Positions 1 through 34,108 of a stretch of DNA of 34,108 nucleotides are shown here, one piece after another. Under the pieces are notes generated by a model, which had not been told where the DNA came from, ran no database searches, and worked only from the letters and a program-made list of their open reading frames with translations. The position numbers were made by a program, and so were the translations under genes. This stretch comes from a virus. Its lineage: Duplodnaviria; Heunggongvirae; Uroviricota; Caudoviricetes. The stretch lies in the IMG/VR virus record IMGVR_UViG_2778261452_000005; one strand, written 5' to 3'. The number at the start of each line of letters is the position of its first letter. Within the stretch, counting starts at the first letter, position 1.

Positions 1-1053
1 TTACGGGGTAATGCCAACCGCTGCCGCCACTTTGTCGCCACTTGGCAGCGTTGCCAGAGGATTGAAACGGAGCGCCGTTTCCAGATGATCCGGTGCCAGA
101 TGTGCGTAACGCATAGTCATTTTTATATCGTGGTGTCCGAGAATTTTTTGTAAGGCCAGAATGTTTCCACCCGACATCATGAAGTGCGCCGCAAACGTAT
201 GGCGCAGAACGTGTGTGAGTTGACCGCGAGGGAGCACGATAGACGTTTTTTCCATCACGGATAAAAATTGAAAATAGCAGTCTGTGAAGAAATTGAACCC
301 ATCAAGCGCCATGATCTCTTCGTAAAGCTCTTTACTGATAGGGATGCTTCTGTTTTTCTTCCCCTTCGTTCTTACAAAGGTAATTCGGTATTTGGTCACC
401 TGTGAACGAGTAAGATTTACGGCTTCTCGCCAGCGTGCGCCTGTGCTTAAGCATATCTTAACTACCAGTGCCAGAATTGGGTCCTGACGTTTGCAATCAG
501 CCAGTAATTCAACAATCTGCTCATGGGTAAGCCATGCCATCTCTTTTTCTGCGATGGTGAATTTTCGCATGTTCTCCAGTGGGTTCGGATACGACCATTC
601 GCCCAGGCGGGATAGTTCGCTAAAAACACTACTTAGATAGCTTTGCTCCAGGTTAATGGTGACCGGGCTTGCTCCTTTCTTCCATTTCTCGCTGAAGTAG
701 ATCTCACCTGTCAGGCGTTTATCTCGATAGTGGGCAAACATTTTAGAGGTGAGATCAGTTGCAAGGGGATTGCCCAGAGCGTCAACCATCAGCAGCAATT
801 TGTCATAGACATGCTGCCCAGCAGTCAGTGATTTACCATGTAGTTTGAACCATAGCTCAACCACGTCTTTCAGTGTTCGACGATCCACTGATTCACCTAG
901 CCAGGGCTTTGCTTCGGTTTCTTCCATCGTGTGACGCTCAAAAGCCAGTGCTTCGCCTTTGGTGGCGAATTGTTTACGCACACGACGCCCACTACGTCCG
1001 GCGGGGTAACATTCGCAAAGCCATTTTCCTGTGGTGAGTTTTCGTACAGCCAT
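1..1053 (-). CDS. int: Tyrosine integrase (P2/186 family)
   Basis: ORF 1..1131; start chosen at ATG 1051-1053, preceded by GGAGGG at about 8 nt. Carries ARWREA, HVLRHTF and RYAHL motifs typical of tyrosine recombinases. Stop codon at 1-3. Confidence 0.9.
   Translation of the reverse strand: MAVRKLTTGKWLCECYPAGRSGRRVRKQFATKGEALAFERHTMEETEAKPWLGESVDRRTLKDVVELWFKLHGKSLTAGQHVYDKLLLMVDALGNPLATDLTSKMFAHYRDKRLTGEIYFSEKWKKGASPVTINLEQSYLSSVFSELSRLGEWSYPNPLENMRKFTIAEKEMAWLTHEQIVELLADCKRQDPILALVVKICLSTGARWREAVNLTRSQVTKYRITFVRTKGKKNRSIPISKELYEEIMALDGFNFFTDCYFQFLSVMEKTSIVLPRGQLTHVLRHTFAAHFMMSGGNILALQKILGHHDIKMTMRYAHLAPDHLETALRFNPLATLPSGDKVAAAVGITP
19..40. repeat. attL core candidate (CGCTGCCGCCACTTTGTCGCCA)
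   Basis: 21/22 identical to 31254-31275; lies inside the last codons of int. Confidence 0.65.
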
Positions 1054-1077
1054 AAAAAATGCCCTCCAATAGAGAGC

Positions 1078-1106
1078 ATTTTTACTGTATGTATAACCAG
1101 TGTCAA
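1078..1106 (-). promoter_or_regulatory. Candidate int-proximal promoter (TTGACA-N17-AAAAAT on minus strand) with LexA-like box in the spacer
   Basis: Plus-strand tgtcaa at 1101-1106 gives a perfect -35 on the minus strand. TACTGTATGTATAACCAGTG at 1083-1102 has the CTG-N10-CAG spacing of a LexA box. Confidence 0.3.
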
Positions 1107-1241
1107 TGTATGAAATCCTGCGACCATACATCTCACTGAAGCCATAATGAAGTAGGCTATTCTTTTTGCTATGTGATCATGTAACTTTTGCGGTTAACCT
1201 GTGGCTCATTTTTATTTTAGGCGCAGATATAAAAGCAAAAG

Positions 1242-1433
1242 TTATCGTGAGTTTTTAGTACAGATTTTTTTGGATTTACTAATAGTTCCATCATTGCAAA
1301 CGAATTTGCCATCAGAGGTACAGTGAGAAACACCTCCCTTTTTCCCTGAGCAGGGATAATTTCTAGCATAGGTAGCTAGTGGGTTTAATAACAAAGAACA
1401 TGACAAAACCACAAAAAATACCTTACCAAGCAT
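1242..1433 (-). CDS. Small secreted Cys-rich protein (63 aa), moron between int and cI
   Basis: Strong SD (GGGAGGA) upstream of ATG 1433; N-terminal hydrophobic signal-like segment; 7 Cys in the mature part; AT-rich surroundings. Confidence 0.5.
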
Positions 1434-1448
1434 AATTTCCTCCCGGTA

Positions 1449-2018
1449 CTATTTAACATACTTGACTGTTAAGCTTATAATTTTACCAATTATTTCAATG
1501 TCTTCTATCTTACATTCGAAGGCTCTGTTTCCACCCTCGACGAAGATTCTTCCACCGGGTAAACGAGTAATGTCACGGATCGTTATTTCGCCATCAATAC
1601 TTATTACCCATTTACCATCACGTATATCATCAAATTCCTTATCACAAATAAATTCAGAATTATTATCTGTGATTACAAAAAGATTCTTGAATGCCGACGG
1701 TAGAAATTCTCTATCGAAAATATAAAAACCGTCTTCACACAAGGCCCCATCAGATAATACATATTTAGCAACTTCCATAGTATTTGTATTACCTGAAGTT
1801 TGCTTTGAACCATGCCCGGTTGTGAGCCAATTAAGCGAGGTTCCTGTTTCAAGGGCGCACTGGATTACCCATTCTGCTGGGAATGAGTCACGCATGTAGC
1901 GTGTGGCGAGTGTACTTTTAGAGATTCCTAAATGATCGCACAACGCCTGTCGAGTCTTGAATCCATAAGCTTCTACCATGCGCTCTATGGCGCCTCGTCC
2001 GCCTTTCTCCAAATTCAT
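1449..2018 (-). CDS. cI: CI-type lysogeny repressor (186 CI-like)
   Basis: ORF 1449..2024; ATG at 2016-2018 with GGAG SD. Position divergent from apl/cII; EAYGF and CALETG..LNWL..G motifs resemble 186 CI as I recall it. Confidence 0.8.
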   Translation of the reverse strand: MNLEKGGRGAIERMVEAYGFKTRQALCDHLGISKSTLATRYMRDSFPAEWVIQCALETGTSLNWLTTGHGSKQTSGNTNTMEVAKYVLSDGALCEDGFYIFDREFLPSAFKNLFVITDNNSEFICDKEFDDIRDGKWVISIDGEITIRDITRLPGGRIFVEGGNRAFECKIEDIEIIGKIISLTVKYVK

Positions 2019-2143
2019 GGTCACTCCAAGTGAACTTTTATCTTGACGATTTCACTGTGCGATCGTATGTTTATGGTGTTCACAAAATACAAACGATCCG
2101 TATTCGTCCTGATTAATCATCATTAAACGAGGAATGTTGCATC
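2019..2143. promoter_or_regulatory. Lysis-lysogeny switch region (pR/pL-type) between cI and apl
   Basis: Candidate rightward promoter TTGACG (2043-2048) N17 TATGTT (2066-2071); short inverted repeat AGTGAA/TTCACT flanks the -35. pL not located. Confidence 0.45.
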
Positions 2144-2365
2144 ATGAGACCTAACATTTCAATCACTCTTACCACGCCTCATGTGACTATTGAACGCTAT
2201 AGCGAGCTGACAGGGCTATCCATCGATACCATCAATGATATGTTGGCTGATGGACGCCTTATCCGTCACCGTCTGCGCAAAGATAAAAAACGCGAAAAAG
2301 TGATGATCAACATAGCAGCAATGACCGTTGATGCGCTTTCAGAATGCAATCTAAACCTTAATTAG
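2144..2365 (+). CDS. apl: Apl/Cox-like excisionase and transcriptional regulator (putative HTH)
   Basis: First gene of the rightward operon, divergent from cI, 73 aa; position equivalent to 186 apl / P2 cox. Confidence 0.6.
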
Positions 2366-2397
2366 TTCGATTCTGAAATACATCAGAGGCATTGACC

Positions 2398-2907
2398 ATG
2401 TTTGATTACCAAGTTTCCAAACATCCACATTTTGATGAAGCCTGTCGTGCATTTGCACTGCGCCACAATCTGGTGCAACTGGCAGAACGTGCAGGCATGA
2501 ATGTGCAGATTCTGCGGAACAAGCTGAACCCAGCTCAGCCTCATTTATTAACCGCACCAGAAATCTGGCTGCTTACCGATCTGACTGAAGATTCAACGCT
2601 GGTAGATGGTTTTCTGGCACAGATTCATTGTCTGCCATGTGTACCGATTAATGAGGTGGCAAAAGAGAAACTGCCACATTACGTCATGAGTGCAACCGCA
2701 GAGATCGGGCGTGTTGCTGCAGGTGCGGTGTCTGGCGATGTAAAAACCTGTGCCGGTCGTCGTGATGCTATCAGCAGCATTAACTCTGTAACACGACTGA
2801 TGGCGCTGGCGGCTGTTTCATTGCAGGCCCGTTTACAGGCTAATCCTGCGATGGCGAGTGCAGTTGATACCGTGACTGGCCTCGGTGCTTCATTTGGTTT
2901 GCTGTGA
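2398..2907 (+). CDS. cII: CII-like lysogeny establishment activator
   Basis: 169 aa from ATG 2398; N-terminus [20 protein letters not shown] and C-terminus closely resemble 186 CII as I recall it. Confidence 0.85.
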
Positions 2908-2914
2908 GGTGCTT

Positions 2915-3115
2915 ATGCTGACGAAAGAACCATCATTTGCATCGCTGCTGGTTAAACAAAGCCCGGCAATGCATTACGGTCACGGCTGGATCATGGGGGA
3001 GGATGGTAAACGCTGGCATCCGTGCCGTTCACAAGATGAATTGCTGGCAGAACTATCTACGAAAAAACGGGGGAACAAATGGCTATTGAAGGCACTGCAG
3101 CAACTGTTCCATTAA
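2915..3115 (+). CDS. Hypothetical early protein (66 aa)
   Basis: ATG 2915 with GAGG SD; occupies the 186 fil position after cII; no recognisable motif. Confidence 0.45.
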   Translation: MLTKEPSFASLLVKQSPAMHYGHGWIMGEDGKRWHPCRSQDELLAELSTKKRGNKWLLKALQQLFH

Positions 3116-3420
3116 GCCCCGGTGAACGCCTGAATGGACTTAATCACATTGCGGAGTTAAGGGCGAAAGTTTTTGGCCTGAATATTGAGTCAGAGCTTGA
3201 GCGGTTTATTAAAGATATGCGTGATCCATGGGATATCAATAATGAACAAAATAAAAGGGCACTGGCTGCCATATTCTTTATGGCAAAAATTCCAGCTGAA
3301 CGTCATAGCATCAGCATTAATGAGCTGACCACTGACGAAAAGCGGGAGTTGATTAAAGCAATGAATCATTTTCGTGCAGTGGTGAGCTTATTTCCCAGAC
3401 GGCTAACCATGCCGAATTAA
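3079..3420 (+). CDS. Hypothetical early protein (113 aa)
   Basis: ATG 3079 preceded by GGGGG SD; overlaps the previous ORF by 37 nt in another frame. Confidence 0.55.
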   Translation: MAIEGTAATVPLSPGERLNGLNHIAELRAKVFGLNIESELERFIKDMRDPWDINNEQNKRALAAIFFMAKIPAERHSISINELTTDEKRELIKAMNHFRAVVSLFPRRLTMPN

Positions 3421-3487
3421 CCAACTAATGAAATTAATGGCGTAAACCCGCCGGGCATCCCTTTATCTAAATTCAGGAGAATTGATT

Positions 3488-3721
3488 ATGCGTAATATTG
3501 AAACCCTCACGACTAAAACCGGACCGGATGACGCAGGGCTTAATATTTTACTGACAGAGGCTCGTCTGGAAGAACGCCGGGCAAGGGCTGAAGCAATGGC
3601 TGCTCGCCTTGATAGCCTGGCGTGTTATATCTCATCCCGCCAGCTAAACCACGTGGAAGCGGCAGAACTGCTGCGCGTGACTGCTGAAGCAATCCAGAAC
3701 GAAGCGCAGGAGATCCACTAA
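3488..3721 (+). CDS. Hypothetical early protein (77 aa)
   Basis: ATG 3488 preceded by CAGGAGA SD; stop overlaps the start of the next gene. Confidence 0.55.
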   Translation: MRNIETLTTKTGPDDAGLNILLTEARLEERRARAEAMAARLDSLACYISSRQLNHVEAAELLRVTAEAIQNEAQEIH

Positions 3722-3948
3722 TGGCTGATGCAATGGATCTCGTACAGCAGCGCGTTGAAGAAGAACGCCAGAGCCATATCCGTGCAGCCCGTGCCAAATC
3801 ACCGGGCGTGTCACGCGTACTTTGCATTGAATGTGAAGCGCCAATTCCGCCAGCACGACGCCGCGCCATTCCGGGAGTGCAGCTTTGCATTACCTGTCAG
3901 GAAATCGCAGAACTGAAAGGCAAACATTACAACGGAGGTGCTGTATGA
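3721..3948 (+). CDS. TraR/DksA-family C4 zinc-finger protein
   Basis: CIECEAPIP...CITCQE four-cysteine motif; TAATG overlap with the upstream gene. Confidence 0.75.
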   Translation: MADAMDLVQQRVEEERQSHIRAARAKSPGVSRVLCIECEAPIPPARRRAIPGVQLCITCQEIAELKGKHYNGGAV

Positions 3949-4802
3949 GCACCATCCTGAAATGGGCGGGAAATAAAACCGCCATTATGCCAGAACTGAA
4001 AAAATACCTTCCTGCTGGCCCGCGACTGGTTGAACCTTTCGCGGGTTCCTGTGCTGTGATGATGGAAACGGATTATCCCAGCTATCTGGTTGCGGATATT
4101 AATCCTGATTTAATCAACCTCTATAAAAAGGTTGCCGCTGATTGTGAATCGTTTATATCTCGCGCCAGAGTTTTATTTGAGATCGCAAACAGGGAGGTGG
4201 CTTATTACAACATAAGGCAGGAGTTTAACTGCTCAACTGAAATTACTGATTTCATGAAAGCGGTATATTTCCTGTATCTCAATCGTCACGGTTACCGTGG
4301 TTTATGTCGCTATAACAAGAGCGGGCATTTCAACATTCCCTACGGTAATTATAAAAATCCGTATTTCCCTGAAAAAGAACTTCGCACATTTGCAGAAAAA
4401 GCCCAGCGAGCAACGTTTATCTGCGCCAGCTTTGATGAAACGCTGACGATGTTGAAGGCGGGAGATGTGGTGTATTGCGATCCGCCATATGACGGTACGT
4501 TTTCCGGTTATCACACTGATGGTTTCACTGAAGATGACCAGTATCACCTGGCATCCGTTCTTGAACATCGGTCATCAGAAGGACATCCGGTCATTGTTTC
4601 TAACAGTGACACATCCCTGATCCGTTCGCTGTATCGCAATTTTACTCACCACTATATCAAGGTAAAACGCAGCATCGGTGTGGCAGCTGGCGAGGGTAAA
4701 TCAGCAACAGAAATCATTGCTGTTTCCGGGCCGCGCTGCTGGATGGGATTTGATTATTCGCGTGGCGTGGATAGTTCTGCCGTGTACGGAGTACGTGCAT
4801 GA
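3945..4802 (+). CDS. dam: Orphan DNA N6-adenine methyltransferase (Dam-like)
   Basis: ATG 3945; EPFAGS (motif I) and CDPPY (motif IV); ATGA overlaps on both sides, with the zinc-finger gene and with A. Confidence 0.85.
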
Positions 4803-7213
4803 GTCATGCCGATATGAACAACTGCTGCGGCTTTAACGAGGCTGCCGCAGCATTCTCATGGAACAGCACGAAAAAGGCCATTAACCCTTATCTGGACCCG
4901 GCGGAAGTTGCGCCGGTTTCTACGCTTTCAAACCTGATCACTCTGTACGCTGCCGATAACGAGCAGGAACAGTTGCGCCGCGAGGCACTGAGTGATCAGG
5001 TCTGGGAGCGTTATTTCTTTAATGAATCACGTGATCCTGTCCAGCGCGAAATGGAGCAGGATAAGCTCATTAGCCGGGCAAAGCTGGCGCATGAGCAGCA
5101 GCGTTTTAATTCAGACATGGTCATTCTGGCGGACGTCAACGCCCAGCCTTCCCATATCAGCAAGCCGCTGATGCAACGTATTGAATACTTCAGCAGCCTG
5201 GGCAGGCCAAAGGCTTATTCCCGCTATTTACGTGAGACGATTAAGCCATGTCTGGAACGACTGGAGCATGTACGCGACAGTCAGCTATCTGCATCTTTTC
5301 GCTTTATGGCAAGCCATGAAGGGCTGGACGGCCTGCTGATCCTGCCTGAAATGAGTCAGGATCAGGTGAAACGCCTGTCCACCCTGGTAGCTGCGCATAT
5401 GAGTATGTGCCTTGATGCAGCTTGTGGTGATTTGTATGCCACCGATGACGTTAAGCCAGAAGAAATCCGCAAGACATGGGAAAAGGTGGCAGCGGAAACC
5501 CTGCGTCTGGATGTCATCCCACCTGCGTTTGAGCAACTCCGTCGGAAAAGAAACCGCCGTAAACCCGTGCCCTATGAACTCATTCCGGGTTCGCTGGCGC
5601 GTATGTTGTGCGCCGACTGGTGGTATCGGAAATTATGGAAGATGCGTTGCGAATGGCGGGAAGAGCAGTTGCGCGCTGTTTGCCTGGTCAGCAAAAAAGC
5701 ATCTCCTTATGTCAGCTATGAAGCCGTGATGCATAGACGTGAGCAGCGCCGTAAGTCGCTGGAGTTTTTCCGTTCTCATGAACTGGTGAACGAAGACGGC
5801 GACACGCTGGACATGGAGGATGTGGTAAACGCCAGCAGCAGCAACCCTGCGCATCGCCGCAATGAGATGATGGCCTGTGTTAAAGGTCTGGAGCTTATCG
5901 CGGAAATGCGCGGTGACTGCGCCGTTTTCTACACTATCACCTGTCCGTCGCGTTTCCATTCCACGCTAAATAACGGCAGACCAAACCCGACCTGGACAAA
6001 CGCGACGGTAAGACAAAGCAGCGATTATCTGGTCGGCATGTTTGCTGCATTTCGTAAGGCGATGCACAAAGCCGGGTTGCGCTGGTATGGCGTGCGGGTG
6101 GCTGAGCCGCATCATGATGGCACAGTTCACTGGCACCTGTTGTGTTTCATGCGCAAAAAAGACCGCCGTGCCATCACTGCATTACTGCGTAAGTTTGCCA
6201 TCCGTGAAGACCGCGAGGAGCTGGGCAATAACACTGGGCCGCGCTTTAAGTCTGAGTTGATTAACCCGCGCAAAGGAACGCCGACAAGCTACATCGCGAA
6301 ATATATCAGTAAGAACATTGACGGTCGTGGTCTGGCTGGCGAGATCAGCAAGGAAACGGGTAAATCTCTGCGTGATAACGCTGAATACGTGAATGCCTGG
6401 GCGTCTCTGCATCGTGTTCAGCAATTCCGCTTCTTTGGTATTCCGGGGCGTCAGGCTTACCGTGAACTTCGCTTGCTGGCTGGTCAGGCGGCAAGGCAAC
6501 AGGGTGACAAAAAAGCAGGTGCGCCGGTACTGGATAACCCGCGTCTTGATGCCATTCTGGCTGCTGCTGATGCTGGTTGTTTTGCCACCTACATCATGAA
6601 GCAGGGCGGCGTACTGGTTCCCCGTAAATATCACCTCATCAGAACCGCTTATGAAATCAACGAAGAGCCGACCGCCTATGGCGATCACGGCATTCGTATT
6701 TATGGCATCTGGTCACCCATTGCAGAGGGCAAGATCTGCACTCATGCAGTGAAGTGGAAAATGGTTCGTAAAGCCGTTGACGTTCAGGAGGCGGCAGCCG
6801 ACCAGGGCGCTTGCGCCCCTTGGACTCGTGGCAATAACTGTCCCCTTGCTGAAAATTTGAACCAACAGGAGAAAGATAAATCAGCTGATGGGGACACCAG
6901 AACGGATATTACCCGCATGGATGACAAGGAGTTGCACGATTTTCTGCACAGTATGAACAAAAAAGAGCGCCGGGAACTGGCTGCAAGGTTACGCCTGGTG
7001 AAACCGAAACGGCGTAGAAACTACAAACAGCGAATTACAGACCATCAACGACAGCAGCTCGTCTATGAACTGAAGTCCAGAGGATTTGATGGCAGCGAGA
7101 AAGAGGTAGATTTACTCCTTCGCGGTGGCAGTATTCCGTCAGGAGCAGGCCTGCGTATCTTCTATCGGAACCAGCGTCTGAAGGAAGATGATAAGTGGCG
7201 GAACCTGTATTAA
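4799..7213 (+). CDS. A: Replication initiation endonuclease gpA (rolling-circle, HUH family)
   Basis: 804 aa; HUH-type motif VHWHLL and paired tyrosines YIAKYISK; position after the early operon as in P2/186. Confidence 0.9.
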
Positions 7214-7305
7214 TTACGCGGGTTAACAATTCGTGCTCTTAATAATACCAGGCATATCAGGCCGATGAACGTAAAAAAACGTTTTACATCAGTAAGATTA
7301 TTATA

Positions 7306-7325
7306 TACTGTAAATATAAACAGTG
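7306..7325 (+). promoter_or_regulatory. LexA operator (SOS box) upstream of the tum-like/dinI-like operon
   Basis: TACTGTAAATATAAACAGTG: CTGT-N8-ACAG with an AT-rich spacer, about 40 bp upstream of ATG 7366. Confidence 0.75.
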
Positions 7326-7365
7326 GTTATGTATACAGTATTGCTTTGGTGTTATAGGAGGAAAG

Positions 7366-7554
7366 ATGCAGGACTATTTTTTGGAGTCTTTGAAGCTCCA
7401 GCGCATTGATTTTTTTCTTAAGCTTGTAGCGGCTAGTGAGTGTAGTGATGAAGAGAAGGGGCTGGCCCTGCAGTGGGTTTCTGAACTGACAGATGAACTC
7501 ATGGCAAAAATCAGAACCCACGAATACAACCGCTCAATGGATGTCATCAGCTGA
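7366..7554 (+). CDS. Small SOS-operon protein (62 aa), possible Tum-like antirepressor N-terminal part
   Basis: AGGAGG SD; immediately downstream of the LexA box; same position as 186 tum. Confidence 0.55.
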   Translation: MQDYFLESLKLQRIDFFLKLVAASECSDEEKGLALQWVSELTDELMAKIRTHEYNRSMDVIS

Positions 7555-7564
7555 GGTGACTTTT

Positions 7565-7798
7565 ATGCGCATTGAAATAATGATCGATAAAGAGCAGAAG
7601 ATTAGCCAGTCTACACTGGACGCCCTTGAATCCGAGCTTTACCGCAATCTGCGCCCCCTGTATCCCAAAACGGTAATTCGTATCCGCAAAGGTAGCTCTA
7701 ACGGTGTGGAACTGACCGGACTGCAACTGGACGAAGAAAGAAAACAAGTGATGAAAATTATGCAGAAGGTGTGGGAAGACGACAGCTGGCTGCATTAA
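7565..7798 (+). CDS. DinI-family protein
   Basis: 78 aa, MRIEIMIDK...WEDDSWL resembles E. coli DinI; GAGGTG SD overlaps the stop of the upstream ORF. Confidence 0.75.
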   Translation: MRIEIMIDKEQKISQSTLDALESELYRNLRPLYPKTVIRIRKGSSNGVELTGLQLDEERKQVMKIMQKVWEDDSWLH

Positions 7799-7957
7799 GA
7801 AACGTTGCTGGCGTCTGAAATTGCTTCTGGCGTCAGCAAGGTTGAACAACGAGTACAGTGAGGCGTTAGGTGTGGCGTTTATTTGATGAGTGAACGCCCG
7901 TTCTGCGACAGGTTTGGAGATTAAGGTTGAAACTACGGGCAAAATACCATCTTTTTC

Positions 7958-8383
7958 CTACTTAATTGAGTCCAGTAACAAGTTACAGTTACTCTCATTG
8001 TAGAGAGAACGAGCAATTAGTGTTACCTGCTTTCCATTCATTCCCGGCTTATCCCATAACACAGCTTCTTGCGACGCCACAAATTCAGCATAATCAATTA
8101 TGCGTTGTTCGTGATCTGGTTCCTCATAGCCAAAGTATGAGAGCGCATCGTTGTAAGCGTGGTAAGCTGCTTTCTGTAATATCTTGATATCGGCTGTAGG
8201 TACTTGCTCCGTGTAGCTAGGATCTAATTGTGTGCTACTGCCATAGAATGCACATGAAAGGTAAGATATTGATTTCTGTTGAGCTTTAGTTCCTTTCTCA
8301 TAGTTTTTAGCTGTTACCGCCTGAACTGGGACGCTAACAAAGCTTGCAACCAGAATTAAAATTAATACGTAAAAGCTTTTCAT
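7958..8383 (-). CDS. Hypothetical secreted (signal-peptide) protein, 141 aa; cargo gene
   Basis: GAGGT SD; N-terminal MKSFYVLILILVASFVSVPVQA looks like a cleavable signal peptide; AT-rich; sits at the P2 tin/old-equivalent position. Confidence 0.6.
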   Translation of the reverse strand: MKSFYVLILILVASFVSVPVQAVTAKNYEKGTKAQQKSISYLSCAFYGSSTQLDPSYTEQVPTADIKILQKAAYHAYNDALSYFGYEEPDHEQRIIDYAEFVASQEAVLWDKPGMNGKQVTLIARSLYNESNCNLLLDSIK

Positions 8384-8569
8384 TTTGACCTCAGCCGAAA
8401 CGTTAGAGAGACTATCGAAGTTTGTAAAACCCGTGGCGATTCAGTTTGAGATCCTCCCCCTTACATGATTTTTAATCAAATATATGCTTTTGTAAGCATA
8501 CCTGTTAACCGAATTATTCATTTTTAGAGATCTTCCGACATACTGATTATGCCCGCTGAGGAGTTCACC

Positions 8570-8686
8570 TTGCGTAAAGTCCGATTCGCTTTACTCGTCT
8601 GTGCATGTCTATGCTGCATGAGATTGCATGATCGTTTGAGGATCGTTTTTGCTAAGGCCCGCCAGAACTGGCGGGCTTTTGCGTAG
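8570..8686 (+). CDS. Candidate small ORF (38 aa, TTG start), basic N-terminus and Cys-rich hydrophobic core
   Basis: GAGGAG SD 6 nt upstream of TTG 8570; translation MRKVRFALLVCACLCCMRLHDRLRIVFAKARQNWRAFA; terminator-like hairpin overlaps its 3' end. Too short for the ORF track. Confidence 0.25.
   Translation: MRKVRFALLVCACLCCMRLHDRLRIVFAKARQNWRAFA
8657..8680 (+). terminator. Intrinsic-terminator-like hairpin (GCCCGCCAG..CTGGCGGGC + TTTT)
   Basis: GC-rich inverted repeat 8657-8676 followed by TTTT at 8677-8680. Confidence 0.45.
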
Positions 8687-8725
8687 ATTATGCACCTGCA
8701 TGAAAACCACTACATAAAGCGGGCA

Positions 8726-8744
8726 GGCGTGGCGGGGATACGAG
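8726..8744. other. Candidate cos (cohesive-end) site
   Basis: GGCGTGGCGGGGATACGAG resembles the 19-nt P2/186 cohesive ends as I recall them (GGCG[A/T]GGCGGGGAAAGCA-); located in the gpA-to-Q intergenic region where cos maps in P2-like prophages. Confidence 0.45.
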
Positions 8745-8833
8745 CGCGCGCTGATGGGGGACGCAGTGCTTTTGGCATAGTTATGAGGTAGAATTTCAAA
8801 ATACTTTTTAGCGCTGTTGGAGGTATAGACAAA

Positions 8834-9379
8834 ATGGACGTTATAACTGGAGTTGCAGAGTTTTTTCGAAAAGTACCTGCAGCATTTCTTGTGGCTATTA
8901 CATGTGTTTTAGGTCTTATACTTTTTCTGCCAGACTCTTTGGCAGTAAAAGTGGCTGTTGATGGCTTTCGTAATGAGTATAGGATTTTTATTGGACCTGC
9001 ATTTTTACTGTCTGTATCTTATTTAGTTGCAAGAGTCTATCTCTCTTTCTATGACTTACTTGGTGAAAGGCAGGCTAAGAAGGTACGCACTTCCTACCTT
9101 GAGAAGCTAACAGCAGAAGAAAAAGGATATTTAAAGTCTTATATTACCGAAGGTGTTAATTCACTTATGTGTGGGCCTGAGGATGGGGTCATGGGGGGAC
9201 TTGTGGCTAAGGGGATTACTTATAGAGCCACCAGTGTTGGGGATATGATCTACGGTTTTGCTTTCAACTTACAGCCATGGGCGCGTGAACATTTAGAGAA
9301 AAATAGTCATTTATTAGATGGGGCTATTGGGCGTGCAATGACTCCAAGAGAAAAATTAAACTTTAGATTGGGACGCTAA
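8834..9379 (+). CDS. Hypothetical inner-membrane protein (181 aa, two N-terminal TM helices); possible superinfection-exclusion/abortive-infection candidate
   Basis: GGAGGT SD; two hydrophobic helices (about aa 14-35 and 51-71) and a soluble C-terminal domain; lies between the cos-like site and the portal gene, where P2 has no gene. Confidence 0.6.
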   Translation: MDVITGVAEFFRKVPAAFLVAITCVLGLILFLPDSLAVKVAVDGFRNEYRIFIGPAFLLSVSYLVARVYLSFYDLLGERQAKKVRTSYLEKLTAEEKGYLKSYITEGVNSLMCGPEDGVMGGLVAKGITYRATSVGDMIYGFAFNLQPWAREHLEKNSHLLDGAIGRAMTPREKLNFRLGR

Positions 9380-9408
9380 CCAGTCACACATTACCAATGT
9401 GTGACTGG
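9380..9408. terminator. Perfect 11-bp inverted repeat between convergent genes (likely terminator)
   Basis: CCAGTCACACA-ttaccaa-TGTGTGACTGG directly after stop 9377-9379, followed by a T-rich tract. Confidence 0.5.
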
Positions 9409-9423
9409 TGGTGGTTATTTCTT

Positions 9424-10458
9424 TTATTCAATGTCAAATTTATATGGTTCAAAAGAAATAACCTTTTCCCCCAACCACTCATTTAGTTCTTCGAGTCTTT
9501 TTTGTAGCGGTATTAACTCATTACGGACAAAGACGCGGCTGGCTTTTTCCACATCACCAAAGCCGCCGGTATTGTTAGGAATAATGCCCATCATCTGCGG
9601 CGGTACGCGGTGTGCTGCCATCATGTCATCGCGGCTCACGTTCTTAATGTTCAGAAATTCATCCTTTGCTGCAACCTCAGACAGTGGGATGATCTGGATG
9701 CCGTCTTTTTTACCGTTGGGCGAATACATAAACAGGTTGCGGAAGTTGCCCGGACCTTTGGCGCTTTTCATCGCGTTGCGGAGGTTGTTCACATCCTCCT
9801 GGTTCTGCGCGGCGTCAGTCATATACATGATGAAGCCTGCATGGCTGCCGTTGATGTAATACTTACGGCGGAACAGCGTGGCGGACTCGTTGAGCAGGGC
9901 TGACGGAATGGCAGAAAGATAACCGGGCAGGCCGTAGATCTCCTGATTAATATCCGGTTCCATCAGATGAAAAATGCTGCCTTTCGTGAACTGATACGGC
10001 TGGGTTGTCATACCGTATTGCACAAACCAGTAGGTATCCAGGTCTAATCCGCGTCGGGTGTATTTTGCCAGCGCAGGTTCAAGGGCGATCACTTCACCGA
10101 AGCGGTTCGTGCGTTTCTCCAGATAGGCATTGCCAAATACCAGATAGTCCTGCACAAAACGCGAAAAAGCCTGCTGGCTGAGCAGCGGGTGAGGGATGTA
10201 GGTACTGGTCAGAATGTTGCACTTTACTGCAATCGGGGAACTGTGATGCACTGCAGCGCGGAAGGTGCGCGCCAGTCCGTCAAAGCTGACGGGCGGCTCA
10301 TACCAACGGTCCATCTGTACGCATTCCACATAGTCCAGTAATTCTCGGCGGTCCAGAACAGGAACGGGATCGCCGAAGCTGAATGCTTCGGCTGTAGTTT
10401 GACTTTTAAGCTGGATCTGTTTCGTCGCCGCAGCGCGGTTCTTCTTACTCTTTCCCAT
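9424..10458 (-). CDS. Q: Portal protein (P2 gpQ-like)
   Basis: 344 aa from ATG 10456-10458 (track ORF starts at TTG 10461); length and position match P2 Q; overlaps the P stop. Confidence 0.85.
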   Translation of the reverse strand: MGKSKKNRAAATKQIQLKSQTTAEAFSFGDPVPVLDRRELLDYVECVQMDRWYEPPVSFDGLARTFRAAVHHSSPIAVKCNILTSTYIPHPLLSQQAFSRFVQDYLVFGNAYLEKRTNRFGEVIALEPALAKYTRRGLDLDTYWFVQYGMTTQPYQFTKGSIFHLMEPDINQEIYGLPGYLSAIPSALLNESATLFRRKYYINGSHAGFIMYMTDAAQNQEDVNNLRNAMKSAKGPGNFRNLFMYSPNGKKDGIQIIPLSEVAAKDEFLNIKNVSRDDMMAAHRVPPQMMGIIPNNTGGFGDVEKASRVFVRNELIPLQKRLEELNEWLGEKVISFEPYKFDIE

Positions 10459-12224
10459 CAAAAAATCTCCACAATATTGCTGGTATTGGCGGATTCGCCC
10501 TGCAGCGGTTCGTTAAACAGTGCGTGCATCGTTGCCCAGGCCAGATCGGCATGGCTGGCTTCTTCGCTGCGGCTGGCTTCATAGGTCGGGCGGTTGCCAC
10601 TGGCGGTGGTGGCGCGACGGATTGCCATGAATGACTGCGCAATGTCGGTGTGCCCGGCGTCAAACTCCAGACGGCGGTGGCTGATAATGTCGTAGGCCTT
10701 GAGTACCAGGGCGTTTTTAACGTTGGGGTTGTAGACAAACTCCCGGACGGCAGGAAAGAACGCTTTCACGTTCTCATAAACCCCGTGACCAACGCCGGTT
10801 GAGTCGATGCCGATATAGGTCACGTTGTACTGTTCGGTCAGTTTTTTGATGGCGTCAGCCTGGGCGCGAAAGTCCATCCCGCGCCACTGGTGACGCTCAA
10901 GAATGCGGAACTTGCCGCCCGGCACGGCTGGCGGTGCCACCACCACGCATCCGGCACTGTCGCCGTTCTGCGTACCTTTCGCCGGGTCATAACCGATCCA
11001 CACTTCGCGCCAGCCAAATGGGCGCAGTGCCAGTGCATGAAAGTCGGTCCAGACTTCCCAGCTGTCCACCATGCACGCCTGCAGCTCGCTGAGTGGGAAC
11101 ACAGACGCGAGATCGTCCACAAACTCGCACATCAGCAGGTTCTGGTATTCGTCCGGGCTGTACTCCATGCGTAACTGATCGAGGTCGAACAGGTTACATC
11201 CGCCGCGCACTGCATCTTCCACGGTGACAATCTGGCGGTATTGCCCATCTGCGCACAGCAGGCCGGGGGCCAGATTGCTGTGGGACAGGTCGATGTCCAC
11301 CTTATCTGCTTTGTTGCGCCCACGGTTGAATAGCGCACCGGACCAGAACGGATAAGCACTGTGTGTCAGGCTGGATGGCGTGGAAAAATAGGTTTGTCGC
11401 CATTTCTTGTGAATAGCCATACCGGAAGCCACTTTGCGCAGCTCCTGGAATTTCGGTATCCAGAAATATTCATCCAGATACAGGTTGCCGTGATAACTCT
11501 GGGCCGTGCGGGCATTGGTGCCGAGGAAGTAAAGCGTGGCCCCGTTAGGAAGCACCATCGGATCGCCTTTCAACTCCACCTCCACTTCTTTGGCGAAGTC
11601 GATGATGTACTGCTTAAAGACGTGGGCCTGTGCCTTGCTGGCGGAAAGGAAAATCTGGTTACGTCCGGTCAGCAGGGCGTCAATCAGGGCTTCACGGGCA
11701 AAGTAAAAGGTCGCGCCGATCTGGCGTGACTTCAGCAGGTTGCGGATGCGGTTGGTTTTTCCGGCTTCCCACCAGTGGCGCTGGTAGTTGAACATGGAGG
11801 AATGGAAGATTTCTTCCAGCTTCTCAATCTGCTCATCGGTGAAAACATTCTTTTCCGGCTGACGGCGTGGGCCTTTGTTGCGGTTGGCGACGTTAGGGTT
11901 TAAGTCGGATTCGTTGCCGCCATTGTTAAACTTGCCGATCCGCGCGTGGCGCTCAGACTGGCGCGCCAGCAGGTCAATCTCTTTGAAATCTTTCCCTTCT
12001 TTGTGCTCCTTCATAATGAGCTGGCAGTAGCGTGCGGCGGTGGTGAGCTGCATCTGATCCAGCGGCCCATAGTCACCCCACTTGTCGCGTTTTTTCCAGC
12101 TGTGAACGGTTGCAACTTTCTCGCCCAGCATTTCAGCAATGCGGGCTACGCGGTATCCCTGAAAGTACAGCAGCATGGCCTGCCGACGGGGATCGAGATC
12201 TGCGGGTGTCAGTGTGGTGTTCAT
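10458..12224 (-). CDS. P: Terminase large (ATPase) subunit (P2 gpP-like)
   Basis: 588 aa; divergent from O; size and position as P2 P. Confidence 0.85.
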   Translation of the reverse strand: MNTTLTPADLDPRRQAMLLYFQGYRVARIAEMLGEKVATVHSWKKRDKWGDYGPLDQMQLTTAARYCQLIMKEHKEGKDFKEIDLLARQSERHARIGKFNNGGNESDLNPNVANRNKGPRRQPEKNVFTDEQIEKLEEIFHSSMFNYQRHWWEAGKTNRIRNLLKSRQIGATFYFAREALIDALLTGRNQIFLSASKAQAHVFKQYIIDFAKEVEVELKGDPMVLPNGATLYFLGTNARTAQSYHGNLYLDEYFWIPKFQELRKVASGMAIHKKWRQTYFSTPSSLTHSAYPFWSGALFNRGRNKADKVDIDLSHSNLAPGLLCADGQYRQIVTVEDAVRGGCNLFDLDQLRMEYSPDEYQNLLMCEFVDDLASVFPLSELQACMVDSWEVWTDFHALALRPFGWREVWIGYDPAKGTQNGDSAGCVVVAPPAVPGGKFRILERHQWRGMDFRAQADAIKKLTEQYNVTYIGIDSTGVGHGVYENVKAFFPAVREFVYNPNVKNALVLKAYDIISHRRLEFDAGHTDIAQSFMAIRRATTASGNRPTYEASRSEEASHADLAWATMHALFNEPLQGESANTSNIVEIF

Positions 12225-12270
12225 GGCACAAACCTACAGCCTTGAATGAAGGCTTTCCCCGCCTGCGGTT

Positions 12271-12288
12271 TGTGTGGTTGTCGGTACA
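12271..12288. promoter_or_regulatory. Late-promoter activator site (TGT-N12-ACA dyad, Ogr/B type) in the P-O divergent region
   Basis: TGTGTGGTTGTCGGTACA between divergent P and O; matches the Ogr-dependent late promoter signature of P2/186/P4. Confidence 0.55.
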
Positions 12289-12366
12289 AATACCGCGCAT
12301 TGTTTCACTGCCCCCATCACCGTAACCATAAGGCTCCAGTAAGTTTTTTCTAACGGAGCACGGCTC

Positions 12367-13200
12367 ATGACAGTGAAAGCAAAGCGTTTTCGCATCGGGG
12401 TGGAAGGTGCCACTACCGACGGACGCGAAATCCAGCGTGAATGGCTGGAACAGATGGCAGCCAGCTACAATCCGGCGGTGTACACCGCGCTGATTAACCT
12501 TGAGCACATCAAGTCTTATCTTCCGGACAGCACCTTTAACCGCTACGGCAAGGTGACGGCGCTGTTTGCTGAAGAAATCACGGAAGGTCCGCTGGCAGGC
12601 AAGATGGCACTGTATGCCGACGTTGAGCCAACGGAGTCCTTGGTGGAACTGGTGAAAAAAGGCCAGAAATTATTCACCTCTATGGAAGTCAGCCCGAAGT
12701 TTGCTGATACGGGCAAAGCCTACCTGGTCGGCCTGGCTGCCACTGATGATCCCGCCAGTCTGGGTACGGAAATGCTGACATTCAGCGCCAGTGCAGCCCA
12801 TAACCCGCTGGCAAACCGCAAGCAGAATCCCGCCAATCTTTTTACCGCTGCAGAGGAAACGGTGATCGAACTGGAAGAAGTCCAGGAGGACAAGCCGTCC
12901 CTGTTTGCCCGCGTCACGGCGCTGTTCACCAAAAAAGAGCAGTCCGATGATGCACGGTTCTCTGATGTGCATAAGGCCGTGGAACTGGTCGCCACTGAGC
13001 AGCAAAACCTGAGCACGCGCACCGAAAAATTCCTGTCTGAGCAGGAAGAACGCCTGTCTGAGATGGAGACTGCCCTGCAGGCACAACAAGCCGCCTTTAA
13101 CGAACTGGTGGATAAGCTGAGTCATGAAGACAGCCGCCAGGACTACCGCCAGCGTGCAACAGGCGGTAACGCCCCCGCTGACACTCTGACCAATTGCTGA
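12367..13200 (+). CDS. O: Capsid scaffolding protein (P2 gpO-like)
   Basis: 277 aa, first gene of the rightward late operon, before the major capsid gene. Confidence 0.85.
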   Translation: MTVKAKRFRIGVEGATTDGREIQREWLEQMAASYNPAVYTALINLEHIKSYLPDSTFNRYGKVTALFAEEITEGPLAGKMALYADVEPTESLVELVKKGQKLFTSMEVSPKFADTGKAYLVGLAATDDPASLGTEMLTFSASAAHNPLANRKQNPANLFTAAEETVIELEEVQEDKPSLFARVTALFTKKEQSDDARFSDVHKAVELVATEQQNLSTRTEKFLSEQEERLSEMETALQAQQAAFNELVDKLSHEDSRQDYRQRATGGNAPADTLTNC

Positions 13201-13216
13201 TGGAGCACAAAACCCG

Positions 13217-14275
13217 ATGAAGAAGAATACCCGCTTTGCTTTTAACGCTTACCTGCAGCAGCTGGCGCGTCTGAACGGTGTTGCAGTTGAAGAACTGTCC
13301 AGCAAGTTCACCGTCGAACCGTCCGTGCAGCAGACGCTGGAAGACCAGATCCAGCAGTCCGCCGCTTTCCTGACACTGATTAACGTCACGCCAGTGACTG
13401 AGCAGTCCGGTCAGTTGCTGGGGCTGGGTGTTGGCAGCACCATTGCCGGAACCACTGATACCACCGCGAAAGAGCGTGAACCTGTCGATCCGACGCTGAT
13501 GGTCGATGTGGAATATAAATGCGAGCAGACCAACTTTGACACGGTGCTGACCTACGCGAAGCTGGACCTGTGGGCGAAGTTTCAGGATTTCCAGGTGCGT
13601 ATCCGTGACGCCATCGTGAAACGTCAGGCACTGGACCGCATCATGATCGGCTTTAACGGCGTGAAGCGTGCGAAAACCTCCAACCGTAGCGAAAACCCGC
13701 TGCTGCAGGATGTGAATAAAGGCTGGCTGCAGAAAATCCGTGAGGATGCACCGGATCACGTCATGGGCAGCACCACCACGGGCGGTGAAACTACACCGGG
13801 TGCGGTGAAAGTCGGGAAAGGTGGCGAATATGCCAACCTGGACGCCGTAGTGATGGATGCCGTCAATGAGCTTATCGACGTGGTTTACCAGGACGATGAC
13901 GATCTGGTGGTTATTTGCGGGCGTGAACTGCTGTCTGACAAGTATTTCCCGCTGGTCAACAAAGAGCAGGAAAACAGTGAAAAACTGGCTGCCGATATGA
14001 TCATCAGTCAGAAACGCATGGGTGGCCTGCAGGCCGTGCGTGCGCCGTTCTTCCCGCCGAATGCGTTGCTAATCACCCGTCTGGATAACCTGTCCATCTA
14101 CTGGCAGGAAGACACCCGCCGCCGTTCAGTTATCGACAACCCGAAACGTGACCGGATTGAAAACTTTGAATCCGTTAACGAAGCCTATGTGGTTGAGGAC
14201 TACCGCTGCGCCGCACTGGTGGAAAACATCCAGATTGGCGATTTCAGCGCCGCTGCAGCAGAAGCCGGAGCGTAA
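13217..14275 (+). CDS. N: Major capsid protein (P2 gpN-like)
   Basis: 352 aa; position and size as P2 N. Confidence 0.85.
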   Translation: MKKNTRFAFNAYLQQLARLNGVAVEELSSKFTVEPSVQQTLEDQIQQSAAFLTLINVTPVTEQSGQLLGLGVGSTIAGTTDTTAKEREPVDPTLMVDVEYKCEQTNFDTVLTYAKLDLWAKFQDFQVRIRDAIVKRQALDRIMIGFNGVKRAKTSNRSENPLLQDVNKGWLQKIREDAPDHVMGSTTTGGETTPGAVKVGKGGEYANLDAVVMDAVNELIDVVYQDDDDLVVICGRELLSDKYFPLVNKEQENSEKLAADMIISQKRMGGLQAVRAPFFPPNALLITRLDNLSIYWQEDTRRRSVIDNPKRDRIENFESVNEAYVVEDYRCAALVENIQIGDFSAAAAEAGA

Positions 14276-14278
14276 CCT

Positions 14279-14929
14279 ATGAGCCTGAGTCCCGCACGGC
14301 AGCATCGCCTGCGCGTTCAGGCTGAACAGGCCGCCCGCGAGGGCGGCAGCGTTCGCCACGCATCTGGCTATGACCTGATGCTGCTGCAACTGGCGGAAGA
14401 CCGCCGCCGTCTCAAGGGCGTTCAGTCCACGGTCAAAAAAGCGGAAATAAAGGTGGAGCTGCTGCCGAAATATGCCGCCTGGGCGGAGGGCGTCCTGGCT
14501 GCCGGAGGCGCTCAACAGGATGACGTGCTGATGTACGTGATGCTGTGGCGCATTGATGCCGGAGATTATGCCGGGGCGCTGGAGATCGGGCGTCATGCCC
14601 TGCGTCATGGCTGGGTGATGCCGCTGGGTAACCGCAATGTGCAGACCGTACTGGCAGAGGAAATGGCAGATGCAGCGCAGAGCGCAATGCTTGCCGCCAC
14701 CGGCTTTGATGCCGATCTGTTGCTGCAGACGCTGGAGCTGACAGACGGTCTGGATATGCCGGACCAGTCACGGGCGCGTCTGCATAAAGCGATTGGCGCT
14801 GTTCTGAGTGAAAGCAATCCGGCTTCCGCCCTTAATCATCTCAACCATGCGTTACAGCTCGATCCCCGCTGTGGCGTGAAAAAAGACAAACAGCAGCTGG
14901 AGCGCAGACTGCGCAATGACAGCCGCTGA
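14279..14929 (+). CDS. M: Terminase small/endonuclease subunit (P2 gpM-like)
   Basis: 216 aa after N, as in P2. Confidence 0.8.
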   Translation: MSLSPARQHRLRVQAEQAAREGGSVRHASGYDLMLLQLAEDRRRLKGVQSTVKKAEIKVELLPKYAAWAEGVLAAGGAQQDDVLMYVMLWRIDAGDYAGALEIGRHALRHGWVMPLGNRNVQTVLAEEMADAAQSAMLAATGFDADLLLQTLELTDGLDMPDQSRARLHKAIGAVLSESNPASALNHLNHALQLDPRCGVKKDKQQLERRLRNDSR

Positions 14930-15024
14930 CAGAACGTGCCCCCGCGCACGGGCGGCACGGGGTGGCGAAAGGCACTGCCACATCAAAACCCCGTCCACCG
15001 CCCTTTATTTCAGGAGAAAGCAGC

Positions 15025-15489
15025 ATGAAGTTTGTTGCGCCAGAACAGGCACCGGAACAGGCGGAAATCATCAGAAATACGCCGTTCTGGCCTGATGTGG
15101 ACCTGTCGGAGTTTCGCAGCGTGATGCGCACTGATGGCACGGTGACGCAGCCGCGTTTAAAGCAGGTTGCGCTGTCGGCAATTTCGGAGGTCAACGCAGA
15201 GCTGTATGAGTTTCGCAGACGCCAGCAGATGCTGGGGTATGCCTCGCTGGCAGAAGTCCCAGCGGAACAACTGGACGGCAAAAGCGAGCGCATTCAGCAC
15301 TATTTCAACGCGGTTTACTGCTGGGCACGCGCCATGCTCAACGAACGTTACCAGGACTATGACGCCACGGCATCCGGTGTGAAGCGGGGCGAAGAACTGG
15401 CAGAAGCCAGCGGTGATTTGTGGCGTGACGCCCGCTGGGCCATCAGCCGGGTGCAGGATGCGCCGCACTGCACAGTGGAGCTTATCTGA
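15025..15489 (+). CDS. L: Head completion/stabilisation protein (P2 gpL-like)
   Basis: ATG 15025 with AGGAGA SD (track ORF begins upstream at 14962); position after M. Confidence 0.8.
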   Translation: MKFVAPEQAPEQAEIIRNTPFWPDVDLSEFRSVMRTDGTVTQPRLKQVALSAISEVNAELYEFRRRQQMLGYASLAEVPAEQLDGKSERIQHYFNAVYCWARAMLNERYQDYDATASGVKRGEELAEASGDLWRDARWAISRVQDAPHCTVELI

Positions 15490-15692
15490 TGAAAGTGCGT
15501 GCGCATCAGTATGACACGGTGGACGCGCTTTGCTGGCGTCATTACGGGCGCACGCAGGGTGTCACGGAGCAGGTACTGAAGGCAAATCCGGGGCTTGCCG
15601 AATACGGCCCCTTTTTACCTCACGGGCTGCAGGTGGAGCTGCCGGACATTCCGACCACCACCACCGTGCAGACCGTCCAGCTATGGGACTGA
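15489..15692 (+). CDS. X: Tail protein X (P2 gpX-like)
   Basis: 67 aa, same length and position as P2 X. Confidence 0.8.
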   Translation: MKVRAHQYDTVDALCWRHYGRTQGVTEQVLKANPGLAEYGPFLPHGLQVELPDIPTTTTVQTVQLWD

Positions 15693-15695
15693 ATT

Positions 15696-15911
15696 ATGAC
15701 GCTTGAGCGAATCAGCGCCTTTATCACGTATTGCATCGCCGTCGTGCTGGCCTGGCTGGGCGATTTGTCCATCAAGGATGCCTCAACGCTGGGCGGCCTG
15801 ATGATTGGTGTGCTGATGCTGGCTATCAACTGGTACTACAAACACAAAGCCTACCAGCTTCTGCGCGACGGGCAGATCTCGCGGGAGGACTATGAATCCA
15901 TCAATCGTTAA
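15696..15911 (+). CDS. Holin (small, two predicted TM segments; possible pinholin)
   Basis: 71 aa membrane protein immediately upstream of the endolysin, overlapping it. Confidence 0.7.
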   Translation: MTLERISAFITYCIAVVLAWLGDLSIKDASTLGGLMIGVLMLAINWYYKHKAYQLLRDGQISREDYESINR

Positions 15912-16404
15912 ACGCTGCCTTGTCGGGGCCGTGCTGGCTATTGCTGCCACGCTGCCGGGTTTTCAGCAGCTTCACACCTCCGTGGAGGGGCTGAAACTGA
16001 TTGCCGATTACGAAGGTTGTCGTCTGCAGCCGTATCAGTGCAGCGCGGGTGTCTGGACCGACGGCATTGGTAATACGTCAGGCGTCATTCCCGGCAAAAC
16101 CATTACGGAGCGACAGGCAGCAGAAGGGCTGATCTCCAACGTGCTGCGTGTGGAGCGGGCGCTGGAAAGGTGTGTGAAGCAACAGCCGCCGCAGAAGGTG
16201 TATGACGCTGCGGTGTCGTTTGCCTTCAACGTGGGAACGGGCAATGCCTGCAGTTCCACGCTGGTGAAATTACTCAATCAGCGGCGCTGGGCAGATGCGT
16301 GCCGACAGTTGCCGCGCTGGGTTTATGTGAAAGGTGTTTTTAATCAGGGGCTGGATAACCGCCGTGCGCGGGAGATGGCCTGGTGCTTACAGGGAGCAAA
16401 CTGA
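15892..16404 (+). CDS. Endolysin, phage lysozyme family with N-terminal SAR-like segment
   Basis: Gly/Ala-rich weakly hydrophobic N-terminus (CLVGAVLAIAATLPGF) followed by a YEG...GVWT.GIGNT lysozyme-like motif. Confidence 0.8.
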   Translation: MNPSIVKRCLVGAVLAIAATLPGFQQLHTSVEGLKLIADYEGCRLQPYQCSAGVWTDGIGNTSGVIPGKTITERQAAEGLISNVLRVERALERCVKQQPPQKVYDAAVSFAFNVGTGNACSSTLVKLLNQRRWADACRQLPRWVYVKGVFNQGLDNRRAREMAWCLQGAN

Positions 16405-16405
16405 A

Positions 16406-16783
16406 ATGAAAAAGAAATTAATCAGCGGACTGTTTCTGATGTTATGGATGGCGCTGTTAATCGCAGCAATGGTGTATCCGCAGGGGATTTTTCCGGTACT
16501 GGCAGAGTCCGGCGTTTGGGTAGCCTGTTTGCTGACATGGGCGGTAATTCCGGTAGCACTGGCTGCGTTAATTAAGAACGGCCCGCTCTGGCAGGAGTTA
16601 AGGGCATCTTTGCTGAAGACAATTACCCGAAAAGAAAACGTATTTACCAGTTGGGTGATGCGATTGCTGATTGTTGTAAGTCTCGCCTGGACGGGGTGGG
16701 CTATTACCCTGGTCTTTTATCTACTGACCGTTATTGCCTTCTGGATCACCCGTAATCAGATGGCGCAACAGGTAGCAGCATGA
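16406..16783 (+). CDS. Lysis-accessory membrane protein (LysA-like)
   Basis: ATG 16406 with AGGGAG SD; multi-TM protein between the endolysin and the spanins. Confidence 0.6.
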   Translation: MKKKLISGLFLMLWMALLIAAMVYPQGIFPVLAESGVWVACLLTWAVIPVALAALIKNGPLWQELRASLLKTITRKENVFTSWVMRLLIVVSLAWTGWAITLVFYLLTVIAFWITRNQMAQQVAA

Positions 16784-17208
16784 ACCGGTTGCTGCTGGTT
16801 GTGCTGGCGTTATTACTGGCGGCGCTGGGCTGGCAGACGTGGCGGCTGGCTGATGCCAGCCAGACCATCAGCACGCAGGCAGACGAGCTGCAGAGCAAAA
16901 GCCATGCACTGGCAAAGAGCAACAGCCAGCTTATCAGCCTGTCCATTCTGACTGAAACCAATAACCGGGAGCAGGCGCGGCTCTATGCCGAAGCAGAACA
17001 GACCAGCGCACAGCTGAGACAACGACAACGCCGGATCGAGGAACTGAAACGTGAGAACGAGGATTTACGCCGCTGGGCTGATACTCCTTTGCCTGCTGAC
17101 ATTATCCGGCTGCGGGAACGTCCGGCACTCACCGGAGGTGCAGGTTACCGTCAGTGGTTGTCCGCGAGTGACGCCGTGTCGGCTGGAGCAGGCAGCGCCA
17201 CGCACTAA
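16780..17208 (+). CDS. i-spanin (Rz / LysB-like)
   Basis: N-terminal TM segment, then a charged coiled-coil-like periplasmic domain with a Pro-rich C-terminus. Confidence 0.75.
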   Translation: MNRLLLVVLALLLAALGWQTWRLADASQTISTQADELQSKSHALAKSNSQLISLSILTETNNREQARLYAEAEQTSAQLRQRQRRIEELKRENEDLRRWADTPLPADIIRLRERPALTGGAGYRQWLSASDAVSAGAGSATH

Positions 17209-17341
17209 CGGTGGTCTGAACGCATTGCTGGATGAAACGGAGGCCGCCTGGGCGGTCTGTGCAGACAAAGTGGACATGATTATTGCGTGTCAGGAGCGAA
17301 ACAGTGAACAAACCACAATCCCTGCGCCACGCCCTCAATAA
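17051..17341 (+). CDS. o-spanin lipoprotein (Rz1 / LysC-like), overlapping the i-spanin in another frame
   Basis: GTG 17051 with GAGGAA SD; lipobox LTLSGC; Pro-rich; overlaps the 3' end of the Rz-like gene. Confidence 0.75.
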   Translation: MRTRIYAAGLILLCLLTLSGCGNVRHSPEVQVTVSGCPRVTPCRLEQAAPRTNGGLNALLDETEAAWAVCADKVDMIIACQERNSEQTTIPAPRPQ

Positions 17342-17735
17342 AGCAGTGCCTTATGTCCGCAATAACCCGGACAAACTGCATCTGTTTGTGGATAACGGTT
17401 CGCTGGTTGCCACGGGGGCCAGCTCCATGTCATGGGAGTACCGCTATACCCTGAACGTGGTGATAGAGGATTTCAGCGGCGACCAGAATCTGCTGATGGC
17501 CCCGGTTTTGCTGTGGCTGCGGGATAACCAGCCCGATGCCATCAATAACCCGGCGTTACGGGAAAAGCTATTCACCTTTGAGGTGGATATTCTGCGCAAC
17601 GATGTCTGTGATATCAGCCTTAACCTGCAACTGACGGAGCGTGTGCTGGTCAGCACTGACGGCAGTGTGTCGAACGTTGAAGCGGTAGCGGAACCTGATG
17701 AACCTGAAGAAATGTGGACGGTGAAACGTGGATGA
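17304..17735 (+). CDS. R: Tail completion protein (P2 gpR-like)
   Basis: GTG 17304 with AGGAG SD (track ORF from TTG 17283); position as P2 R. Confidence 0.8.
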   Translation: MNKPQSLRHALNKAVPYVRNNPDKLHLFVDNGSLVATGASSMSWEYRYTLNVVIEDFSGDQNLLMAPVLLWLRDNQPDAINNPALREKLFTFEVDILRNDVCDISLNLQLTERVLVSTDGSVSNVEAVAEPDEPEEMWTVKRG

Positions 17736-18174
17736 ACTGCAGAAGGTGGACAACTGGCTGAGTGCATTATTGGCGAATCTGGAGCCAGCCGCAAGAAGCC
17801 GCATGATGCGCCAGCTGGCGCAGGAACTGCGCCGGACACAGCAGCAGAACATCAGGATGCAGCGCAATCCTGATGGCAGCAGTTATGAGCCGCGCAGGGT
17901 AACAGCACGCAGCAAAAAGGGGCGCATCAAACGTCAGATGTTTACAAAGCTGCGCACCACAAAATACCTGAAAACTGCCGCCAGCGCCGACTCTGCCAGC
18001 GTGCAGTTTGAAGGCAAGGTACAGCGCATTGCCCGTGTTCATCACTACGGCTTACGTGATCGCGTCAGCCGCAAAGGACCGGAGGTCCGTTACGCAGAGC
18101 GTCGCCTTCTGGGTGTAAATGATGATGTTGAGGCAATGACCCGCGACATGATTCTGCAATGGCTGGCGGGGTGA
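17728..18174 (+). CDS. S: Tail completion protein (P2 gpS-like)
   Basis: 148 aa; overlaps the R stop; position as P2 S. Confidence 0.8.
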   Translation: MDELQKVDNWLSALLANLEPAARSRMMRQLAQELRRTQQQNIRMQRNPDGSSYEPRRVTARSKKGRIKRQMFTKLRTTKYLKTAASADSASVQFEGKVQRIARVHHYGLRDRVSRKGPEVRYAERRLLGVNDDVEAMTRDMILQWLAG

Positions 18175-18178
18175 TTTT

Positions 18179-18196
18179 TGTATCAGCACTGATACA
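18179..18196 (+). promoter_or_regulatory. Late-promoter activator site (TGT-N12-ACA) upstream of V
   Basis: TGTATCAGCACTGATACA, a near-perfect palindrome, in the S-V intergenic region. Confidence 0.6.
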
Positions 18197-18242
18197 AGTT
18201 GCAGCACTGCCGCCTTTCTTCCCCTGATGGCAACCTTTCCCT

Positions 18243-18821
18243 ATGAACGCACAATTAACCGAAATCATGCGCCTTATCACCAACCTGATCCGCACTGGGG
18301 TAGTCACCGAAGTGGACAGGACAAACTGGCTTTGCCGGGTGAAAACGGGCGACCTTGAAACTAACTGGATTAACTGGCTGACGCTGCGCGCGGGTAATGC
18401 CCGCACATGGTGGAAACCATCAGAAGGTGAGCAGGTGGTGCTGCTGAGTCTGGGCGGCAATCTGGAGACTGCCTTTGCGCTGCCCGCTGTCTATTCGAAT
18501 CAGTTCGCACCACCGTCGACGTCGGCGGACGCCTGCGTGACAGAACATCCTGACGGTAGCTGGTTTGAATATGAACCCGCCACCGGGCGCTGGTATGTCA
18601 GGGGCATCAAATCAATGGTCATTGAGGCCGCTGACAACATCACCATGAAAACCAGTGAGTTTGTACTGGAGGCTGACCGCACGCGCATTAACAGCGAAGT
18701 GGTGATCAATGGTGGCGTTACTCAGGGCGGCGGAGCGATGAGTTCTAACGGGATCGTGGTTGATGCGCATCAGCATACTGGCGTCCTGAAAGGCGGAGAT
18801 ACAACCGGAGGCCCGGTATGA
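18243..18821 (+). CDS. V: Baseplate spike/assembly protein (P2 gpV-like)
   Basis: 192 aa; IRTG...TWW..S.GEQV motifs resemble P2 V as I recall it. Confidence 0.85.
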   Translation: MNAQLTEIMRLITNLIRTGVVTEVDRTNWLCRVKTGDLETNWINWLTLRAGNARTWWKPSEGEQVVLLSLGGNLETAFALPAVYSNQFAPPSTSADACVTEHPDGSWFEYEPATGRWYVRGIKSMVIEAADNITMKTSEFVLEADRTRINSEVVINGGVTQGGGAMSSNGIVVDAHQHTGVLKGGDTTGGPV

Positions 18822-19177
18822 CGCTTTATAGCGGGATGAACAATACCAGCGGCAAAGTCATTACTGATATTGACCATCTGCGCCAGTCGGTGCGGGACAT
18901 TCTGCTGACGCCGCAGGGTAGCCGCATTGCTCGCCGTGAATATGGTTCCCTGCTGTCGGCACTGATAGACCAGCCACAAAATCCGGCATTACGCCTGCAG
19001 GTCATGTCGGCAGTGTATGTGGCGCTGAGTCGCTGGGAGCCACGGATGACGCTGGATTCCATCACCATCAACAGCAATTTTGACGGTTCAATGGTGGTGG
19101 TGCTGAGCGGGCGGCGTAATAACGGTGTGCCTGTTTCCCTTTCCGTATCAACAGGAGCAGAGAATGGCAGTGATTGA
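18818..19177 (+). CDS. W: Baseplate wedge protein (P2 gpW / gp25-like)
   Basis: 119 aa; position as P2 W. Confidence 0.85.
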   Translation: MTLYSGMNNTSGKVITDIDHLRQSVRDILLTPQGSRIARREYGSLLSALIDQPQNPALRLQVMSAVYVALSRWEPRMTLDSITINSNFDGSMVVVLSGRRNNGVPVSLSVSTGAENGSD

Positions 19178-20072
19178 CCTTTCGCAGTTGCCTGCGCCGC
19201 AGATTGTGGATGTGCCGGACTTTGAGACGCTGCTTGCCGAACGCAAGGCCGAATTTGTTGCGCTTCATCCGAAAGATGAGCAGGAAGCAGTGATCCGCAC
19301 GCTGGAACTGGAATCTGAACCCGTCACCAAATTGCTGCAGGAGAACGCTTACCGTGAGTTGCTTCTGCGCCAGCGCATTAACGAAGCCGCGCAGGCTGTG
19401 ATGGTGGCTTACGCGATGGGCAGCGATCTTGACCAGCTCGCTGCCAACTACAACGTGAAACGCCTGACGGTGACGCCTGCTGATAATGACGCTGTGCCGC
19501 CCGTTGCAGCTGTGATGGAAAGCGATGAAGCGTTACGCCTGCGTGTGCCTGCAGCCTTTGAAGGGCTTTCAGTTGCGGGGCCAACTGCAGCTTATGAATT
19601 TCATGCCCGAAGCGCCGACGGTCGGGTGGCGGATGCCAGTGCAACCAGCCCGGCACCTGCAGAGGTGGTGCTGACTGTCCTTAGCCGCGAAGGCGATGGA
19701 ACTGCAGAAAAAGACCTGCTGGACGTGGTGGAAAAAGCTCTGAACAGTGAGAACGTCCGCCCGGTGGCTGACCGTCTTACGGTTCGCAGCGCAGAAATCA
19801 TCCCGTATCGCGTGGAAGCCACCATTTTTCTCTATCCGGGACCGGAAGCAGAGCCGGTAATGGCAGCGGCAAAAGCCAGCCTGCAGAAGTACATCGCCAG
19901 TCAGACGCGTCTTGGTCGGGATATTCGCCGTAGCGCCATCTTTGCCGCCCTGCATGTTGAGGGTGTGCAGCGTGTGGAGCTGGCTTCTCCTCTGGCGGAT
20001 GTGGTCCTGAACAAAACACAGGCGGCATCATGTACGCAGTGGAGCGTAACCAACGGAGGAACGGATGAATAG
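19164..20072 (+). CDS. J: Baseplate protein (P2 gpJ-like)
   Basis: 302 aa from ATG 19164 with AGGAG SD (same length as P2 J). Confidence 0.85.
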   Translation: MAVIDLSQLPAPQIVDVPDFETLLAERKAEFVALHPKDEQEAVIRTLELESEPVTKLLQENAYRELLLRQRINEAAQAVMVAYAMGSDLDQLAANYNVKRLTVTPADNDAVPPVAAVMESDEALRLRVPAAFEGLSVAGPTAAYEFHARSADGRVADASATSPAPAEVVLTVLSREGDGTAEKDLLDVVEKALNSENVRPVADRLTVRSAEIIPYRVEATIFLYPGPEAEPVMAAAKASLQKYIASQTRLGRDIRRSAIFAALHVEGVQRVELASPLADVVLNKTQAASCTQWSVTNGGTDE

Positions 20073-20670
20073 TCTGCTGCCACCGGGTTCAACACCACTG
20101 GAGCGCCGACTGGCGCAAACCTGCAGCGGGATTTCTGATCTGCAGGTGCCGCTTCGTGACTTGTGGAATCCGGCAACCTGTCCGGTCAGTTTCCTGCCTT
20201 ATCTCGCCTGGGCGTTCTCTGTGGATCGCTGGGACGAGGGCTGGACAGAAAGCGTCAAGCGCCAGGTGGTGAAGGATGCTTTTTATATTCATCAGCATAA
20301 AGGGACCACCAGTGCCGTGCGGCGGGTGGTGGAGCCGTTCGGCTTTCTGATCCGCATTATTGAGTGGTGGCAAACCGGAGAGGCACCGGGCACGTTTCGC
20401 CTGGATATCGGCGTGCAGGACCAGGGCATCACTGAAGATACCTATCTGGAACTTGAGCGACTGATAAGCGATGCCAAACCATGTAGCCGCCACATGATCG
20501 GCATGTCCATCAATCTGCAGACCAGCGGCCCGCATTGGGTGGGAGCCGCCAGCTATCTTGGCGAAGAAATCACGATCTATCCGTATATCAACGAAACGAT
20601 TATTTCCGGTGGCACCGCGCATGAAGGCGGGGCGGTCCATGTTATTGACACAATGAGAGTGAATCCATGA
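20065..20670 (+). CDS. I: Baseplate protein (P2 gpI-like)
   Basis: 201 aa between J and the tail fibre gene. Confidence 0.8.
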   Translation: MNSLLPPGSTPLERRLAQTCSGISDLQVPLRDLWNPATCPVSFLPYLAWAFSVDRWDEGWTESVKRQVVKDAFYIHQHKGTTSAVRRVVEPFGFLIRIIEWWQTGEAPGTFRLDIGVQDQGITEDTYLELERLISDAKPCSRHMIGMSINLQTSGPHWVGAASYLGEEITIYPYINETIISGGTAHEGGAVHVIDTMRVNP

Positions 20671-22184
20671 GCACAAAATTTTATACCCTGCTGACGGATA
20701 TTGGCGCGGCGAAACTTGCCAGCGCCGCCGCGCTCGGTGTGCCGCTAAAAATTACCCATATGGCGGTGGGCGATGGCGGCGGAGTATTGCCAACGCCGGA
20801 CGCAAAGCAGACGGCACTGGTAAATGAGAAACGCCGGGCTGCGCTGAATATGCTTTATATCGACCCGCAGAACAGTAGCCAGATTATTGCTGAACAGGTG
20901 ATCCCTGAAAACGAGGGCGGTTGGTGGATACGTGAAGTGGGCCTGTTTGATGAGTCCGGGGCATTGATTGCCGTGGGAAACTGCCCGGAAAGCTATAAGC
21001 CGCAACTGGCTGAAGGCAGCGGGCGTACCCAGACCGTGCGCATGGTACTGATTACCAGCAGCACGGACAATATCACCCTGAAAATCGACCCTGCCGTAGT
21101 GCTGGCAACCCGCAAGTATGTGGATGATAAGGTACTGGAGCTGAAGGTGTACGCGGATGATCAGATGGCAAAACATCTTGCCGCACCGGACCCGCATTCA
21201 CAGTATGCACAGAAAGAAAGTCCTACGTTTACCGGGACACCCAAAGCGCCAACGCCAGCGGCGGGGAATAACACCACGCAGGTTGCGACCACAGCGTTTG
21301 TTCAGGCTGCACTGACGGCTATTATTAATGATGCGCCAGCCACGCTGGACACGCTGAAAGAAATAGCCGTAGCCATTAACAATGATCCGAAATTCAGTAC
21401 CACCATTAACAATGCGCTGGCACTGAAAGCTCCGCTGTCGAGTCCGGCACTCACCGGAACGCCAACAGCCCCCACGGCGGCGCAGTCGGTCAATAATACA
21501 CAGATTGCCACTACGGCTTTTGTGAAATCGGCGATTGCAGGAATGGTGGGTTCTGCACCTGCGGCACTGGATACACTGAACGAACTGGCGGCGGCACTGG
21601 GGAATGACCCGAACTTTGCCACGACAATGCTTAATGCACTGGCAGGTAAACAACCGCTGGACAATACGCTGACTAATTTGAGTGGAAAGGATGTAGCTGG
21701 TCTTCTCGCATACCTTGGTCTGGGGGAAACGATAAATAAAGCCTCCGGAGCTATGCAGAAATCAGCTAATGGTTCTGATATTTCTGATATATCAGCCTTC
21801 CGAAATGCGCTCCGGTTAGGGGCCGCTGCAACACGAGATGTTGGAGGGGATAATGCCTCGAAGTTACTGGATTTAGACAGTTTCAGGTCAATGATGTCAG
21901 GTAATGGCTACATCTACATTCCATGCATTGCGACGACAGGAAACCCGGTGAAACTTATGTTGCAGTGGGGAACGGTGGCAACACAAAAGGGAGCTGATGC
22001 TGGATATGCCTTACCATTTGCTTTTCCCTATGCAGGCTTGTTTGCGACCGGAAACCGTGGAACATCTGGCTACAATGCCGCGATGAATGTGCGTATTGCC
22101 AGCAGAACGCATATCAGTATTCAGAACTGGTCGCCATCCGGAGAGGGCACCGAAGATTGTTGTTTTATCGCGCTGGGGTATTAA
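20667..22184 (+). CDS. H: Tail fibre protein (P2 gpH-like) with internal tandem repeats
   Basis: 505 aa; two copies of a roughly 70-aa module (TGTP.APT.A...TQ.ATTAFV...APA.LDTL.E.A.A...DP.F) and a divergent C-terminal domain. Confidence 0.85.
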   Translation: MSTKFYTLLTDIGAAKLASAAALGVPLKITHMAVGDGGGVLPTPDAKQTALVNEKRRAALNMLYIDPQNSSQIIAEQVIPENEGGWWIREVGLFDESGALIAVGNCPESYKPQLAEGSGRTQTVRMVLITSSTDNITLKIDPAVVLATRKYVDDKVLELKVYADDQMAKHLAAPDPHSQYAQKESPTFTGTPKAPTPAAGNNTTQVATTAFVQAALTAIINDAPATLDTLKEIAVAINNDPKFSTTINNALALKAPLSSPALTGTPTAPTAAQSVNNTQIATTAFVKSAIAGMVGSAPAALDTLNELAAALGNDPNFATTMLNALAGKQPLDNTLTNLSGKDVAGLLAYLGLGETINKASGAMQKSANGSDISDISAFRNALRLGAAATRDVGGDNASKLLDLDSFRSMMSGNGYIYIPCIATTGNPVKLMLQWGTVATQKGADAGYALPFAFPYAGLFATGNRGTSGYNAAMNVRIASRTHISIQNWSPSGEGTEDCCFIALGY

Positions 22185-22186
22185 GA

Positions 22187-22600
22187 ATGAATAAATTTTA
22201 TAAAGGCTCTTTCTATCCGGAAGCACTAAAAGAGGTATATATCAGCGCTGGCTCATGGCCTGAAAACGGCGTTGATGTTGATGATGAAACAATGGCAATT
22301 TACACGGGTGTCGTACCGCAGGGTAAAATGCTAGGTTCCGATAAAAATGGCAACCCTGCTTGGGTGGATATTCCGCCTCTTTCAACGGAGCAATTAGTTG
22401 CCATTATGGAGCAGAAGAAAGGGAAACTTCGTTCGATAGCCGATGCTGAAATTAGCTGGCGACAGGATGCCGTTGATGAAGGGATAGCGACGAAAGAGGA
22501 AACTGCCGCTTTAACTGAATGGAAGAAATACCGTGTGCTGTTGATGCGTGTTGATACATCACTAGCCCCCAATATTGATTGGCCCGAAGTGCCTGTTTGA
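22187..22600 (+). CDS. G: Tail fibre assembly chaperone (P2 gpG-like)
   Basis: ATG 22187 directly after the H stop; 137 aa. Confidence 0.8.
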   Translation: MNKFYKGSFYPEALKEVYISAGSWPENGVDVDDETMAIYTGVVPQGKMLGSDKNGNPAWVDIPPLSTEQLVAIMEQKKGKLRSIADAEISWRQDAVDEGIATKEETAALTEWKKYRVLLMRVDTSLAPNIDWPEVPV

Positions 22601-22616
22601 GTATTTTCAATACGTA

Positions 22617-22639
22617 TTAGGGGGGAGTATCCCCCCTAA
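22617..22639. terminator. Hairpin between convergent G and acyltransferase genes (TTAGGGGGG-agtat-CCCCCCTAA)
   Basis: Perfect 9-bp inverted repeat between stops 22598-22600 and 22644-22646. Confidence 0.5.
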
Positions 22640-22643
22640 AATA

Positions 22644-23783
22644 TTATGCTGTCTTGAACTGTAAAAGCACTTTACTAATTCTTCCCGACAGTAATACAGC
22701 TGGTTTATCGAAAAGACGATAGAAACCCCAGGACACTGGTAAGCTTATGGCTACGCAAATTATTATTGATATGAGGCTTGCTGCTAATTCATCAATGCGT
22801 AAGGACAAGTAGTTAAATGATGGTATTGCTACCGCGTAAATTAAAACCATTTGTAATAAATATAATGAGAAAGATATCTTGCCTAAAAATATTGCTGGTT
22901 TTGTAGATAGTATATTGTTAACCCCATTGCTCCTCAATGCAAATAAAACAATAAAAATACCAGAGAATAAAAACAGGGTGTACTCAGTTAAGTAATTATT
23001 AATATCTGAGAAAATGCTTGAATAGGCATATGATTGTACTTTATATCCAGCAAAGTATAATCCAAGAATTAGGATTGCGACAGATGATTTTTTTGATAGT
23101 TTAATATTTGTCTTGTATATTACGGAGCCAGACATAAAACAAGCCAATCCATAGTATAGTGCGTCGCCATCATTGTAATAGCCTAGTGATAGGAATATAA
23201 GAAATACAATCGCTGGAAAAAGTGCGGAGTTTGTTTTCTTGGATATAAATAGTAAAGCCAGAATATATGATCCGATGAGTTCAATTTTCATGGTCCATAA
23301 TACCCAGTTATAGGTCTTAACACCATCCCCACCAAAAGCACCTATTAATCCTGTGAATATGGCACCATGTAAGCTGTAATCAAAGGTTCCTAGATTTGAG
23401 GCCCATTCGGAAATGCCAGTTCTATTTATATCTATGTGTGAGTATACAGCCCATCCAATCAAACAAGAGAAAAATACTGGCACCATTAATCTTATATATC
23501 TTTTTAAAAGGAATGCAAAGAAAAGAATTGAATCAAATCGCTTAGAGAAACTTGAAGATAAAACAAAACCACTTAATACAAAGAATACGTAGACTCCAGC
23601 AGAGCCAGAGTAAAAAAAAGAGAAAGGAGAGTTCATGATATAACTCTCAAAAGAATACCTCATGGACTCTGCTGCATGCATATATGGGTAGAAAGTATAT
23701 GCAAGATGTGAGAAAAACACAGCAAGACAGGCGATGCCTCTGAGACCGTCCGCATTACTATTGTGTTCTTGAGCAACACTCAT
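22644..23783 (-). CDS. Membrane acyltransferase (acyltransferase-3 / OafA-like family), probable lysogenic-conversion cargo
   Basis: About 10 predicted TM helices; N-terminal motif DGLRGIACLAVFFSHL typical of acyltransferase-3 enzymes; strongly AT-rich; inserted between G and FI (the P2 Z/fun position). Confidence 0.75.
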   Translation of the reverse strand: MSVAQEHNSNADGLRGIACLAVFFSHLAYTFYPYMHAAESMRYSFESYIMNSPFSFFYSGSAGVYVFFVLSGFVLSSSFSKRFDSILFFAFLLKRYIRLMVPVFFSCLIGWAVYSHIDINRTGISEWASNLGTFDYSLHGAIFTGLIGAFGGDGVKTYNWVLWTMKIELIGSYILALLFISKKTNSALFPAIVFLIFLSLGYYNDGDALYYGLACFMSGSVIYKTNIKLSKKSSVAILILGLYFAGYKVQSYAYSSIFSDINNYLTEYTLFLFSGIFIVLFALRSNGVNNILSTKPAIFLGKISFSLYLLQMVLIYAVAIPSFNYLSLRIDELAASLISIIICVAISLPVSWGFYRLFDKPAVLLSGRISKVLLQFKTA

Positions 23784-23854
23784 GAAAATTAACCTATGTT
23801 TAGAGTAATGTAGCCTAAAACGCCTAATCAAAAATAGGCGGATACCTTTGAGGC

Positions 23855-23890
23855 CATTCTAGCCTGAGGTTACATTCTAGCCTGAGGTTA
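23855..23890. repeat. Perfect tandem direct repeat, 2 x 18 bp (CATTCTAGCCTGAGGTTA)
   Basis: Units at 23855-23872 and 23873-23890, upstream of the acyltransferase gene. Confidence 0.9.
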
Positions 23891-24013
23891 ATCAAGATAC
23901 CATTATGCTTTCATATCCAATCTGGCCGGAAGCGTCGCATCTGTTTCTCGCTAAGTATCAACGTAGTAAGCATCCATCAGTTCACTGATCATTCACCTTC
24001 TTAAAACTGCTAT

Positions 24014-24031
24014 TGTGCCAGCGCTGGCACA
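24014..24031 (+). promoter_or_regulatory. Late-promoter activator site (TGT-N12-ACA) upstream of FI
   Basis: TGTGCCAGCGCTGGCACA, a perfect palindrome, about 75 bp upstream of ATG 24107. Confidence 0.6.
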
Positions 24032-24106
24032 GGGTTAAACGCGTGCGCCGCGTGCATATCAACCAGAACATAGGCACACCCCCCTGTAAACCGGAGAGAT
24101 TGCCTT

Positions 24107-25279
24107 ATGGCTCAGGATTACCACCACGGGGTGCGCGTTGTTGAAGTCAACGAGGGCACCCGATCTATCACCACGGTGAGCACCGCTATCGTGGGCATGG
24201 TCTGCACCGGCGATGATGCTGATGCGTCCGTATTCCCTCTCAATAAGCCGGTTCTGCTGACGGATGTGCTGGAGGCTAGCGGTAAAGCAGGCGAGTCAGG
24301 CACGCTGGCCCGTTCGCTGGATGCGATTGCCGACCAGTCAAAACCCGTGACCGTTGTTGTGCGTGTGCCGCAGGGTGAAACGGAAGAAGAAACCACGACC
24401 AATATCATCGGCGCAGTGACTGCTGAAGGTAAAAAAACAGGCATGAAAGCCCTGTTATCTGCCCAGACACAGCTCGGCGTTAAACCGCGCATTCTCGGCG
24501 TGCCAGGTCACGATAACAAAGCCGTTGCTACTGAGTTGTTGAGTGTGGCGCAAAGCCTGCGTGGGTTTGCTTACCTGTCAGCGTATGGCTGCAAGACGGT
24601 GCAGGAGGCGCTCACTTACCGTGAAAACTTCAGCCAGCGCGAAGGAATGCTGATCTGGCCCGACTTTACTGGCTGGGACACGGTGCTGAATGCCGAAACA
24701 ACGGCATATGCCACCGCCCGTGCGCTTGGTCTGCGTGCCAAAATTGATGAGCAGACTGGGTGGCACAAAAGCCTGTCCAACGTGGGCGTGAACGGTGTCA
24801 CCGGAATTTCTGCAGATGTGTTCTGGGATCTGCAGGACCCGGCAACCGATGCAGGTCTGCTGAACCAGAACGACGTCACCACGCTTGTGCGCAAGGACGG
24901 TTTCCGCTTCTGGGGTTCCCGCTGCCTGAGTGATGACCCGCTCTTTGCCTTCGAAAACTACACCCGTACGGCGCAGGTGCTGATGGACACGATGGCAGAA
25001 GCACACATGTGGGCGGTGGATAAACCGCTTAACCCGTCGCTGGCCCGCGACATTATCGAAGGTATCCGCGCCAAAATGCGCAGCCTGGTCAGTCAGGGCT
25101 ATCTCATTGGTGGTGATTGCTGGCTGGATGAGTCGGTGAACGACAAAGACACGCTGAAAGCCGGAAAACTCACCATCGACTATGACTACACGCCAGTGCC
25201 GCCACTTGAAAATCTGATGCTGCGCCAGCGCATCACCGATCAGTACCTGGTGAATTTCGCCAGCCAGGTCAGCGCGTAA
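24107..25279 (+). CDS. FI: Tail sheath protein (P2 gpFI-like)
   Basis: 390 aa, GGAGAG SD, followed by the tail tube gene. Confidence 0.9.
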
Positions 25280-25288
25280 GGGGACAAC

Positions 25289-25804
25289 ATGGCTTTACCA
25301 CGCAAATTAAAACACCTGAACCTGTTTAACGACGGGAACAACTGGCAGGGGATCGTTGAGTCGCTGACGCTGCCGAAATTTACCCGCAAATATGAGAAGT
25401 ATCGCGGCGGCGGAATGCCGGGTGCGGTGGATGTGGATCTGGGGCTTGATGACAGTGCGCTGGACACAGAATTTTCCATTGGTGGTACTGAATTGCTGCT
25501 GTTTAAACAGATGGGTAAAGCCACGGTGGATGGCATCCAGCTGCGCTTTACCGGCTCTATTCAGCGTGACGATACCGGGGAAGTGCAGGCCGTGGAGCTT
25601 GTCGTGCGTGGACGTCACAAAGAAGTGGATTCCGGCGAGTGGAAGACGGGCGAAAGCAACACCACCAAAGTGACCAGTACCAACAGCTACGCGAAGCTGA
25701 CCATCAATGGTGAGGTGCTCTATGAAGTGGACCTTATCAACATGGTGGAAATTGTGGACGGTGTGGACCTGATGGAAGCGCACCGCAACGCCCTCGGCCT
25801 CTGA
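25289..25804 (+). CDS. FII: Tail tube protein (P2 gpFII-like)
   Basis: 171 aa directly after the sheath gene. Confidence 0.9.
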   Translation: MALPRKLKHLNLFNDGNNWQGIVESLTLPKFTRKYEKYRGGGMPGAVDVDLGLDDSALDTEFSIGGTELLLFKQMGKATVDGIQLRFTGSIQRDDTGEVQAVELVVRGRHKEVDSGEWKTGESNTTKVTSTNSYAKLTINGEVLYEVDLINMVEIVDGVDLMEAHRNALGL

Positions 25805-25858
25805 TATATCTGAACGGCGCGGGATACCGCGCCAGAACCCAATTGACAGGACAGCAAA

Positions 25859-26161
25859 ATGAGCGATAAGCAGACTGAAAAGACCATTCAACTGGATACC
25901 CCCATCAAGCGCGGTAAAACAGAAATCACCGAAATTGTGCTGCGTAAACCGCAGTCCGGTGCGCTGCGCGGTACACGCCTGCAGGCCATTATGGATATGG
26001 ATGTAAACGCGATGATGATCGTGATCCCCCGCATCTCCAGTCCGGCACTGACTGCACAGGAAATTGCAGAGATGGACCCGGCAGATCTCACTGCCATGTC
26101 GGTTGAGGTTGTCACTTTTTTGTTGAAGAAGTCGGTGCTTGCCGGTTTACCGACAGCCTGA
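25859..26161 (+). CDS. E: Tail assembly chaperone (P2 gpE-like)
   Basis: 100 aa immediately upstream of the tape measure gene; contains the slippery heptamer. Confidence 0.8.
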   Translation: MSDKQTEKTIQLDTPIKRGKTEITEIVLRKPQSGALRGTRLQAIMDMDVNAMMIVIPRISSPALTAQEIAEMDPADLTAMSVEVVTFLLKKSVLAGLPTA

Positions 26162-26295
26162 CGGTTGACGATCTGGTGGCAGATATCGCCACCATTTTTC
26201 ACTGGCCGCCATCCGTTACTGACGTTATGCCGCTGACCGAAGTGCTGGAATGGCGGTATAAAGCGATTCAGAGAAGCGGGGCCAACGATGAGTGA
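25859..26295 (+). CDS. Tail chaperone frameshift product E+E' (predicted -1 frameshift at T_TTT_TTG, 26116-26122)
   Basis: The -1 frame is open from the slippery site to TGA 26293-26295, overlapping the T start, as in the P2 E/E' and lambda G/GT arrangement. Confidence 0.65.
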
Positions 26296-29200
26296 TAACA
26301 ACCTGCGTCTGCAGGTCATTCTTAATGCGGTTGACAAGCTCACCCGCCCATTTCGATCTGCGCAGGCCAGTTCAAGAGAACTGGCTGCTGCTGTCAAAAA
26401 ATCCCGCGATGCAATAAAGCAGCTTGATCAGGCCGGGAGCAGTCTGGACAGCTTCCGAAAGCTGCAGGCAGAAAATCAGAAATTAGGCGACAGGCTGAAC
26501 TATGCCCGCCAGCGTGCAAATTTGCTCAGTCAGGAACTGGGAGCGATGGGGCCGCCTTCGCAACGTCAGGTTGTTGCTCTGGGCCGTCAACGGCTGGCTG
26601 TTCAGCGCCTGGAAGAACGCCAGAAAAAGCTGCAGCAGCAGACGGCGCTTGTGCGTGCTGAACTGTACCGGGCAGGAATTTCTGCGAAAGACGATGCGGG
26701 AGCAACTGCCCGTTTAGCCCGTGAAATATCACGTTATAACCAGGAACTTTCGAAACAGGAGGCGCGGCTGAAGCGACTGGGGGAAGCTCAGCGCAGGATG
26801 AATGCAGCGCGTGCCAGTTATGCCCGTTCGCTGGAGGTGCGTGATCGTATTGCAGGTGCCGGAGCCACCACCACGGCTGCAGGGCTGGCAATGGGCGCAC
26901 CAGTGATGGCGGCAGTAAAAAGCTATACCAGCATGGAAGATGCCATGAAAGGTGTGGCAAAGCAGGTCAATGGTCTGCGTGACGATAATGGCAACCGCAC
27001 TGCACGTTTTTATGAAATGCAGGATGCCATCAAGGCTGCCAGCGAACAGTTGCCGATGGAAAACGGTGCGGTGGATTTCGCTGCACTGGTTGAAGGTGGT
27101 GCGCGCATGAACGTCGCAAACCCTGACGACAGTTGGGAAGATCAGAAACGTGACCTGCTGGCCTTCGCCAGTACGGCAGCAAAGGCGGCAACAGCCTTTG
27201 AGCTGCCAGCGGATGAACTGTCAGAAAGTCTGGGGAAAATCGCCCAGCTCTACAAAATCCCCACCCGCAATATTGAACAGCTCGGTGATGCGCTGAACTA
27301 TCTGGATGATAACGCCATGTCGAAAGGGGCAGACATCATTGATGTGATGCAACGTCTGGGCGGTGTGGCTGACCGTCTGGATTATCGTAAAGCGGCGGCG
27401 CTGGGTTCCACCTTCCTGACACTGGGCGCTGCGCCAGAGGTTGCAGCCAGTGCAGCAAACGCGATGGTGCGTGAATTGTCCATTGCCACCATGCAAAGCA
27501 AAAGTTTCTTTGAAGGGATGAATCTGCTGAAACTCAATCCTGAAGTGATTGAAAAGCAGATGACGAAGGATGCGATGGGAACCATCCAGCGCGTGCTGGA
27601 GAAGGTAAACGCGCTGCCGCAGGACAAGCGCCTGTCTGCCATGACTATGTTGTTTGGTAAAGAGTTTGGCGATGACGCGGCGAAACTGGCAAACAACCTG
27701 CCGGAACTGCAGCGTCAGTTAAAACTGACAGCGGGCAATGATGCGCTCGGCTCCATGCAGAAAGAATCCGACATTAACAAGGATTCACTTTCTGCGCAGT
27801 GGTTGCTGGTCAAAACCGGAGCGCAGAACACCTTCAGCAGCCTGGGCGAAACGCTGCGCCAGCCGCTGATGGATATTCTGTACACGGTGAAAAGCGTCAC
27901 GGGGGCGTTGCGTCGCTGGGTGGAAGCTAACCCGGAACTGACAGGCACACTGATGAAAGCATCGGCTGTTGTGGCTGCGGTTACCGTCGGCCTCGGCACC
28001 TTAGCGGTGGCGCTGGCTGCAGTGCTGGGGCCGCTGGCAGTGATCCGTCTGGGATTCTCTGTGCTGGGTATCAAAACGTTATCTTCCGTTACGGCAGCAG
28101 TAACTCGAACCAGCAGCGCGTTGTCCTGGCTGGCTGGCGCACCACTGGCACTGCTGCGACGCGGGCTTGCTTCATCGGGCAACGCCGCAGGTTTACTTAC
28201 TGCGCCGTTGTCGTCTTTGCGCCGCACGGCATCACTGACGGGAAATGTCCTGAAAACTGTAGCAGGTGCGCCGGTTGCACTTTTGCGGTCTGGATTATCC
28301 GGTTTACGTGCTGTTGCTGTGATGTTTATGAATCCTCTGGCGGTACTGCGCGGTGGACTGGCCGCCGCAGGCACGGTGCTGCGAGTACTGGCATCTGGTC
28401 CACTGGCGATGCTGCGCGTTGCCCTGTATGCCATATCTGGTCTGTTAGGTGCTCTGCTCAGTCCGATAGGTCTTGTGGTTACTGCACTGGCGGGCGTGGC
28501 GCTGGTTGTCTGGAAATACTGGCAACCCATCACCGCATTTCTCGGTGGCGTGGTGGAAGGATTCAAAGCGGCGGCAGGTCCCATCAGTGCAGCGTTCGAA
28601 CCGCTTAAGCCCGTGTTCCAGTGGATTGGCGACAAAGTGCAGGCGCTGTGGGGCTGGTTTACTGATCTGCTGACGCCCGTTAAGTCGACCTCTGCCGAAC
28701 TGCAGAGCGCAGCGGCAATGGGGCGGCGATTCGGGGAGGCACTGGCGGAAGGGCTGAATATGGTCATGCATCCGCTGGACTCCCTGAAATCCGGCGTTTC
28801 CTGGTTGCTGGAGAAGCTCGGCATTGTCAGTAAAGAGGCCGCAAAGGCAAAACTGCCGGAAAGCGTGACGCGTCAGCAACCTGCGACGGTGAATGCAGAC
28901 GGTAAAGTGATGATGCCATCGGGTGGTTTTCCATCATGGGGATATGGCTTTGCGGGGATGTATGACAGCGGCGGGTATATCCCGCGCGGGCAGTTTGGCA
29001 TCGTCGGTGAAAACGGGCCGGAAATTGTTAACGGCCCGGCAAATGTGACCAGCCGGAGAAATACAGCTGCACTGGCTGCCGTTGTTGCCGGAATGATGGG
29101 CGTTGCTGCCGCGCCAGCAGAGCTTCCACCGTTGCACCCTTTGGCACTTCCCGCGAAAGGTGGAGAAGCAATTGTGAGTCGCGCAGCCACTGTGCCGCTC

Positions 29201-29365
29201 GTTCAACGGATTGAGGCACCGACGCAGATCATCATTCAGACGCAGCCAGGACAAAGTGCGCAGGATATTGCGCGGGAGGTGGCACGCCAGCTTGATGAAC
29301 GTGAACGCAGGCTGAAGGCAAAAGCCAGGAGTAACTACAGCGATCAGGGGGGATACGACGCATGA
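26288..29365 (+). CDS. T: Tail tape measure protein (P2 gpT-like)
   Basis: 1025 aa, coiled-coil-rich N-terminus, Gly/Ala/Leu-rich repeats in the middle; position after E/E'. Confidence 0.9.
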   Translation: MSDNNLRLQVILNAVDKLTRPFRSAQASSRELAAAVKKSRDAIKQLDQAGSSLDSFRKLQAENQKLGDRLNYARQRANLLSQELGAMGPPSQRQVVALGRQRLAVQRLEERQKKLQQQTALVRAELYRAGISAKDDAGATARLAREISRYNQELSKQEARLKRLGEAQRRMNAARASYARSLEVRDRIAGAGATTTAAGLAMGAPVMAAVKSYTSMEDAMKGVAKQVNGLRDDNGNRTARFYEMQDAIKAASEQLPMENGAVDFAALVEGGARMNVANPDDSWEDQKRDLLAFASTAAKAATAFELPADELSESLGKIAQLYKIPTRNIEQLGDALNYLDDNAMSKGADIIDVMQRLGGVADRLDYRKAAALGSTFLTLGAAPEVAASAANAMVRELSIATMQSKSFFEGMNLLKLNPEVIEKQMTKDAMGTIQRVLEKVNALPQDKRLSAMTMLFGKEFGDDAAKLANNLPELQRQLKLTAGNDALGSMQKESDINKDSLSAQWLLVKTGAQNTFSSLGETLRQPLMDILYTVKSVTGALRRWVEANPELTGTLMKASAVVAAVTVGLGTLAVALAAVLGPLAVIRLGFSVLGIKTLSSVTAAVTRTSSALSWLAGAPLALLRRGLASSGNAAGLLTAPLSSLRRTASLTGNVLKTVAGAPVALLRSGLSGLRAVAVMFMNPLAVLRGGLAAAGTVLRVLASGPLAMLRVALYAISGLLGALLSPIGLVVTALAGVALVVWKYWQPITAFLGGVVEGFKAAAGPISAAFEPLKPVFQWIGDKVQALWGWFTDLLTPVKSTSAELQSAAAMGRRFGEALAEGLNMVMHPLDSLKSGVSWLLEKLGIVSKEAAKAKLPESVTRQQPATVNADGKVMMPSGGFPSWGYGFAGMYDSGGYIPRGQFGIVGENGPEIVNGPANVTSRRNTAALAAVVAGMMGVAAAPAELPPLHPLALPAKGGEAIVSRAATVPLVQRIEAPTQIIIQTQPGQSAQDIAREVARQLDERERRLKAKARSNYSDQGGYDA

Positions 29366-29847
29366 TGATGGTGCTGGGATTGTACGTGTTTATGCTGCGC
29401 ACCGTTCCGTATCAGGAACTGCAGTATCAACGCAGCTGGCGACATGCGGCAAACAGTCGGGTAAACCGACGTCCGTCCACGCAGTTTCTGGGACCGGAAA
29501 ACGACATGCTGACGCTTTCCGGTGTTCTTATGCCGGAAATAACAGGCGGCAGGCTGTCGTTGCTGGCACTGGAGCAGATGGCAGAACAGGGGAAAGCATG
29601 GCCCCTGATTGAAGGCAGCGGCACGATTTACGGCATGTATGTGATTGAGGGACTGAATCAGACTAAAACGGAGTTTTTCCGCGACGGTATGCCGCGCCGG
29701 ATTGAGTTCACCCTGTCGCTCAAACGAGTGGATGAATCCCTGTCCGATATGTTCGGTGATCTCAGTGCGCAACTGAATAATCTGCAGGACACGGCAACGT
29801 CTGCCTTAAGCGATATCAGTAAAACGGTGGGAGGGCTGCTGTCGTGA
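29362..29847 (+). CDS. U: Tail protein (P2 gpU-like)
   Basis: 161 aa; overlaps the T stop; position as P2 U. Confidence 0.85.
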   Translation: MMMVLGLYVFMLRTVPYQELQYQRSWRHAANSRVNRRPSTQFLGPENDMLTLSGVLMPEITGGRLSLLALEQMAEQGKAWPLIEGSGTIYGMYVIEGLNQTKTEFFRDGMPRRIEFTLSLKRVDESLSDMFGDLSAQLNNLQDTATSALSDISKTVGGLLS

Positions 29848-30944
29848 ATTTCAGCTCTGAACTGCTTAACAAAGGCAACAAAACTCCCGCATTCAGCATC
29901 AGTATTGAGGGCAGGGATATCACCACTGTGCTGGATAACCGCCTGATGAGTTTGACGCTGACGGATAACCGGGGCTTTGAAGCGGACCAGCTTGATCTGG
30001 AGCTGGACGACGCTGACGGAAAAATCGTGCTGCCGCGCCGTGGTGCGGTCATTACGCTGGCGCTGGGCTGGAAGGGGCAGCCGCTTTTCCCTAAAGGGGC
30101 ATTCACAGTGGACGAGATTGAACACACTGGCGCACCGGACCGCCTGACTATCCGGGCGCGAAGTGCTGATTTTCGGGAAACGCTGAATACCCGCCGTGAA
30201 AAATCGTGGCATAAGACCACCGTCGGGGAAGTGGTGAAGGAAATAGCCGCGCGGCACAAGCTGAAGATGGCACTGGGTAAAGACCTGTCAGATAAACCCG
30301 TGGAGCATATAGACCAGACTAATGAGAGTGACGGCAGTTTTCTGATGCGGCTGGCGCGACAGTACGGTGCCATCGCGTCGGTGAAAAATGGCAATCTGTT
30401 ATTCATCCGGCAGGGGCAGGGCAAAAGCGCCACTGGTAAACCTCTGCCAGTGATCACTATCACACGCAAGGACGGCGACAGTCACCGATTTACCCTGGCA
30501 GATCGCGGAGCCTACACGGGCGTAATTGCCAGCTGGTTGCATACCCGCGAACCTGCGAAGAAAGAAAGCACCACGGTGAAGCGTAAGCGCAGAACTAAGA
30601 AGCAGAAGAAAGAGCCAGAAGCGAAGCAGGGCGATTACCTGGTGGGTACGGATGAAAACGTGCTGGTACTTAATCGCACTTATGCCAACCGGAGCAACGC
30701 CGAACGAGCGGCGAAAATGCAGTGGGAACGCCTGCAACGCGGCGTTGCGTCATTTTCGCTACAACTGGCAGAAGGGCGGGCAGATCTCTACACGGAAATG
30801 CCAGTGAAAGTCAGTGGCTTTAAACAGCCGATAGATGATGCGGAATGGACCATTACGACTCTGACGCATACCGTCAGTCCGGATAACGGTTTTACGACCA
30901 GTCTGGAGCTTGAAGTGAGGATTGATGATTTCGAAATGGAATGA
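29844..30944 (+). CDS. D: Tail protein (P2 gpD-like)
   Basis: 366 aa; last tail gene before ogr. Confidence 0.85.
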   Translation: MNFSSELLNKGNKTPAFSISIEGRDITTVLDNRLMSLTLTDNRGFEADQLDLELDDADGKIVLPRRGAVITLALGWKGQPLFPKGAFTVDEIEHTGAPDRLTIRARSADFRETLNTRREKSWHKTTVGEVVKEIAARHKLKMALGKDLSDKPVEHIDQTNESDGSFLMRLARQYGAIASVKNGNLLFIRQGQGKSATGKPLPVITITRKDGDSHRFTLADRGAYTGVIASWLHTREPAKKESTTVKRKRRTKKQKKEPEAKQGDYLVGTDENVLVLNRTYANRSNAERAAKMQWERLQRGVASFSLQLAEGRADLYTEMPVKVSGFKQPIDDAEWTITTLTHTVSPDNGFTTSLELEVRIDDFEME

Positions 30945-31034
30945 TTCTTCGCAATAGAGAACTTTTAAGTTTGCAAAATGGAATAATGCGATATCATTAT
31001 TGTGAATTTAGCAAAAATGGGGAGAGCTCGAAAA

Positions 31035-31253
31035 ATGATGATTTGCCCACTGTGTGGAAGTACCGCCCATACTCGCAGCAGTTTTCAGGTATCTTCATTG
31101 ACCAAAGAGCGTTACAACCAGTGCCAGAACATTAACTGCAGCCATACTTTTGTTACCCATGAAACTTTTGTTCGTTCGATTGCTACGCCAAAAGAGTCAA
31201 ATCCGGTTCAGCCGCATCCAATGAAATCAGGACAGGTGGCGCTCTCTCTTTGA
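31035..31253 (+). CDS. ogr: Late transcription activator, Cys4 zinc finger (Ogr / 186 B-like)
   Basis: 72 aa from ATG 31035 (GGAGAG SD); CPLCG...CQNINC zinc-finger pattern; last phage gene before the att core. Confidence 0.9.
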   Translation: MMICPLCGSTAHTRSSFQVSSLTKERYNQCQNINCSHTFVTHETFVRSIATPKESNPVQPHPMKSGQVALSL

Positions 31254-31275
31254 CGCTGCCGCCATTTTGTCGCCA
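31254..31275. repeat. attR core candidate (CGCTGCCGCCATTTTGTCGCCA)
   Basis: Starts directly after the ogr stop; 21/22 identical to 19-40. Confidence 0.65.
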
Positions 31276-31339
31276 TCGTTAAAAAACAGTGCTTCTAACA
31301 TCATGATTTTAAACAGCATAAATTTCAGGCAACAAAAAA

Positions 31340-31376
31340 CCCATCAACCTTGAACCGAAATGGCGGGGTTGATGGG
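31340..31376 (-). terminator. Terminator-like hairpin downstream of ybjL (minus strand)
   Basis: CCCATCAACC...GGTTGATGGG inverted repeat with a long loop, followed on the minus strand by TTTTTTGTT. Confidence 0.4.
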
Positions 31377-31488
31377 CTCCACAAAATGGGGACATCAAAG
31401 AAAAGCAGTGGCACTAATTAAGACTGATGCCCTGCGGAAAAGTTCTGCGGTTGTGCAAAAAAATTTCATTTTCAGGGCAACTTCAGTT

Positions 31489-33174
31489 TTATCCTAATCC
31501 TGGCCATACCATGACGATGATTGTCCCTGCCAGCGTCAGCAGGACGTTGGCGATTGCGTAGGTGCCCGCATAGCCCAGCGCAGGGATGTTACTGCGAGCT
31601 GTATCACTGATGATCTCCATTGCCGGCGCGCAGGTGCGTGCGCCCATCATTGCGCCGAACAACAGTGCGCGGTTCATTCGCAATACATAAGCACCGAACA
31701 AGAAACAGATAACCACGGGCACAAGACTGACAATTAATCCGGCAATCAACATCTGACCGCCAATCGCGCCCAGGCCGTTATTAATACCGCTACCGGCGCT
31801 CAGACCAACGCCTGCCATAAACACCATCAAGCCGAACTCTTTCACCATGCTTAATGCACCTTGCGGAATGTAACCGAAGGTCGGGTGGTTAGCACGCATA
31901 AAGCCCAGCATAATTCCGGCGAATAACAACCCGGCAGCGTTCCCCATGCCGAAACTGAATGTGCTGAACTGGAAGGTGATCATCCCGATCATCAGCCCAA
32001 TAACAAAGAAGGCGCAAAATGCCAGCAGGTCAGTGACCTGGCTGTGAATCGAGATAAAGCCGATGCGATCGGCGATGGTTTTTACGCGACGGGCATCACC
32101 GCTGACTTGTAAAACGTCACCTTTGTTAAGCACGACGTTGTCATCTATCGGCATCTCAATCTGGCTACGAATGACGCGGTTAAGGAAGCAACCGTGATCG
32201 GTCAACTTCAGTTGTGCGAGACGTTTACCTACAGCGTTATGGTTTTTAACGACCACTTCTTCAGTGACGATACGCATGTCGAGAAGGTCACGATCGAAAA
32301 CTTCTTTACCGTTACGGAAGCTGGGATCGAGTCGGGCATGGGCGTCGGGATAGCCTACCAACGCTATTTCATCGCCCATTTGTAGCACGGCATCACCGTC
32401 TGGATTTGCCAGAATCCCGTTACGTCGAATACGTTCAATGTAGCAGCCGGTTTGTCGATAAATACCCAGTTCACGCAGATTTTTGCCGTCGGTCCAGGCC
32501 ACCAGCTCCGGGCCGACGCGATAGGCGCGGATCACCGGTAAATAAACCTTACGGTTGGCATCAGTGTCCAGGCCACGTTCGCGGGCGATTTGCTGGGCGC
32601 TGGTCTGTAAGTCCTGATGCTGCAATTTCGGCAAGTAACGCGCACCAACAATCAAACTCACCAGACCGATTAAATAGGTTAAGGCATACCCGAGGCTCAG
32701 ATTATCCAGTGCCAGTGAGAGCTGCCTGCTTTCCATGCCGGAATGACGCAGTGTATCGCCAGCACCGACCAGAACCGGTGTCGACGTCATAGAGCCTGCT
32801 AACATACCGGCCGTCAGGCCAATATCCCAGCCAAACAGCTTACCTAACCCTAAGGCGATCACCAGCGCACTGCCAACCATCACCAGTGCTAACATTAGGT
32901 AATTTTTCCCATCGCGAAAAAAAATGGAAAAAAAGTTCGGTCCGGCTTCGACCCCGACGCAGAAAATAAACAGCATAAAGCCAAGATTAAGCGCATCGGT
33001 GTTAATGCTGAAATGTTGTTGGCCTAATAACAGCGATACGACTAAAACGCCAATGGAATTACCCAGTTGGATCGAACCAAGTCGTAACTTTCCGAGACAT
33101 AGCCCAAGCGCGAGGACCACAAATAATAACAGAATGTAATTCCCATTTAACAATTCGGCGACGTTTATATTCAC
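31489..33174 (-). CDS. ybjL: Putative transport protein YbjL (host chromosome)
   Basis: 561 aa multi-TM protein with central soluble domains; N-terminus [20 protein letters not shown] matches E. coli YbjL as I recall it; GTG start. Confidence 0.85.
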
Positions 33175-33443
33175 GGAGGCTAACTTCTTGTTTACTAGTA
33201 AGCTGTTGAAAGAAATGGTAATTTACGATAATGTTTTTTACCAGAATTCAGGGCGCAGATTCATTCAGCGCACCTAAACGATAGTAAAGTAACAATATAT
33301 TTTACTAGTGTAATCACATTAGGTATCAACGGCTATATGAATTGCGTTGGCCTATATTAGCATGGAATGCGAAGCGGCTTTATCTTACTGAACGCCACAC
33401 TGGCGAAAAATGTGTTCGATAGACGCAGTGTCAGGAGGAACGA

Positions 33444-33821
33444 GTGAAACATAAACAACGTTGGGCGGGGGCAATCTGCTGTTTTGTCCTCTTCATTGTG
33501 GTGTGCCTTTTTCTGGCGACGCACATGAAAGGCGCTTTTCGGGCTGCCGGGCATCCTGAAATCGGCTTGCTATTTTTCATTCTTCCTGGAGCAGTCGCCA
33601 GCTTCTTTTCACAGCGTAGAGAAGTCCTGAAACCTCTGTTTGGCGCAATGCTGGCGGCACCCTGTTCGATGCTCATTATGCGGCTGTTTTTTTCACCGAC
33701 GCGCTCATTCTGGCAAGAGCTGGCATGGTTACTAAGCGCGGTGTTCTGGTGTGCGCTGGGGGCACTGTGTTTCTTATTTATCAGTAGTTTGTTTAAACCA
33801 CAGCACAGAAAAAATCAGTAA
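33444..33821 (+). CDS. ybjM: Inner membrane protein YbjM (host chromosome)
   Basis: 125 aa, GTG start with AGGAGG SD; sits between ybjL and grxA as in E. coli K-12. Confidence 0.8.
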   Translation: MKHKQRWAGAICCFVLFIVVCLFLATHMKGAFRAAGHPEIGLLFFILPGAVASFFSQRREVLKPLFGAMLAAPCSMLIMRLFFSPTRSFWQELAWLLSAVFWCALGALCFLFISSLFKPQHRKNQ

Positions 33822-33841
33822 AGCCCTCAACGCGAGGGCTT
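33821..33841 (-). terminator. Hairpin between convergent ybjM and grxA (likely grxA terminator)
   Basis: AAGCCCTC-aacgc-GAGGGCTT; on the minus strand it is followed by a T-run. Confidence 0.5.
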
Positions 33842-33850
33842 GTCAGACGA

Positions 33851-34108
33851 TCAGGCGTCCAGATTTTCTTTCACCCATGCAGCAAAATCGGTATAGCCGC
33901 CGATATGTTGCTGATCGACAAAAATCTGCGGCACGGTTTCTACGGGTTTACCTGCCTTTTGTTGTAGATCTTCTTTAGTGATCCCTTCCGCACGAATATC
34001 TACATACTGATACTGAAAATCATCGCGTTCATTGCTCAATTTCTCAGCCAGATCTTTTGCACGCACACAGTAAGGGCAACCCGAACGACCAAAAATAACG
34101 GTTTGCAT
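33851..34108 (-). CDS. grxA: Glutaredoxin 1 (host chromosome)
   Basis: 85 aa, MQTVIFGRSGCPYCVRAKDLAEKL with CPYC active site; start codon is the last 3 nt of the window. Confidence 0.9.
   Translation of the reverse strand: MQTVIFGRSGCPYCVRAKDLAEKLSNERDDFQYQYVDIRAEGITKEDLQQKAGKPVETVPQIFVDQQHIGGYTDFAAWVKENLDA

Follow-up and report, generated by a model that had tools for sequence, protein, structure and literature searches.

We show here that, in several lineages of P2-family prophages, a small gene of the ydcA family is inherited together with the 186-type repressor gene cI, directly downstream of which it is located. YdcA is a known family, found here in a newly described genomic setting, namely on a prophage and linked to cI. 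The window, by which we mean the whole stretch of 34,108 nucleotides that was analysed, is one complete 186-type prophage of the P2 family, which is inserted between rcdA and ybjL of the host. Its first ~9 kb contain phage regulatory and replication genes only. The remainder is laid out as a P2-type prophage as judged from ORF positions, the scan for gene content having covered the smaller part of its ORFs; the accessory genes that were scanned are not secretion components. At the left end, all genes are on the (-) strand in the order int, a 188-nt spacer, ydcA, a 15-nt gap and cI, beyond which the divergent genes apl and cII follow (Table 1). A preliminary description of this DNA had reported an ORF of 63 residues, preceded by a strong Shine-Dalgarno sequence and located between repressor and integrase genes that are adjacent in P2. 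Each of these points proved correct, and repressor and integrase genes also lie side by side, with no gene between them, in 186 and SopEPhi.

Table 1 Features at the left end of the prophage, with positions in nucleotides of the window
Feature	Position	Strand	Evidence and details
Tyrosine integrase gene int	1..1053	(-)	Pfam Int_N and Phage_integrase; protein 100 % identical to 813R9 Int
Hairpin of 13 bp with A-tract and U-tract	1055..1083	(-)	Directly before the int ATG; RNA fold
Spacer after ydcA with the empty cargo slot	1143..1241	(-)	blastn boundaries versus L008, gene maps, PADLOC
ydcA-family gene	1242..1433	(-)	63 codons plus stop, ATG to stop; ORF list, HMM matches, PGAP, purifying selection
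Predicted mature peptide, 40 residues	1245..1364	(-)	Alignments, charge calculation, AF2, similarity to Dis2 lobe
Predicted Sec signal peptide, residues 1-23	1365..1433	(-)	Variable hydrophobic leader, then conserved small-x-small site; heuristic
cI-ydcA junction, 15 nt	1434..1448	(-)	Shine-Dalgarno GGGAGG 1444-1439, 5 nt before ATG
cI repressor gene, 186-type	1449..2024	(-)	Pfam Phage_CI_repr 2.8e-33, Phage_CI_C 2.7e-27; PGAP start 2018
pL-like promoter	2134..2162	(-)	TTGAAA (2162-2157), 17 nt, CAACAT (2139-2134); aligned with 186 pL

The same CDS is annotated by PGAP in identical E. coli prophages, where it is labeled 'hypothetical protein' or, in newer annotations, 'YdcA family protein'. 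The assignment to this family is based on a whole-protein match to the model NCBIfam NF007463 (PRK10040), which scored 114.6 bits compared to a curated cut-off of 93. In addition, phrog_6000 matched the ORF at 3e-34, and PF27300 'YdcA' is precomputed on all close homologues of the protein. A copy of Pfam-A that does not include PF27300 gave no real domain match for the window protein; the weak hits to GULLO2-like_3rd (E 0.076) and EGF_BRNP were dismissed as noise from the cysteine pattern, as were PDB matches to LDL-receptor class A and proteinase-inhibitor structures (E 0.08-0.4). The core motif of the family, P-C-S-G-x-K-G-G-[VI]-x-x-C ... F-[VI]-C-x-D-G-x-x-S-x-S-K-x-x-C, is complete in the window sequence, and the columns that are invariant in an alignment of 88 diverse YdcA domains (P, C, G, G, C, F, C, G, S, S, C) are all retained.

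The gene is under pronounced purifying selection. Nine synonymous changes and a single non-synonymous one distinguish the 40 codons of the mature part from those of the BL21 allele (dN/dS ~0.02). With the alleles of three other prophage lineages, pS in the mature part amounted to 0.85-0.91, i.e. saturation, at a pN of 0.04-0.07. The codons of the signal peptide, unlike those of the mature part, are free to evolve. In the comparison with relatives, where an absent or disrupted ORF would have counted against the gene, the reading frame was unbroken in 84 of 84 related loci, among which only three protein variants occurred, differing at residues 20 or 24. Window-type ydcA was present on 520 IMG/VR contigs, the top 80 of which carry near-identical copies of the window allele only; these contigs served as a source for prevalence and intactness, not for diversity. 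In two of the 30 matches listed from complete E. coli genomes, the ydcA span was 191 instead of 192 nt, which could reflect frameshifts or assembly errors. The curated HMM score, the match to phrog_6000 and the purifying selection together identify the ORF as more than a chance reading frame; it is a genuine member of the YdcA family, and on this point we see practically no room for doubt.

The N-terminus of the predicted protein is signal-like, as had been noted before. The leader has a basic N-terminus (MLGK), followed by a hydrophobic run of 12 residues (mean Kyte-Doolittle 2.86) and the sequence A-T-Y-A|R. In alignments, the A-x-A position is kept across the YdcA family, and the remaining leader is variable. 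By the same kind of sequence heuristic, a small-x-small site lies at most six residues, and nearly always two to three, before the conserved PCS in 296 out of 334 family members. The window protein is very probably exported by the Sec pathway, with predicted cleavage after Ala23. We counted five cysteines rather than the seven given in the preliminary description: C12 within the leader, and C28, C38, C46 and C58 in the mature part, all four of which are invariant in the family. A reading of the protein as a lipoprotein was rejected, as it has no lipobox of the form [LVI][ASTVI][GAS]C; in our reading of the sequences, C12 stands in V-L-S-C after a hydrophobic run of seven residues. At position -1 relative to this leader cysteine, I or V is found in related alleles (LLIC, LFVC), and in most of the family the cysteine itself is absent. 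Beyond the leader, the window protein has no transmembrane segment.

The mature 40-mer has a calculated net charge of +7, a pI of 9.7 and a mass of ~4.3 kDa. The AlphaFold2 model shows a beta-hairpin, with a pLDDT of 89-91 at residues 31-50. In the periplasm, YdcA would fold into a small, disulfide-stabilised and strongly basic domain with the fold of one lobe of the Legionella protein Dis2 (see below); the disulfides, like the cleavage site, the export and the transcription of ydcA, are predictions.

Because ydcA is on the repressor strand, it had been expected to be expressed from the lysogenic transcript. The gene indeed shares its strand with cI, and co-transcription of the two is very probable given the 15-nt gap, the strong Shine-Dalgarno sequence, a pL-like promoter upstream and the fact that no terminator-like site was found on the (-) strand between cI and ydcA. 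The promoter-like element, TTGAAA-17-CAACAT, matches the annotated -35/-10 sequences of phage 186 pL column for column and would drive a cI-ydcA transcript. Expression of ydcA from the lysogenic transcript is accordingly predicted, and we regard it as likely. In Haemophilus phage HP2 and in S2, the homologue is not annotated, and the stop codon of cI overlaps with the ATG of the homologue.

The spacer between ydcA and int is predicted to be structured. Its RNA (1040-1250, (-) strand) folds far better than shuffled sequences (z = -5.7), and the hairpin in front of int pairs with the int Shine-Dalgarno sequence. This hairpin is part of an int-linked segment that is common to phage 813R9 and the related Escherichia prophage L008. 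It is a candidate terminator or attenuator that could part cI-ydcA from int and keep int low during expression of cI and ydcA. A promoter-like match on the (-) strand at 1106-1078 overlaps one hairpin arm and was discarded, the scan having yielded no more sites than did shuffled sequences. Rfam returned only a sub-threshold miRNA match on the opposite strand of the locus.

The preliminary description had further regarded ydcA as a gene inserted between cI and int, in an AT-rich stretch. The base composition was confirmed (GC 0.32-0.41), but it is not specific to the ORF: the low-GC block runs from ~1050 to 1800 and covers the C-terminal half of cI. Similarly, no gene occupies this position in P2, 186 and SopEPhi, but ydcA does not represent a lone insertion. 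This became apparent in the comparison with phage 813R9, which has an identical integrase, a cI with only 51 % identity and the PD-Lambda-1 defence gene in place of ydcA. DNA similarity between the window and 813R9 ends at 1113 and restarts at 1799. These breakpoints delimit an exchanged low-GC module, 1114-1798, that consists of the cI C-terminal domain (about 1449-1798), ydcA and part of the spacer, so that the domain and ydcA lie within the same variable module.

In other lineages, cI and YdcA diverge in parallel. Their respective identities to the window proteins are 69 and 65 % in Escherichia L008, 69 and 59 % in Klebsiella L017, 58 and 60 % in Hafnia L015, and 34 and 48 % in Haemophilus HP2. 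The gene order in all four is cI, ydcA, a variable gene and int. The variable gene encodes a KAP NTPase (PADLOC PDC-S20), a 347-aa product of no assigned function or, in HP2, a secreted protein of 254 aa. Relative to L008, the KAP gene is missing from the window at 1143-1249 (blastn). The order in the relatives and the comparison with L008 place a swappable slot between ydcA and int, i.e. downstream of ydcA, which is empty in the window. As judged from these sequence comparisons, ydcA and the C-terminal domain of cI form one module, in which ydcA has co-diverged with cI, and the gene is not a recent stand-alone insertion.

We also surveyed the loci in which a YdcA ORF could be recognised, 77 in total, of which 69 came from GTDB species representatives and eight from other sources. 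In 13 of these loci, ydcA is preceded on its own strand by a cI-type repressor gene, which is directly adjacent in most cases. The loci belong to Escherichia, Klebsiella, Hafnia, Buttiauxella, Yersinia (three species), Haemophilus and a Pasteurellaceae. Atlantibacter provides a fourteenth locus of that cluster, in which int and two other ORFs separate cI from ydcA. Seven betaproteobacterial loci have what reads by sequence as an XRE-like repressor gene upstream, and two of them also carry a P2 GPA-like replication gene.

The locus is common in E. coli. It was present in 648 of 5426 complete genomes (~12 %), BL21 derivatives included, a query with the cI C-terminal domain having matched 648 genomes. 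Counted separately from these cI matches, a ydcA allele of at least 90 % identity was found in 632 complete genomes, and contiguous int-ydcA-cI in at least 592. The chromosomal-type copy, annotated as 'periplasmic protein', shares only ~77 % DNA identity with the window ydcA, over 87 nt.

In a profile search of the whole family, we obtained 448 clusters when grouping at 50 % identity, and 1052 proteins at the 90 % level, distributed over alpha-, beta- and gammaproteobacteria, with the motif conserved from Rhizobium to Haemophilus. The YdcA family (PF27300/PRK10040) is not phage-specific, as it also has chromosomal, plasmid-borne and T6SS-cluster members. Many members are chromosomal without any mobile-element context, such as K-12 ydcA beside cybB/trg and the Moraxella and Herbaspirillum loci. 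The bare domain occurs on phages of Moraxella, Acinetobacter and Pseudomonas, and on 58 plasmids, among them a 3.9-kb MOBQ plasmid with five genes.

K-12 YdcA is a predicted periplasmic protein of 57 aa to which no function has been assigned (PMC11340327). In E. coli W, deletion of ydcA conferred sensitivity to 300 mM 3-hydroxypropionate, which was suppressed by deletion of yieP, and the same study cites a YdcI-dependent induction of ydcA at pH 5 (PMC7642389). This sensitivity is the sole recorded phenotype; searches with YdcA protein accessions and family identifiers found no published expression or function. The name 'Conjugal transfer protein' of one UniRef cluster was taken as an unsupported automatic name. 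The 'ydcA' genes of the gonococcal island and the F plasmid, and B. subtilis YdcA, a rhomboid protease, have the name alone in common with the family.

The top Foldseek match of YdcA was Dis2 (Lpg0823) of Legionella, with a probability of 0.97 and 38 % identity over 40 columns. Correspondingly, a profile search of the PDB by hmmsearch yielded Dis2 at E-values of 1.2e-4 and 3.8e-5; similarity to YdcA was detectable in no other solved structure. The two proteins have the motif CS.K.GG[IV]..C.S.G..VCN.G..S in common. In our reading of the sequences, each of the four cysteines of YdcA corresponds to one in lobe 1 of Dis2, and a fragment judged by its sequence to be Dis2-like carries PF27300. Dis2 has a signal peptide and is periplasmic, as is predicted for YdcA. 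It is an outer-membrane-proximal component of the Dot/Icm T4SS that contacts the lipoproteins DotC, DotD and DotK (PMC8486379, PMC12716638), and it consists of two similar lobes pinned by five disulfides (PMC8486379). Deletion of dis2 has subtle effects only. Together, the profile and structure matches indicate that the YdcA domain is distantly homologous to the Dis2 lobes. Published work gives Dis2 no assigned function. As it calls Dis2 Legionella-specific (PMC8486379, PMC12716638), this relationship may so far be unreported.

Further family members connect the domain to secretion systems and nucleases. A 132-aa enterobacterial subfamily of YdcA is encoded inside T6SS clusters, near TssJ and TssE, in the order TssF, TssG, TssJ, TssE, a 156-aa ORF, YdcA, T5orf172 and VasL. 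In a few, mostly metagenomic proteins, a signal peptide and the YdcA domain are fused to a nuclease, which is Endonuclease_NS in two cases, SNase in two, or the PLD-type PLDc_2. Other members have tandem YdcA repeats or basic low-complexity C-terminal tails, some of which resemble PBCV_basic_adap.

How might such a protein serve a prophage? The explanation that we favor, with a confidence that falls somewhat short of even, is that YdcA is produced by the lysogen, resides in the periplasm and protects the cell at its envelope, docking there in a manner similar to Dis2. In this scenario, ydcA would be expressed in the lysogen along with cI from the lysogenic promoter. The exported domain would then, like Dis2, attach to some conserved component on the side of the outer membrane that faces the periplasm, where DNA and injection machines enter. 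Docked YdcA would hinder foreign DNA or envelope-piercing machines, such as superinfecting phages and possibly T4SS or T6SS traffic. Being repressor-linked and constitutive, it would protect the lysogen and hence the prophage. The proposal draws on the likeness to Dis2, the T6SS-cluster subfamily, the nuclease fusions, the carriage by mobile elements and the precedent of the exclusion protein Glo (see below). By analogy to such systems, a role of ydcA in conversion or exclusion can reasonably be inferred. That exclusion or protection is the very function for which prophage ydcA has been selected is possible, but we consider it doubtful. PADLOC-DB 2.0 has no defence model that matches YdcA at E <= 0.01, and the subtle effects of the dis2 deletion, as well as the distance of the similarity to the two-lobed Dis2, also speak against the proposal.

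A broader reading, which we regard as improbable, takes the YdcA/Dis2-lobe fold as a widespread, unrecognised periplasmic adaptor that docks on the inner side of the outer membrane, at which incoming DNA and envelope-crossing machines arrive. The fold would then be a structural part in the T4BSS, an accessory gene in the T6SS and a targeting domain on secreted nucleases. Temperate phages and small plasmids would have captured the bare domain and would express it beside their repressor genes as a decoy or blocker against rival phages, conjugative or transforming DNA, and T6SS attack.

Several other explanations have to be weighed against envelope protection. Given the many chromosomal members, a housekeeping role in the envelope is equally compatible, and the main rival is that prophage YdcA, like the chromosomal protein, is a general envelope or stress-fitness factor, active for instance against acid or organic acids, that benefits the lysogen without acting on phages or DNA; we consider this rather unlikely. 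The 3-hydroxypropionate sensitivity of the E. coli W deletion and the cited induction at pH 5 (PMC7642389) agree with such a role, as do the many members encoded off mobile elements. The extreme conservation of the mature sequence over alpha-, beta- and gammaproteobacteria would also suit it, as this suggests a universal envelope target. However, a general stress factor leaves unexplained why the gene is tightly linked to cI over long times and carried by unrelated phages and tiny plasmids. With one copy already on the E. coli chromosome, a second one needs a rationale of its own, and the link to acid comes from one paper, with a phenotype that is suppressed by deletion of yieP. The domain could also act as a periplasmic peptide that binds polyanions or DNA, sequesters incoming DNA as a stand-alone protein and antagonises natural transformation or other uptake by which the element might be deleted or outcompeted. 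The fusion of signal peptide and domain to three unrelated nuclease folds is consistent with this, as are the net charge of the core, which is +3.6 on average in the family and +7 in the window protein, and the basic, low-complexity C-terminal tails. Copies on mobile elements cluster in Haemophilus, Moraxella, Acinetobacter and Psychrobacter, all of them genera with natural competence. It is common for elements to inhibit transformation (PMC12378983). Yet the few fusions are explained equally well by the domain serving as an anchor, the Dis2 lobes bind proteins rather than DNA and are not basic, and E. coli, 12 % of whose genomes have the gene, is not readily transformable in nature. On balance, such a DNA-binding role is distinctly improbable.

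The mature peptide, predicted to be a cationic, disulfide-stabilised molecule of ~4.3 kDa, would also fit a secreted antimicrobial or competition peptide that is released by the lysogen and harms non-lysogens, and a YdcA gene is listed in a Pseudomonas protegens region tied to antimicrobial activity (PMC13541209). This is nevertheless very improbable: the peptide lacks a route by which it could cross the outer membrane, neither an immunity nor a transporter gene is adjacent to ydcA, chromosomal copies are widespread, and the Pseudomonas association consists of a gene list only. Finally, the ORF might be fortuitous and the functional element non-coding, i.e. an RNA or a spacer that controls int, for which the unusually stable fold of the downstream spacer could be cited. 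That structured spacer lies outside the ORF, however, and there is no Rfam match. The ratio of synonymous to non-synonymous changes in the mature part effectively refutes a non-coding element, and the protein motif conserved from Rhizobium to Haemophilus and the score above the curated HMM cut-off also speak against it; its probability is next to nil.

If YdcA acts in exclusion, it would be among the smallest such factors known, with a mature peptide of 40 residues, and K-12 ydcA and Legionella Dis2 would obtain a common functional frame. If the adaptor reading were true, the domain would represent a novel class of defence, very small in size and acting at the envelope, in ~12 % of E. coli genomes. 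If YdcA is a general envelope protein only, the real variable defence slot of these prophages is the interval between ydcA and int. In any case, the gene is both common and tiny: the prophage in whose predicted lysogeny operon it is located occurs in roughly one of every eight complete E. coli genomes, among them that of BL21. It also connects ydcA, Dis2 and genes of T6SS clusters.

The closest parallel in genomic position is Glo of the Vibrio cholerae phage K139 (Peduoviridae). In K139 the order is cI-orf2-glo-int, and Glo is a soluble periplasmic exclusion protein (GenBank annotation; PMC3952083, PMC4870250). Its gene is part of the lysogenic operon between cI and int, the interval in which ydcA is also located, and the protein is made in the lysogen and annotated as taking part in phage exclusion. 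Glo has 137 aa and its gene adjoins int, whereas the window ydcA has 63 codons and adjoins cI. Homology between the two was rejected (BLASTP E 0.17, 7/30 identities). For K139-like phages, the interval between cI and int has been described as a hotspot of defence genes (Rousset et al. 2022, PMC9122126), and 8 % of the P2 defence systems are located between int and primase (PMC13586616), which makes the interval a minor hotspot in P2-type phages. In the relatives of the window prophage, PADLOC identified PDC-S20 or PD-Lambda-1 in the slot beside ydcA. The cargo of P2-like hotspots is swapped, whereas ydcA stays with cI while the neighbouring slot varies.

Small exported phage proteins for exclusion or receptor blocking, which act outside the cytoplasm and are often encoded in lysogeny modules, include T4 Sp and Imm, T5 Llp, phi80/HK022 Cor and Streptococcus Ltp. 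They have no homology to YdcA and, unlike the window protein, most are membrane-anchored or lipoproteins. For Ltp, a role as exclusion protein has been described (PMC3952083). Dis2 differs from the window protein in being two-lobed, not basic and part of a secretion machine; the latter is a single basic domain with four mature cysteines. Dis2 is furthermore encoded in a genome with Dot/Icm, whereas the scanned part of the window prophage is without T4SS genes. K-12 YdcA (b1419) shares its architecture with the window protein, namely a signal peptide and a domain of ~35 residues that contains four cysteines and the motif PCSG.KGG..C...F.C.DG..S.SK..C. Its gene is chromosomal, next to rydC/cybB, whereas the window gene is part of a prophage, where it is linked to cI and would presumably be controlled by the lysogenic promoter.

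The interval between cI and int varies among relatives of the prophage. In phage 813R9, whose integrase is identical to that of the window, PD-Lambda-1 lies between cI and int in place of ydcA, and in another E. coli prophage lineage (L008) the PDC-S20 KAP NTPase gene fills the slot that follows ydcA. Klebsiella 4LV2017 and Hafnia carry genes of 349 and 347 aa, without assigned identity, as counterparts in the slot. In the window the slot is empty, and a long-range stem is held by exactly the stretch that the KAP NTPase gene occupies in relatives; this stem may be the scar of a recombination event, or it may have a regulatory function. A separate 13-bp hairpin belongs to the int-linked segment common to the window, 813R9 and L008, and includes the int Shine-Dalgarno (GGAGGG) in its base pairing. 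It is not among the sites listed by the terminator scan. Its form resembles that of an intrinsic terminator acting in both directions, or of a translational attenuator for int.

Coordinates of the features in the window and in loci bearing YdcA homologues or alternative cI-int genes
Feature	Sequence	Position	Strand	Remarks
13-bp hairpin	window	1055-1083	-	5' A-tract and 3' U-tract; 3' end one base short of int ATG
Long-range stem	window	1143-1250	-	GAUAACUUUUGC...GCAAAAGUUAC; loop ~40 nt; immediately 3' of ydcA stop
DinI-like ORF	window	7493-7798	+	Pfam DinI 1.3e-22; GpA-GpQ hotspot
ORF	window	7547-7942	-	GpA-GpQ hotspot, within 7493-8383
ORF	window	7958-8383	-	GpA-GpQ hotspot, within 7493-8383
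SieB-type ORF, 181 aa	window	8834-9379	+	Pfam SieB (superinfection exclusion protein B) 4.5e-25; GpA-GpQ hotspot
Acyl_transf_3 membrane acyltransferase, 395 aa	window	22644-23831	-	opposite strand amid late-region ORFs
Asp-Al_Ex/TrkA_C transporter (ybjL-like)	window	31489-33174	-	host gene
YbjM	window	33444-33821	+	host gene
PD-Lambda-1	L006 (813R9)	3591-5267		
PDC-S20 KAP NTPase	L008	5198-6529		
YdcA homologue	L183, Acinetobacter pittii plasmid pApiMCR53a, 3916 bp	728-904		
132-aa YdcA	L185, L186, L187, L188 (T6SS clusters)	6001-6399 (each)		

The predicted signal peptide encoded by the window ORF contains a cysteine at residue 12 (codon 1398-1400), which recurs in a number of enterobacterial prophage alleles that have diverged elsewhere (VLSC, LLIC, LFVC, ILVC); most members of the YdcA family lack a leader cysteine at this position. 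A lipobox was considered and rejected, as the context of the residue does not form one. The ydcA match spans 191 rather than 192 nt in two E. coli genomes (NZ_CP026399.1 and NZ_CP116106.1), and one member of the cluster, P0328, is truncated to 50 aa. Such cases reflect either uncommon alleles with a frameshift or errors of assembly in homopolymers.

Further accessory genes map to the GpA-GpQ hotspot. The SieB-type ORF matched no PADLOC model, and searches of Pfam and PADLOC returned no match for the two minus-strand ORFs. As the DinI-like ORF and the first of these overlap, one of them is probably not real. In the late region, the acyltransferase gene sits at what we take to be the P2 Z/fun position and is a candidate O-antigen-modifying lysogenic-conversion gene. 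Since the ybjL-like and YbjM genes belong to the host, the right prophage boundary lies before ~31.4 kb. The first base of the window falls exactly at the int stop, and attL is therefore located outside.

Beyond prophages, a 132-aa YdcA subfamily is a conserved component of T6SS clusters, where the gene order is TssE, a 156-aa ORF, YdcA, a T5orf172-domain gene and VasL; Enterobacter and Salmonella arizonae loci were checked, and Citrobacter, Klebsiella and others are included by protein name only. In one Enterobacter protein (P0099), YdcA is fused to VasL. A homologue is also among the five genes of pApiMCR53a, a mobilisable MOBQ plasmid; A. soli and Psychrobacter have very small plasmids of a similar kind. 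Dis2, a T4SS protein of Legionella, has been presented as specific to that genus and as lacking structural relatives (PMC8486379, PMC12716638). In our comparison, Dis2 (Lpg0823; PDB 7MUC/7MUD chain AN) seems to belong to the YdcA family, as a member with two lobes.

Follow-up and report, generated by a model that had tools for sequence, protein, structure and literature searches.

Probable SOS induction operon of a Fels-2-like prophage: a split tum module with colicin-like LexA operator architecture

Are the two small genes that follow gene A in this prophage a naturally divided form of the phage 186 antirepressor gene tum, or are they a tum gene broken by a frameshift? Tum of phage 186 is a LexA-controlled protein known from the literature to bind and inactivate the CI repressor, preventing operator binding. 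A first-pass annotation had noticed a LexA (SOS) box ahead of two open reading frames (ORFs), noted a resemblance to 186 tum, and named both origins. Here we analyze this module within the window, by which we mean the whole stretch of 34,108 nucleotides.

The window is a P2/186-family prophage of the Fels-2-like kind, and the main features are collected in Table 1. About 700 bp around the module have 97.8% DNA identity to Salmonella phage Fels-2 and 91 to 98% identity to many Klebsiella, Escherichia, and Salmonella P2-like phages. The module adjoins the 3' end of gene A, and the same order is found in 186, PSP3, and Fels-2. A cargo slot with content unlike that of Fels-2 and 186 separates the DinI-like gene from the portal gene. 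It encodes a 141-aa protein on the opposite strand with a signal-peptide-like N terminus (PHROG 7437, unknown function), and it also carries a SieB-like superinfection exclusion gene.

Table 1. Features of the SOS module and its genomic setting, in window coordinates
Feature	Position	Strand	Basis or remark
Integrase	1..1131	minus	Start probably 1053
186-type CI immunity repressor	1449..2024	minus	Pfam Phage_CI_repr and Phage_CI_C; presumed antirepressor target
Apl/Cox-sized ORF, CII/CP76 homologue, Dam methylase	Between the CI gene and gene A		
Replication protein A (gpA)	4799-7213		Pfam Phage_GPA, 2.7e-127
A-tract, possible UP-element	7273..7279	+	A-run just 5' of the -35; kept in most loci; putative function
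-35 hexamer TTTACA of predicted SOS promoter	7283..7288	+	Equivalent of 186 p95; conserved spacing in related loci
Putative -10 hexamer TACTGT	7306..7311	+	Distal LexA box, nt 1 to 6
Distal LexA (SOS) box TACTGTAAATATAAACAGTG	7306..7325	+	Near-consensus
Proximal, weaker LexA box CAGTGGTTATGTATACAGTA	7321..7340	+	5-nt overlap with the distal box
Shine-Dalgarno AGGAGG of tumA-like gene	7356..7361	+	Direct reading; conserved in related loci
tumA-like gene (ORF62), 62 aa, predicted antirepressor	7366..7554	+	Homologue of 186 Tum N-terminal half, by profiles
Shine-Dalgarno GAGG of DinI-like gene	7553..7556	+	Overlaps tumA-like stop TGA, 7552-7554
tumB/DinI-like gene, 77 aa	7565..7798 (ATG 7565)	+	Pfam DinI, 6.6e-23
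Stable hairpin at operon end	7801..7843	+	MFE -23.8 kcal/mol, z-score -3.67; no T-run
Portal and terminase	Beyond the SOS module	minus	

Identity of the two genes and of the resident repressor

The upstream gene, ORF62, lies just 3' of the LexA box, where the first-pass annotation had placed it, and its protein is 98% identical to STM2728 of Fels-2. Compared pairwise by BLASTP, ORF62 aligned with neither 186 Tum nor PSP3 TumA. A phmmer search with ORF62 against 1.84 billion representative proteins returned short relatives only, nearly all of 55 to 75 aa, and did not reach Tum. A family profile built from 31 members did match 186 Tum, over residues 3 to 44, with an hhalign probability of 94.8% and an E value of 5.4e-8. 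Against a family profile of the Tum N-terminal half, the match was stronger (probability 97.8%, E value of 7.1e-13) and collinear, with residues 1 to 46 aligned on 1 to 46. The match to PSP3 TumA alone was weak (E value of 0.0036, probability 9%), and identity to the antirepressor part of 186 Tum is only about 19 to 23%. In the distant members of the ORF62 family, the likeness to the beginning of 186 Tum is plain. Proteins closely related to 186 Tum, in turn, are often stand-alone forms of 63 to 78 aa that NCBI names "Tum protein." Judged by the profile comparisons, ORF62 and the N-terminal half of 186 Tum are truly homologous, as the first-pass annotation had supposed; the homology is visible by profiles only.

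Databases are silent on what this gene does. ORF62 matched no entry in Pfam or NCBIfam, its family profile matched no structure in the PDB, and its PHROG (698) is labeled "unknown function." An AlphaFold2 model of the protein is a two-helix hairpin with a pLDDT of 86.9.

The downstream ORF belongs to the DinI family, scoring 81.3 bits against Pfam PF06183 (curated cut-off, 24.2). It aligned to E. coli DinI (PDB 1GHH) over residues 1 to 75 with an E value of 2.7e-6, in keeping with its first-pass assignment. Its protein is identical to STM2726.1 of Fels-2 (100%), 78% identical to PSP3 TumB, and 41% identical to the C-terminal half of 186 Tum; this last alignment agrees with the first-pass description of the C-terminal half of Tum as DinI-like. 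The ORF also matches positions 71 to 148 of the 151 positions of PHROG 189. The equivalog model for chromosomal E. coli DinI, NF007893, gave 42.7 bits, below its cut-off of 111. By these scores the ORF is a phage paralogue of the TumB type, not chromosomal dinI. Going by family membership, its product presumably binds RecA filaments and modulates co-protease activity.

The CI repressor of the window matches Phage_CI_repr (2.8e-33) and Phage_CI_C (2.7e-27), with a Peptidase_S24 match that stays below cut-off, and it is 33% identical to 186 CI (E value of 8e-38). We infer from this domain content that CI is not RecA-cleavable. Because it is of the 186 type and has no cleavage domain, it would need an antirepressor to respond to SOS. 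The contact between CI and antirepressor is not simply transferable from 186, since the two CI proteins are only 33% identical.

These identities bear on another reading of the locus, in which the operon is an SOS-induced accessory cassette that modulates the host SOS response or other prophages, while this prophage is induced by another route. The literature holds precedents for it: the DinI homologues of Gifsy prophages are LexA regulated, and antirepressors can act in trans on other prophages. The lack of any database function for ORF62 would also fit. However, ORF62 is homologous to the Tum N-terminal half and occupies the same position as 186 tum and PSP3 tumA, and a resident CI of this type would be left without its means of answering SOS. 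In addition, the literature states that Salmonella LT2 does not survive a lexA null mutation and that Fels-2 is the reason. We regard the accessory cassette as unlikely and read the operon as the probable induction module of the prophage itself.

A two-gene layout in related loci

Taken together, the two ORFs encode 139 aa, close to the 146 aa of 186 Tum, and they lie in different frames, as had been noted at first pass; the overlap between the stop codon of the first and the Shine-Dalgarno sequence of the second, also noted then, is real (Table 1). We compared 33 loci from different Enterobacterales genomes, among them genomes of Escherichia, Citrobacter, Enterobacter, Klebsiella, Serratia, Pantoea, Erwinia, and Tatumella. 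The loci were retrieved with a single-protein query, which biases the set towards closer relatives.

The small gene keeps its length of 62 codons in 30 of the 33 loci. Measured against the window copy across this set, its dN/dS is 0.03 to 0.17, with synonymous sites near saturation; purifying selection on it is thus strong. A DinI-like gene follows in 20 loci after a gap of 8 to 12 nt, always with its own ribosome-binding site, and GGGG or GAGG motifs recur at the gene junction. The relative frame of the second gene is free: 0 in 6 loci, +1 in 5, and +2 in 9. The remaining 13 loci have no DinI-like gene and yet retain ORF62 together with a promoter that, by sequence, is LexA controlled.

A recent frameshift in a fused 146-aa gene, leaving at most the DinI part working, would account for two ORFs in different frames with a summed length near that of Tum, and the fused form does exist in 186. 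A decaying gene is nevertheless a poor match for what the relatives look like. The 62-aa length is conserved under low dN/dS through nearly saturated synonymous change, and the DinI-like gene has its own Shine-Dalgarno sequence and start at a short, regular distance in all three frames. The search of 1.84 billion representative proteins gave almost only proteins of 55 to 75 aa, and the short "Tum protein" forms are common near 186 Tum itself. We consider a decayed tum highly improbable.

Programmed recoding would reach the fused product from an intact sequence. A +1 shift at the TGA of ORF62 would yield a 143-aa TumA-DinI fusion as the real antirepressor, and the DinI frame is indeed open across the junction (ORF 7493..7798, with GAG GTG ACT TTT ATG after the stop). 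However, the sequence 5' of the stop offers neither a stimulatory Shine-Dalgarno sequence nor, at the stop itself, any +1 slippery context of a known kind. The 13 loci that lack a DinI gene have nothing to fuse, and no single recoding route fits all three relative frames, which argues against programmed recoding as it does against a recent frameshift. Recoding is extremely improbable.

Thus, of the two origins first proposed, the natural split stands, and the frameshifted tum does not. The survey supports reading the layout as a natural, modular split, based on the three frames, the absences of the DinI-like gene, and the dN/dS of ORF62. From the same loci, the protein corresponding to the Tum N-terminal half is predicted to be autonomous, with the DinI-like protein as an optional partner.

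The operon ends in a stable hairpin that lacks a T-run and is possibly a partial terminator or an RNA-stability element. In 186, the partial terminator t95a occupies the equivalent place. In at least two of the loci without a DinI gene (L016 and L026), a hairpin of closely similar sequence comes directly after the stop codon of the tumA-like gene. A second hairpin, at the gene junction (7543-7560), had been flagged as terminator-like and was set aside, as it is not conserved in relatives.

The promoter and its LexA boxes

The near-consensus SOS box of the first-pass annotation is borne out. No other site in the window comes within 3 mismatches of the 20-mer LexA consensus TACTGT-N8-ACAGTA (this one has 3), and none of 100 shuffles of the window gave any. 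The box has the invariant CTG-N10-CAG core of the 20-bp LexA palindrome, overlaps the putative -10 hexamer, and is the sole CTGT-N8-ACAG in the window. We also ranked sites with a home-made heterology index, by which 0.002 sites as good as this one are expected per window; the index, for which 19 E. coli sites were used, serves for ranking and chance estimates only, and its values do not match published ones (umuDC scores 0.52 here, versus 2.77 published).

We compared the promoter regions of the related loci by anchoring them on the first LexA box. A LexA box occupies the distal position in 32 of the 33 loci, which span Enterobacteriaceae, Erwiniaceae, and Yersiniaceae, and also in Fels-2, PSP3, and 186. 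In almost every one of the 33 loci, TTTACA or TTCACA precedes TACTGT by exactly 17 nt, and the sequence between the two is free to vary. We read this combination of a conserved hexamer and a varying spacer as the phylogenetic footprint of a promoter with its -10 inside the LexA box. In the annotated p95 promoter of 186, the -35 is TTCACA and, after 18 nt, the -10 is TACTGT, the first 6 nt of the LexA site. The -10 is tentatively placed at TACTGT here because of that annotation and because of the fixed 17-nt distance from the -35; the hexamer is a poor match to the -10 consensus. Overall, the ORF62 operon is predicted, on strong sequence evidence, to be transcribed from a LexA-repressed promoter.

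The idea that the box is a chance AT-rich palindrome, with the operon constitutive or controlled by CI, is exceedingly unlikely: the bare 16-mer CTGT-N8-ACAG does turn up at least once in 39 of 100 window shuffles, but the full 20-mer match turns up in none and is rare by the heterology index, its distance to the -35 is fixed across several Enterobacterales families, and the sole locus without a box, L037, is a pseudogene.

A second, proximal box, absent from the first-pass annotation, overlaps the distal one. The two boxes are offset by 15 bp and share CAGTG, and the proximal box has GTG in place of CTG, which are the marks of a colicin-type double operator. Of the 33 loci, 20 show the composite pattern, CTG-N10-CAGTG-N10-CAG, which is also present in Fels-2, in ColE1, and in a colicin Y and a cloacin plasmid; 0.02 chance occurrences are expected per window. 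Another match to the pattern, at 29554-29584, is GC-rich and was judged to be chance. The 35-mer operator of the window has 91% identity to the operator of colicin Y and 89% to a cloacin operator, and the proximal boxes of the window and of the colicin Y promoter are the same. The proximal box of Fels-2 differs from that of the window at 2 positions and matches the one in ColE1 exactly. For colicins, such double boxes are reported to bind two LexA dimers and to hold expression very tightly off (PMC2994835).

186, PSP3, and the Pantoea and Erwinia relatives have a single LexA box. A MAFFT alignment of promoters had paired the 186 and PSP3 box with the proximal box; we dropped this pairing, as anchoring on the conserved -35 pairs the 186 and PSP3 box with the distal one. 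Aligned in that manner, the promoters show the proximal box as an apparent addition in the Fels-2 clade. The similarity to colicin promoters is confined to the operator, so that LexA could have imposed it by convergence, with no common descent involved.

The window has another strong LexA box at 1083-1102. It lies in the spacer of a predicted minus-strand promoter, about 30 nt 5' of the likely integrase start, and this promoter is near-consensus (TTGACA, 16 to 17 nt, TAAAAT). The box is conserved in Klebsiella phage 4LV2017 and also, although its surroundings have diverged more, in E. coli phage 813R9. It recurs in at least 120 IMG/VR contigs, and in 117 of these it lies directly 5' of the same integrase. 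In 186, int directly follows cI in one operon, whereas in the window a small gene lies between them, encoding a protein with a signal-peptide-like N terminus. A literature search on LexA control of P2-like integrases found nothing. We tentatively suggest, as a possibility we favor somewhat less than its opposite, that this prophage is wired to LexA twice, through the colicin-type antirepressor operator and through the int promoter box, and that neither has apparently been described.

Proposed induction route and relation to known modules

We consider it very likely that the module is the SOS induction operon of a Fels-2-like prophage, made up of a LexA double operator, a TumA-like antirepressor, and a DinI-like accessory protein. 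In the lysogen, LexA would sit on the distal box, over the -10, and on the proximal box just 3' of it, shutting a sigma-70 promoter (TTTACA, 17 nt, TACTGT) sited after gene A. Upon DNA damage, RecA-stimulated self-cleavage of LexA would open this promoter, and two proteins would be made from one transcript. The TumA-like helical hairpin would bind the 186-type CI and prevent it from binding its operators; with CI sequestered, the early lytic promoter would fire, and the prophage would be induced. The DinI-like protein would act as an accessory, probably on RecA filaments, tuning the SOS signal, and would be dispensable for the switch itself. For LexA binding, the CI-antirepressor contact, and SOS inducibility, we infer by analogy with 186, PSP3, and Fels-2.

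The split-tum SOS module is already known from Fels-2 and PSP3, and the present one is real but ordinary. It counts as known because Lemire et al. (2011), who cite Bunny, Liu and Roth 2002, described tum as split in two in both phages and because the PSP3 record annotates tumA and tumB. Lemire et al. (2011) also cite a personal communication that the upstream PSP3 gene has antirepressor activity. STM2726-STM2727-STM2728 are listed in an operon analysis of Salmonella treated with the mutagen MX. A literature search for TumA and TumB returned unrelated papers only.

Fels-2 is the closest system, with STM2728 and STM2726.1 after gene A under the same double LexA operator. It differs in its own downstream cargo, which consists of the 732-nt STM2726 (the length of 186 orf97) and a further ORF. 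PSP3 likewise has tumA and tumB after gene A under a LexA box, and its record annotates tumA as "similar to 5' end 186 tum; UV induction of prophage." However, the identity between PSP3 tumA and ORF62 is only about 22%, the LexA box is single and near-perfect, and the two genes are in the same frame with a stop and one codon between them, whereas those of the window are in different frames.

186 shares the promoter layout (a -35, 17 to 18 nt, and a -10 at the start of the LexA box), a CI of the same family, and a Tum whose N-terminal half is homologous to ORF62 and whose C-terminal half is DinI-like. Initiation at an internal GTG also gives 186 a DinI-like product of 76 aa. It differs in having one fused Tum, a single LexA box, and orf97 next in the operon.

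The colicin promoters (ColE1 cea, colicin Y, and cloacin) share the 35-bp CTG-N10-CAGTG-N10-CAG next to the -10. In these the operator begins just after the -10, whereas in the window its first 6 nt form the putative -10, and the controlled gene is a bacteriocin there and a phage antirepressor here. Binding of two LexA dimers is documented for the colicins, whereas the operator of the window is known from sequence alone. The Gifsy systems (GfoA and GftA) also pair a DinI homologue with a small antirepressor acting against a non-cleavable repressor, in a LexA-repressed operon. In these, dinI comes first, and the repressors form a separate gfoR/gtgR group, whereas the repressor of the window is of the 186 CI type.

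To this picture our analysis adds a statistically supported homology to the Tum N-terminal half that is missing from annotation databases, an optional DinI gene, and a colicin-type double operator. The 62-aa gene has no assigned function in RefSeq, Pfam, NCBIfam, or PHROGs; in E. coli genomes, the RefSeq labels for the two genes are "hypothetical protein" and "DinI-like family protein." The gain is therefore better annotation, namely, a TumA-type antirepressor label, and not new biology. The module is very common: among 5426 complete E. coli genomes, 1126 carry the same 611 bp.

Two modest refinements are possibly new, namely, the double operator and the int promoter box. If the first holds, induction would be tight and late, as with colicins. 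If the second holds, Int for excision would be supplied by SOS directly, not from a cI-int transcript as in 186. For the prophage as a whole, the module predicts induction by DNA damage via an antirepressor, not via repressor cleavage; therefore, agents that trigger the SOS response, such as quinolones, would be expected to induce it.

The double SOS operator and the operon downstream

The LexA box upstream of the tumA-like gene (a 62-amino-acid ORF, 7366-7554) is overlapped by a second box, forming a double SOS operator of the colicin type. The colicin Y promoter has a proximal box of exactly the same sequence as this second box. The double-box pattern is kept in 20 of 33 related loci (L-numbers; each from a different Enterobacterales genome), whereas the related phages 186 and PSP3 lack it.

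The DinI-like gene that follows is wholly absent from several of these loci, which nonetheless keep the tumA-like gene (L012, L016, L022, L026, L030-L037, and L039). All of them also keep the upstream LexA box except L037, where the tumA-like gene is a pseudogene with internal stop codons; in L035 the gene is shortened. At the junction of the two genes in the window, a small hairpin could couple or attenuate DinI translation. It is not conserved among the related loci compared.

Public annotation of the tumA-like gene is a gap. The gene occurs in approximately 21% of complete E. coli genomes, where it is labelled "hypothetical protein," and some public records name it "levan regulatory protein." It belongs to PHROG 698, listed as "unknown function," and neither Pfam nor NCBIfam has a model covering it.

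Features of the SOS operators, the operon, and the accessory genes
Feature	Coordinates	Strand	Remarks
LexA box CACTGGTTATACATACAGTA	1083-1102	minus	within promoter region 1078-1108
63-aa ORF, cysteine-rich	1242-1433	minus	between cI and int
Second LexA box	7321-7340		overlaps first box
Small 6-bp hairpin, then TTTTAT	7543-7560		spans tumA-like stop codon and DinI-like Shine-Dalgarno
141-aa protein	7958-8383	minus	PHROG 7437, E = 3.8e-98; no known function
SieB-like superinfection exclusion protein	8834-9379	plus	Pfam SieB, 4.5e-25

Accessory genes

Variable cargo occupies the interval that separates the SOS operon from the portal gene. In the window this interval encodes the SieB-like protein and the 141-amino-acid protein, whose N terminus resembles a signal peptide by eye; Fels-2 and 186 instead each carry a 732-nt ORF (STM2726 and orf97, respectively).

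The repressor gene cI and the integrase gene int are contiguous in 186, whereas here the 63-amino-acid ORF is inserted between them. The ORF has matches to NCBIfam PRK10040 ("hypothetical protein") and to PHROG 6000, a family of unknown function, and its N terminus also looks signal-peptide-like by eye. The inserted ORF is probably an independently acquired extra gene (a moron), and its insertion may explain why int needs a promoter of its own.

A LexA box in the integrase promoter

That promoter is near consensus on the minus strand (TTGACA, 16-17 nt, TAAAAT), with a strong LexA box in its spacer. By a home-made heterology index, suited to ranking only, this box outscores the distal box of the tumA-like gene. 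The box lies approximately 30 nt upstream of the likely integrase start, ATG 1053, from which the protein begins MAVRKLTTGKW. Conservation of the box extends to Klebsiella phage 4LV2017 and E. coli phage 813R9, and at least 120 IMG/VR contigs carry it; in 117 of these the same integrase gene lies immediately downstream. We found no literature on LexA control of P2-like integrases. Together, the placement of the box within the promoter and its conservation suggest, at the level of sequence, that int is under direct LexA control.

Follow-up and report, generated by a model that had tools for sequence, protein, structure and literature searches.

A SieB-family gene and an orphan secreted-protein gene occupy separate slots around cos in the anti-phage hotspot of a P2/Fels-2-like Escherichia coli prophage

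Superinfection exclusion by SieB has been known since the 1970s-90s and is mechanistically obscure. The founding members of the family, SieB of phage lambda (184 aa) and SieB of phage P22 (192 aa), have two membrane-spanning segments at the N-terminus and a soluble domain at the C-terminus. Both are encoded by non-essential genes on temperate prophages, in the lambdoid PL region beside N/24. In P22, an internal start at codon 25 of sieB (Esc) and the antisense RNA sas give self-immunity. This Esc/sas arrangement is a trait of the P22 system and not of the Pfam family PF14163. The SieB family acts mid-cycle: its phenotype is a stop of macromolecular synthesis midway in the lytic cycle and differs from that of SieA, which blocks injection of the DNA (bioRxiv 10.1101/2023.08.15.553423).

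In phage P2, the genes tin and old are located between gene A and cos, and the 167 bp from cos to gene Q are geneless. The region between gpA and gpQ of P2-like prophages was defined as an anti-phage hotspot by Rousset et al. 2022 (PMC9122126); activity was seen for "more than a third", i.e. under half, of the systems cloned there.

In this study, we analyse the corresponding region in a stretch of 34,108 nucleotides (IMG/VR record IMGVR_UViG_2778261452_000005), hereafter the window. A preliminary description, made from the letters alone, had regarded the region as cargo comprising a candidate module of undescribed envelope proteins directed against incoming phage DNA. We find that it is the already-described hypervariable hotspot of a P2/Fels-2-like E. 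coli prophage with two unrelated single-gene inserts.

Two variable slots divided by a conserved cos block

The locus lies between gpA and the gpQ homologue, adjacent to cos (Table 1), a genomic position identical to that of the old/tin locus of P2. Comparison across related prophages, which had been proposed as a check, revealed turnover of the cargo as in other P2-like gpA-gpQ hotspots: the content is swapped among otherwise near-identical prophages, in two separate slots with sharp boundaries. By blastn, homology to the relatives ends at 7796-7869 on the left; in the right slot it is lost at 8751-8752 and is back at 9427-9466, the right cassette ending at about 9426. Both inserted genes are AT-richer than the phage core, as had been stated, with a GC content of 40.4% (141-aa gene) and 40.3% (181-aa gene) versus 52.8% for gpA, 50.7% for the portal gene and 56.5% for the terminase gene. 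The left slot of relatives holds a 71-aa plus 280-aa pair or, in Fels-2, a 243-aa protein, or is empty (hits of 36% coverage). The right slot holds AbiU (Fels-2), DUF262/HEC-06, bSEFIR, or a 324-aa protein together with a STAS-like protein; the recognised defence genes among these score 374 bits (AbiU of Fels-2), 299 bits (HEC-06/Orf5/DUF262) and 343 bits (bSEFIR).

Table 1. Features of the gpA-portal locus, in coordinates of the window
Feature	Position	Strand	Properties and basis
gpA gene	4799..7213		left of the locus
62-aa gene, phrog_698	7366..7554	+	conserved backbone, 3' of gpA; in all relatives examined; no assigned role
DinI-family gene	7565..7798	+	PF06183, 80 bits; PGAP "DinI-like family protein"; final backbone gene before the left slot
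Left cargo cassette	7870..8600	-	40.9% GC; boundaries by blastn; replaced or missing in related prophages
141-aa secreted protein gene	7958..8383	-	WP_000834899; signal peptide; Cys44 and Cys133 invariant
Sigma-70-like promoter candidate	8479..8508	-	TTAACA-18-TATATT, 10/12 consensus match; 5' of the 141-aa gene, within the cassette
Small open frame	8549..8686 (TTG 8570)	+	judged non-gene
Conserved cos block	8601..8751		151 bp, 54% GC; common to Fels-2-like prophages of E. coli, Salmonella, Klebsiella and Citrobacter
Four TGCATG palindromes (8602, 8615, 8625, 8697)	8602..8702		putative terminase-recognition repeats
GC-rich hairpin followed by TTTT	8654..8684	+	-24.6 kcal/mol, z = -4.2; conserved in relatives
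cos, 19-nt cohesive end GGCGTGGCGGGGATACGAG	8726..8744		alignment to P2 cosL/cosR
Right cargo cassette	8752..9426	+	40.5% GC; between cos and portal gene; geneless position in P2
sieB-family gene, 181 aa	8834..9379	+	WP_021548667; PF14163; PGAP name; Rousset 2022 Table S5
14-bp-stem hairpin followed by T-rich tract	9379..9409	+	-23.1 kcal/mol, z = -5.3; terminator of the sieB-like gene, within the cassette
Portal gene (gpQ homologue)	9424..10461	-	conserved right-hand border of the hotspot

The P2 layout had been given correctly, with tin and old between A and cos and no gene from cos to Q. Like old-tin, the 141-aa gene reads leftward, lies left of cos and has a candidate promoter. Neither inserted gene is related to old or tin, however, and here cargo is also found right of cos, where P2 has just its 167 bp.

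The divider between the two slots is the cos block, and 1274 of 5426 E. coli genomes contain it. The cos-like sequence reported within it is confirmed by alignment to annotated P2 (NC_001895): GGCGTGGCGGGGATACGAG and the P2 cohesive end GGCGAGGCGGGGAAAGCAC are identical at 14 of 19 positions, and the flanks align as well. The same cos sequence is found unchanged in Fels-2, Klebsiella and Citrobacter relatives. Four of the 18 TGCATG sites of the whole window fall within 100 bp of the block. They are kept across relatives, partly also in P2, and may represent terminase-recognition repeats. The hairpin in the block is terminator-like and stands where the rightward early region ends. Rfam detected no known RNA in the cos region, its sole match in the window, RybB, lying elsewhere.

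A small TTG-initiated, Cys-rich ORF ending in a hairpin had also been listed here. The open frame and the hairpin exist; the status as a gene was not upheld. Since the frame spans the variable/conserved boundary at 8601, beginning in the left cassette and ending in the cos block, it is not a credible gene. Together with this boundary crossing, the derivation of its Cys codons from the TGCATG DNA repeats and its tail, which is the terminator hairpin, led us to reject a real peptide. A family search returned a single, partial match to a 72-aa PHROG. The stretch would represent non-coding cos-flanking DNA made up of TGCATG repeats and a terminator hairpin.

A SieB-family protein in the right cassette

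The rightward gene had been described as encoding a two-helix membrane protein, and the 181-aa product indeed shows hydrophobic segments at residues ~10-43 and 51-70 (Kyte-Doolittle). Its AF2 secondary structure agrees with TM helices at the N-terminus and a soluble domain after them, in a model of low confidence (pLDDT 68, pTM 0.44) whose fold search gave no informative match. The assumption that the protein is undescribed does not hold. It matches PF14163 with 88.4 bits (E = 4.5e-25; cut-off 26 bits) over positions 2-146 of the 147-position profile; in that scan, lambda SieB scores 103.5 bits and P22 SieB 101.4 bits. All of its 195 homologues carry PF14163, and motifs are conserved among them. 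PGAP/RefSeq names it "superinfection exclusion B family protein". Rousset et al. 2022 (PMC9122126) include exactly this protein and the 141-aa protein in their Table S5, and list WP_021548667 as "SieB" in gpA-gpQ loci; "SieB" is missing from Table S2 of the same study, and neither gene belongs to the systems assayed there. A literature search, in which the bare-name query was confounded by the botanical abbreviation "Sieb.", found no paper testing this SieB subfamily, and PADLOC has no model for it. Its profile match and its architecture place the 181-aa protein in the SieB family of lambda and P22. The idea of a candidate exclusion protein is supported to the extent that this inner-membrane protein falls in a phage-exclusion family. 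We are fairly confident of the anatomy of the locus and of this family assignment.

The tie to the characterised SieB proteins is through the Pfam profile only. Pairwise identity is 22% over 143 aa with lambda SieB (E = 0.006, single comparison), and BLASTP yields no alignment with P22 SieB; hhalign against the lone lambda SieB sequence returned a probability of 2.7%. The nearest relative in a collection of 50,697 phage records is YopH of the Bacillus prophage SPbeta, which is annotated as SieB family (27.8% identity, 92% of query, E = 4e-14) and differs in its Gram-positive host. Within the subfamily, identity is 50-60% from Enterobacterales through Halomonas, Vibrio and Pseudomonas. A 67%-identical relative occupies the equivalent slot of a Citrobacter P2-like prophage, and others adjoin integrases or mobile-element genes in Vibrio and Pseudomonas. 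In the prophages compared here, the sieB-like gene is cargo missing from most relatives and, like lambda and P22 sieB, would be non-essential.

Its genetic setting differs from that of the founding members. In place of the lambdoid PL region, the gene lies next to cos of a P2/Fels-2-type myovirus. An Esc-like start was searched for within it and not found, as no ATG precedes codon 112 and the GTG at codon 20 lacks a Shine-Dalgarno sequence. A sas-like antisense promoter inside the gene was likewise not found, nor was a consensus sigma-70 promoter 5' of 8834. The right cassette carries a single gene, which encodes a SieB-family inner-membrane protein, and a terminator of its own.

By family membership, the protein most likely works as lambda and P22 SieB do. 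We infer that it would be produced by the prophage in the lysogen and be held in the inner membrane by its N-terminal two-helix hairpin, with the conserved C-terminal domain in the cytoplasm. It would keep certain heterologous phages, on superinfection, from completing their lytic development, i.e. act by abortive infection and leave DNA entry unhindered. Such an anti-phage abortive function appears reasonably probable. Envelope localisation had prompted a functional analogy with T4 Imm/Sp and P22 SieA, and hence the proposal of a block on incoming phage DNA. This proposal is not sustained for the 181-aa protein: the documented phenotype of SieB is a mid-cycle halt of synthesis and not an entry block. 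Scans against Pfam, PHROG, NCBIfam and PADLOC retrieved no T4 Imm/Sp or P22 SieA family match for either protein of the window.

An orphan secreted protein in the left cassette

The leftward gene encodes, as had been proposed, a signal-peptide protein. Its 141-aa product has one hydrophobic segment, N-terminal at residues 1-26 and ending in VQA|V. GAGG and GGAGG ribosome-binding sites precede the 141-aa and 181-aa ORFs, which agrees with the good ribosome-binding sites noted for both. The candidate promoter of the 141-aa gene stands in a region whose count of sigma-70-like sites is no higher than in shuffles. The structure model is all-helical. The left cassette would consist of one leftward gene with a promoter-like site, whose product, a small helical periplasmic protein with a putative disulfide bond, belongs to an orphan family.

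Profile searches and structure prediction had been suggested for both proteins. They were informative by profile for the 181-aa protein and gave no informative fold match for either. For the 141-aa protein and 13 relatives, scans with PADLOC, PHROG, NCBIfam and Pfam ended without an informative match, and a fold search of the model found no structural match. Similarity to any described defence or exclusion family was found neither by sequence nor by fold, in line with the earlier remark that it was not recognised as a characterised defence protein. At 50% identity, the family makes up ~13 clusters in a set of 1.8 billion representatives, and it occurs on prophages, plasmids and islands only. 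A homologue in Hafnia lies in another slot of P2, flanked by tail gene S and baseplate gene V, where it adjoins a PDC-S11 candidate defence gene; further homologues lie beside an integrase or on a ParA/ParG contig. BLASTP revealed no conserved partner gene beside the homologues. The 141-aa protein is a true orphan; it changes from one mobile element to another and has no constant partner. Tandem neighbours in one locus (L024) were considered as paralogues, which hhalign did not support.

Independent assortment and possible functions

The preliminary description had joined the two genes into one module. That the 141-aa and 181-aa proteins act jointly as a new envelope module which blocks DNA injection by superinfecting phages is suggested by their envelope localisation, by their nature as AT-rich cargo flanking cos, and by their being neighbours in E. 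coli MB06234 as well as in this window. Their distribution, however, largely refutes this reading. Counted in complete E. coli genomes only, 101 of 5426 carry the 141-aa gene and 21 the sieB-like gene, and the two are adjacent in one genome, versus ~1.6 expected by chance among the 1274 genomes with a cos block. The same SieB allele is seen with different left cargo, and the same 141-aa allele with different right cargos. In the window the genes lie on opposite strands, in separate cassettes with the conserved block between them, and the known phenotype of the 181-aa family sets in after DNA entry. We regard joint action as highly improbable; the two genes are independently acquired cassettes and not a new two-gene defence module. 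For the 181-aa protein alone, it could be argued that it shares with SieB its membrane-anchored architecture only and has another role, e.g. an injection block or a phage-internal function. Its strong divergence from lambda and P22 SieB and the absence of the Esc/sas arrangement would fit such a role, as would the unusual conservation of the subfamily, which suggests that a cellular, not a phage-specific, partner is conserved. Against this, the full-profile Pfam score nearly equals those of the founding members, and the gene occupies a defence slot as cargo that the phage can do without; its lack in most relatives indicates that it has no core phage function. A role apart from SieB seems quite unlikely, and SieB-like abortive exclusion is the reading that we prefer for this protein.

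Any role for the 141-aa protein would be putative. Acting alone, it might be a periplasmic superinfection-exclusion factor that, for instance, inhibits the phage tail lysozyme or the DNA conduit, functionally as T4 Sp does. Secretion and the invariant Cys pair suit a periplasmic site of action, the gene has its own promoter-like site, and it is mobile-element cargo in slots that elsewhere hold defence genes, the PDC-S11 neighbour in Hafnia being one case. Yet the protein matches no defence model, known exclusion protein or fold, and location in a hotspot is circumstantial where the active fraction of the cloned systems of Rousset et al. is under half. This function is conceivable but doubtful. 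A role as an orphan immunity protein or inhibitor is also unlikely; the target would be an antibacterial toxin that acts in the periplasm (a lysozyme, or an effector of T6SS or bacteriocin type), and the prophage would carry the gene as a host-fitness "moron".

The finding matters little as it stands: publications and annotation already cover the hotspot, its turnover and its SieB-family protein. The division of the Fels-2-like hotspot into two independent slots split by a 151-bp cos block is useful for hotspot mining. The SieB subfamily, well conserved and widespread, could help to explain how SieB senses and stops phages. The tiny orphan secreted family, which hops among plasmids and slots in prophages, could be screened cheaply by phage challenge or for toxin immunity. 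On a tentative outlook, the 141-aa family may found a new class of mobile-element periplasmic protective proteins, acting in exclusion or immunity, and separately the SieB subfamily could become a tractable model of mechanism.

Organisation of the prophage around cos

The window contains a P2/Fels-2-type prophage of E. coli, apparently inserted at rybB or next to it. Comparison by blastn with five related loci revealed sharp boundaries of two variable segments, which enclose a conserved block and hold one cargo gene each.

Features of the prophage and its flanks (segment boundaries from blastn against five related loci)
Feature	Position	Strand	Remark
Integrase	1-1131	-	
CI-type repressor	1449-2024	-	
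Dam methylase	3885-4802		
gpA	4799-7213		
DinI region, longest ORF	7493-7798	+	101 aa; overlaps upstream 62-aa gene
Conserved backbone	up to 7796-7869		
Left variable segment	7870-8600		
141-aa gene	7958-8383	-	Shine-Dalgarno sequence
Conserved block	8601-8751		
cos-like sequence	8726-8744		19 nt
Right variable segment	8752 to ~9426-9466		then portal gene
181-aa (sieB-like) gene	8834-9379	+	Shine-Dalgarno sequence
Portal	9424-10461	-	
Terminase	10458-12224	-	
Membrane acyltransferase	22644-23831	-	395 aa
RybB sRNA	31331-31409	-	105 bits; at or near prophage right end
ybjL	31489-33174	-	chromosomal, beyond RybB
ybjM	33444-33821	+	chromosomal, beyond RybB

The preliminary description had placed both cargo genes and their ribosome-binding sites correctly. 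The cos-like sequence that it proposed can be aligned, together with its flanks, to the cohesive end annotated in P2. Its statement that the cargo is AT-richer is borne out by a GC content of 40% in both genes versus 51-56% in gpA, portal and terminase. Its account of P2 is accurate too: A and cos have tin and old between them there, and the distance from cos to Q is only 167 bp.

Cargo varies in both segments. On the left, the 141-aa gene is replaced in relatives by a 71-aa and 280-aa pair, by a 243-aa protein (Fels-2) or by nothing. On the right, alternatives to the sieB-like gene are an AbiU homologue (Fels-2), a DUF262/HEC-06 protein, a bSEFIR protein or a 324-aa protein with a STAS-like protein. 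The Fels-2 gene, STM2723.1 (NC_010463, locus 5158-6855), is annotated as 'hypothetical protein' in the cos-portal slot and matches the PADLOC AbiU model with 374 bits (E = 2.7e-112).

A small Cys-rich ORF had been counted as part of the locus. We rejected this ORF (8549/8570-8686) as a gene, since it runs from the variable left cassette into the conserved block. TGCATG palindromes, read as Cys-Met, supply its cysteines, and a conserved hairpin with a T-tract behind it forms its 3' end (-24.6 kcal/mol, z = -4.2). TGCATG is depleted across the 34-kb window (18 found versus 42 expected from shuffles), and four of these 18 sites lie within 8602-8702, just left of cos (8602, 8615, 8625 and 8697). 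The Fels-2, Klebsiella and Citrobacter relatives keep the cluster and P2 keeps part of it; it probably represents terminase-recognition repeats. We read the conserved block as cos-flanking DNA made up of repeats and a terminator.

Two further genes were noted. In the DinI region, a start at 7565 (77-aa product) is favoured by PGAP and by the Pfam match (residues 38-100). The acyltransferase (Acyl_transf_3, PF01757, 91 bits) is encoded between the tail-fibre assembly and tail sheath genes, presumably the Z/fun cargo slot of P2. It has no PADLOC match and is probably an O-antigen-modifying lysogenic-conversion gene, a third cargo gene of the prophage.

A SieB family member in the right slot

The 181-aa protein matches Pfam PF14163 (SieB) over profile positions 2-146 of 147 with 88.4 bits (E = 4.5e-25; gathering cut-off 26 bits). 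In the same scan lambda SieB scored 103.5 and P22 SieB 101.4 bits, so that the protein is nearly as good a SieB member as the founders. Pairwise likeness to lambda SieB is weak (22% identity, E = 0.006 in a single comparison), and none was detected to P22 SieB. Two hydrophobic N-terminal helices precede a C-terminal domain of about 105 aa. The protein was thus not undescribed: the identical WP_021548667 is a 'superinfection exclusion B family protein' in RefSeq/PGAP and is given as 'SieB' in several gpA-gpQ gene arrangements (Rousset et al. 2022, PMC9122126, Table S5). It is absent from the table of tested systems of that study, and no PADLOC model exists for it.

The subfamily comprises at least 195 cluster representatives, all with PF14163, sharing 50-60% identity from Enterobacterales to Vibrio, Halomonas, Pseudomonas and Methylophaga; its invariant motifs include LTxEEKGYL, DGxM and GFxxNxxPWAR. 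A P2-like prophage of Citrobacter carries a 67%-identical relative in the equivalent slot between cos and portal, and others adjoin an integrase (Vibrio) or a Bro-N domain gene (Pseudomonas). The nearest relatives in the phage collection are SPbeta YopH (28% identity) and a protein of an Akkermansia phage.

On the basis of family membership, abortive post-entry exclusion is the best-supported reading: the prophage would make a sieB-like inner-membrane protein, which would abort certain heterologous phages in their lytic growth once their DNA is inside the cell. The preliminary description had grouped lambda SieB with blockers of DNA entry, which does not match the reported phenotype; P22 SieB halts macromolecular synthesis in the middle of the lytic cycle (bioRxiv 10.1101/2023.08.15.553423). 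P22 protects itself by the antisense sas RNA and by Esc, whose translation begins at codon 25 of sieB, whereas no equivalent of either was detected in the sieB-like gene. Its first internal ATG does not occur before codon 112, the only candidate internal start, GTG at codon 20, lacks a Shine-Dalgarno sequence, and an antisense promoter was likewise not found.

Independent acquisition and the orphan gene

The two genes had been viewed as one module. Among 5426 complete E. coli genomes, the cos block is present in 1274, the 141-aa gene in 101 and the sieB-like gene in 21, and both genes are adjacent in a single genome versus about 1.6 expected under independent assortment. Elsewhere, the same SieB allele is paired with different left cargo, and the same 141-aa allele with DUF262, HIRAN or STAS-type right cargos. 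Co-occurrence at chance level and these other partners show that the genes are independent acquisitions in two slots and form no module. The single genome with both, MB06234 (NZ_CM129882), carries a deleted prophage copy in which a truncated terminase gene abuts a truncated tail-fibre (gp53-like) gene (6259-8205); this defective prophage still retains its cos-flanking cargo.

The 141-aa protein, an orphan, starts with a signal sequence that ends in VQA|V. Two cysteines (C44 and C133) are invariant in its family, and AF2 models it as entirely helical (pLDDT 76, pTM 0.68). A promoter-like site, TTAACA-18-TATATT, lies within its cassette. The family is tiny: 5.8 billion proteins clustered at 90% identity include 7 clusters of it, and 1.8 billion representatives at 50% identity include 13. 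In a distant homologue (GCA_049942945, CP188041, 4540-5917), the gene is the middle one of three overlapping genes, and each product has a signal peptide, a Cys near its N terminus and an 'NC' motif at its C terminus; the three resemble a paralogue array, and hhalign did not confirm their relatedness.

A role as periplasmic phage-exclusion factor is rather doubtful, and one as orphan immunity or inhibitor protein slightly more so; the remaining probability falls to some other host-fitness role. Homologues reside on mobile DNA in every case and have a constant neighbour in none. In Hafnia alvei (SITA01000031, 5333-7640), a 77%-identical homologue lies in another P2 slot, the one that separates tail gene S from baseplate gene V; its neighbours there are a 215-aa membrane protein and a PDC-S11 candidate defence protein (365 bits). 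Others lie beside a phage integrase, on a ParA/ParG contig or in an island near ecotin.

Of the original interpretation, hotspot cargo including an exclusion-family protein stands. The ideas of an undescribed system, of a module and of a block on entry fall away, as does the small ORF. The locus holds a divergent new member of a known family in a known hotspot, together with one orphan gene.

Follow-up and report, generated by a model that had tools for sequence, protein, structure and literature searches.

Gene content of the window and position of the reversed gene

The window (the whole stretch of DNA analysed, 34,108 nucleotides; IMG/VR record IMGVR_UViG_2778261452_000005) holds a complete P2-family prophage of the 186/Fels-2 type from E. 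coli. It encodes an integrase, a CI repressor, a Dam methylase, and the replication endonuclease gpA, which is followed by a 62-aa ORF, a DinI-like gene, and the cohesive-end site cos. Across cos lie a SieB-family gene, portal Q, terminase P, and the late genes, and the right end of the window carries the host genes ybjL and ybjM (Table 1). The cos sequence GGCGTGGCGGGGATACGAG is unique in the window, with no occurrence expected by chance.

A single gene between gpA and cos reads leftward, as an earlier sequence-only reading had pointed out; gpA, the 62-aa ORF, and DinI are all on the plus strand. The same reading placed the gene opposite to all of its neighbours, which is correct for the two immediate ones, DinI and SieB, but not for portal Q and terminase P, which also read leftward. 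An acyltransferase gene elsewhere in the prophage is leftward as well.

Table 1. Position and basis of the features in and around the reversed gene.
Feature	Position	Strand	Description and basis
Integrase	1-1131	-	
CI repressor	1449-2024	-	
Replication endonuclease gpA	4799-7213	+	
62-aa ORF	7366-7554	+	PHROG 698
DinI-like gene	7565-7798	+	
DinI hairpin (terminator)	7805-7840	+	RNA folds; present at the empty site too
Whole inserted cassette	7856-8608		about 0.73 kb; left edge fuzzy (7856-7885); only gene is 7958-8383; empty-site alignment
CDS	7958-8383	-	141 aa, stop codon included; WP_000834899.1, PHROG 7437; ORF list and RefSeq annotation
Mature domain	7961-8317	-	119 aa, 13.4 kDa, pI 5.1; five helices; C44, C133, W110, W-D-K-P-G-M-N loop
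Signal peptide, Sec-type (predicted)	8318-8383	-	codons 1-22, MKSFYVLILILVASFVSVPVQA; predicted cleavage between VQA and VT; n/h/c-region calculation
Shine-Dalgarno GAGG	8389-8392	-	5 nt before ATG; read from sequence; invariant in Klebsiella loci
Decayed two-TM-gene remnant	8406-8489	-	last ~26 codons, two in-frame stops; blastn and alignment
Promoter-like site	8479-8508	-	TTAACA-18-TATATT, sigma-70-like, 10/12; consensus scan, prediction only
cos cohesive end	8726-8744	+	15/19 identical to annotated P2 cosR; context, outside the cassette
SieB-family gene	8834-9379	+	just across cos
Portal Q	9424-10461	-	
Terminase P	10458-12224	-	late genes beyond

The open reading frame is a conserved gene

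The ORF starts with ATG, and its 141 residues are identical to the sequence quoted in the sequence-only reading. Positions 7800-9450 match a prophage of E. coli MB06234 at 100% identity; the gene there is WP_000834899.1, labelled "hypothetical protein" in RefSeq. Copies with at least 99% identity were found in 101 of 5,426 complete E. coli genomes, all of them chromosomal, and the reading frame, the Shine-Dalgarno sequence, and the promoter-like site are intact in all copies. Comparison with the Klebsiella orthologue (90% aa identity, dS 0.23) and the Hafnia orthologue (77% aa identity, dS 0.76) gave dN/dS values of 0.18-0.21. Because of this ratio and of the near-identical copies in so many E. 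coli genomes, sequence comparison marks the ORF as a real gene under purifying selection, not a chance ORF. Its GC content is 40.4%, compared with 51.6% for the window, which agrees with the AT-rich composition noted before.

Two other ORFs were taken as chance ORFs: one of 131 aa (7547-7942, minus strand) that is antisense to DinI, and one of 45 aa (8549-8686, plus strand) that lies within conserved cos-proximal DNA.

Predicted expression signals

A promoter is predicted at the promoter-like site, which precedes the ATG by about 95 nt. Its spacer contains a palindrome (TATGCTT-ACAA-AAGCATA, 7+7, positions 8483-8500), and the equivalent hexamers in Klebsiella are CTAACA and TATGTT, within a segment from cos to the gene end that is 92% identical. 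Sigma-70-like consensus matches are not enriched in the region (3 observed versus 4.1 expected in shuffled sequences). RNA folds gave no convincing intrinsic terminator for the gene. The sole candidate stop for a transcript of the cassette is the DinI hairpin, which is weaker on the minus strand and may serve both directions. No Rfam families were found within 7200-9500. The gene is probably expressed from the prophage in lysogens.

The cassette occupies a known hotspot for accessory genes

The related phage vB_EcoM-813R9 has an empty site, at which the DinI terminator is joined straight to cos-proximal DNA, and matches to the flanks only were found in 60 phage records. Thirty IMG/VR contigs that carry the gene show the constant order gpA, p62, DinI, reversed gene, and cos; the stretch that separates the gene from the portal measures between about 1 and 3.4 kb in them, and therefore the cargo beyond cos changes independently. 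In four Klebsiella loci and two IMG/VR contigs the gene lies in the same slot without DinI, and the Klebsiella loci have AIPR, nSTAND, or other genes across cos.

In P2 this slot holds tin and old, two genes annotated as lysogenic conversion genes that likewise read from the minus strand and whose mRNA begins some 150 bp away from cosR. The leftward orientation is thus normal for conversion genes at this position. According to Rousset et al. 2022 (PMC9122126), the interval between gpA and gpQ is a hotspot that occurs in 1,650 arrangements; besides many anti-phage systems it carries cytolethal distending toxin and partition systems. Table S5A of that study gives WP_000834899 as "hypothetical" in several arrangements (PMC9122126); the representative sequences of Table S5B, in the version searched, do not include this one. 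Four new defence systems were reported at this hotspot position by Vassallo et al. 2022 (PMC9519451). A literature search for the accession WP_000834899 returned nothing in main texts.

The cassette shows the features of hotspot cargo: it lies at the gpA-gpQ site by cos, is missing from a relative, deviates in GC content, and is antiparallel to the lytic operon. The sequence-only reading had called the gene an independently acquired moron, and this description gains support from the empty site, the 40% GC content, the gene's own promoter-like site and Shine-Dalgarno sequence, the slot and strand shared with tin and old, the hotspot itself, and homologues that sit at accessory positions elsewhere. 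These sequence comparisons give good support to the reading of the insert as a moron, a lysogenic-conversion cassette of a 186/Fels-2-like prophage of the P2 family. Like old, tin, and other cargo of the hotspot, it fills the slot from replication gene to cos, reads leftward from a predicted cos-side promoter, is AT-rich, and varies among near-identical phages. The difference lies in its product: a small protein predicted to be exported, in place of a cytoplasmic nuclease, ATPase, or abortive-infection protein, and one that shows no homology to tin, to old, or to any PADLOC model.

The product has the features of a cleaved, exported protein

We calculated the n-, h-, and c-regions of the N-terminus and took as features of Sec export a positive n-region, an h-region of 7-15 residues, small residues at -3 and -1, and no later TM segment. 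All of these were found in the 141-aa protein. Lysine 2 provides the charge, a 10-residue hydrophobic core has a mean Kyte-Doolittle value of 3.3, V-Q-A occupies -3 to -1, and cleavage is predicted between residues 22 and 23. The mature part has no further hydrophobic segment (maximum 19-residue mean 0.35).

The n/h/c layout is common to all 21 relatives examined, though the signal-peptide sequence diverges, and one relative (P0005) has a lipobox, LSAC, instead. The signal-peptide segment of the 141-aa protein has low pLDDT in the model of its full length. The cleavable signal peptide proposed in the sequence-only reading is therefore matched by sequence features shared across the relatives, and the calculation that could have spoken against it predicts one. 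That the 141-aa precursor carries the hallmarks of Sec export and of cleavage behind Ala22 is strongly supported, and from these we infer export to the periplasm.

The mature protein is modelled as a conserved five-helix bundle

The mature part holds exactly two cysteines, C44 and C133, as had been stated. C44 and W110 are invariant in the family; Y41, A73, A99, N116, Y128, N132, and C133 are conserved in at least 90% of its members; and conservation is strongest in helix 3 and in the W-D-K-P-G-M-N loop that follows it. An AlphaFold model of the mature sequence, computed with a 21-sequence alignment, reached a pLDDT of 95.5 and a pTM of 0.88. The modelled helices span mature residues 3-31, 41-62, 69-88, 98-108, and 111-118. 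C44 lies in the first helix and C133 in the last helix of the model, and a C44-C133 disulfide is probable.

No cofactor or catalytic motif is apparent in this 13-kDa helical protein. A sequence-profile search of the PDB gave no matches at E<=10, and Foldseek against the viral models of BFVD gave nothing below E 0.35, so that the remote-homology check suggested in the sequence-only reading came back empty. As modelled, the fold is a plain five-helix bundle that has no identifiable relative in the PDB sequence-profile or BFVD searches.

The family is very small and restricted to mobile elements

The only PHROG match is phrog_7437 ("unknown function"), over the full length (4e-99), and Pfam, NCBIfam, and PADLOC searches with the 141-aa protein gave no match, with no PADLOC-DB 2.0 family at E<=5. 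The claim that the protein has no recognisable family thus holds for Pfam, NCBIfam, PADLOC, and the PDB but not for PHROG. Membership in PHROG 7437 adds a name only, as no function is assigned to the cluster. Pfam searches with 21 family members returned scattered single chance matches.

Searches of larger collections revealed few relatives. A word-indexed search of 5.8 billion proteins found seven clusters. A HMMER profile search against 1.84 billion representatives yielded 14 true members, 125-145 aa long, and three chance matches of low complexity; a second indexed search added a few more members. Named members are all "hypothetical protein", from E. coli, Klebsiella, Enterobacter, Citrobacter, Salmonella, and Hafnia, and the family occurs exclusively in prophages, phage-plasmids, and plasmids of Enterobacterales. 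There was no tblastn match to three different members among 50,697 GenBank phage records, and scanning reference genomes, one for each species, likewise revealed no relative. It is a strictly accessory family.

Several known proteins were compared directly. Pesticin immunity protein Pim of pPCP1 gave an hhalign probability of 0.2%. LprI/DUF1311 gave 3.6%, over the signal peptide only, and none of the 21 members matched PF07007 or any other Pfam family at E<=1. T4 Spackle gave 3%, with only the signal peptide aligned; the same-fold test with Spackle (PDB 6X6O / 7CN6) came out negative, and Spackle was not among the structural matches listed. PHROG and Foldseek against BFVD revealed no homology to holins, endolysins, spanins, or virion proteins. 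Homology to a phage structural or lysis protein, which would have told against the sequence-only reading, was thus not found, the sole PHROG match being to a family of unknown function.

The cassette retains the trace of a lost upstream gene

A homologue (77% aa identity) lies in a P2-like prophage of Hafnia alvei, in another accessory slot between the tail genes S and V. There it is preceded by a gene for a 215-aa protein with two N-terminal TM helices that ends 21 nt before the start codon of the homologue. The 107 nt upstream of the ATG in the window (8384-8490) align by blastn with the 3' end of this Hafnia two-TM gene and the spacer behind it (78/107 identical, 73%, 9e-14). The translation of the remnant (KHIFD-stop-KSCKGEDLKLNRHGFYKLR-stop-SL) corresponds to KHTFDYKSGKWEDLK--PWEFYRFRDAL in Hafnia, and the predicted -10 hexamer falls inside this pseudogene remnant. 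Because of this match, it is strongly supported that the E. coli and Klebsiella cassette derives from a two-gene module by 5' truncation.

A small element of K. aerogenes has a similar arrangement, in which a 219-aa two-TM protein precedes a family member sharing ~32% identity with that of Hafnia; the two-TM proteins of Hafnia and K. aerogenes are 29% identical (3e-18). The coupling of the two-TM gene and the target gene is suggestive but not obligate: the two-TM family comprises only three clusters, and one of its members has an unrelated downstream gene. Most members of the target family are without a two-TM neighbour.

Relatives recur as lone genes and in arrays of small secreted proteins

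The relatives occupy diverse mobile elements. In lambdoid prophages they were found behind the tail-fibre genes and in the early-left region; others close an icd-adjacent prophage, adjoin integrases at the Klebsiella eco-mqo site, lie near ParA/ParG genes, or sit on a Salmonella plasmid amid IS elements and a mer operon. On SSU5-like IncFIB phage-plasmids a relative is the lone plus-strand gene among minus-strand genes, with an annotated LprI-family lysozyme inhibitor about 3 kb away. Relatives in lambdoid prophages, SSU5-like phage-plasmids, and plasmids are such lone genes, and they often run antiparallel to the genes beside them.

Several others lie in tight arrays of other small secreted proteins and lipoproteins (L008/L053, L019, L056, L055, L018), in which a secreted family of 157/165 aa and a lipoprotein family of ~105 aa recur. 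The neighbouring proteins have no Pfam, PHROG, NCBIfam, or PADLOC annotation, and none of the ~15 contexts examined has a toxin or T6SS gene beside the family member. The recurring secreted family (157 aa in L008, 165 aa in L056), found beside distant relatives, has the same Cys...W...N-C layout as the target family; hhalign of the two gave a probability of 21%, over 37 residues only, which makes no firm case for paralogy.

Proposed function and alternative explanations

Our best explanation, which we hold tentatively (probability about 0.4), is that this lysogenic-conversion cassette encodes a predicted periplasmic binder that neutralises an invader acting in the envelope, the likeliest being the machinery of a superinfecting phage. 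The cassette would be transcribed from the promoter-like site in the prophage, and the precursor would be cleaved after Ala22 to give an acidic 13.4-kDa five-helix bundle, whose cysteines in the first and last helices are placed for a disulfide in the periplasm. The cassette descends from a two-gene module of which ~85 nt of the upstream gene are left, and the protein would now act without that partner, as a stoichiometric periplasmic binder; that relatives too occur as lone genes is in line with such independent action. The target would be a protein that arrives from outside and needs to act in the envelope, most likely the cell-wall-degrading or DNA-ejection machinery of the superinfecting phage. 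The outcome would be superinfection exclusion, in the manner of T4 Spackle inhibiting the gp5 tail lysozyme. We favour a binder because a small helical protein with no visible cofactor or catalytic motif would be alone in the periplasm, and superinfection exclusion because of the phage context, the anti-phage bias of the hotspot, and the SieB gene next door.

T4 Spackle, which is cleaved and periplasmic, forms a compact helical bundle whose first helix is disulfide-linked to the C-terminal region; it inhibits the gp5 tail lysozyme by 1:1 binding (PMC7677548). The protein described here resembles Spackle (Sp, gp61.3) in its signal peptide, its small acidic helical bundle, its predicted first-helix-to-C-terminal disulfide, and its origin from a phage, and it would likewise act as a single protein in the periplasm. 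The two differ in mature length (119 aa here, 75 aa in Spackle) and have no sequence relationship; moreover, Spackle is an early gene of a lytic phage, whereas the family here is prophage cargo of temperate elements. We regard the likeness as functional analogy only.

Other observations count against an exclusion factor. No homology ties the 141-aa protein to any activity, and PADLOC models gave no match. The arrays of secreted proteins and lipoproteins fit immunity-gene arrays at least as well as exclusion, and the coupling to a membrane protein in two loci means that a partner in trans could be needed. The hotspot also has non-defence cargo, the promoter is a consensus match only, and there is no clear terminator.

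The cassette is ordinary in kind, as the hotspot is already catalogued and the protein given there as hypothetical. What is not ordinary is the product, a soluble protein predicted to be exported, from a very small family restricted to mobile elements, with a confident model and no identifiable relative. Most characterised cos-proximal cargo of P2 is cytoplasmic (nucleases, retrons, and abortive-infection systems), and only a few prophage factors are soluble and periplasmic, among them T4 Spackle and P1 Sim; their mechanisms inform how phage DNA or toxins cross the envelope. It is possible, though doubtful, that the proteins form a new family of soluble periplasmic exclusion or immunity factors of Enterobacterales mobile elements that have a helical fold unmatched in the PDB or BFVD, once worked with a two-TM partner, later became autonomous in P2-like prophages of E. 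coli and Klebsiella, and use a new mechanism. They would then block either an imported toxin or a step of phage entry at the envelope, in a way not yet described. Testing this compact, single-gene candidate, which has a high-confidence model and is present in ~2% of complete E. coli genomes, would be inexpensive. Should it prove to block phage entry or an antibacterial enzyme, a new protein family and perhaps a new target step would be gained; should such assays show no activity, it would stay one of many unexplained hotspot genes.

The candidate functions named in the sequence-only reading, a periplasmic immunity or inhibitor protein or a virulence factor, are reasonable and agree with every result above. 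The main rival, which we consider unlikely, is that the protein is an orphan periplasmic immunity or inhibitor protein directed against an antibacterial enzyme of non-phage origin, such as a T6SS peptidoglycan amidase, muramidase, or lipase effector, an imported bacteriocin, or animal lysozyme, so that the lysogen would gain protection in inter-bacterial or host competition. A small, helical protein with predicted export and a predicted disulfide suits such a role, and so do the relatives packed among unrelated small secreted proteins and lipoproteins on mobile elements, an arrangement typical of immunity-gene arrays. The LprI-family inhibitor on SSU5-like phage-plasmids indicates that such elements transport periplasmic inhibitors, and in Hafnia and K. 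aerogenes the gene stands behind its partner in the order expected of a toxin-immunity pair, of which loss of the upstream gene would leave an orphan. However, that upstream two-TM protein has no recognisable export or toxin domain, and no cognate toxin or T6SS gene adjoins the family members in the ~15 contexts. Known periplasmic immunity proteins and lysozyme inhibitors (Pfam Tai4, LprI/DUF1311, Pim) are likewise small, Sec-exported, often helical, disulfide-stabilised, and often orphans on mobile elements, but there is no likeness to Pfam immunity families (0 of 21 members with a Pfam match), the profile comparisons with Pim and LprI were negative, and an adjacent toxin gene is lacking.

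Quite improbable in our view is a host-interaction or fitness factor, that is, a virulence, colonisation, or envelope-stress protein like other exported prophage morons. Predicted export and probable expression in lysogens would suit it, the gene is present in human, animal, and APEC isolates, and the hotspot carries virulence cargo such as cytolethal distending toxin (PMC9122126). Yet the protein has no similarity to virulence, chaperone, or stress families, and its occurrence in seawater and wastewater isolates too, and in several genera, leaves no disease link apparent.

About as improbable is a role in the periplasm as the accessory or regulatory subunit of some membrane protein, which at first would have been the upstream two-TM protein. 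The partner in E. coli would then be a host membrane protein, or a related protein in trans, and the subunit might modulate an envelope process (signalling, transport, or a stress response, for example) rather than neutralise an invader. Homologous two-TM proteins do directly precede two members as distant as those of Hafnia and K. aerogenes, and a remnant of such a gene survives upstream in the window. But two-TM clusters are far fewer than those of the target family, one two-TM homologue is followed by an unrelated protein, most members of the target family have no such neighbour, and purifying selection still acts on the gene where it stands alone, in E. coli and Klebsiella.

Least likely of all, and disfavoured, is that the gene has no function and hitch-hikes by cos as what is left of a degraded two-gene module: although the upstream partner is reduced to a pseudogene fragment of ~85 nt, dN/dS is ~0.2 (dS 0.23) between the lone E. 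coli and Klebsiella copies, the frame and its predicted signals are intact, and the family persists across element types. The trace of the lost partner is a small, clear case of hotspot cassettes being trimmed and gaining a promoter of their own, here a predicted one.

Upstream sequence of the 141-aa gene and the DNA before cos

Directly upstream of the gene for the 141-aa predicted exported protein lies what is left of another gene, the one whose two-TM product precedes the homologue in Hafnia and K. aerogenes. This remnant retains the 3' end, and the predicted -10 hexamer of the 141-aa gene falls within it; a second, shorter partial copy is found ~78 nt further upstream (see table). The spacer of the predicted promoter holds a perfect palindrome that is kept in Klebsiella and that could be an operator or a chance match. 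Closer to cos, a strong GC-rich hairpin is also found at the empty site of the related phage vB_EcoM-813R9, which lacks the cassette, and is probably a terminator for rightward early transcription ahead of cos.

Coordinates of features in the window and, where a locus is named, around distant relatives of the 141-aa protein
Feature	Position	Strand	Details
Two-TM-protein gene remnant	8406-8489	-	pseudogene; 3' end, two in-frame stops
Partial copy of the remnant	8524-8548		22/26 nt
Palindrome	8483-8500		perfect 7+7, TATGCTT-ACAA-AAGCATA
Hairpin, then TTTT	8651-8682	+	GGCCCGCCAG-AA-CTGGCGGGC-TTTTGC; conserved cos-proximal DNA
SieB-family superinfection-exclusion gene	8834-9379	+	PF14163, 4.5e-25
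Acyl_transf_3 acyltransferase gene	22644-23831	-	PF01757, 9e-26
Host genes ybjL (Asp-Al_Ex/TrkA_C) and ybjM	31489-33821		right-hand prophage flank
Translationally coupled array	L008 6267-8635 = L053 1861-4229		
Translationally coupled array	L019 4315-5381		
Translationally coupled array	L056 5540-6917		

Distribution and relatives of the 141-aa protein

Whereas 101 complete E. coli genomes and 33 IMG/VR contigs carry the 141-aa gene, no member of the whole family occurs in 50,697 GenBank phage genomes; prophages that carry the family seem never to have been isolated as phages. In one member, P0005 from Enterobacter roggenkampii, a lipobox (LSAC) replaces the signal-peptidase-I site, and the last 16 residues are missing, the second Cys among them. 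This member is a variant made as a lipoprotein or else a copy in decay.

Distant relatives lie in arrays of small, unannotated secreted proteins and lipoproteins. These arrays include a 157/165-aa secreted family (members 32% identical, 2e-22), which may be a remote paralogue of the 141-aa family: its layout matches (Cys in the first helix, then W, then N-C near the C-terminus), and hhalign gives a probability of only 21% for the pair. Three array loci also have a ~105-aa lipoprotein family with five Cys.

Prophage context

The prophage of E. coli MB06234 is degraded, with a truncated terminase abutting a truncated tail-fibre gene (L001 8659-10605), and is otherwise identical to the window prophage. 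Because the window terminase (10458-12224, 588 aa) is intact whereas that of MB06234 is truncated, the window derives from a different, intact lysogen. The related K. aerogenes prophage (L004) adjoins ybjL and ybjM, as the window prophage does, which suggests a common attachment site.

The SieB-family gene sits between cos and the portal gene, so placed that cos separates it from the 141-aa cassette. Among complete E. coli genomes, only 1 of 5,426 combines the two (query 7800-9450, coverage at least 80%). The leftward-transcribed acyltransferase gene, which lies on the downstream side of the tail-fibre genes, is probably a further conversion gene, in the second P2 hotspot.

Follow-up and report, generated by a model that had tools for sequence, protein, structure and literature searches.

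The 38-codon open reading frame (ORF) at 8570-8686 is, with high confidence, an accident without function that arose where two unrelated DNA segments adjoin, a stub of an IS3-family element and the cos block of a P2-family phage. The stub (8491-8590) supplies an orphaned GAGGAG, a start codon mutated from ATG to TTG and seven codons of OrfA, and the cos block (8602-8751) is conserved for signals that act at the level of DNA, not for any reading frame. The ORF lies in a window (the whole stretch of 34,108 nucleotides that was analysed) that is a Fels-2-like (Peduoviridae) prophage of E. coli. The window is 100% identical to one E. coli chromosome, whose PGAP annotation gives the following surroundings:

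4799-7213, plus strand: replication endonuclease (gpA-like)
7366-7554, plus strand: hypothetical protein of 62 aa
7565-7798, plus strand: DinI-like protein
7958-8383, minus strand: hypothetical protein of 141 aa
8384-8833: no annotated feature
8834-9379, plus strand: SieB-family protein
9424-10461, minus strand: portal
10458-12224, minus strand: terminase

The assignment at 8834-9379, a member of a superinfection-exclusion family, is backed by a match to Pfam SieB (4.5e-25). The 141-aa protein has a signal-like N-terminal sequence, is nearly unchanged in 30 viral contigs and found no match in Pfam. Cargo varies on both sides of cos among relatives, with AIPR, SEFIR, TIR, KAP NTPase, HsdR, DinI and SieB genes represented. 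A hotspot for cargo and defence genes next to cos has been described for P2-like phages and P4 satellites (PMC9122126). The cargo pattern fits that description, and the interval from the replication gene to the portal gene is this known cos-flanking hotspot. Around the ORF the interval contains the following features, with negative positions counted from the cos nick:

8491-8590, plus strand: truncated left end of an IS3-family element, with TGTAAG terminus, leader of about 80 bp, orfA ribosome-binding site and about seven orfA codons
8558-8563, plus strand: GAGGAG Shine-Dalgarno motif, the relic orfA ribosome-binding site, invariant in comparison with two IS3-family elements
8570-8686, plus strand: the 38-codon ORF, a chimera of seven codons from the IS, a brief junction and, as far as the first stop, the cos block in one arbitrary frame
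8602-8751: conserved cos block of about 150 bp, of the Fels-2/P2/186 type of Peduoviridae, with unrelated cargo DNA on both flanks
8602-8607, 8615-8620 and 8625-8630: three TGCATG repeats, conserved islands and candidate terminase recognition repeats
8630-8644: GATC-N7-GATC inverted repeat with two Dam sites, at -96 to -82, in the Fels-2-like clade only
8657-8680, plus strand: GC hairpin GCCCGCCAG-AA-CTGGCGGGC followed by TTTT, the cos inverted repeat GCCAG..CTGGCGCGG as it occurs in the Fels-2 clade
8688-8725: nick-proximal right-arm box TTATGCAccTGCATGAAAACCACTACATAAAGCGGGCA, invariant or nearly so, matching P2, P4 and 186
8726-8744: 19-nt cohesive end GGCGTGGCGGGGATACGAG, homologous to the annotated cosR of P2, GGCGAGGCGGGGAAAGCAC

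The features that had led the first-pass annotation to propose a small gene are all present. GAGGAG lies 6 nt (ttcacc) before TTG 8570, the frame runs from that codon through to TAG at 8684-8686 (translation LRKVRFALLVCACLCCMRLHDRLRIVFAKARQNWRAFA), and a GC stem-loop (8657-8676) with TTTT (8677-8680) overlaps the end of the frame. PGAP places no gene at 8570 in the identical E. coli chromosome. In the ORF listing the same frame is a 45-aa ORF when begun at ATG 8549. The length of 38 codons is unremarkable, being expected by chance: among simulated 450-bp sequences with the same dinucleotide transitions, 91% hold an ORF of at least 38 codons and 79% one of at least 45 codons. Six further ORFs of 25-40 aa occur in the same intergenic region. 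The Shine-Dalgarno motif and a 38-codon open frame occur together in 8.7% of the simulations, a mildly unusual combination that is explained by homology to the start of an IS3-family orfA.

This homology emerged from a sensitive search with 8384-8620 as query. By blastn against E. coli chromosomes and plasmids, 8490-8590 is 74-82% identical to sequence at the 5' ends of genes annotated as IS3-family transposases; in two of the annotated loci this similarity starts about 80 bp before the transposase CDS, and the start of the CDS aligns exactly with TTG 8570. In a three-way alignment homology sets in at TGTAAG (8491) and ceases near 8590, with all three flanks unrelated. A shared start at this hexamer beside flanks that have nothing in common marks it as the IS terminus. 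The distance from GAGGAG to the start is the same as that to the ATG of both IS3-family elements, and the codons ATG CGT AAA GCC CGA TTC (MRKARF) align with TTG CGT AAA GTC CGA TTC (LRKVRF). The intact OrfA of the reference element belongs to Pfam HTH_Tnp_1 (1.7e-27).

Because homology stops near 8590, the segment is a stub and not an element. Neither an intact transposase (orfA/orfB with programmed frameshift) nor a right inverted repeat was found, and no clean match to the right inverted repeat of the reference IS was located. In comparison with known IS3-family left ends (e.g., that of the element encoding WP_112921735.1), about 100 bp agree at 74-82% identity from the terminal TGTAAG onward, with an identical GAGGAG, the same start position and first residues (M/L)RK(A/V)RF; the differences are that only these 100 bp or so are left, that ATG has become TTG, and that nothing beyond codon 7 and no transposase remains. 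The ribosome-binding site is therefore genuine yet orphaned, since it belongs to a destroyed transposase gene. The same origin accounts for the basic N-terminus to which attention had been drawn: it is present, but its RKVR is a relic of the MRKARF of IS3-family OrfA.

The remainder of the ORF has a different source. A P2-family cos segment of about 125 bp is said to be enough for packaging. In searches of phage genomes and E. coli genomes with 8384-8833 as query, the matches, which come from 89 phage records and 1278 out of 5426 E. coli genomes, are confined to 8601-8753 (query positions 218-370), and the entire query is found only in 101 near-identical genomes. An alignment of nine relatives places the boundaries of homology at TGCATG (8602) and just after GAGCGCGCGC (about 8751), with unrelated DNA outside. 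The record of Salmonella phage SEN8 terminates exactly at the base aligned to 8725, and the records of P2, 186 and P4 end at the homologous position, which puts the nick at 8725|8726. The cohesive-end homology, the genome end of a relative and the location between gpA-side cargo and the portal gene all agree, and by these comparisons 8602-8751 is a P2-family cos site; the cohesive-end motif also recurs in the 91 cos regions described below. The cos of P2-family phages and their satellite P4 is treated by Ziermann and Calendar (1990), as cited in PMC9122126, PMC9594776 and PMC5694545, and papers citing that work refer to a cos core of 55 bp. The last 28 codons of the ORF fall within the cos right arm, whereas the Shine-Dalgarno motif, the start and the first 10-11 codons lie outside the block. 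An alternative raised in the first-pass annotation, that the whole element is part of the cos packaging region, accordingly holds for 8602-8686 (the 3' two-thirds of the ORF, with the hairpin) and does not extend to the IS-derived start.

The motifs of the right arm were mapped on 91 distinct cos regions, one genome per species, collected with a degenerate nick-proximal pattern whose hits were followed by GGCG; they span many Enterobacterales species and a few other lineages. With the 91 loci anchored ungapped at the nick, the information-content profile contains islands at -124, -111 and -101 (TGCATG), at -66 to -51 (GCCAG..CTGGCGCGG), at -38 to -19 (TCATGCAnnTGCATNAAAA) and at the cohesive end; the TGCATG and inverted-repeat islands were absent from the search pattern, and conservation from -27 onward was imposed by it. 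The TGCA-TGCATGAAAA box is likewise a DNA motif at a fixed distance from the nick, as are the inverted repeat and the three copies of TGCATG. The second of these copies contains the ATG that serves as an in-frame Met codon of the ORF, at 8618. Phage 186 and satellite P4 carry all of the motifs; canonical P2 has the repeats and no clear inverted repeat, so that the latter is not universally required. P4 is reported to have only the cos region in common with P2 (PMC9122126), and its possession of every motif is the strongest argument that they are packaging signals. From their conservation, a putative role in binding terminase is proposed for the TGCATG repeats and the inverted repeat. Literature searches turned up no account of repeats bound by terminase in the cos of P2-like phages.

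Terminase would recognize the right arm through the three TGCATG repeats, spaced roughly one helical turn apart, with the TGCA-TGCATGAAAA box and the inverted repeat GCCAG..CTGGCGCGG as further points of recognition; it would then nick at 8725|8726 and so generate the 19-nt cohesive end. The arrangement resembles that of P2 and P4 cos in the 19-nt cohesive end beginning GGCG(A/T)GGCGGGGA.., in its place between gpA-side cargo and the portal gene, in a conserved core common with P4, in the TGCAT repeats of the right arm and in the hypervariable defence cargo adjoining it. It differs in that the cohesive end of the Fels-2-clade block contains ATACGAG where P2 has AAAGCAC, and in the presence of the GATC-N7-GATC repeat. 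The clade also has a full 9-bp GC hairpin with a T-run, whereas P2 has no clear inverted repeat and 186 and P4 have weaker ones. The cosB of lambda, with its R sites and IHF site, offers a further parallel, namely short repeats on one side of the nick, spacing by helical turns and a nick-proximal core; there is no sequence relation, and the analogy is one of mechanism only.

A rival explanation takes the 38 codons for a genuine small protein gene peculiar to this lineage, whether for a membrane peptide or a toxin or as a de novo micro-gene, with the IS relic as its ribosome-binding site and the cos hairpin as its terminator; frame and start would then be expected to be conserved in homologous regions, with excess variation at third codon positions. 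The case for such a gene consists of the ideal 6-nt spacing, the low simulated frequency of motif and frame together, the terminator-like hairpin closing the ORF, and an ORF intact in 28 of 29 viral contigs with the same cassette. Of the 30 viral contigs with the 141-aa cargo gene, 28 are 98-100% identical across the ORF region, and at such divergence a mostly intact ORF is uninformative. The near-identical copies have a mixture of synonymous and non-synonymous changes (A12E, C15Y, R31P and stop-to-Leu among the latter), and the sole diverged copy, at about 89% identity and with the same cargo, has a 1-nt deletion at 8585 that shifts the frame at codon 6 and truncates it after 16 codons.

The cos-derived 28 codons, which lie in DNA whose conservation has other causes, tell against a gene as well. 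The frame is stop-free over the block (-124 to -40) in 38 of 83 loci, with ORF ends spread from -93 to past +1400, counted from the nick, and the other two forward frames are open in 11 and 26 of the 83. The more frequent openness of frame 0 is explained by the TGCATGA repeats, which give it an ATG and put a TGA into frame 1. Just one start recurs, at -108, and it is simply the ATG within the second copy of TGCATG. In a set of 17 close relatives, at least 72% identical across the block, codon 13 has changed from TGT to TGA in 8, about half, and the TAG stop is present in only 5; variable columns at codon positions 1, 2 and 3 number 17, 14 and 15, with no third-position excess. Conservation of the frame in homologous regions, the check that the first-pass annotation had itself put forward, thus fails. 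The exact 45-aa and 38-aa peptides are missing from 15 billion predicted proteins, the peptide has no match in Pfam, and no plus-strand promoter-like site was found at 8384-8570. A real gene was rejected as an explanation, being most unlikely given a start and ribosome-binding site inherited from transposase orfA, an unconserved frame and the lack of codon-position bias.

The particular kinds of peptide that had been suggested fare no better. The uncharged stretch FALLVCACLCCM has only 12 residues, against the 18-20 or so needed to span a membrane, which argues against a small membrane peptide. The Cys-rich hydrophobic core is there to be read, yet it is the junction and the TGCATG repeats translated as ..VCACLCCM... 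A lipoprotein-like signal, for which the criterion was [LVI][ASTVI][GAS]C following a hydrophobic region of at least 7 residues, was not recognized: when the peptide is read directly the nearest string is VCAC, with Cys at -2 and only 5-6 hydrophobic residues ahead. The likeness to type I toxins and small membrane proteins such as Hok, Ldr, Ibs and TisB lies in a length of 38 aa and a basic N-terminus followed by a hydrophobic stretch; here the hydrophobic run is too short, the frame is not conserved and the N-terminus derives from a transposase. Neither an antisense RNA nor a family match of the type I toxin kind was found in Rfam or Pfam.

The relic ribosome-binding site may nevertheless allow low-level translation of the frame. 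A stronger version of this idea is that the orphaned IS3 start, fused to the cos block, is transcribed and translated in lysogens as a newborn 38-residue peptide. Such a proto-gene, caught in the act and owing its C-terminus and terminator to a DNA-packaging signal, is judged highly improbable; a separate possibility, a dual-function inverted repeat in the cos of the Fels-2 clade, considered below, is the likelier of the two.

A small regulatory RNA was a further suggestion, and a short transcript with its 3' end at the hairpin is a related one; in one variant the RNA would start from a plus-strand promoter-like site at 8334-8362 (9 of 12 matches) and run antisense to the 5' end of the minus-strand 141-aa gene. 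Besides that site, a stable terminator-like 3' hairpin is compatible with an RNA, and 8540-8690 folds at z = -3.2. Promoter-like sites are as frequent as in shuffled sequence, however (3 found, 2.9 expected), and none lies on the plus strand at 8384-8570. Rfam gave no match at E<1 in 8384-8833; at a permissive E-value over 7800-9400 the sole match at E<1 was a sub-threshold VrrA inside the SieB gene. The DNA upstream of 8602 is conserved only in near-identical prophages, and part of it is the IS stub, while the conserved part is common to P4 and to phages with wholly different upstream DNA. The same block beside different upstream DNA fits a DNA signal, not a transcript with a fixed 5' end, and a small RNA is considered very unlikely.

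With the ORF read as an IS stub joined to cos, its terminal hairpin becomes a question about the cos inverted repeat. The centre of the repeat lies 59.5 nt from the nick, and P4 and 186 have an inverted repeat in the same place. Folded as RNA, the segment 8640-8690 reaches -25.7 kcal/mol, with z = -4.5 in comparison with shuffled sequence. The stem has 9 bp, 8 of them G-C, and is followed by UUUU, the form of an intrinsic terminator with a short U-tract of four T; on the minus strand the T-run after the stem is missing. A perfect-stem search over the 91 loci proved too strict and was replaced by in-register pair counts and a tabulation of stems and tails. In register the inverted repeat gives 482 Watson-Crick cells, compared with 185-226 when the partner is slid by 1-3 nt, and G-C to C-G swaps occur at stem pairs (-67,-52) and (-69,-50). 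In 39 of 85 distinct sequences there are at most 4 contiguous pairs, yet the 3' arm CTGGCGCGG is kept, so that the repeat may be read, at least partly, as a sequence motif and not as a structure. The promoter and terminator scanner missed the hairpin at 8657, probably since its maximal stem leaves a 2-nt loop.

Termination of rightward transcription, on the plus strand, is a probable further function of the hairpin in the Fels-2 clade. Several relatives have a last plus-strand cargo gene whose end lies 0-50 bp ahead of the block. Phage 186, with a weak inverted repeat, has a separately annotated terminator, t95b, just upstream of the block; terminators of this kind at P2-like right ends resemble the hairpin in having a GC stem-loop and T-run on the rightward strand just before cos, and the difference is that t95b stands upstream of the cos block, whereas the predicted terminator here is inside the block and coincides with the inverted repeat. 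The in-block form (at -69 to -44) occurs in 13 of 89 loci, an upstream terminator (a hairpin of terminator form lying up to 210 nt upstream, in recurring places between -210 and -140, as t95b does in 186) in 22 and both in none (one-sided Fisher p = 0.018, uncorrected for relatedness).

Whether the hairpin has one role or two can be weighed on these data. A single role, either as a packaging element that does not terminate or as a terminator dispensable for packaging, is possible and the less probable reading. For packaging alone there is the position of the repeat, fixed with respect to the nick across the family and P4 and often without a T-run. For termination alone there is canonical P2, which packages without the inverted repeat; the in-block form is also complementary to upstream terminators, and long stems go with T-rich tails, a tabulation in which the tail counts are confounded by G-T pairs that take up part of the T-run. 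Since the evidence for each of these alternatives counters the other, a dual role is favoured, in which the repeat would serve as packaging element and as a terminator that keeps rightward transcription out of cos. The inverted repeat of the Fels-2 clade has grown into the 9-bp GC stem with T-run, and this stem would halt plus-strand transcripts of the early operon and of the cargo before they reach cos. The loop of the hairpin (8664-8669) is AGAACT in some close relatives and AGTTCT, its reverse complement, in others, a pattern which suggests that it flips between the inverted arms.

The value of these results is mainly cautionary, and nothing in them is new in kind, as the cos biology of the P2 family is already known. 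Their useful by-products are an explanation for a convincing false ORF and a motif map of the cos right arm. With about a quarter of complete E. coli genomes (1278/5426) carrying a P2-like cos block, the block is a widespread source of spurious ORF calls: the TGCATG repeats make in-frame ATGs, from which annotators call such ORFs. GenBank and RefSeq records contain ORFs that begin at the second-repeat ATG (equivalents of 8618) and read across cos, in the following collected loci (coordinates are those of each locus):

L005, 818-1027
L006, 817-966
L008, 817 onward
L167, 835-1017
L168, 835-1035

Some are called hypothetical proteins, 50-70 aa long, others PGAP pseudogenes that contain an internal stop, and others defence genes with over-extended starts; they look like annotation artefacts. 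In the KAP-type P-loop NTPase WP_023147874.1, recognizable sequence begins only past cos. Long cos-spanning ORFs in L008 and L066 were considered as genes that cross cos and were rejected, as the recognizable protein starts after cos and the extension is merely open. Knowledge of cos-derived ATGs helps to avoid false small-protein calls, and IS stubs may leave behind perfect orphan ribosome-binding sites that make chance ORFs look genuine. The map itself (three TGCATG repeats, inverted repeat and nick-proximal box, at fixed distances from the nick and common with P4) provides targets for packaging studies and cosmid design.

Two minor observations concern promoters at the edges of these elements. 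On the minus strand 8479-8508 resembles a promoter, TTAACA-18-TATATT, with 10 of 12 matches; its -35 hexamer is within the IS3-family stub and its -10 beyond the stub. The two may form a hybrid promoter that faces outward and serves the 141-aa gene at 7958-8383. In P2 (NC_001895, 625-680) the annotated old-tin mRNA starts lie on the minus strand just beyond the first TGCAT repeat, and from this position the promoter of that cargo operon must overlap the outer edge of the cos right arm.

Follow-up and report, generated by a model that had tools for sequence, protein, structure and literature searches.

A SieB-family membrane protein gene in the cos-Q interval of a P2-like prophage, a probable single-gene exclusion module

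The DNA analysed here, hereafter the window, is a stretch of 34,108 nucleotides (IMG/VR record IMGVR_UViG_2778261452_000005) that holds a complete P2-like (Peduoviridae) prophage with E. coli genes on its flanks. Between the cos site and the portal gene Q of this prophage lies an open reading frame of 181 codons plus stop (8834-9379, + strand), whose product is identical to RefSeq WP_021548667.1. On the basis of its match to Pfam PF14163 and of its PGAP name, this gene is genuine and conserved and belongs to the SieB family of prophage membrane proteins, which would abort the development of a rival phage in the infected cell; it is an ordinary member that is already labelled as such in public annotation. 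From its homology to the characterised members of the family we infer a function in defence: the gene is probably cargo (a 'moron') of the P2-like prophage, and would act as a single-gene abortive-infection or exclusion protein.

Membership of the SieB family is supported by several searches. The window protein matches PF14163 with 88.4 bits (E = 4.5e-25) for a gathering cut-off of 26 bits, the match extending over positions 2-146 of the 147 in the model; with the same model, lambda SieB scores 103.5 bits and P22 SieB 101.4 bits. A previous sequence-only reading of the window had guessed a SieB-like protein from topology and genomic position and had named this Pfam search beforehand as the test of its guess. 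The search was positive, and the protein shows no homology to packaging proteins, which the same reading had listed, together with the lack of any exclusion-family match, among the outcomes that would speak against it. The characterised P22 and lambda proteins both belong to PF14163, so that the family label would carry their function. Direct homology to these two proteins is remote, yet consistent across methods. A profile built from 139 relatives aligned by hhalign to P22 SieB with a probability of 90% (E = 1.4e-6, 113 columns) and to lambda SieB with a probability of 75% (E = 2.5e-5), covering the N-terminal two thirds in the latter case. BLASTP against lambda SieB gave 22% identity over 143 residues (E = 0.006), and in a multiple alignment the identity to P22 SieB was about 15%. 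The window protein had no meaningful match in PHROGs, PADLOC or NCBIfam; P22 SieB and lambda SieB each match PHROGs of their own. Given the 15-22% identity to the characterised proteins and the lack of a matching model in these three collections, the window protein is, by sequence, a distinct and divergent subfamily within the known SieB family. No domain besides PF14163 was found in eight longer members of the family.

The assignment itself is already public and is not new. The RefSeq/PGAP name of WP_021548667.1 is 'superinfection exclusion B family protein', and the same accession appears under the name 'SieB' among the gene arrangements that Rousset et al. 2022 (PMC9122126, Table S5A) give for the gpA-gpQ hotspot of P2. 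The systems that were cloned and assayed in that study do not include this 'SieB' (PMC9122126).

We located the gene relative to the landmarks of the prophage. From left to right, the window contains the integrase (at the left edge), the replication gene A (4799-7213), a DinI-like gene, a gene for a 141-aa secreted protein (7958-8383, - strand), cos, the sieB-like gene, Q, P and the late genes. Alignment to the annotated cosR/cosL of P2 (NC_001895) placed a P2-type cos, with the 19-nt cohesive end GGCGTGGCGGGGATACGAG, at 8726-8744. The portal gene Q (PF04860; PGAP 'phage portal protein') occupies 9424-10461 on the - strand and closes the late P-Q operon, whose terminase gene P lies at 10458-12224 on the same strand. 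With cos and Q mapped, it is clear that the sieB-like gene does sit between them, as the sequence-only reading had held: its ATG lies 89 bp right of cos, its TAA stop codon (9377-9379) ends 44 bp before the stop codon of Q, and the two genes are convergent. Convergence with the lytic operon is also seen in lambda (sieB vs N) and P22 (sieB vs gene 24), and is in keeping with the exclusion reading.

A BLASTN comparison with Yersinia phage vB_YpM_MLG42, a P2-like phage without the gene, showed homology at 8600-8751 and 9458-9700, bordering a variable cassette (8752-9457) of 706 bp in the window vs 203 bp in the phage. The cassette comprises the promoter region, the sieB-like gene and a hairpin, and extends over the final ~11 codons of Q. 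In P2, 186 bp separate cosL from the stop codon of Q and hold the tQ terminator. The G+C content of the sieB-like gene is 40% (30% at third codon positions) vs 52% for the window, which agrees with the expectation for acquired cargo. Compared with the allele of a Scandinavium prophage, the gene has a dN/dS of ~0.07, with synonymous sites near saturation; by this sequence measure it is under strong purifying selection.

The region upstream of the gene contains candidate expression signals. A putative -10 hexamer of the gene's own promoter, TAGAAT (8789-8794, + strand), has a constant spacing to the ATG across diverged alleles, where it reads TAGAAT in six and TACACT in two amid variable surrounding sequence. 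Upstream of it are weak TTGTGT-like -35 sequences, and a consensus scan called no canonical sigma-70 promoter upstream of the gene. The putative transcription start is predicted near 8801, which would give a 5' UTR of ~33 nt. The strong Shine-Dalgarno sequence announced by the sequence-only reading is present: it reads GGAGG at 8819-8823 (+ strand), 10 nt before the ATG, and its core is kept as GAGG or AAGG in the compared alleles.

Between the convergent sieB-like gene and Q, inverted-repeat and RNA-folding analyses revealed a perfect hairpin (9379-9409, + strand), the first base of which is the last base of the stop codon. This inverted repeat had been noticed before, but its extent had been given as 11 bp at 9380-9408; the actual arms are 14 bp long (ACCAGTCACACATT / AATGTGTGACTGGT) and enclose a 3-nt loop. 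As RNA the hairpin has a folding energy of -26.6 kcal/mol (z = -5.5), and none of 200 shuffled sequences was as stable. It is followed by a T-rich tail, GGTGGTTATTTCTTTT, on the + strand only, the side of the - (Q) strand continuing with TAGCGTCC; the hairpin is likely the terminator of the sieB-like transcript. The arrangement differs from that of P2 tQ, where the T-run is on the Q strand. In Scandinavium and Citrobacter, the alleles have weaker hairpins that share the ACCAG...CTGGT base. Rfam and tRNA scans gave no match in or near the sieB-like gene.

We next consider the protein. Both Kyte-Doolittle hydropathy and an AlphaFold model bear out the two N-terminal hydrophobic helices that had been proposed for it. 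They are preceded by an amphipathic helix (codons 2-13, 8837-8872, + strand), which is helical in the model, conserved in the alignment and probably cytoplasmic; its residues T5, F11, R12 and K13 are nearly invariant among 35 homologues. Transmembrane helix 1 spans codons 14-33 (8873-8932, + strand; helix 16-31 in the model), and transmembrane helix 2 spans codons 52-71 (8987-9046, + strand), continuing as a cytoplasmic stalk to residue 90 within one long model helix (43-90). The corresponding hydropathy peaks, in 19-residue windows, are 2.71 for residues 14-32 and 1.66 for residues 51-69. A basic stretch, ERQAKKVR, directly follows the second helix and, by the positive-inside rule, suggests an N-in/C-in topology. 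The soluble part comprises ~110 residues (72-181), the size that had been estimated earlier, and includes a winged-helix (MarR-like) cytoplasmic domain with a net charge of ~-2 (codons 92-161, 9107-9316, + strand).

A first AlphaFold run with 35 close homologues, in which pLDDT was <50 at residues 109-147, was superseded by a run with the 139-sequence alignment, which reached a pLDDT of 97 and a pTM of 0.81. In this model, helix 2-13, the transmembrane helix 16-31, a short helix (34-39) and the long helix 43-90 are followed by a domain with the order helix-strand-helix-strand-strand-helix (residues 94-156) and by a last helix at the C terminus. The protein is thus modelled as an inner-membrane protein with a short N-terminal helix, two transmembrane helices, a stalk and an acidic MarR-like winged-helix domain. 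The top 50 Foldseek matches in the PDB were nearly all of the MarR family (E = 0.07-0.8), no single match being significant, and the best match among predicted viral structures (BFVD) was the P22 SieB-region protein Q38660 (probability 1.00, E = 0.012, TM-score 0.37, 126 columns). A PDB sequence search with the family profile returned chance matches only, with E values of at least 0.15. We rejected membership of the MarR family itself: MarR Pfam models and PDB sequences gave no match, and the resemblance is one of fold only. The third ('recognition') helix of the domain, DGVMGGLVA, is glycine-rich and has no basic or polar DNA-contact residues. Together with the acidic character of the domain, this points to protein-protein contacts and makes DNA binding unlikely.

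How widely is the gene distributed? A word-indexed search found ~195 homologues, and an exhaustive search found 2152 family representatives (50%-identity clusters, E <= 1e-3). The gene itself is carried by 21 of 5426 complete E. coli genomes (~0.4%), on the chromosome in all of them and with at least 99.5% identity. A tblastn search of 50,697 records of isolated phages found no close relative, the only matches being SPbeta YopH (28%) and an Akkermansia phage. P2-like prophages carry alleles in the same place, with 76-78% amino acid identity in Scandinavium and 66-67% in Citrobacter. In the IMG/VR loci that were retrieved (11/11), cos lies upstream and Q is convergent downstream of alleles that range from 100% to 48% identity; in all ten of the closer loci (L030-L039), GGCGTGGCGGGGATACGAG is found exactly, ~105 nt upstream of the sieB-like ATG. 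Overall, the slot immediately right of cos is fixed in the 14 P2-like loci examined.

Within these prophages the cos-sieB-Q-P block is collinear, with nucleotide identities of 74% and 66% for sieB, 81% for Q and 88-90% for P; sieB diverges faster than Q or P. The cargo left of cos changes from allele to allele: the Scandinavium prophage has an AIPR abortive-infection protein there, the Citrobacter prophage a protein of 288 aa, and the window the 141-aa secreted protein (phrog_7437). This variation suggests that the sieB-like gene is an independent single-gene module. Outside phages, relatives with 50-60% identity are found in Halomonas, Vibrio, Pseudomonas, Aeromonas, Desulfobacterales, Lentisphaerae and Bacteroidales assemblies, in small islands beside an integrase, HipA, CcdAB or a Schlafen-like helicase; no constant partner gene was found in the Halomonas, Vibrio and Pseudomonas contexts. 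The gene thus looks like a mobile single-gene module that has long resided at cos-Q in one sublineage of P2. Experiments support the gpA-gpQ interval of P2 as a hotspot of anti-phage genes (PMC9122126). In the window the gene occupies precisely this interval, between A and Q and beside cos of a P2-like element.

The SieB/Esc/sas system of P22 was reportedly the subject of work by Ranade and Poteete in 1993. According to a later account, P22 SieB acts in the lytic cycle of superinfecting P22-like phages, where cellular macromolecular synthesis stops midway (PMC10883804), and three sources state that Esc and sas shield P22 itself from SieB (PMC10883804, PMC12197685, PMC3224144). We searched the window gene for counterparts of both elements. 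The start of P22 esc is codon 25 of sieB, which aligned to residues 20-21 of the window protein. The aligned V20 codon is a GTG with no Shine-Dalgarno sequence, and conservation of a canonical start was not found among 15 genes, the equivalent codon in 14 homologues being GTG, GTA, GTC, GTT, ATT or ATC. M120 was considered as another internal start; the residue is invariant, and the GAGGA Shine-Dalgarno sequence upstream of it is not conserved among 15 genes. A crude consensus scan of 8834-9379 detected no minus-strand site resembling the sas antisense promoter, and Rfam was also empty there. The nearly invariant N-terminal helix corresponds roughly to the segment that P22 Esc lacks, which suggests that this helix is required for activity. 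A subfamily with no detected Esc-like second product may be simpler to study than the P22 system.

Homology to P22 and lambda SieB suggests that the window protein is of the abortive-infection type. By analogy with these systems, a lysogen would make the protein from the gene's own weak promoter, and the protein would work alone, leaving the adsorption and DNA entry of an incoming phage unaffected. A heterologous phage that has reached mid-cycle would trigger the protein; macromolecular synthesis would then stop and no progeny would be released. We propose in addition that the transmembrane hairpin may be the effector, acting through a loss of membrane integrity or energisation, and that the winged-helix domain may serve, via protein-protein contact, as the sensor of a phage product or as an oligomerisation module. 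How P2-like phages would spare themselves is a matter of speculation: they may lack the trigger, or late P-Q transcription, which meets no U-tract terminator on its strand, may run antisense into the sieB-like gene during lytic growth. Some points count against an exclusion function of the gene. A defence protein that senses phages would rarely be expected to keep 50-60% identity between phyla; the identity to characterised SieB proteins is only 15-22%, PADLOC, PHROGs and NCBIfam give no match, and Esc and sas are not detectable; the putative promoter is weak by consensus.

These elements can be combined into a broader hypothesis, which we regard as a long shot. SieB-family proteins would be self-contained sensor-effectors of abortive infection, in which the stalked winged helix senses a mid- or late-cycle phage protein and makes the transmembrane hairpin permeabilise or de-energise the membrane, much as a holin does; in this P2 sublineage, the placement of the gene at the tQ site would replace Esc and sas, since late P-Q transcription without a terminator would silence the gene by antisense collision while the phage itself grows lytically. 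If true, this would open a first way into the structure and mechanism of an exclusion system for which we found no mechanism described since the 1970s.

Two other readings of the gene retain some weight. The very high conservation of the protein in distant bacteria and the low dN/dS would fit an interaction with some conserved component of the host; a large number of homologues are found away from recognisable prophages; the defence-specific libraries gave no match; and the fold is MarR-like. On these grounds the protein could be a membrane-tethered winged-helix protein that serves the carrier element or the host otherwise, for instance in regulation, in lysis timing or by contact with a conserved host membrane complex, SieB being a label only. 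We consider this unlikely, while granting it a real share of the probability. The acidic domain and its DGVMGGLVA helix make a DNA-binding regulator improbable, the gene is dispensable, since P2 and vB_YpM_MLG42 do without it, and its neighbourhood is a validated defence hotspot here and defence or toxin-antitoxin islands elsewhere. Moreover, the only experimental data on the family are exclusion phenotypes.

The second reading is that, like P22 SieA, T4 Imm/Sp or HK97 gp15, the protein might block entry, keeping DNA out at the inner membrane so that the cell survives. A small prophage-encoded inner-membrane protein with two transmembrane helices would suit such a role, the family name does say 'superinfection exclusion', and the periplasmic loop (residues 34-51) contains conserved residues, including F45, R46, Y49 and R50. 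However, P22 and lambda SieB act after entry, in the middle of the lytic cycle (PMC10883804), and the cytoplasm holds most of the conserved mass of the window protein, ~110 residues with the winged-helix domain among them. Pfam and PADLOC also revealed no sequence relation to the SieA, Imm or Sim families, and an entry blocker appears improbable.

The invariable position right of cos in 14/14 P2-like loci could also be taken to indicate that this P2 sublineage uses the protein as an accessory factor in packaging or at cos. Such a role is very unlikely: the protein is a PF14163 member and a membrane protein, with no homology to packaging proteins, and its gene is transcribed opposite to the late operon; P2 and vB_YpM_MLG42 lack it and package normally, and close homologues exist with no cos or portal gene nearby. 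Finally, a chance open reading frame or a decaying pseudogene, to which we give virtually no credence, was ruled out by the dN/dS of 0.07, the 2152 representatives, the identity of at least 99.5% in 21 E. coli genomes and the confident fold.

A SieB-family exclusion cargo thus being the preferred reading, its practical value is modest: it adds one more candidate single gene to the list of anti-phage cargo of P2-like prophages. The wider point is that SieB is a large family (2152 clusters) for which the literature searched describes no mechanism, reviews and papers alike repeating only the phenotype reported from the 1970s to 1993. Tests of the SieB question should be eased by two of the resources obtained here, a confident model of the transmembrane hairpin, stalk and winged helix derived from a deep alignment, and a natural series of alleles (100% to 48% identity) in the same cos-Q slot.

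Small multi-pass inner-membrane phage proteins include the lambda S105/S107 holin/antiholin dual-start pairs and the RexB-type abortive-infection effectors. Like the holin/antiholin pairs, P22 SieB/Esc has an N-terminally different form that antagonises the active one; the analogy is purely functional and serves as a lead. The MarR proteins of known structure (PDB 7wze YetL, 8za5 HsmR, 3cjn) have a similar fold, whereas the window protein is membrane-anchored and its domain acidic. YopH of the Bacillus phage SPbeta is 28% identical over 92% of the query, the one match of any length that tblastn gave among isolated phages, and is also named 'superinfection exclusion B family protein' in RefSeq, but it comes from a phage of a Gram-positive host and lies in another genomic context. 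P2 Tin and Old are lysogenic-conversion genes that exclude other phages and share the cos-adjacent hotspot (PMC9122126); in contrast to the window gene, they encode unrelated proteins and lie left of cos, on the A side, whereas the window gene is on the right of it, a place taken up in P2 by tQ alone.

The closest functional precedents remain the SieB proteins of lambda and P22. Lambda SieB (git) shares PF14163, its architecture and a gene that converges with a lytic one, the stop codon of N abutting lambda sieB; it differs in sequence, with 22% identity over the 143 aligned residues and an hhalign probability of only 75%. P22 SieB shares PF14163 and a similar length (192 aa vs 181 aa), as well as the succession of an N-terminal segment, a hydrophobic hairpin and, at the beginning of the C-terminal domain, an 'LT.EE..YL' motif. 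Like the window gene, P22 sieB is a prophage gene that opposes a lytic operon (gene 24 in P22) and has a non-consensus promoter of its own, with a leader of 31 nt vs ~33 nt predicted in the window. The settings differ: P22 sieB lies inside the PL operon of a lambdoid phage, whereas the window gene lies at cos-Q of a P2-like myovirus and, unlike P22, has no conserved in-frame start equivalent to esc and no detected sas-like promoter. Across these differences, hydropathy, AlphaFold and alignment point to one architecture shared by the window protein and P22 and lambda SieB: a protein of ~180-190 aa in which a hydrophobic hairpin at the N terminus precedes a cytoplasmic domain at the C terminus.

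The prophage lies between rcdA on one side and rybB/ybjL on the other. The RybB sRNA gene (31331-31409, minus strand; Rfam RF00110, 105 bits) adjoins ybjL, immediately beyond the ogr end of the element. The prophage carries a gene of the acyltransferase-3 family (22644-23831, minus strand; 395 aa; PF01757, E = 9e-26), whose product is named "acyltransferase family protein" by PGAP. It has the tail-fibre assembly genes on one side and the tail genes on the other, lies on the strand opposite to them, and is probably lysogenic-conversion cargo of the O-antigen acetylation type.

A 141-aa ORF (7958-8383, minus strand) is found in the gpA-gpQ defence hotspot, left of cos. Its N-terminus is signal-peptide-like; it had no Pfam match, and phrog_7437, a family annotated as unknown function, matches it over its full length (E = 4e-99). 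Upstream, a good sigma-70-like promoter-like site (TTAACA-18-TATATT, 8508-8479, minus strand) shows 10/12 matches. This ORF is probably a second cargo gene, independent of the sieB-like gene (8834-9379, plus strand). The G+C-rich hairpin GCCCGCCAG/CTGGCGGGC (8657-8680, plus strand), some 45 bp to the left of cos, has TTTT after it and resembles an intrinsic terminator of the plus strand; it is absent from the list returned by the terminator scan. The block that contains it (8600-8751) shows 96% conservation in Klebsiella P2-like phages.

In E. coli MB06234 (locus L001, NZ_CM129882.1, 14059-20415), 1.3 kb of sequence corresponding to window positions 8400-9700 is 100% identical. The prophage there is heavily deleted, and its terminase, tail-fibre, tape-measure and gpD genes are all fragments in the annotation. 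The portal gene Q is intact in it, as are cos and the sieB-like gene. A Scandinavium P2-like prophage (locus L026) carries a sieB allele that is 78% identical and, in the same element, an AIPR gene (abortive infection phage resistance, PF10592; 3794-5581 of the locus, minus strand) left of cos; two candidate exclusion genes therefore flank cos there.

More distant homologues, namely the protein P0018 and those of loci L016, L017 and L021, come from Desulfobacterales, Lentisphaerae and Bacteroidales assemblies and are 56-59% identical to the window protein. For a putative phage-exclusion protein, such identity across phyla is unusually high. It suggests that the gene was recently transferred widely, that its structure is tightly constrained, or both.

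What the first reader, a model, noticed from the sequence alone, without database searches (positions are those of the whole stretch)
22644..23783. AT-rich acyltransferase-3 family gene at the tail-fibre/sheath hotspot (probable O-antigen modification)
A 379-aa polytopic membrane protein with the N-terminal acyltransferase-3 signature is inserted, in opposite orientation, between G and FI, the position of P2 Z/fun. It is bracketed by a perfect hairpin (22617-22639) and a tandem repeat (23855-23890), and is visibly more AT-rich than the tail genes. Such enzymes commonly acetylate O-antigen, causing seroconversion and receptor masking.
Basis: partly seen in the sequence, partly recalled or inferred. 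Interest (0 to 1): 0.55.

Follow-up and report, generated by a model that had tools for sequence, protein, structure and literature searches.

The report
Prophage acyltransferase matched to host O-antigen
A P2-like prophage of E. coli carries, between its tail-fibre and tail-sheath genes, an intact membrane acyltransferase that most likely acetylates the host's O-antigen; this kind of cargo gene is already published at this slot (neaT of strain CFT073), so it is a new member of a known kind, but its strict pairing with one O-antigen type gives a testable substrate.

Summary
There is a 379-aa ORF at 22644-23783 (-), with a Pfam Acyl_transf_3 match over nearly its whole length. It lies on the opposite strand between tail-fibre assembly gene G and sheath gene FI. 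Its GC is 35% against about 55% in the tail genes. A perfect 10-bp-stem hairpin and an 18-bp x2 repeat are both present.

The catalytic motifs are intact, the AlphaFold model (pLDDT 91) matches HGSNAT/GWT1, and dN/dS is 0.08.

The arrangement is published. The window's prophage is 94-97% identical to CFT073 prophage phi-b0847, whose "moron position 2" holds neaT, a PF01757 acyltransferase of unknown substrate. The window's gene is a different, barely related AT3 in that same slot.

New here: the window's gene occurs in 5 of 5426 complete E. coli genomes. These are exactly the 5 that carry one O89/O101/O162-family rfb variant, in at least 3 chromosomal backgrounds; a Citrobacter sequencing run pairs homologues of both. 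neaT occurs only in O6 strains (9/9 genomes).

This supports O-antigen acetylation but does not prove it. The 18-bp repeat is a copy-number polymorphism, not a cassette border.

The parts
22644..23783 (-). AT3-only acyltransferase gene (379 aa), the cargo of the G|FI slot
22617..22639 (.). Perfect stem-loop between the converging genes G and AT3, at the place where P2 has its V-operon terminator
   Evidence: Other AT3 alleles have unrelated hairpins at the same place. No U-tract, and not called by the terminator scan.
22561..24010 (.). Low-GC cassette (about 35-39% GC) that replaces other cargo in sibling phages
   Evidence: Homology to related phages stops at about 22558-22561 and resumes at 24011 for Fels-2-type phages, 24040 for CFT073 and 24106 for EC590. 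Composition.
23855..23890 (.). 18-bp tandem duplication in the AT3 upstream region; a copy-number polymorphism (1 or 2 copies)
   Evidence: KSC64 has 2 copies and MB06234 has 1, though both share the same deletion junction. L064 has 2 and tcmA_3 has 1. Citrobacter has 1.
23784..24010 (-). AT3 upstream (promoter) region; the promoter was not identified. A speculative TTGATT(23895-23890)-N17-TAACCT(23872-23867) exists only in the 2-copy form.
   Evidence: Read. No site in this stretch was called by the consensus scan. The region is conserved in Citrobacter. For neaT, 211 bp of upstream DNA sufficed for expression (PMC3573123).
24014..24031 (+). Palindrome TGTGCCAGC|GCTGGCACA (TGT-N12-ACA), the likely Ogr-type activator site of the late pF promoter for FI
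   Evidence: Sequence. It lies 76-93 nt upstream of the FI ATG, like the activator site annotated in P2. The motif identity rests on my own knowledge of P2 late promoters.
22187..22600 (+). Tail-fibre assembly gene G (chaperone), converging on the AT3 gene
   Evidence: PF02413, 2e-37. RefSeq CDS.
21725..22184 (+). 3' part of tail-fibre gene H (fibre tip, Gp53-like_C). Together with G and the AT3 gene it forms the block that differs from CFT073 phi-b0847.
   Evidence: Identity to CFT073 breaks at 21725 and resumes at 24040. This H-tip/G allele at >=99.8% occurs only in the 5 AT3-positive genomes.
24107..25279 (+). Tail sheath gene FI, right-hand neighbour
   Evidence: Pfam sheath domains.

Best explanation
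The gene is a lysogenic-conversion 'moron' of a P2-like (phi-b0847-family) prophage integrated between rcdA and ybjL. It encodes an AT3-only inner-membrane O-acyltransferase.

Proposed mechanism, by analogy with characterised AT3 enzymes. The protein takes an acyl group, most likely acetyl from acetyl-CoA, at the cytoplasmic face. It passes the group through its transmembrane pore (R15/H26 in helix 1, R95xxR98). It then puts the group on a sugar hydroxyl of the host's O-polysaccharide in the periplasm.

The likely acceptor is the O89/O101/O162-family variant made by the strains that carry this prophage, either its backbone or a side branch. That polymer is exported by Wzm/Wzt and would be modified before ligation to lipid A-core. 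The expected result is a changed O-epitope and changed recognition by phages and by the host immune system.

The gene is read against the late tail operons, presumably from its own upstream region, so it can be expressed in the lysogen. It stays intact while the prophage around it decays.

Shown: family membership, intact catalytic motifs, fold, purifying selection, position, and co-occurrence with the rfb type.

Inferred: acyl donor, acceptor, expression in the lysogen, and phenotype.
For: AT3 membership and intact motifs. The motif definitions come from PMC7448272.

Selection: dN/dS 0.08 against the 76%-identical homologue. The ORF is intact inside several differently deleted prophage remnants. 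It is also intact in Citrobacter remnants whose sheath, tube and G genes are frameshifted.

Phage association of the clade: relatives of 40-76% identity lie next to the tail-fibre end of unrelated prophage types. The gene sits after the receptor-binding protein gene with a hairpin in between and on the opposite strand, as oac does in Sf6.

O-type link in E. coli: the cassette is in 5 of 5426 genomes, and the rfb variant is full-length in exactly the same 5.
- PSS-15 differs from AREA_497 by 142 SNPs in 15.5 kb of chromosomal flank, while KSC64 differs by 3.
- tcmA_3 carries the prophage at ssrA. Its rfb region is a recombination import ending at hisF/hisA.
- Strain A1 has the same local backbone as AREA_497, an empty att site, and is not among the 5 genomes that hold the cassette or the rfb variant.

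O-type link in Citrobacter: the nearest homologues (86-87%) of the rfb-specific glycosyltransferase are in Citrobacter braakii. A >=90%-identical AT3 also occurs in that species. Both are found in the same sequencing run, SRR8198986.

Second instance: neaT, a barely related AT3 (BLASTP E=0.13), fills the same slot of the sibling prophage. It occurs in 9 genomes, all of which have O6 wzy; O6 wzy is present in 154 of 5426 genomes. These include strains 1.5-3% apart in chromosomal flank.

Literature: phage AT3-only enzymes acetylate O-antigen and block superinfection (PMC9558356).
Against: There is no biochemical evidence.

The rfb association could arise from phage host range alone, because the fibre-tip allele is equally restricted.

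I saw no O-acetyl group in the O101/O162 structure descriptions I read. The structure of this particular variant is unknown to me.

The protein is only 26% identical to Sf6 Oac. AT3-only enzymes have many kinds of acceptor (PMC9558356).

The nearest non-phage relatives are conserved chromosomal Acinetobacter genes outside surface-polysaccharide loci.

For NeaT, the published phenotypes are aggregation, macrophage association and bacteremia fitness. They were never tied to LPS.

No promoter could be identified.

The number of independent E. coli lineages is small (about 3, plus Citrobacter). SRR8198986 was not checked to be a single isolate.
Confidence: 0.6

Rival explanations
1. The enzyme acylates a different envelope molecule. 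Candidates are enterobacterial common antigen, a capsule or K antigen, colanic acid, periplasmic glucans, peptidoglycan, or the product of the gnd-ugd accessory genes. Under this view the pairing with one rfb type only reflects the host range of the phage that carries it.
For: AT3-only proteins have diverse acceptors (PMC9558356; PMC13345540). The fibre-tip/G allele is as restricted as the AT3 gene, so host range alone could create the association. The published NeaT phenotypes were not linked to LPS. The host strains carry an unusual gnd-ugd cluster with GtrA-like and glycosyltransferase genes that could make a side branch.
Against: Glycans common to all E. coli would not explain why two unrelated AT3 alleles each keep to one O-type. 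They would also not explain why the AT3 gene is kept in remnants that can no longer make phage in the same O-type lineage. In the published tests, deletion of neaT did not change sensitivity to lysozyme, polymyxin B or human serum.
Confidence: 0.25
2. The gene is mainly a host-fitness or virulence factor, as reported for NeaT. It would change surface behaviour (aggregation, uptake by phagocytes) and have no role in phage exclusion. This is not exclusive of O-antigen acetylation.
For: NeaT in the same slot of the sibling prophage promotes fitness in bacteremia and reduces association with macrophages (PMC3573123). The window's gene is kept in decayed prophages.
Against: The carriers are from stool, pigs and seawater rather than bloodstream isolates. 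The two proteins are barely related. No phenotype data exist for this gene.
Confidence: 0.1
3. The gene is an inert passenger or a decaying gene with no current function.
For: It is foreign in composition and no promoter was found.
Against: The ORF is intact with all catalytic motifs. dN/dS is 0.08. The exact protein is on 232 contigs. It stays intact where neighbouring phage genes are deleted or frameshifted. The cassette differs by 1-2 nt between prophages whose backbones differ by 1.4-2%.
Confidence: 0.03
4. It is an intracellular anti-phage defence gene, like other cargo of P2 hotspots (Fun(Z), old, tin), acting by a mechanism other than glycan modification.
For: The slot is a known hotspot for defence cargo (PMC9122126; bioRxiv 2024.10.15.618418).
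Against: No PADLOC model matches. There is no similarity to Fun(Z). The fold and motifs are those of a transmembrane acyltransferase.
Confidence: 0.02

Closest known systems
NeaT of E. coli CFT073 prophage phi-b0847 (Wiles et al. 2013, PMC3573123)
   Same: Same phage family: the backbone is 94-97% identical. Same integration site, rcdA|ybjL (b0847 = ybjL). Same slot, 'moron position 2' between G and FI. Same opposite orientation, same Pfam family PF01757, strongly AT-rich, AT3-only.
   Different: The two proteins are barely related (BLASTP E=0.13), with 379 against 343 aa and 35% against 30% GC. The fibre tip and G also differ. neaT is found in O6 strains and the window's gene in an O89/O101/O162-family variant. 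The NeaT substrate is unknown, and the paper's main text never mentions LPS or O antigen.
Oac (OacA) of Shigella phage Sf6, and the related OacB/C/D and the PhiV10 enzyme
   Same: AT3-only enzyme of a temperate phage. Shares the R/K-x10-H, FFxxSG and RxxR motifs. The gene lies directly after the receptor-binding tail protein gene, on the opposite strand, with a shared stem-loop and its own promoter. Function: O-antigen O-acetylation that blocks superinfection (PMC9558356).
   Different: Only 26% identity over 300 aa. Different phage type: P22-like podovirus with a tailspike against P2-like myovirus with a fibre. The Shigella O-antigen target is not the O-antigen type of this prophage's carrier strains, which use the ABC-transporter (Wzm/Wzt) pathway. 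No biochemical data exist for this gene.
Fun(Z) of phage P2
   Same: Same slot and same orientation, between the V-operon terminator and the pF activator site. A non-essential lysogenic-conversion gene.
   Different: No sequence similarity. Fun(Z) is not a PF01757 protein by that comparison. According to the P2 record, the cloned gene blocks growth of T5.
OafA / OafB (GtrC family II) of Salmonella and OatA: AT3-SGNH fused acetyltransferases
   Same: They share the AT3 transmembrane domain with the same core motifs. OafB is prophage-borne and protects against phage BTP1 (PMC9558356).
   Different: No SGNH domain: 379 aa, with the only Pfam hits being PF01757 and a sub-threshold DUF418.
Prophage-borne acetyltransferases that modify Acinetobacter capsules (PMC13228068)
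   Same: A 35-40% identical homologue (P0054) lies at the tail end of an A. baumannii siphovirus-type prophage. The literature reports phage-encoded acetyltransferases (Atr44 and others) that O-acetylate capsule sugars.
   Different: I did not test whether P0054 is one of the published Atr proteins. The target there is capsule, not O-antigen.

Membership tests
Acyltransferase-3 (Pfam PF01757) / TmAT superfamily | Profile match above the curated cut-off | tested here: met
   91.4 bits against a cut-off of 31, E=7.6e-26, residues 10-352.
Acyltransferase-3 (Pfam PF01757) / TmAT superfamily | Invariant His in helix 1 within an R/K-x10-H motif (OafA R14/H25; PMC7448272) | tested here: met
   R15 and H26 are invariant in 14- and 62-sequence alignments, the first including Sf6 Oac.
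Acyltransferase-3 (Pfam PF01757) / TmAT superfamily | FFxISG-type motif in helix 2 | tested here: met
   F67 F68 V L S71 G72; F67, F68, S71 and G72 are invariant.
Acyltransferase-3 (Pfam PF01757) / TmAT superfamily | RxxR motif (Oac R73/R75, OafA R69/R72) | tested here: met
   R95-Y-I-R98; both Arg are invariant.
Acyltransferase-3 (Pfam PF01757) / TmAT superfamily | Conserved transmembrane Gly equivalent to OafA G202 | tested here: inconclusive
   Invariant glycines exist (G219, G241, G246). OafA itself was not aligned, so equivalence is not established.
Acyltransferase-3 (Pfam PF01757) / TmAT superfamily | Multi-helix transmembrane fold shared with HGSNAT and GWT1 | tested here: met
Acyltransferase-3 (Pfam PF01757) / TmAT superfamily | Acyl transfer to an extracytoplasmic acceptor | not testable with these tools
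   Needs biochemistry.
Phage-encoded O-antigen O-acetyltransferases (Oac type) | AT3-only protein encoded by a temperate phage beside its receptor-binding tail gene, transcribed on its own | tested here: met
   Position and orientation. The same layout is seen in Sf6. Independent transcription is inferred, not shown.
Phage-encoded O-antigen O-acetyltransferases (Oac type) | Close sequence relationship to a characterised Oac | tested here: not met
   26% identity and E=4e-9 to Sf6 Oac. No hit to other phage records except Pantoea PA-1 at 29%.
Phage-encoded O-antigen O-acetyltransferases (Oac type) | Link between the gene and a particular O-antigen | tested here: met
   5/5 two-way co-occurrence with one rfb variant among 5426 genomes. 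At least 3 chromosomal backgrounds. Citrobacter pairing. This is correlation only.
Phage-encoded O-antigen O-acetyltransferases (Oac type) | Demonstrated O-acetylation, seroconversion or adsorption block | not testable with these tools
   Needs LPS chemistry and phage assays.
Cargo of the P2 Z/fun hotspot ('moron position 2') | Lies between G and FI, after the V-operon terminator and before the pF activator site, and is not needed for lytic growth | tested here: met
   P2 annotation. Window anatomy. Sibling phages carry neaT or an invertible fibre segment with an invertase there. Hotspot described and in PMC3573123.
NeaT family (orthologue of neaT of CFT073) | Sequence similarity to NeaT beyond shared Pfam membership | tested here: not met
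   BLASTP E=0.13 over 75 residues. The neaT DNA is absent from the 5 carrier genomes.
AT3-SGNH fused acetyltransferases (OafA, OafB, OatA) | C-terminal periplasmic SGNH domain | tested here: not met
   379 aa; no SGNH or GDSL hit.
Known anti-phage defence systems (PADLOC) | Match to a defence-system model | tested here: not met
   No family at E<=0.01.

The most novel reading that the evidence does not exclude
In phi-b0847-family P2-like prophages, the block [fibre tip + chaperone G + AT3 gene] would be a serotype-matched host-specificity module. Each AT3 allele would acetylate the very O-antigen of the strains its phage infects: this gene an O89/O101/O162-family variant, and neaT the O6 antigen. 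That would give NeaT, a published bacteremia fitness factor, its long-missing substrate. The gene would then be domesticated as the prophage decays. In addition, the 18-bp unit that toggles between one and two copies would change the promoter, and so the level of acetylation.
Probability: 0.3. Interest if true: 0.6.

Novelty: new member of a known kind. Interest (0 to 1): 0.42.

Why it matters
O-acetylation changes O-epitopes, phage receptors and vaccine antigens. The O101/O162 group is under study for conjugate vaccines, and its structural heterogeneity affects opsonic antibodies (PMC13168486). A mobile acetyltransferase tied to one member of that group would add a layer of variation that rfb-based genotyping cannot see.

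The serotype restriction of two unrelated AT3 alleles in one prophage slot also gives a concrete, cheap hypothesis for NeaT. Its virulence effect was shown in 2013 but its substrate never found. The test is to compare the O6 polysaccharide of CFT073 with that of its neaT deletion mutant.

More generally, it shows that the P2 tail hotspot carries receptor-modifying cargo that varies together with the fibre tip.

Tried and rejected
- **NCBIfam:** no model matched the AT3, G, H or FI proteins.
- **PADLOC:** nothing for the AT3 protein or for the moron-1 ORFs.
- **Phage collection:** no record holds the cassette DNA. By protein, the only hit was Pantoea phage PA-1 at 29%.
- **Idea that the fibre tip, G and AT3 travel as one unit across phage types:** rejected for distant phages. 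Where the AT3 protein is 76% identical, G is only 46% identical and the fibre tip gives no hit. Within the phi-b0847 family, however, the three do differ together from CFT073.
- **Idea that the hairpin and repeat mark cassette ends:** rejected.
- **Promoter:** the consensus scan found no sigma-70 site in 23784-24010 on the minus strand. The TTGATT-N17-TAACCT site of the 2-copy form is my own reading and is weak (3/6 in the -10 hexamer). There is only one GATC in the upstream region (23987-23990, read), so a gtr-like Dam/OxyR phase switch is unlikely.
- **Rfam:** nothing in the cassette.
- **AimS of A. baumannii as the characterised relative:** not established. The chromosomal Acinetobacter homologue I examined has no hut genes beside it.
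- **SPC-P1 as a P2-like precedent:** not established as P2-like; the paper compares its G+C with P22/ST64T, and 'P2-like' does not occur in it.
- **Naming the rfb variant:** it is neither the classical O101/O162 layout (NCTC10973 type) nor the common Onovel32 type (92.4% identity over the first 5.8 kb only). I could not assign a serogroup.
Full report
**1. What is there.**
The window is an intact P2-like prophage.
- The integrase gene is at 1-1131 (-) and the CI repressor gene at 1449-2024 (-).
- Dam and replication gene A follow, then the head, lysis and tail genes.
- Host genes rybB (31331-31409), ybjL and ybjM lie on the right.

The finding's ORF is real: 22644-23783 on the minus strand, 379 aa from the ATG. 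RefSeq annotates the same CDS as 'acyltransferase family protein'.

Pfam Acyl_transf_3 matches residues 10-352 at 91.4 bits, against a cut-off of 31. PHROG 3333 'O-acetyltransferase' matches at 1e-29.

The left neighbours are tail fibre H and the fibre chaperone G. The right neighbour is sheath gene FI.

The gene has 35.2% GC (GC3 31%), against 53-57% in H, FI and T.

The hairpin at 22617-22639 is perfect and stable, but it has no U-tract. The 18-bp x2 repeat at 23855-23890 is exact.

**2. The slot.**
In the P2 record the order is G, a terminator for the V operon, fun(Z) on the minus strand, the activator site of pF, then FI. The window has the same order:
- G ends at 22600.
- The hairpin is at 22617-22639.
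- The AT3 gene runs on the minus strand.
- A perfect palindrome TGTGCCAGC|GCTGGCACA lies at 24014-24031. This is the TGT-N12-ACA form of Ogr-activated late promoters (my own knowledge).
- FI starts at 24107.

Homology to other P2-like phages stops at about 22558-22561, inside the end of G. It resumes at 24011 for Fels-2-type phages, 24040 for CFT073 and 24106 for EC590. The foreign cassette is therefore about 1.45 kb.

The closest fibre/G allele without this gene (EC590, 91.7%) carries an invertible alternative fibre tip plus an invertase in the slot. That fits what is described for this hotspot.

**3. The protein.**
Alignments with 13 and 61 relatives, the first set including Sf6 Oac, keep the following invariant: R15 and H26 (R-x10-H), F67 F68 x x S71 G72, R95 x x R98, N159, and W163 T164 ... 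E168. The first three are the motifs shown to be essential in OafA, OafB and Oac (PMC7448272).

There is no SGNH domain.

Against a 76%-identical homologue, dN/dS is 0.08 with saturated dS.

**4. Relatives and their homes.**
The exact protein is on 232 contigs of E. coli, and variants of at least 90% identity occur in Citrobacter braakii and C. europaeus. More distant relatives are again prophage cargo placed beside the tail-fibre end:

| Identity | Setting |
|---|---|
| 62% | Another P2-like phage, same G\|FI slot |
| 76%, 66%, 49% | Phages with Mu-type baseplates |
| 40% | A Serratia myovirus-type prophage |
| 35-40% | An A. baumannii siphovirus-type prophage |
| 29-31% | Pantoea phage PA-1, between tailspike and integrase |

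A large set of Acinetobacter homologues at about 33-40% identity includes one conserved chromosomal gene with no phage context.

The gene moves on its own between phage types. Where the AT3 protein is 76% identical, G is 46% identical and the fibre tip is unrelated. Each allele has its own, non-homologous hairpin downstream.

**5. Published precedent.**
Wiles et al. 2013 (PMC3573123) described neaT in CFT073. [quoted passage not shown] It has 29.8% GC and its own promoter within 211 bp. It promotes fitness in bacteremia, and its substrate is unknown. The words LPS and O antigen do not occur in the main text.

b0847 is ybjL, so this is the same integration site as the window.

The window is 94-97% identical to CFT073 phi-b0847, except for three regions:
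- the immunity region (1112-2130);
- moron position 1 (7869-9496);
- the block 21725-24040, which comprises the fibre tip, G and the AT3 cassette.

The two AT3 proteins are barely related (E=0.13). The finding is therefore a new member of a described kind, not a new kind.

**6. The link to one O-antigen.**
The cassette is in 5 of 5426 complete E. coli genomes.

The rfb cluster of one carrier, AREA_497, belongs to the O89/O101/O162 family. Its order is galE, GT, wzm, wzt, GT, GT, methyltransferase, GT, with seven more genes between gnd and ugd. Its full length is present in exactly 5 genomes, and they are the same five.

These carriers are not one clone.
- AREA_497, KSC64 and MB06234 are near-identical in 15.5 kb of chromosomal flank (3 SNPs between AREA_497 and KSC64). 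PSS-15 differs from AREA_497 by 142 SNPs.
- tcmA_3 is not among the top 40 matches for that flank. It carries the prophage at ssrA instead of ybjL.
- tcmA_3 shares 33.8 kb around rfb with AREA_497 at 11 SNPs. Identity then drops to 98.6% from within the his operon onward, which is the mark of a recombination import.
- Strain A1 has the same local backbone as AREA_497 but an empty att site. It is not among the five genomes holding either the cassette or the rfb variant.
- The prophage backbones differ by 1.4-2%, while the AT3 gene differs by only 1-2 nt.

The variant differs from the classical O101/O162 layout (NCTC10973 type) in the methyltransferase, the last GT and the gnd-ugd genes. It also differs from the common Onovel32 type (PMC13168486).

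The pairing extends across genera. The last GT of the variant has its nearest homologues (86-87%) in Citrobacter braakii, after which identity falls to 58%. The Citrobacter rfb has the same gene order. It comes from the same sequencing run (SRR8198986) as a Citrobacter locus with the >=90%-identical AT3 gene.

**7. A second instance.**
neaT is in 9 genomes (six strain names). A chimeric query of neaT plus O6 wzy showed that all nine also carry O6 wzy, which is present in 154 of 5426 genomes.

PEC399 is a pig isolate whose chromosomal flank is 1.5-3% diverged from CFT073. It has an identical neaT in a 97.8%-identical prophage with different moron-1 cargo.

So two unrelated AT3 alleles in one slot of sibling phages each keep to one O-type.

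**8. Reading of the evidence.**
The simplest account is the classical one for Sf6, BTP1 and PhiV10 (PMC9558356): the phage modifies the O-antigen of the hosts it infects. The data equally fit a restriction caused only by host range, because the fibre-tip allele is as restricted as the AT3 gene.

One observation favours a host-side benefit tied to that O-type. The gene stays intact in remnants that have lost head, lysis or tail genes through several different deletions. It also stays intact in Citrobacter remnants with frameshifted sheath, tube and G genes. There is a caveat: these loci were found by searching for the intact protein, so remnants that lost it would not be seen.

I put about 0.6 on O-antigen acylation. 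I put about 0.25 on another envelope acceptor.

**9. The repeat.**
The 18-bp unit is present once or twice in close relatives:
- two copies in the window, AREA_497 and KSC64;
- one copy in MB06234, which shares the FI|T deletion junction with KSC64;
- two copies in L064 and one in tcmA_3, which share a backbone type;
- one copy in Citrobacter.

The copy number has therefore changed more than once. In the two-copy form only, the minus strand reads TTGATT(23895-23890)-N17-TAACCT(23872-23867). With one copy the -10 position reads GCCTCA. This is a weak, untested promoter idea.

**10. Verdict.**
The feature is a new member of a known kind. Its modest extra value is the serotype matching, which makes the substrates of both this enzyme and NeaT directly testable.

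Noticed in passing
window 7493-9496 (moron position 1, between gene A and the portal gene): The other P2 hotspot holds a DinI-like gene (7493-7798), an unknown 141-aa ORF (7958-8383, -) and a SieB-family superinfection-exclusion gene (8834-9379). None matches a PADLOC model. Sibling prophages carry other cargo here: retron Ec78-type RT + ATPase + PtuB in AREA_497; a PD-(D/E)XK nuclease and ParA in PEC399; a TIGR02391 protein in CFT073.
   Followed up: partly
window 31331-31409 (-): The host sRNA gene rybB (105 bits) lies between the prophage's right end (ogr side) and ybjL. The phage attachment site is therefore at or next to rybB. The window starts at the stop codon of the integrase gene, so attL is outside it.
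   Followed up: no
L001, L002, L006 (E. coli AREA_497, MB06234, KSC64); L058, L060, L063: The same prophage occurs as a series of nested deletion remnants. KSC64 and MB06234 share the FI|T junction (window 24158|26279) and almost the same breakpoint in H (21131/21133), but it is joined to different upstream partners (4698 against 11354). This suggests successive deletions. G, the fibre tip and the AT3 gene survive in all of them.
   Followed up: partly
L055 19416-26979, L068 21801-29364, L074 13789-21353: The rfb variant of the carrier strains has seven genes between gnd and ugd: GT2, an LPG_synthase_TM-domain protein, two 'capsular biosynthesis' proteins, GT2, a ~930-955-aa unknown protein, and a GtrA-like protein. 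They differ from the oxidoreductase/isomerase set of classical O101/O162. They look like a periplasmic side-branch system and are conserved in Citrobacter.
   Followed up: no
L055 vs L068 (AREA_497 vs tcmA_3): A block of about 34 kb, running from the colanic-acid genes through rfb to hisF, is 99.97% identical in two different backgrounds. Identity then drops to 98.6%. This is a clear recombination import of the O-antigen region, including IS100/IS66 debris next to ugd.
   Followed up: partly
L078 28883-29914 (CFT073 neaT) and 8 other genomes: neaT, a published bacteremia fitness gene of unknown substrate, is found only in genomes with O6 wzy (9/9; O6 wzy is present in 154/5426). These include a pig isolate of a distant background. 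The original paper does not discuss O antigen.
   Followed up: partly
L069 5279-6585 (E. coli EC590): The nearest fibre/G allele without the AT3 gene has, in the same slot, an inverted alternative fibre tip, a small ORF and a Cin/Gin-type recombinase. This is a host-range switch in place of a receptor-modifying gene.
   Followed up: no
L071-L073 (Citrobacter braakii): A heavily decayed P2-like remnant at the Citrobacter ybjL locus keeps an intact AT3 gene. It lies next to defence-like cargo by the repressor gene: an SMC/AAA ATPase in two loci and a SNIPE/T5orf172 nuclease in the third.
   Followed up: no
L054 (Acinetobacter colistiniresistens) and loci L018-L045: A ~35%-identical AT3-only gene is a conserved chromosomal gene of many Acinetobacter species, outside any prophage or K locus in the one locus examined. 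Its function is unknown. It does not look like AimS, because no hut genes are nearby.
   Followed up: partly
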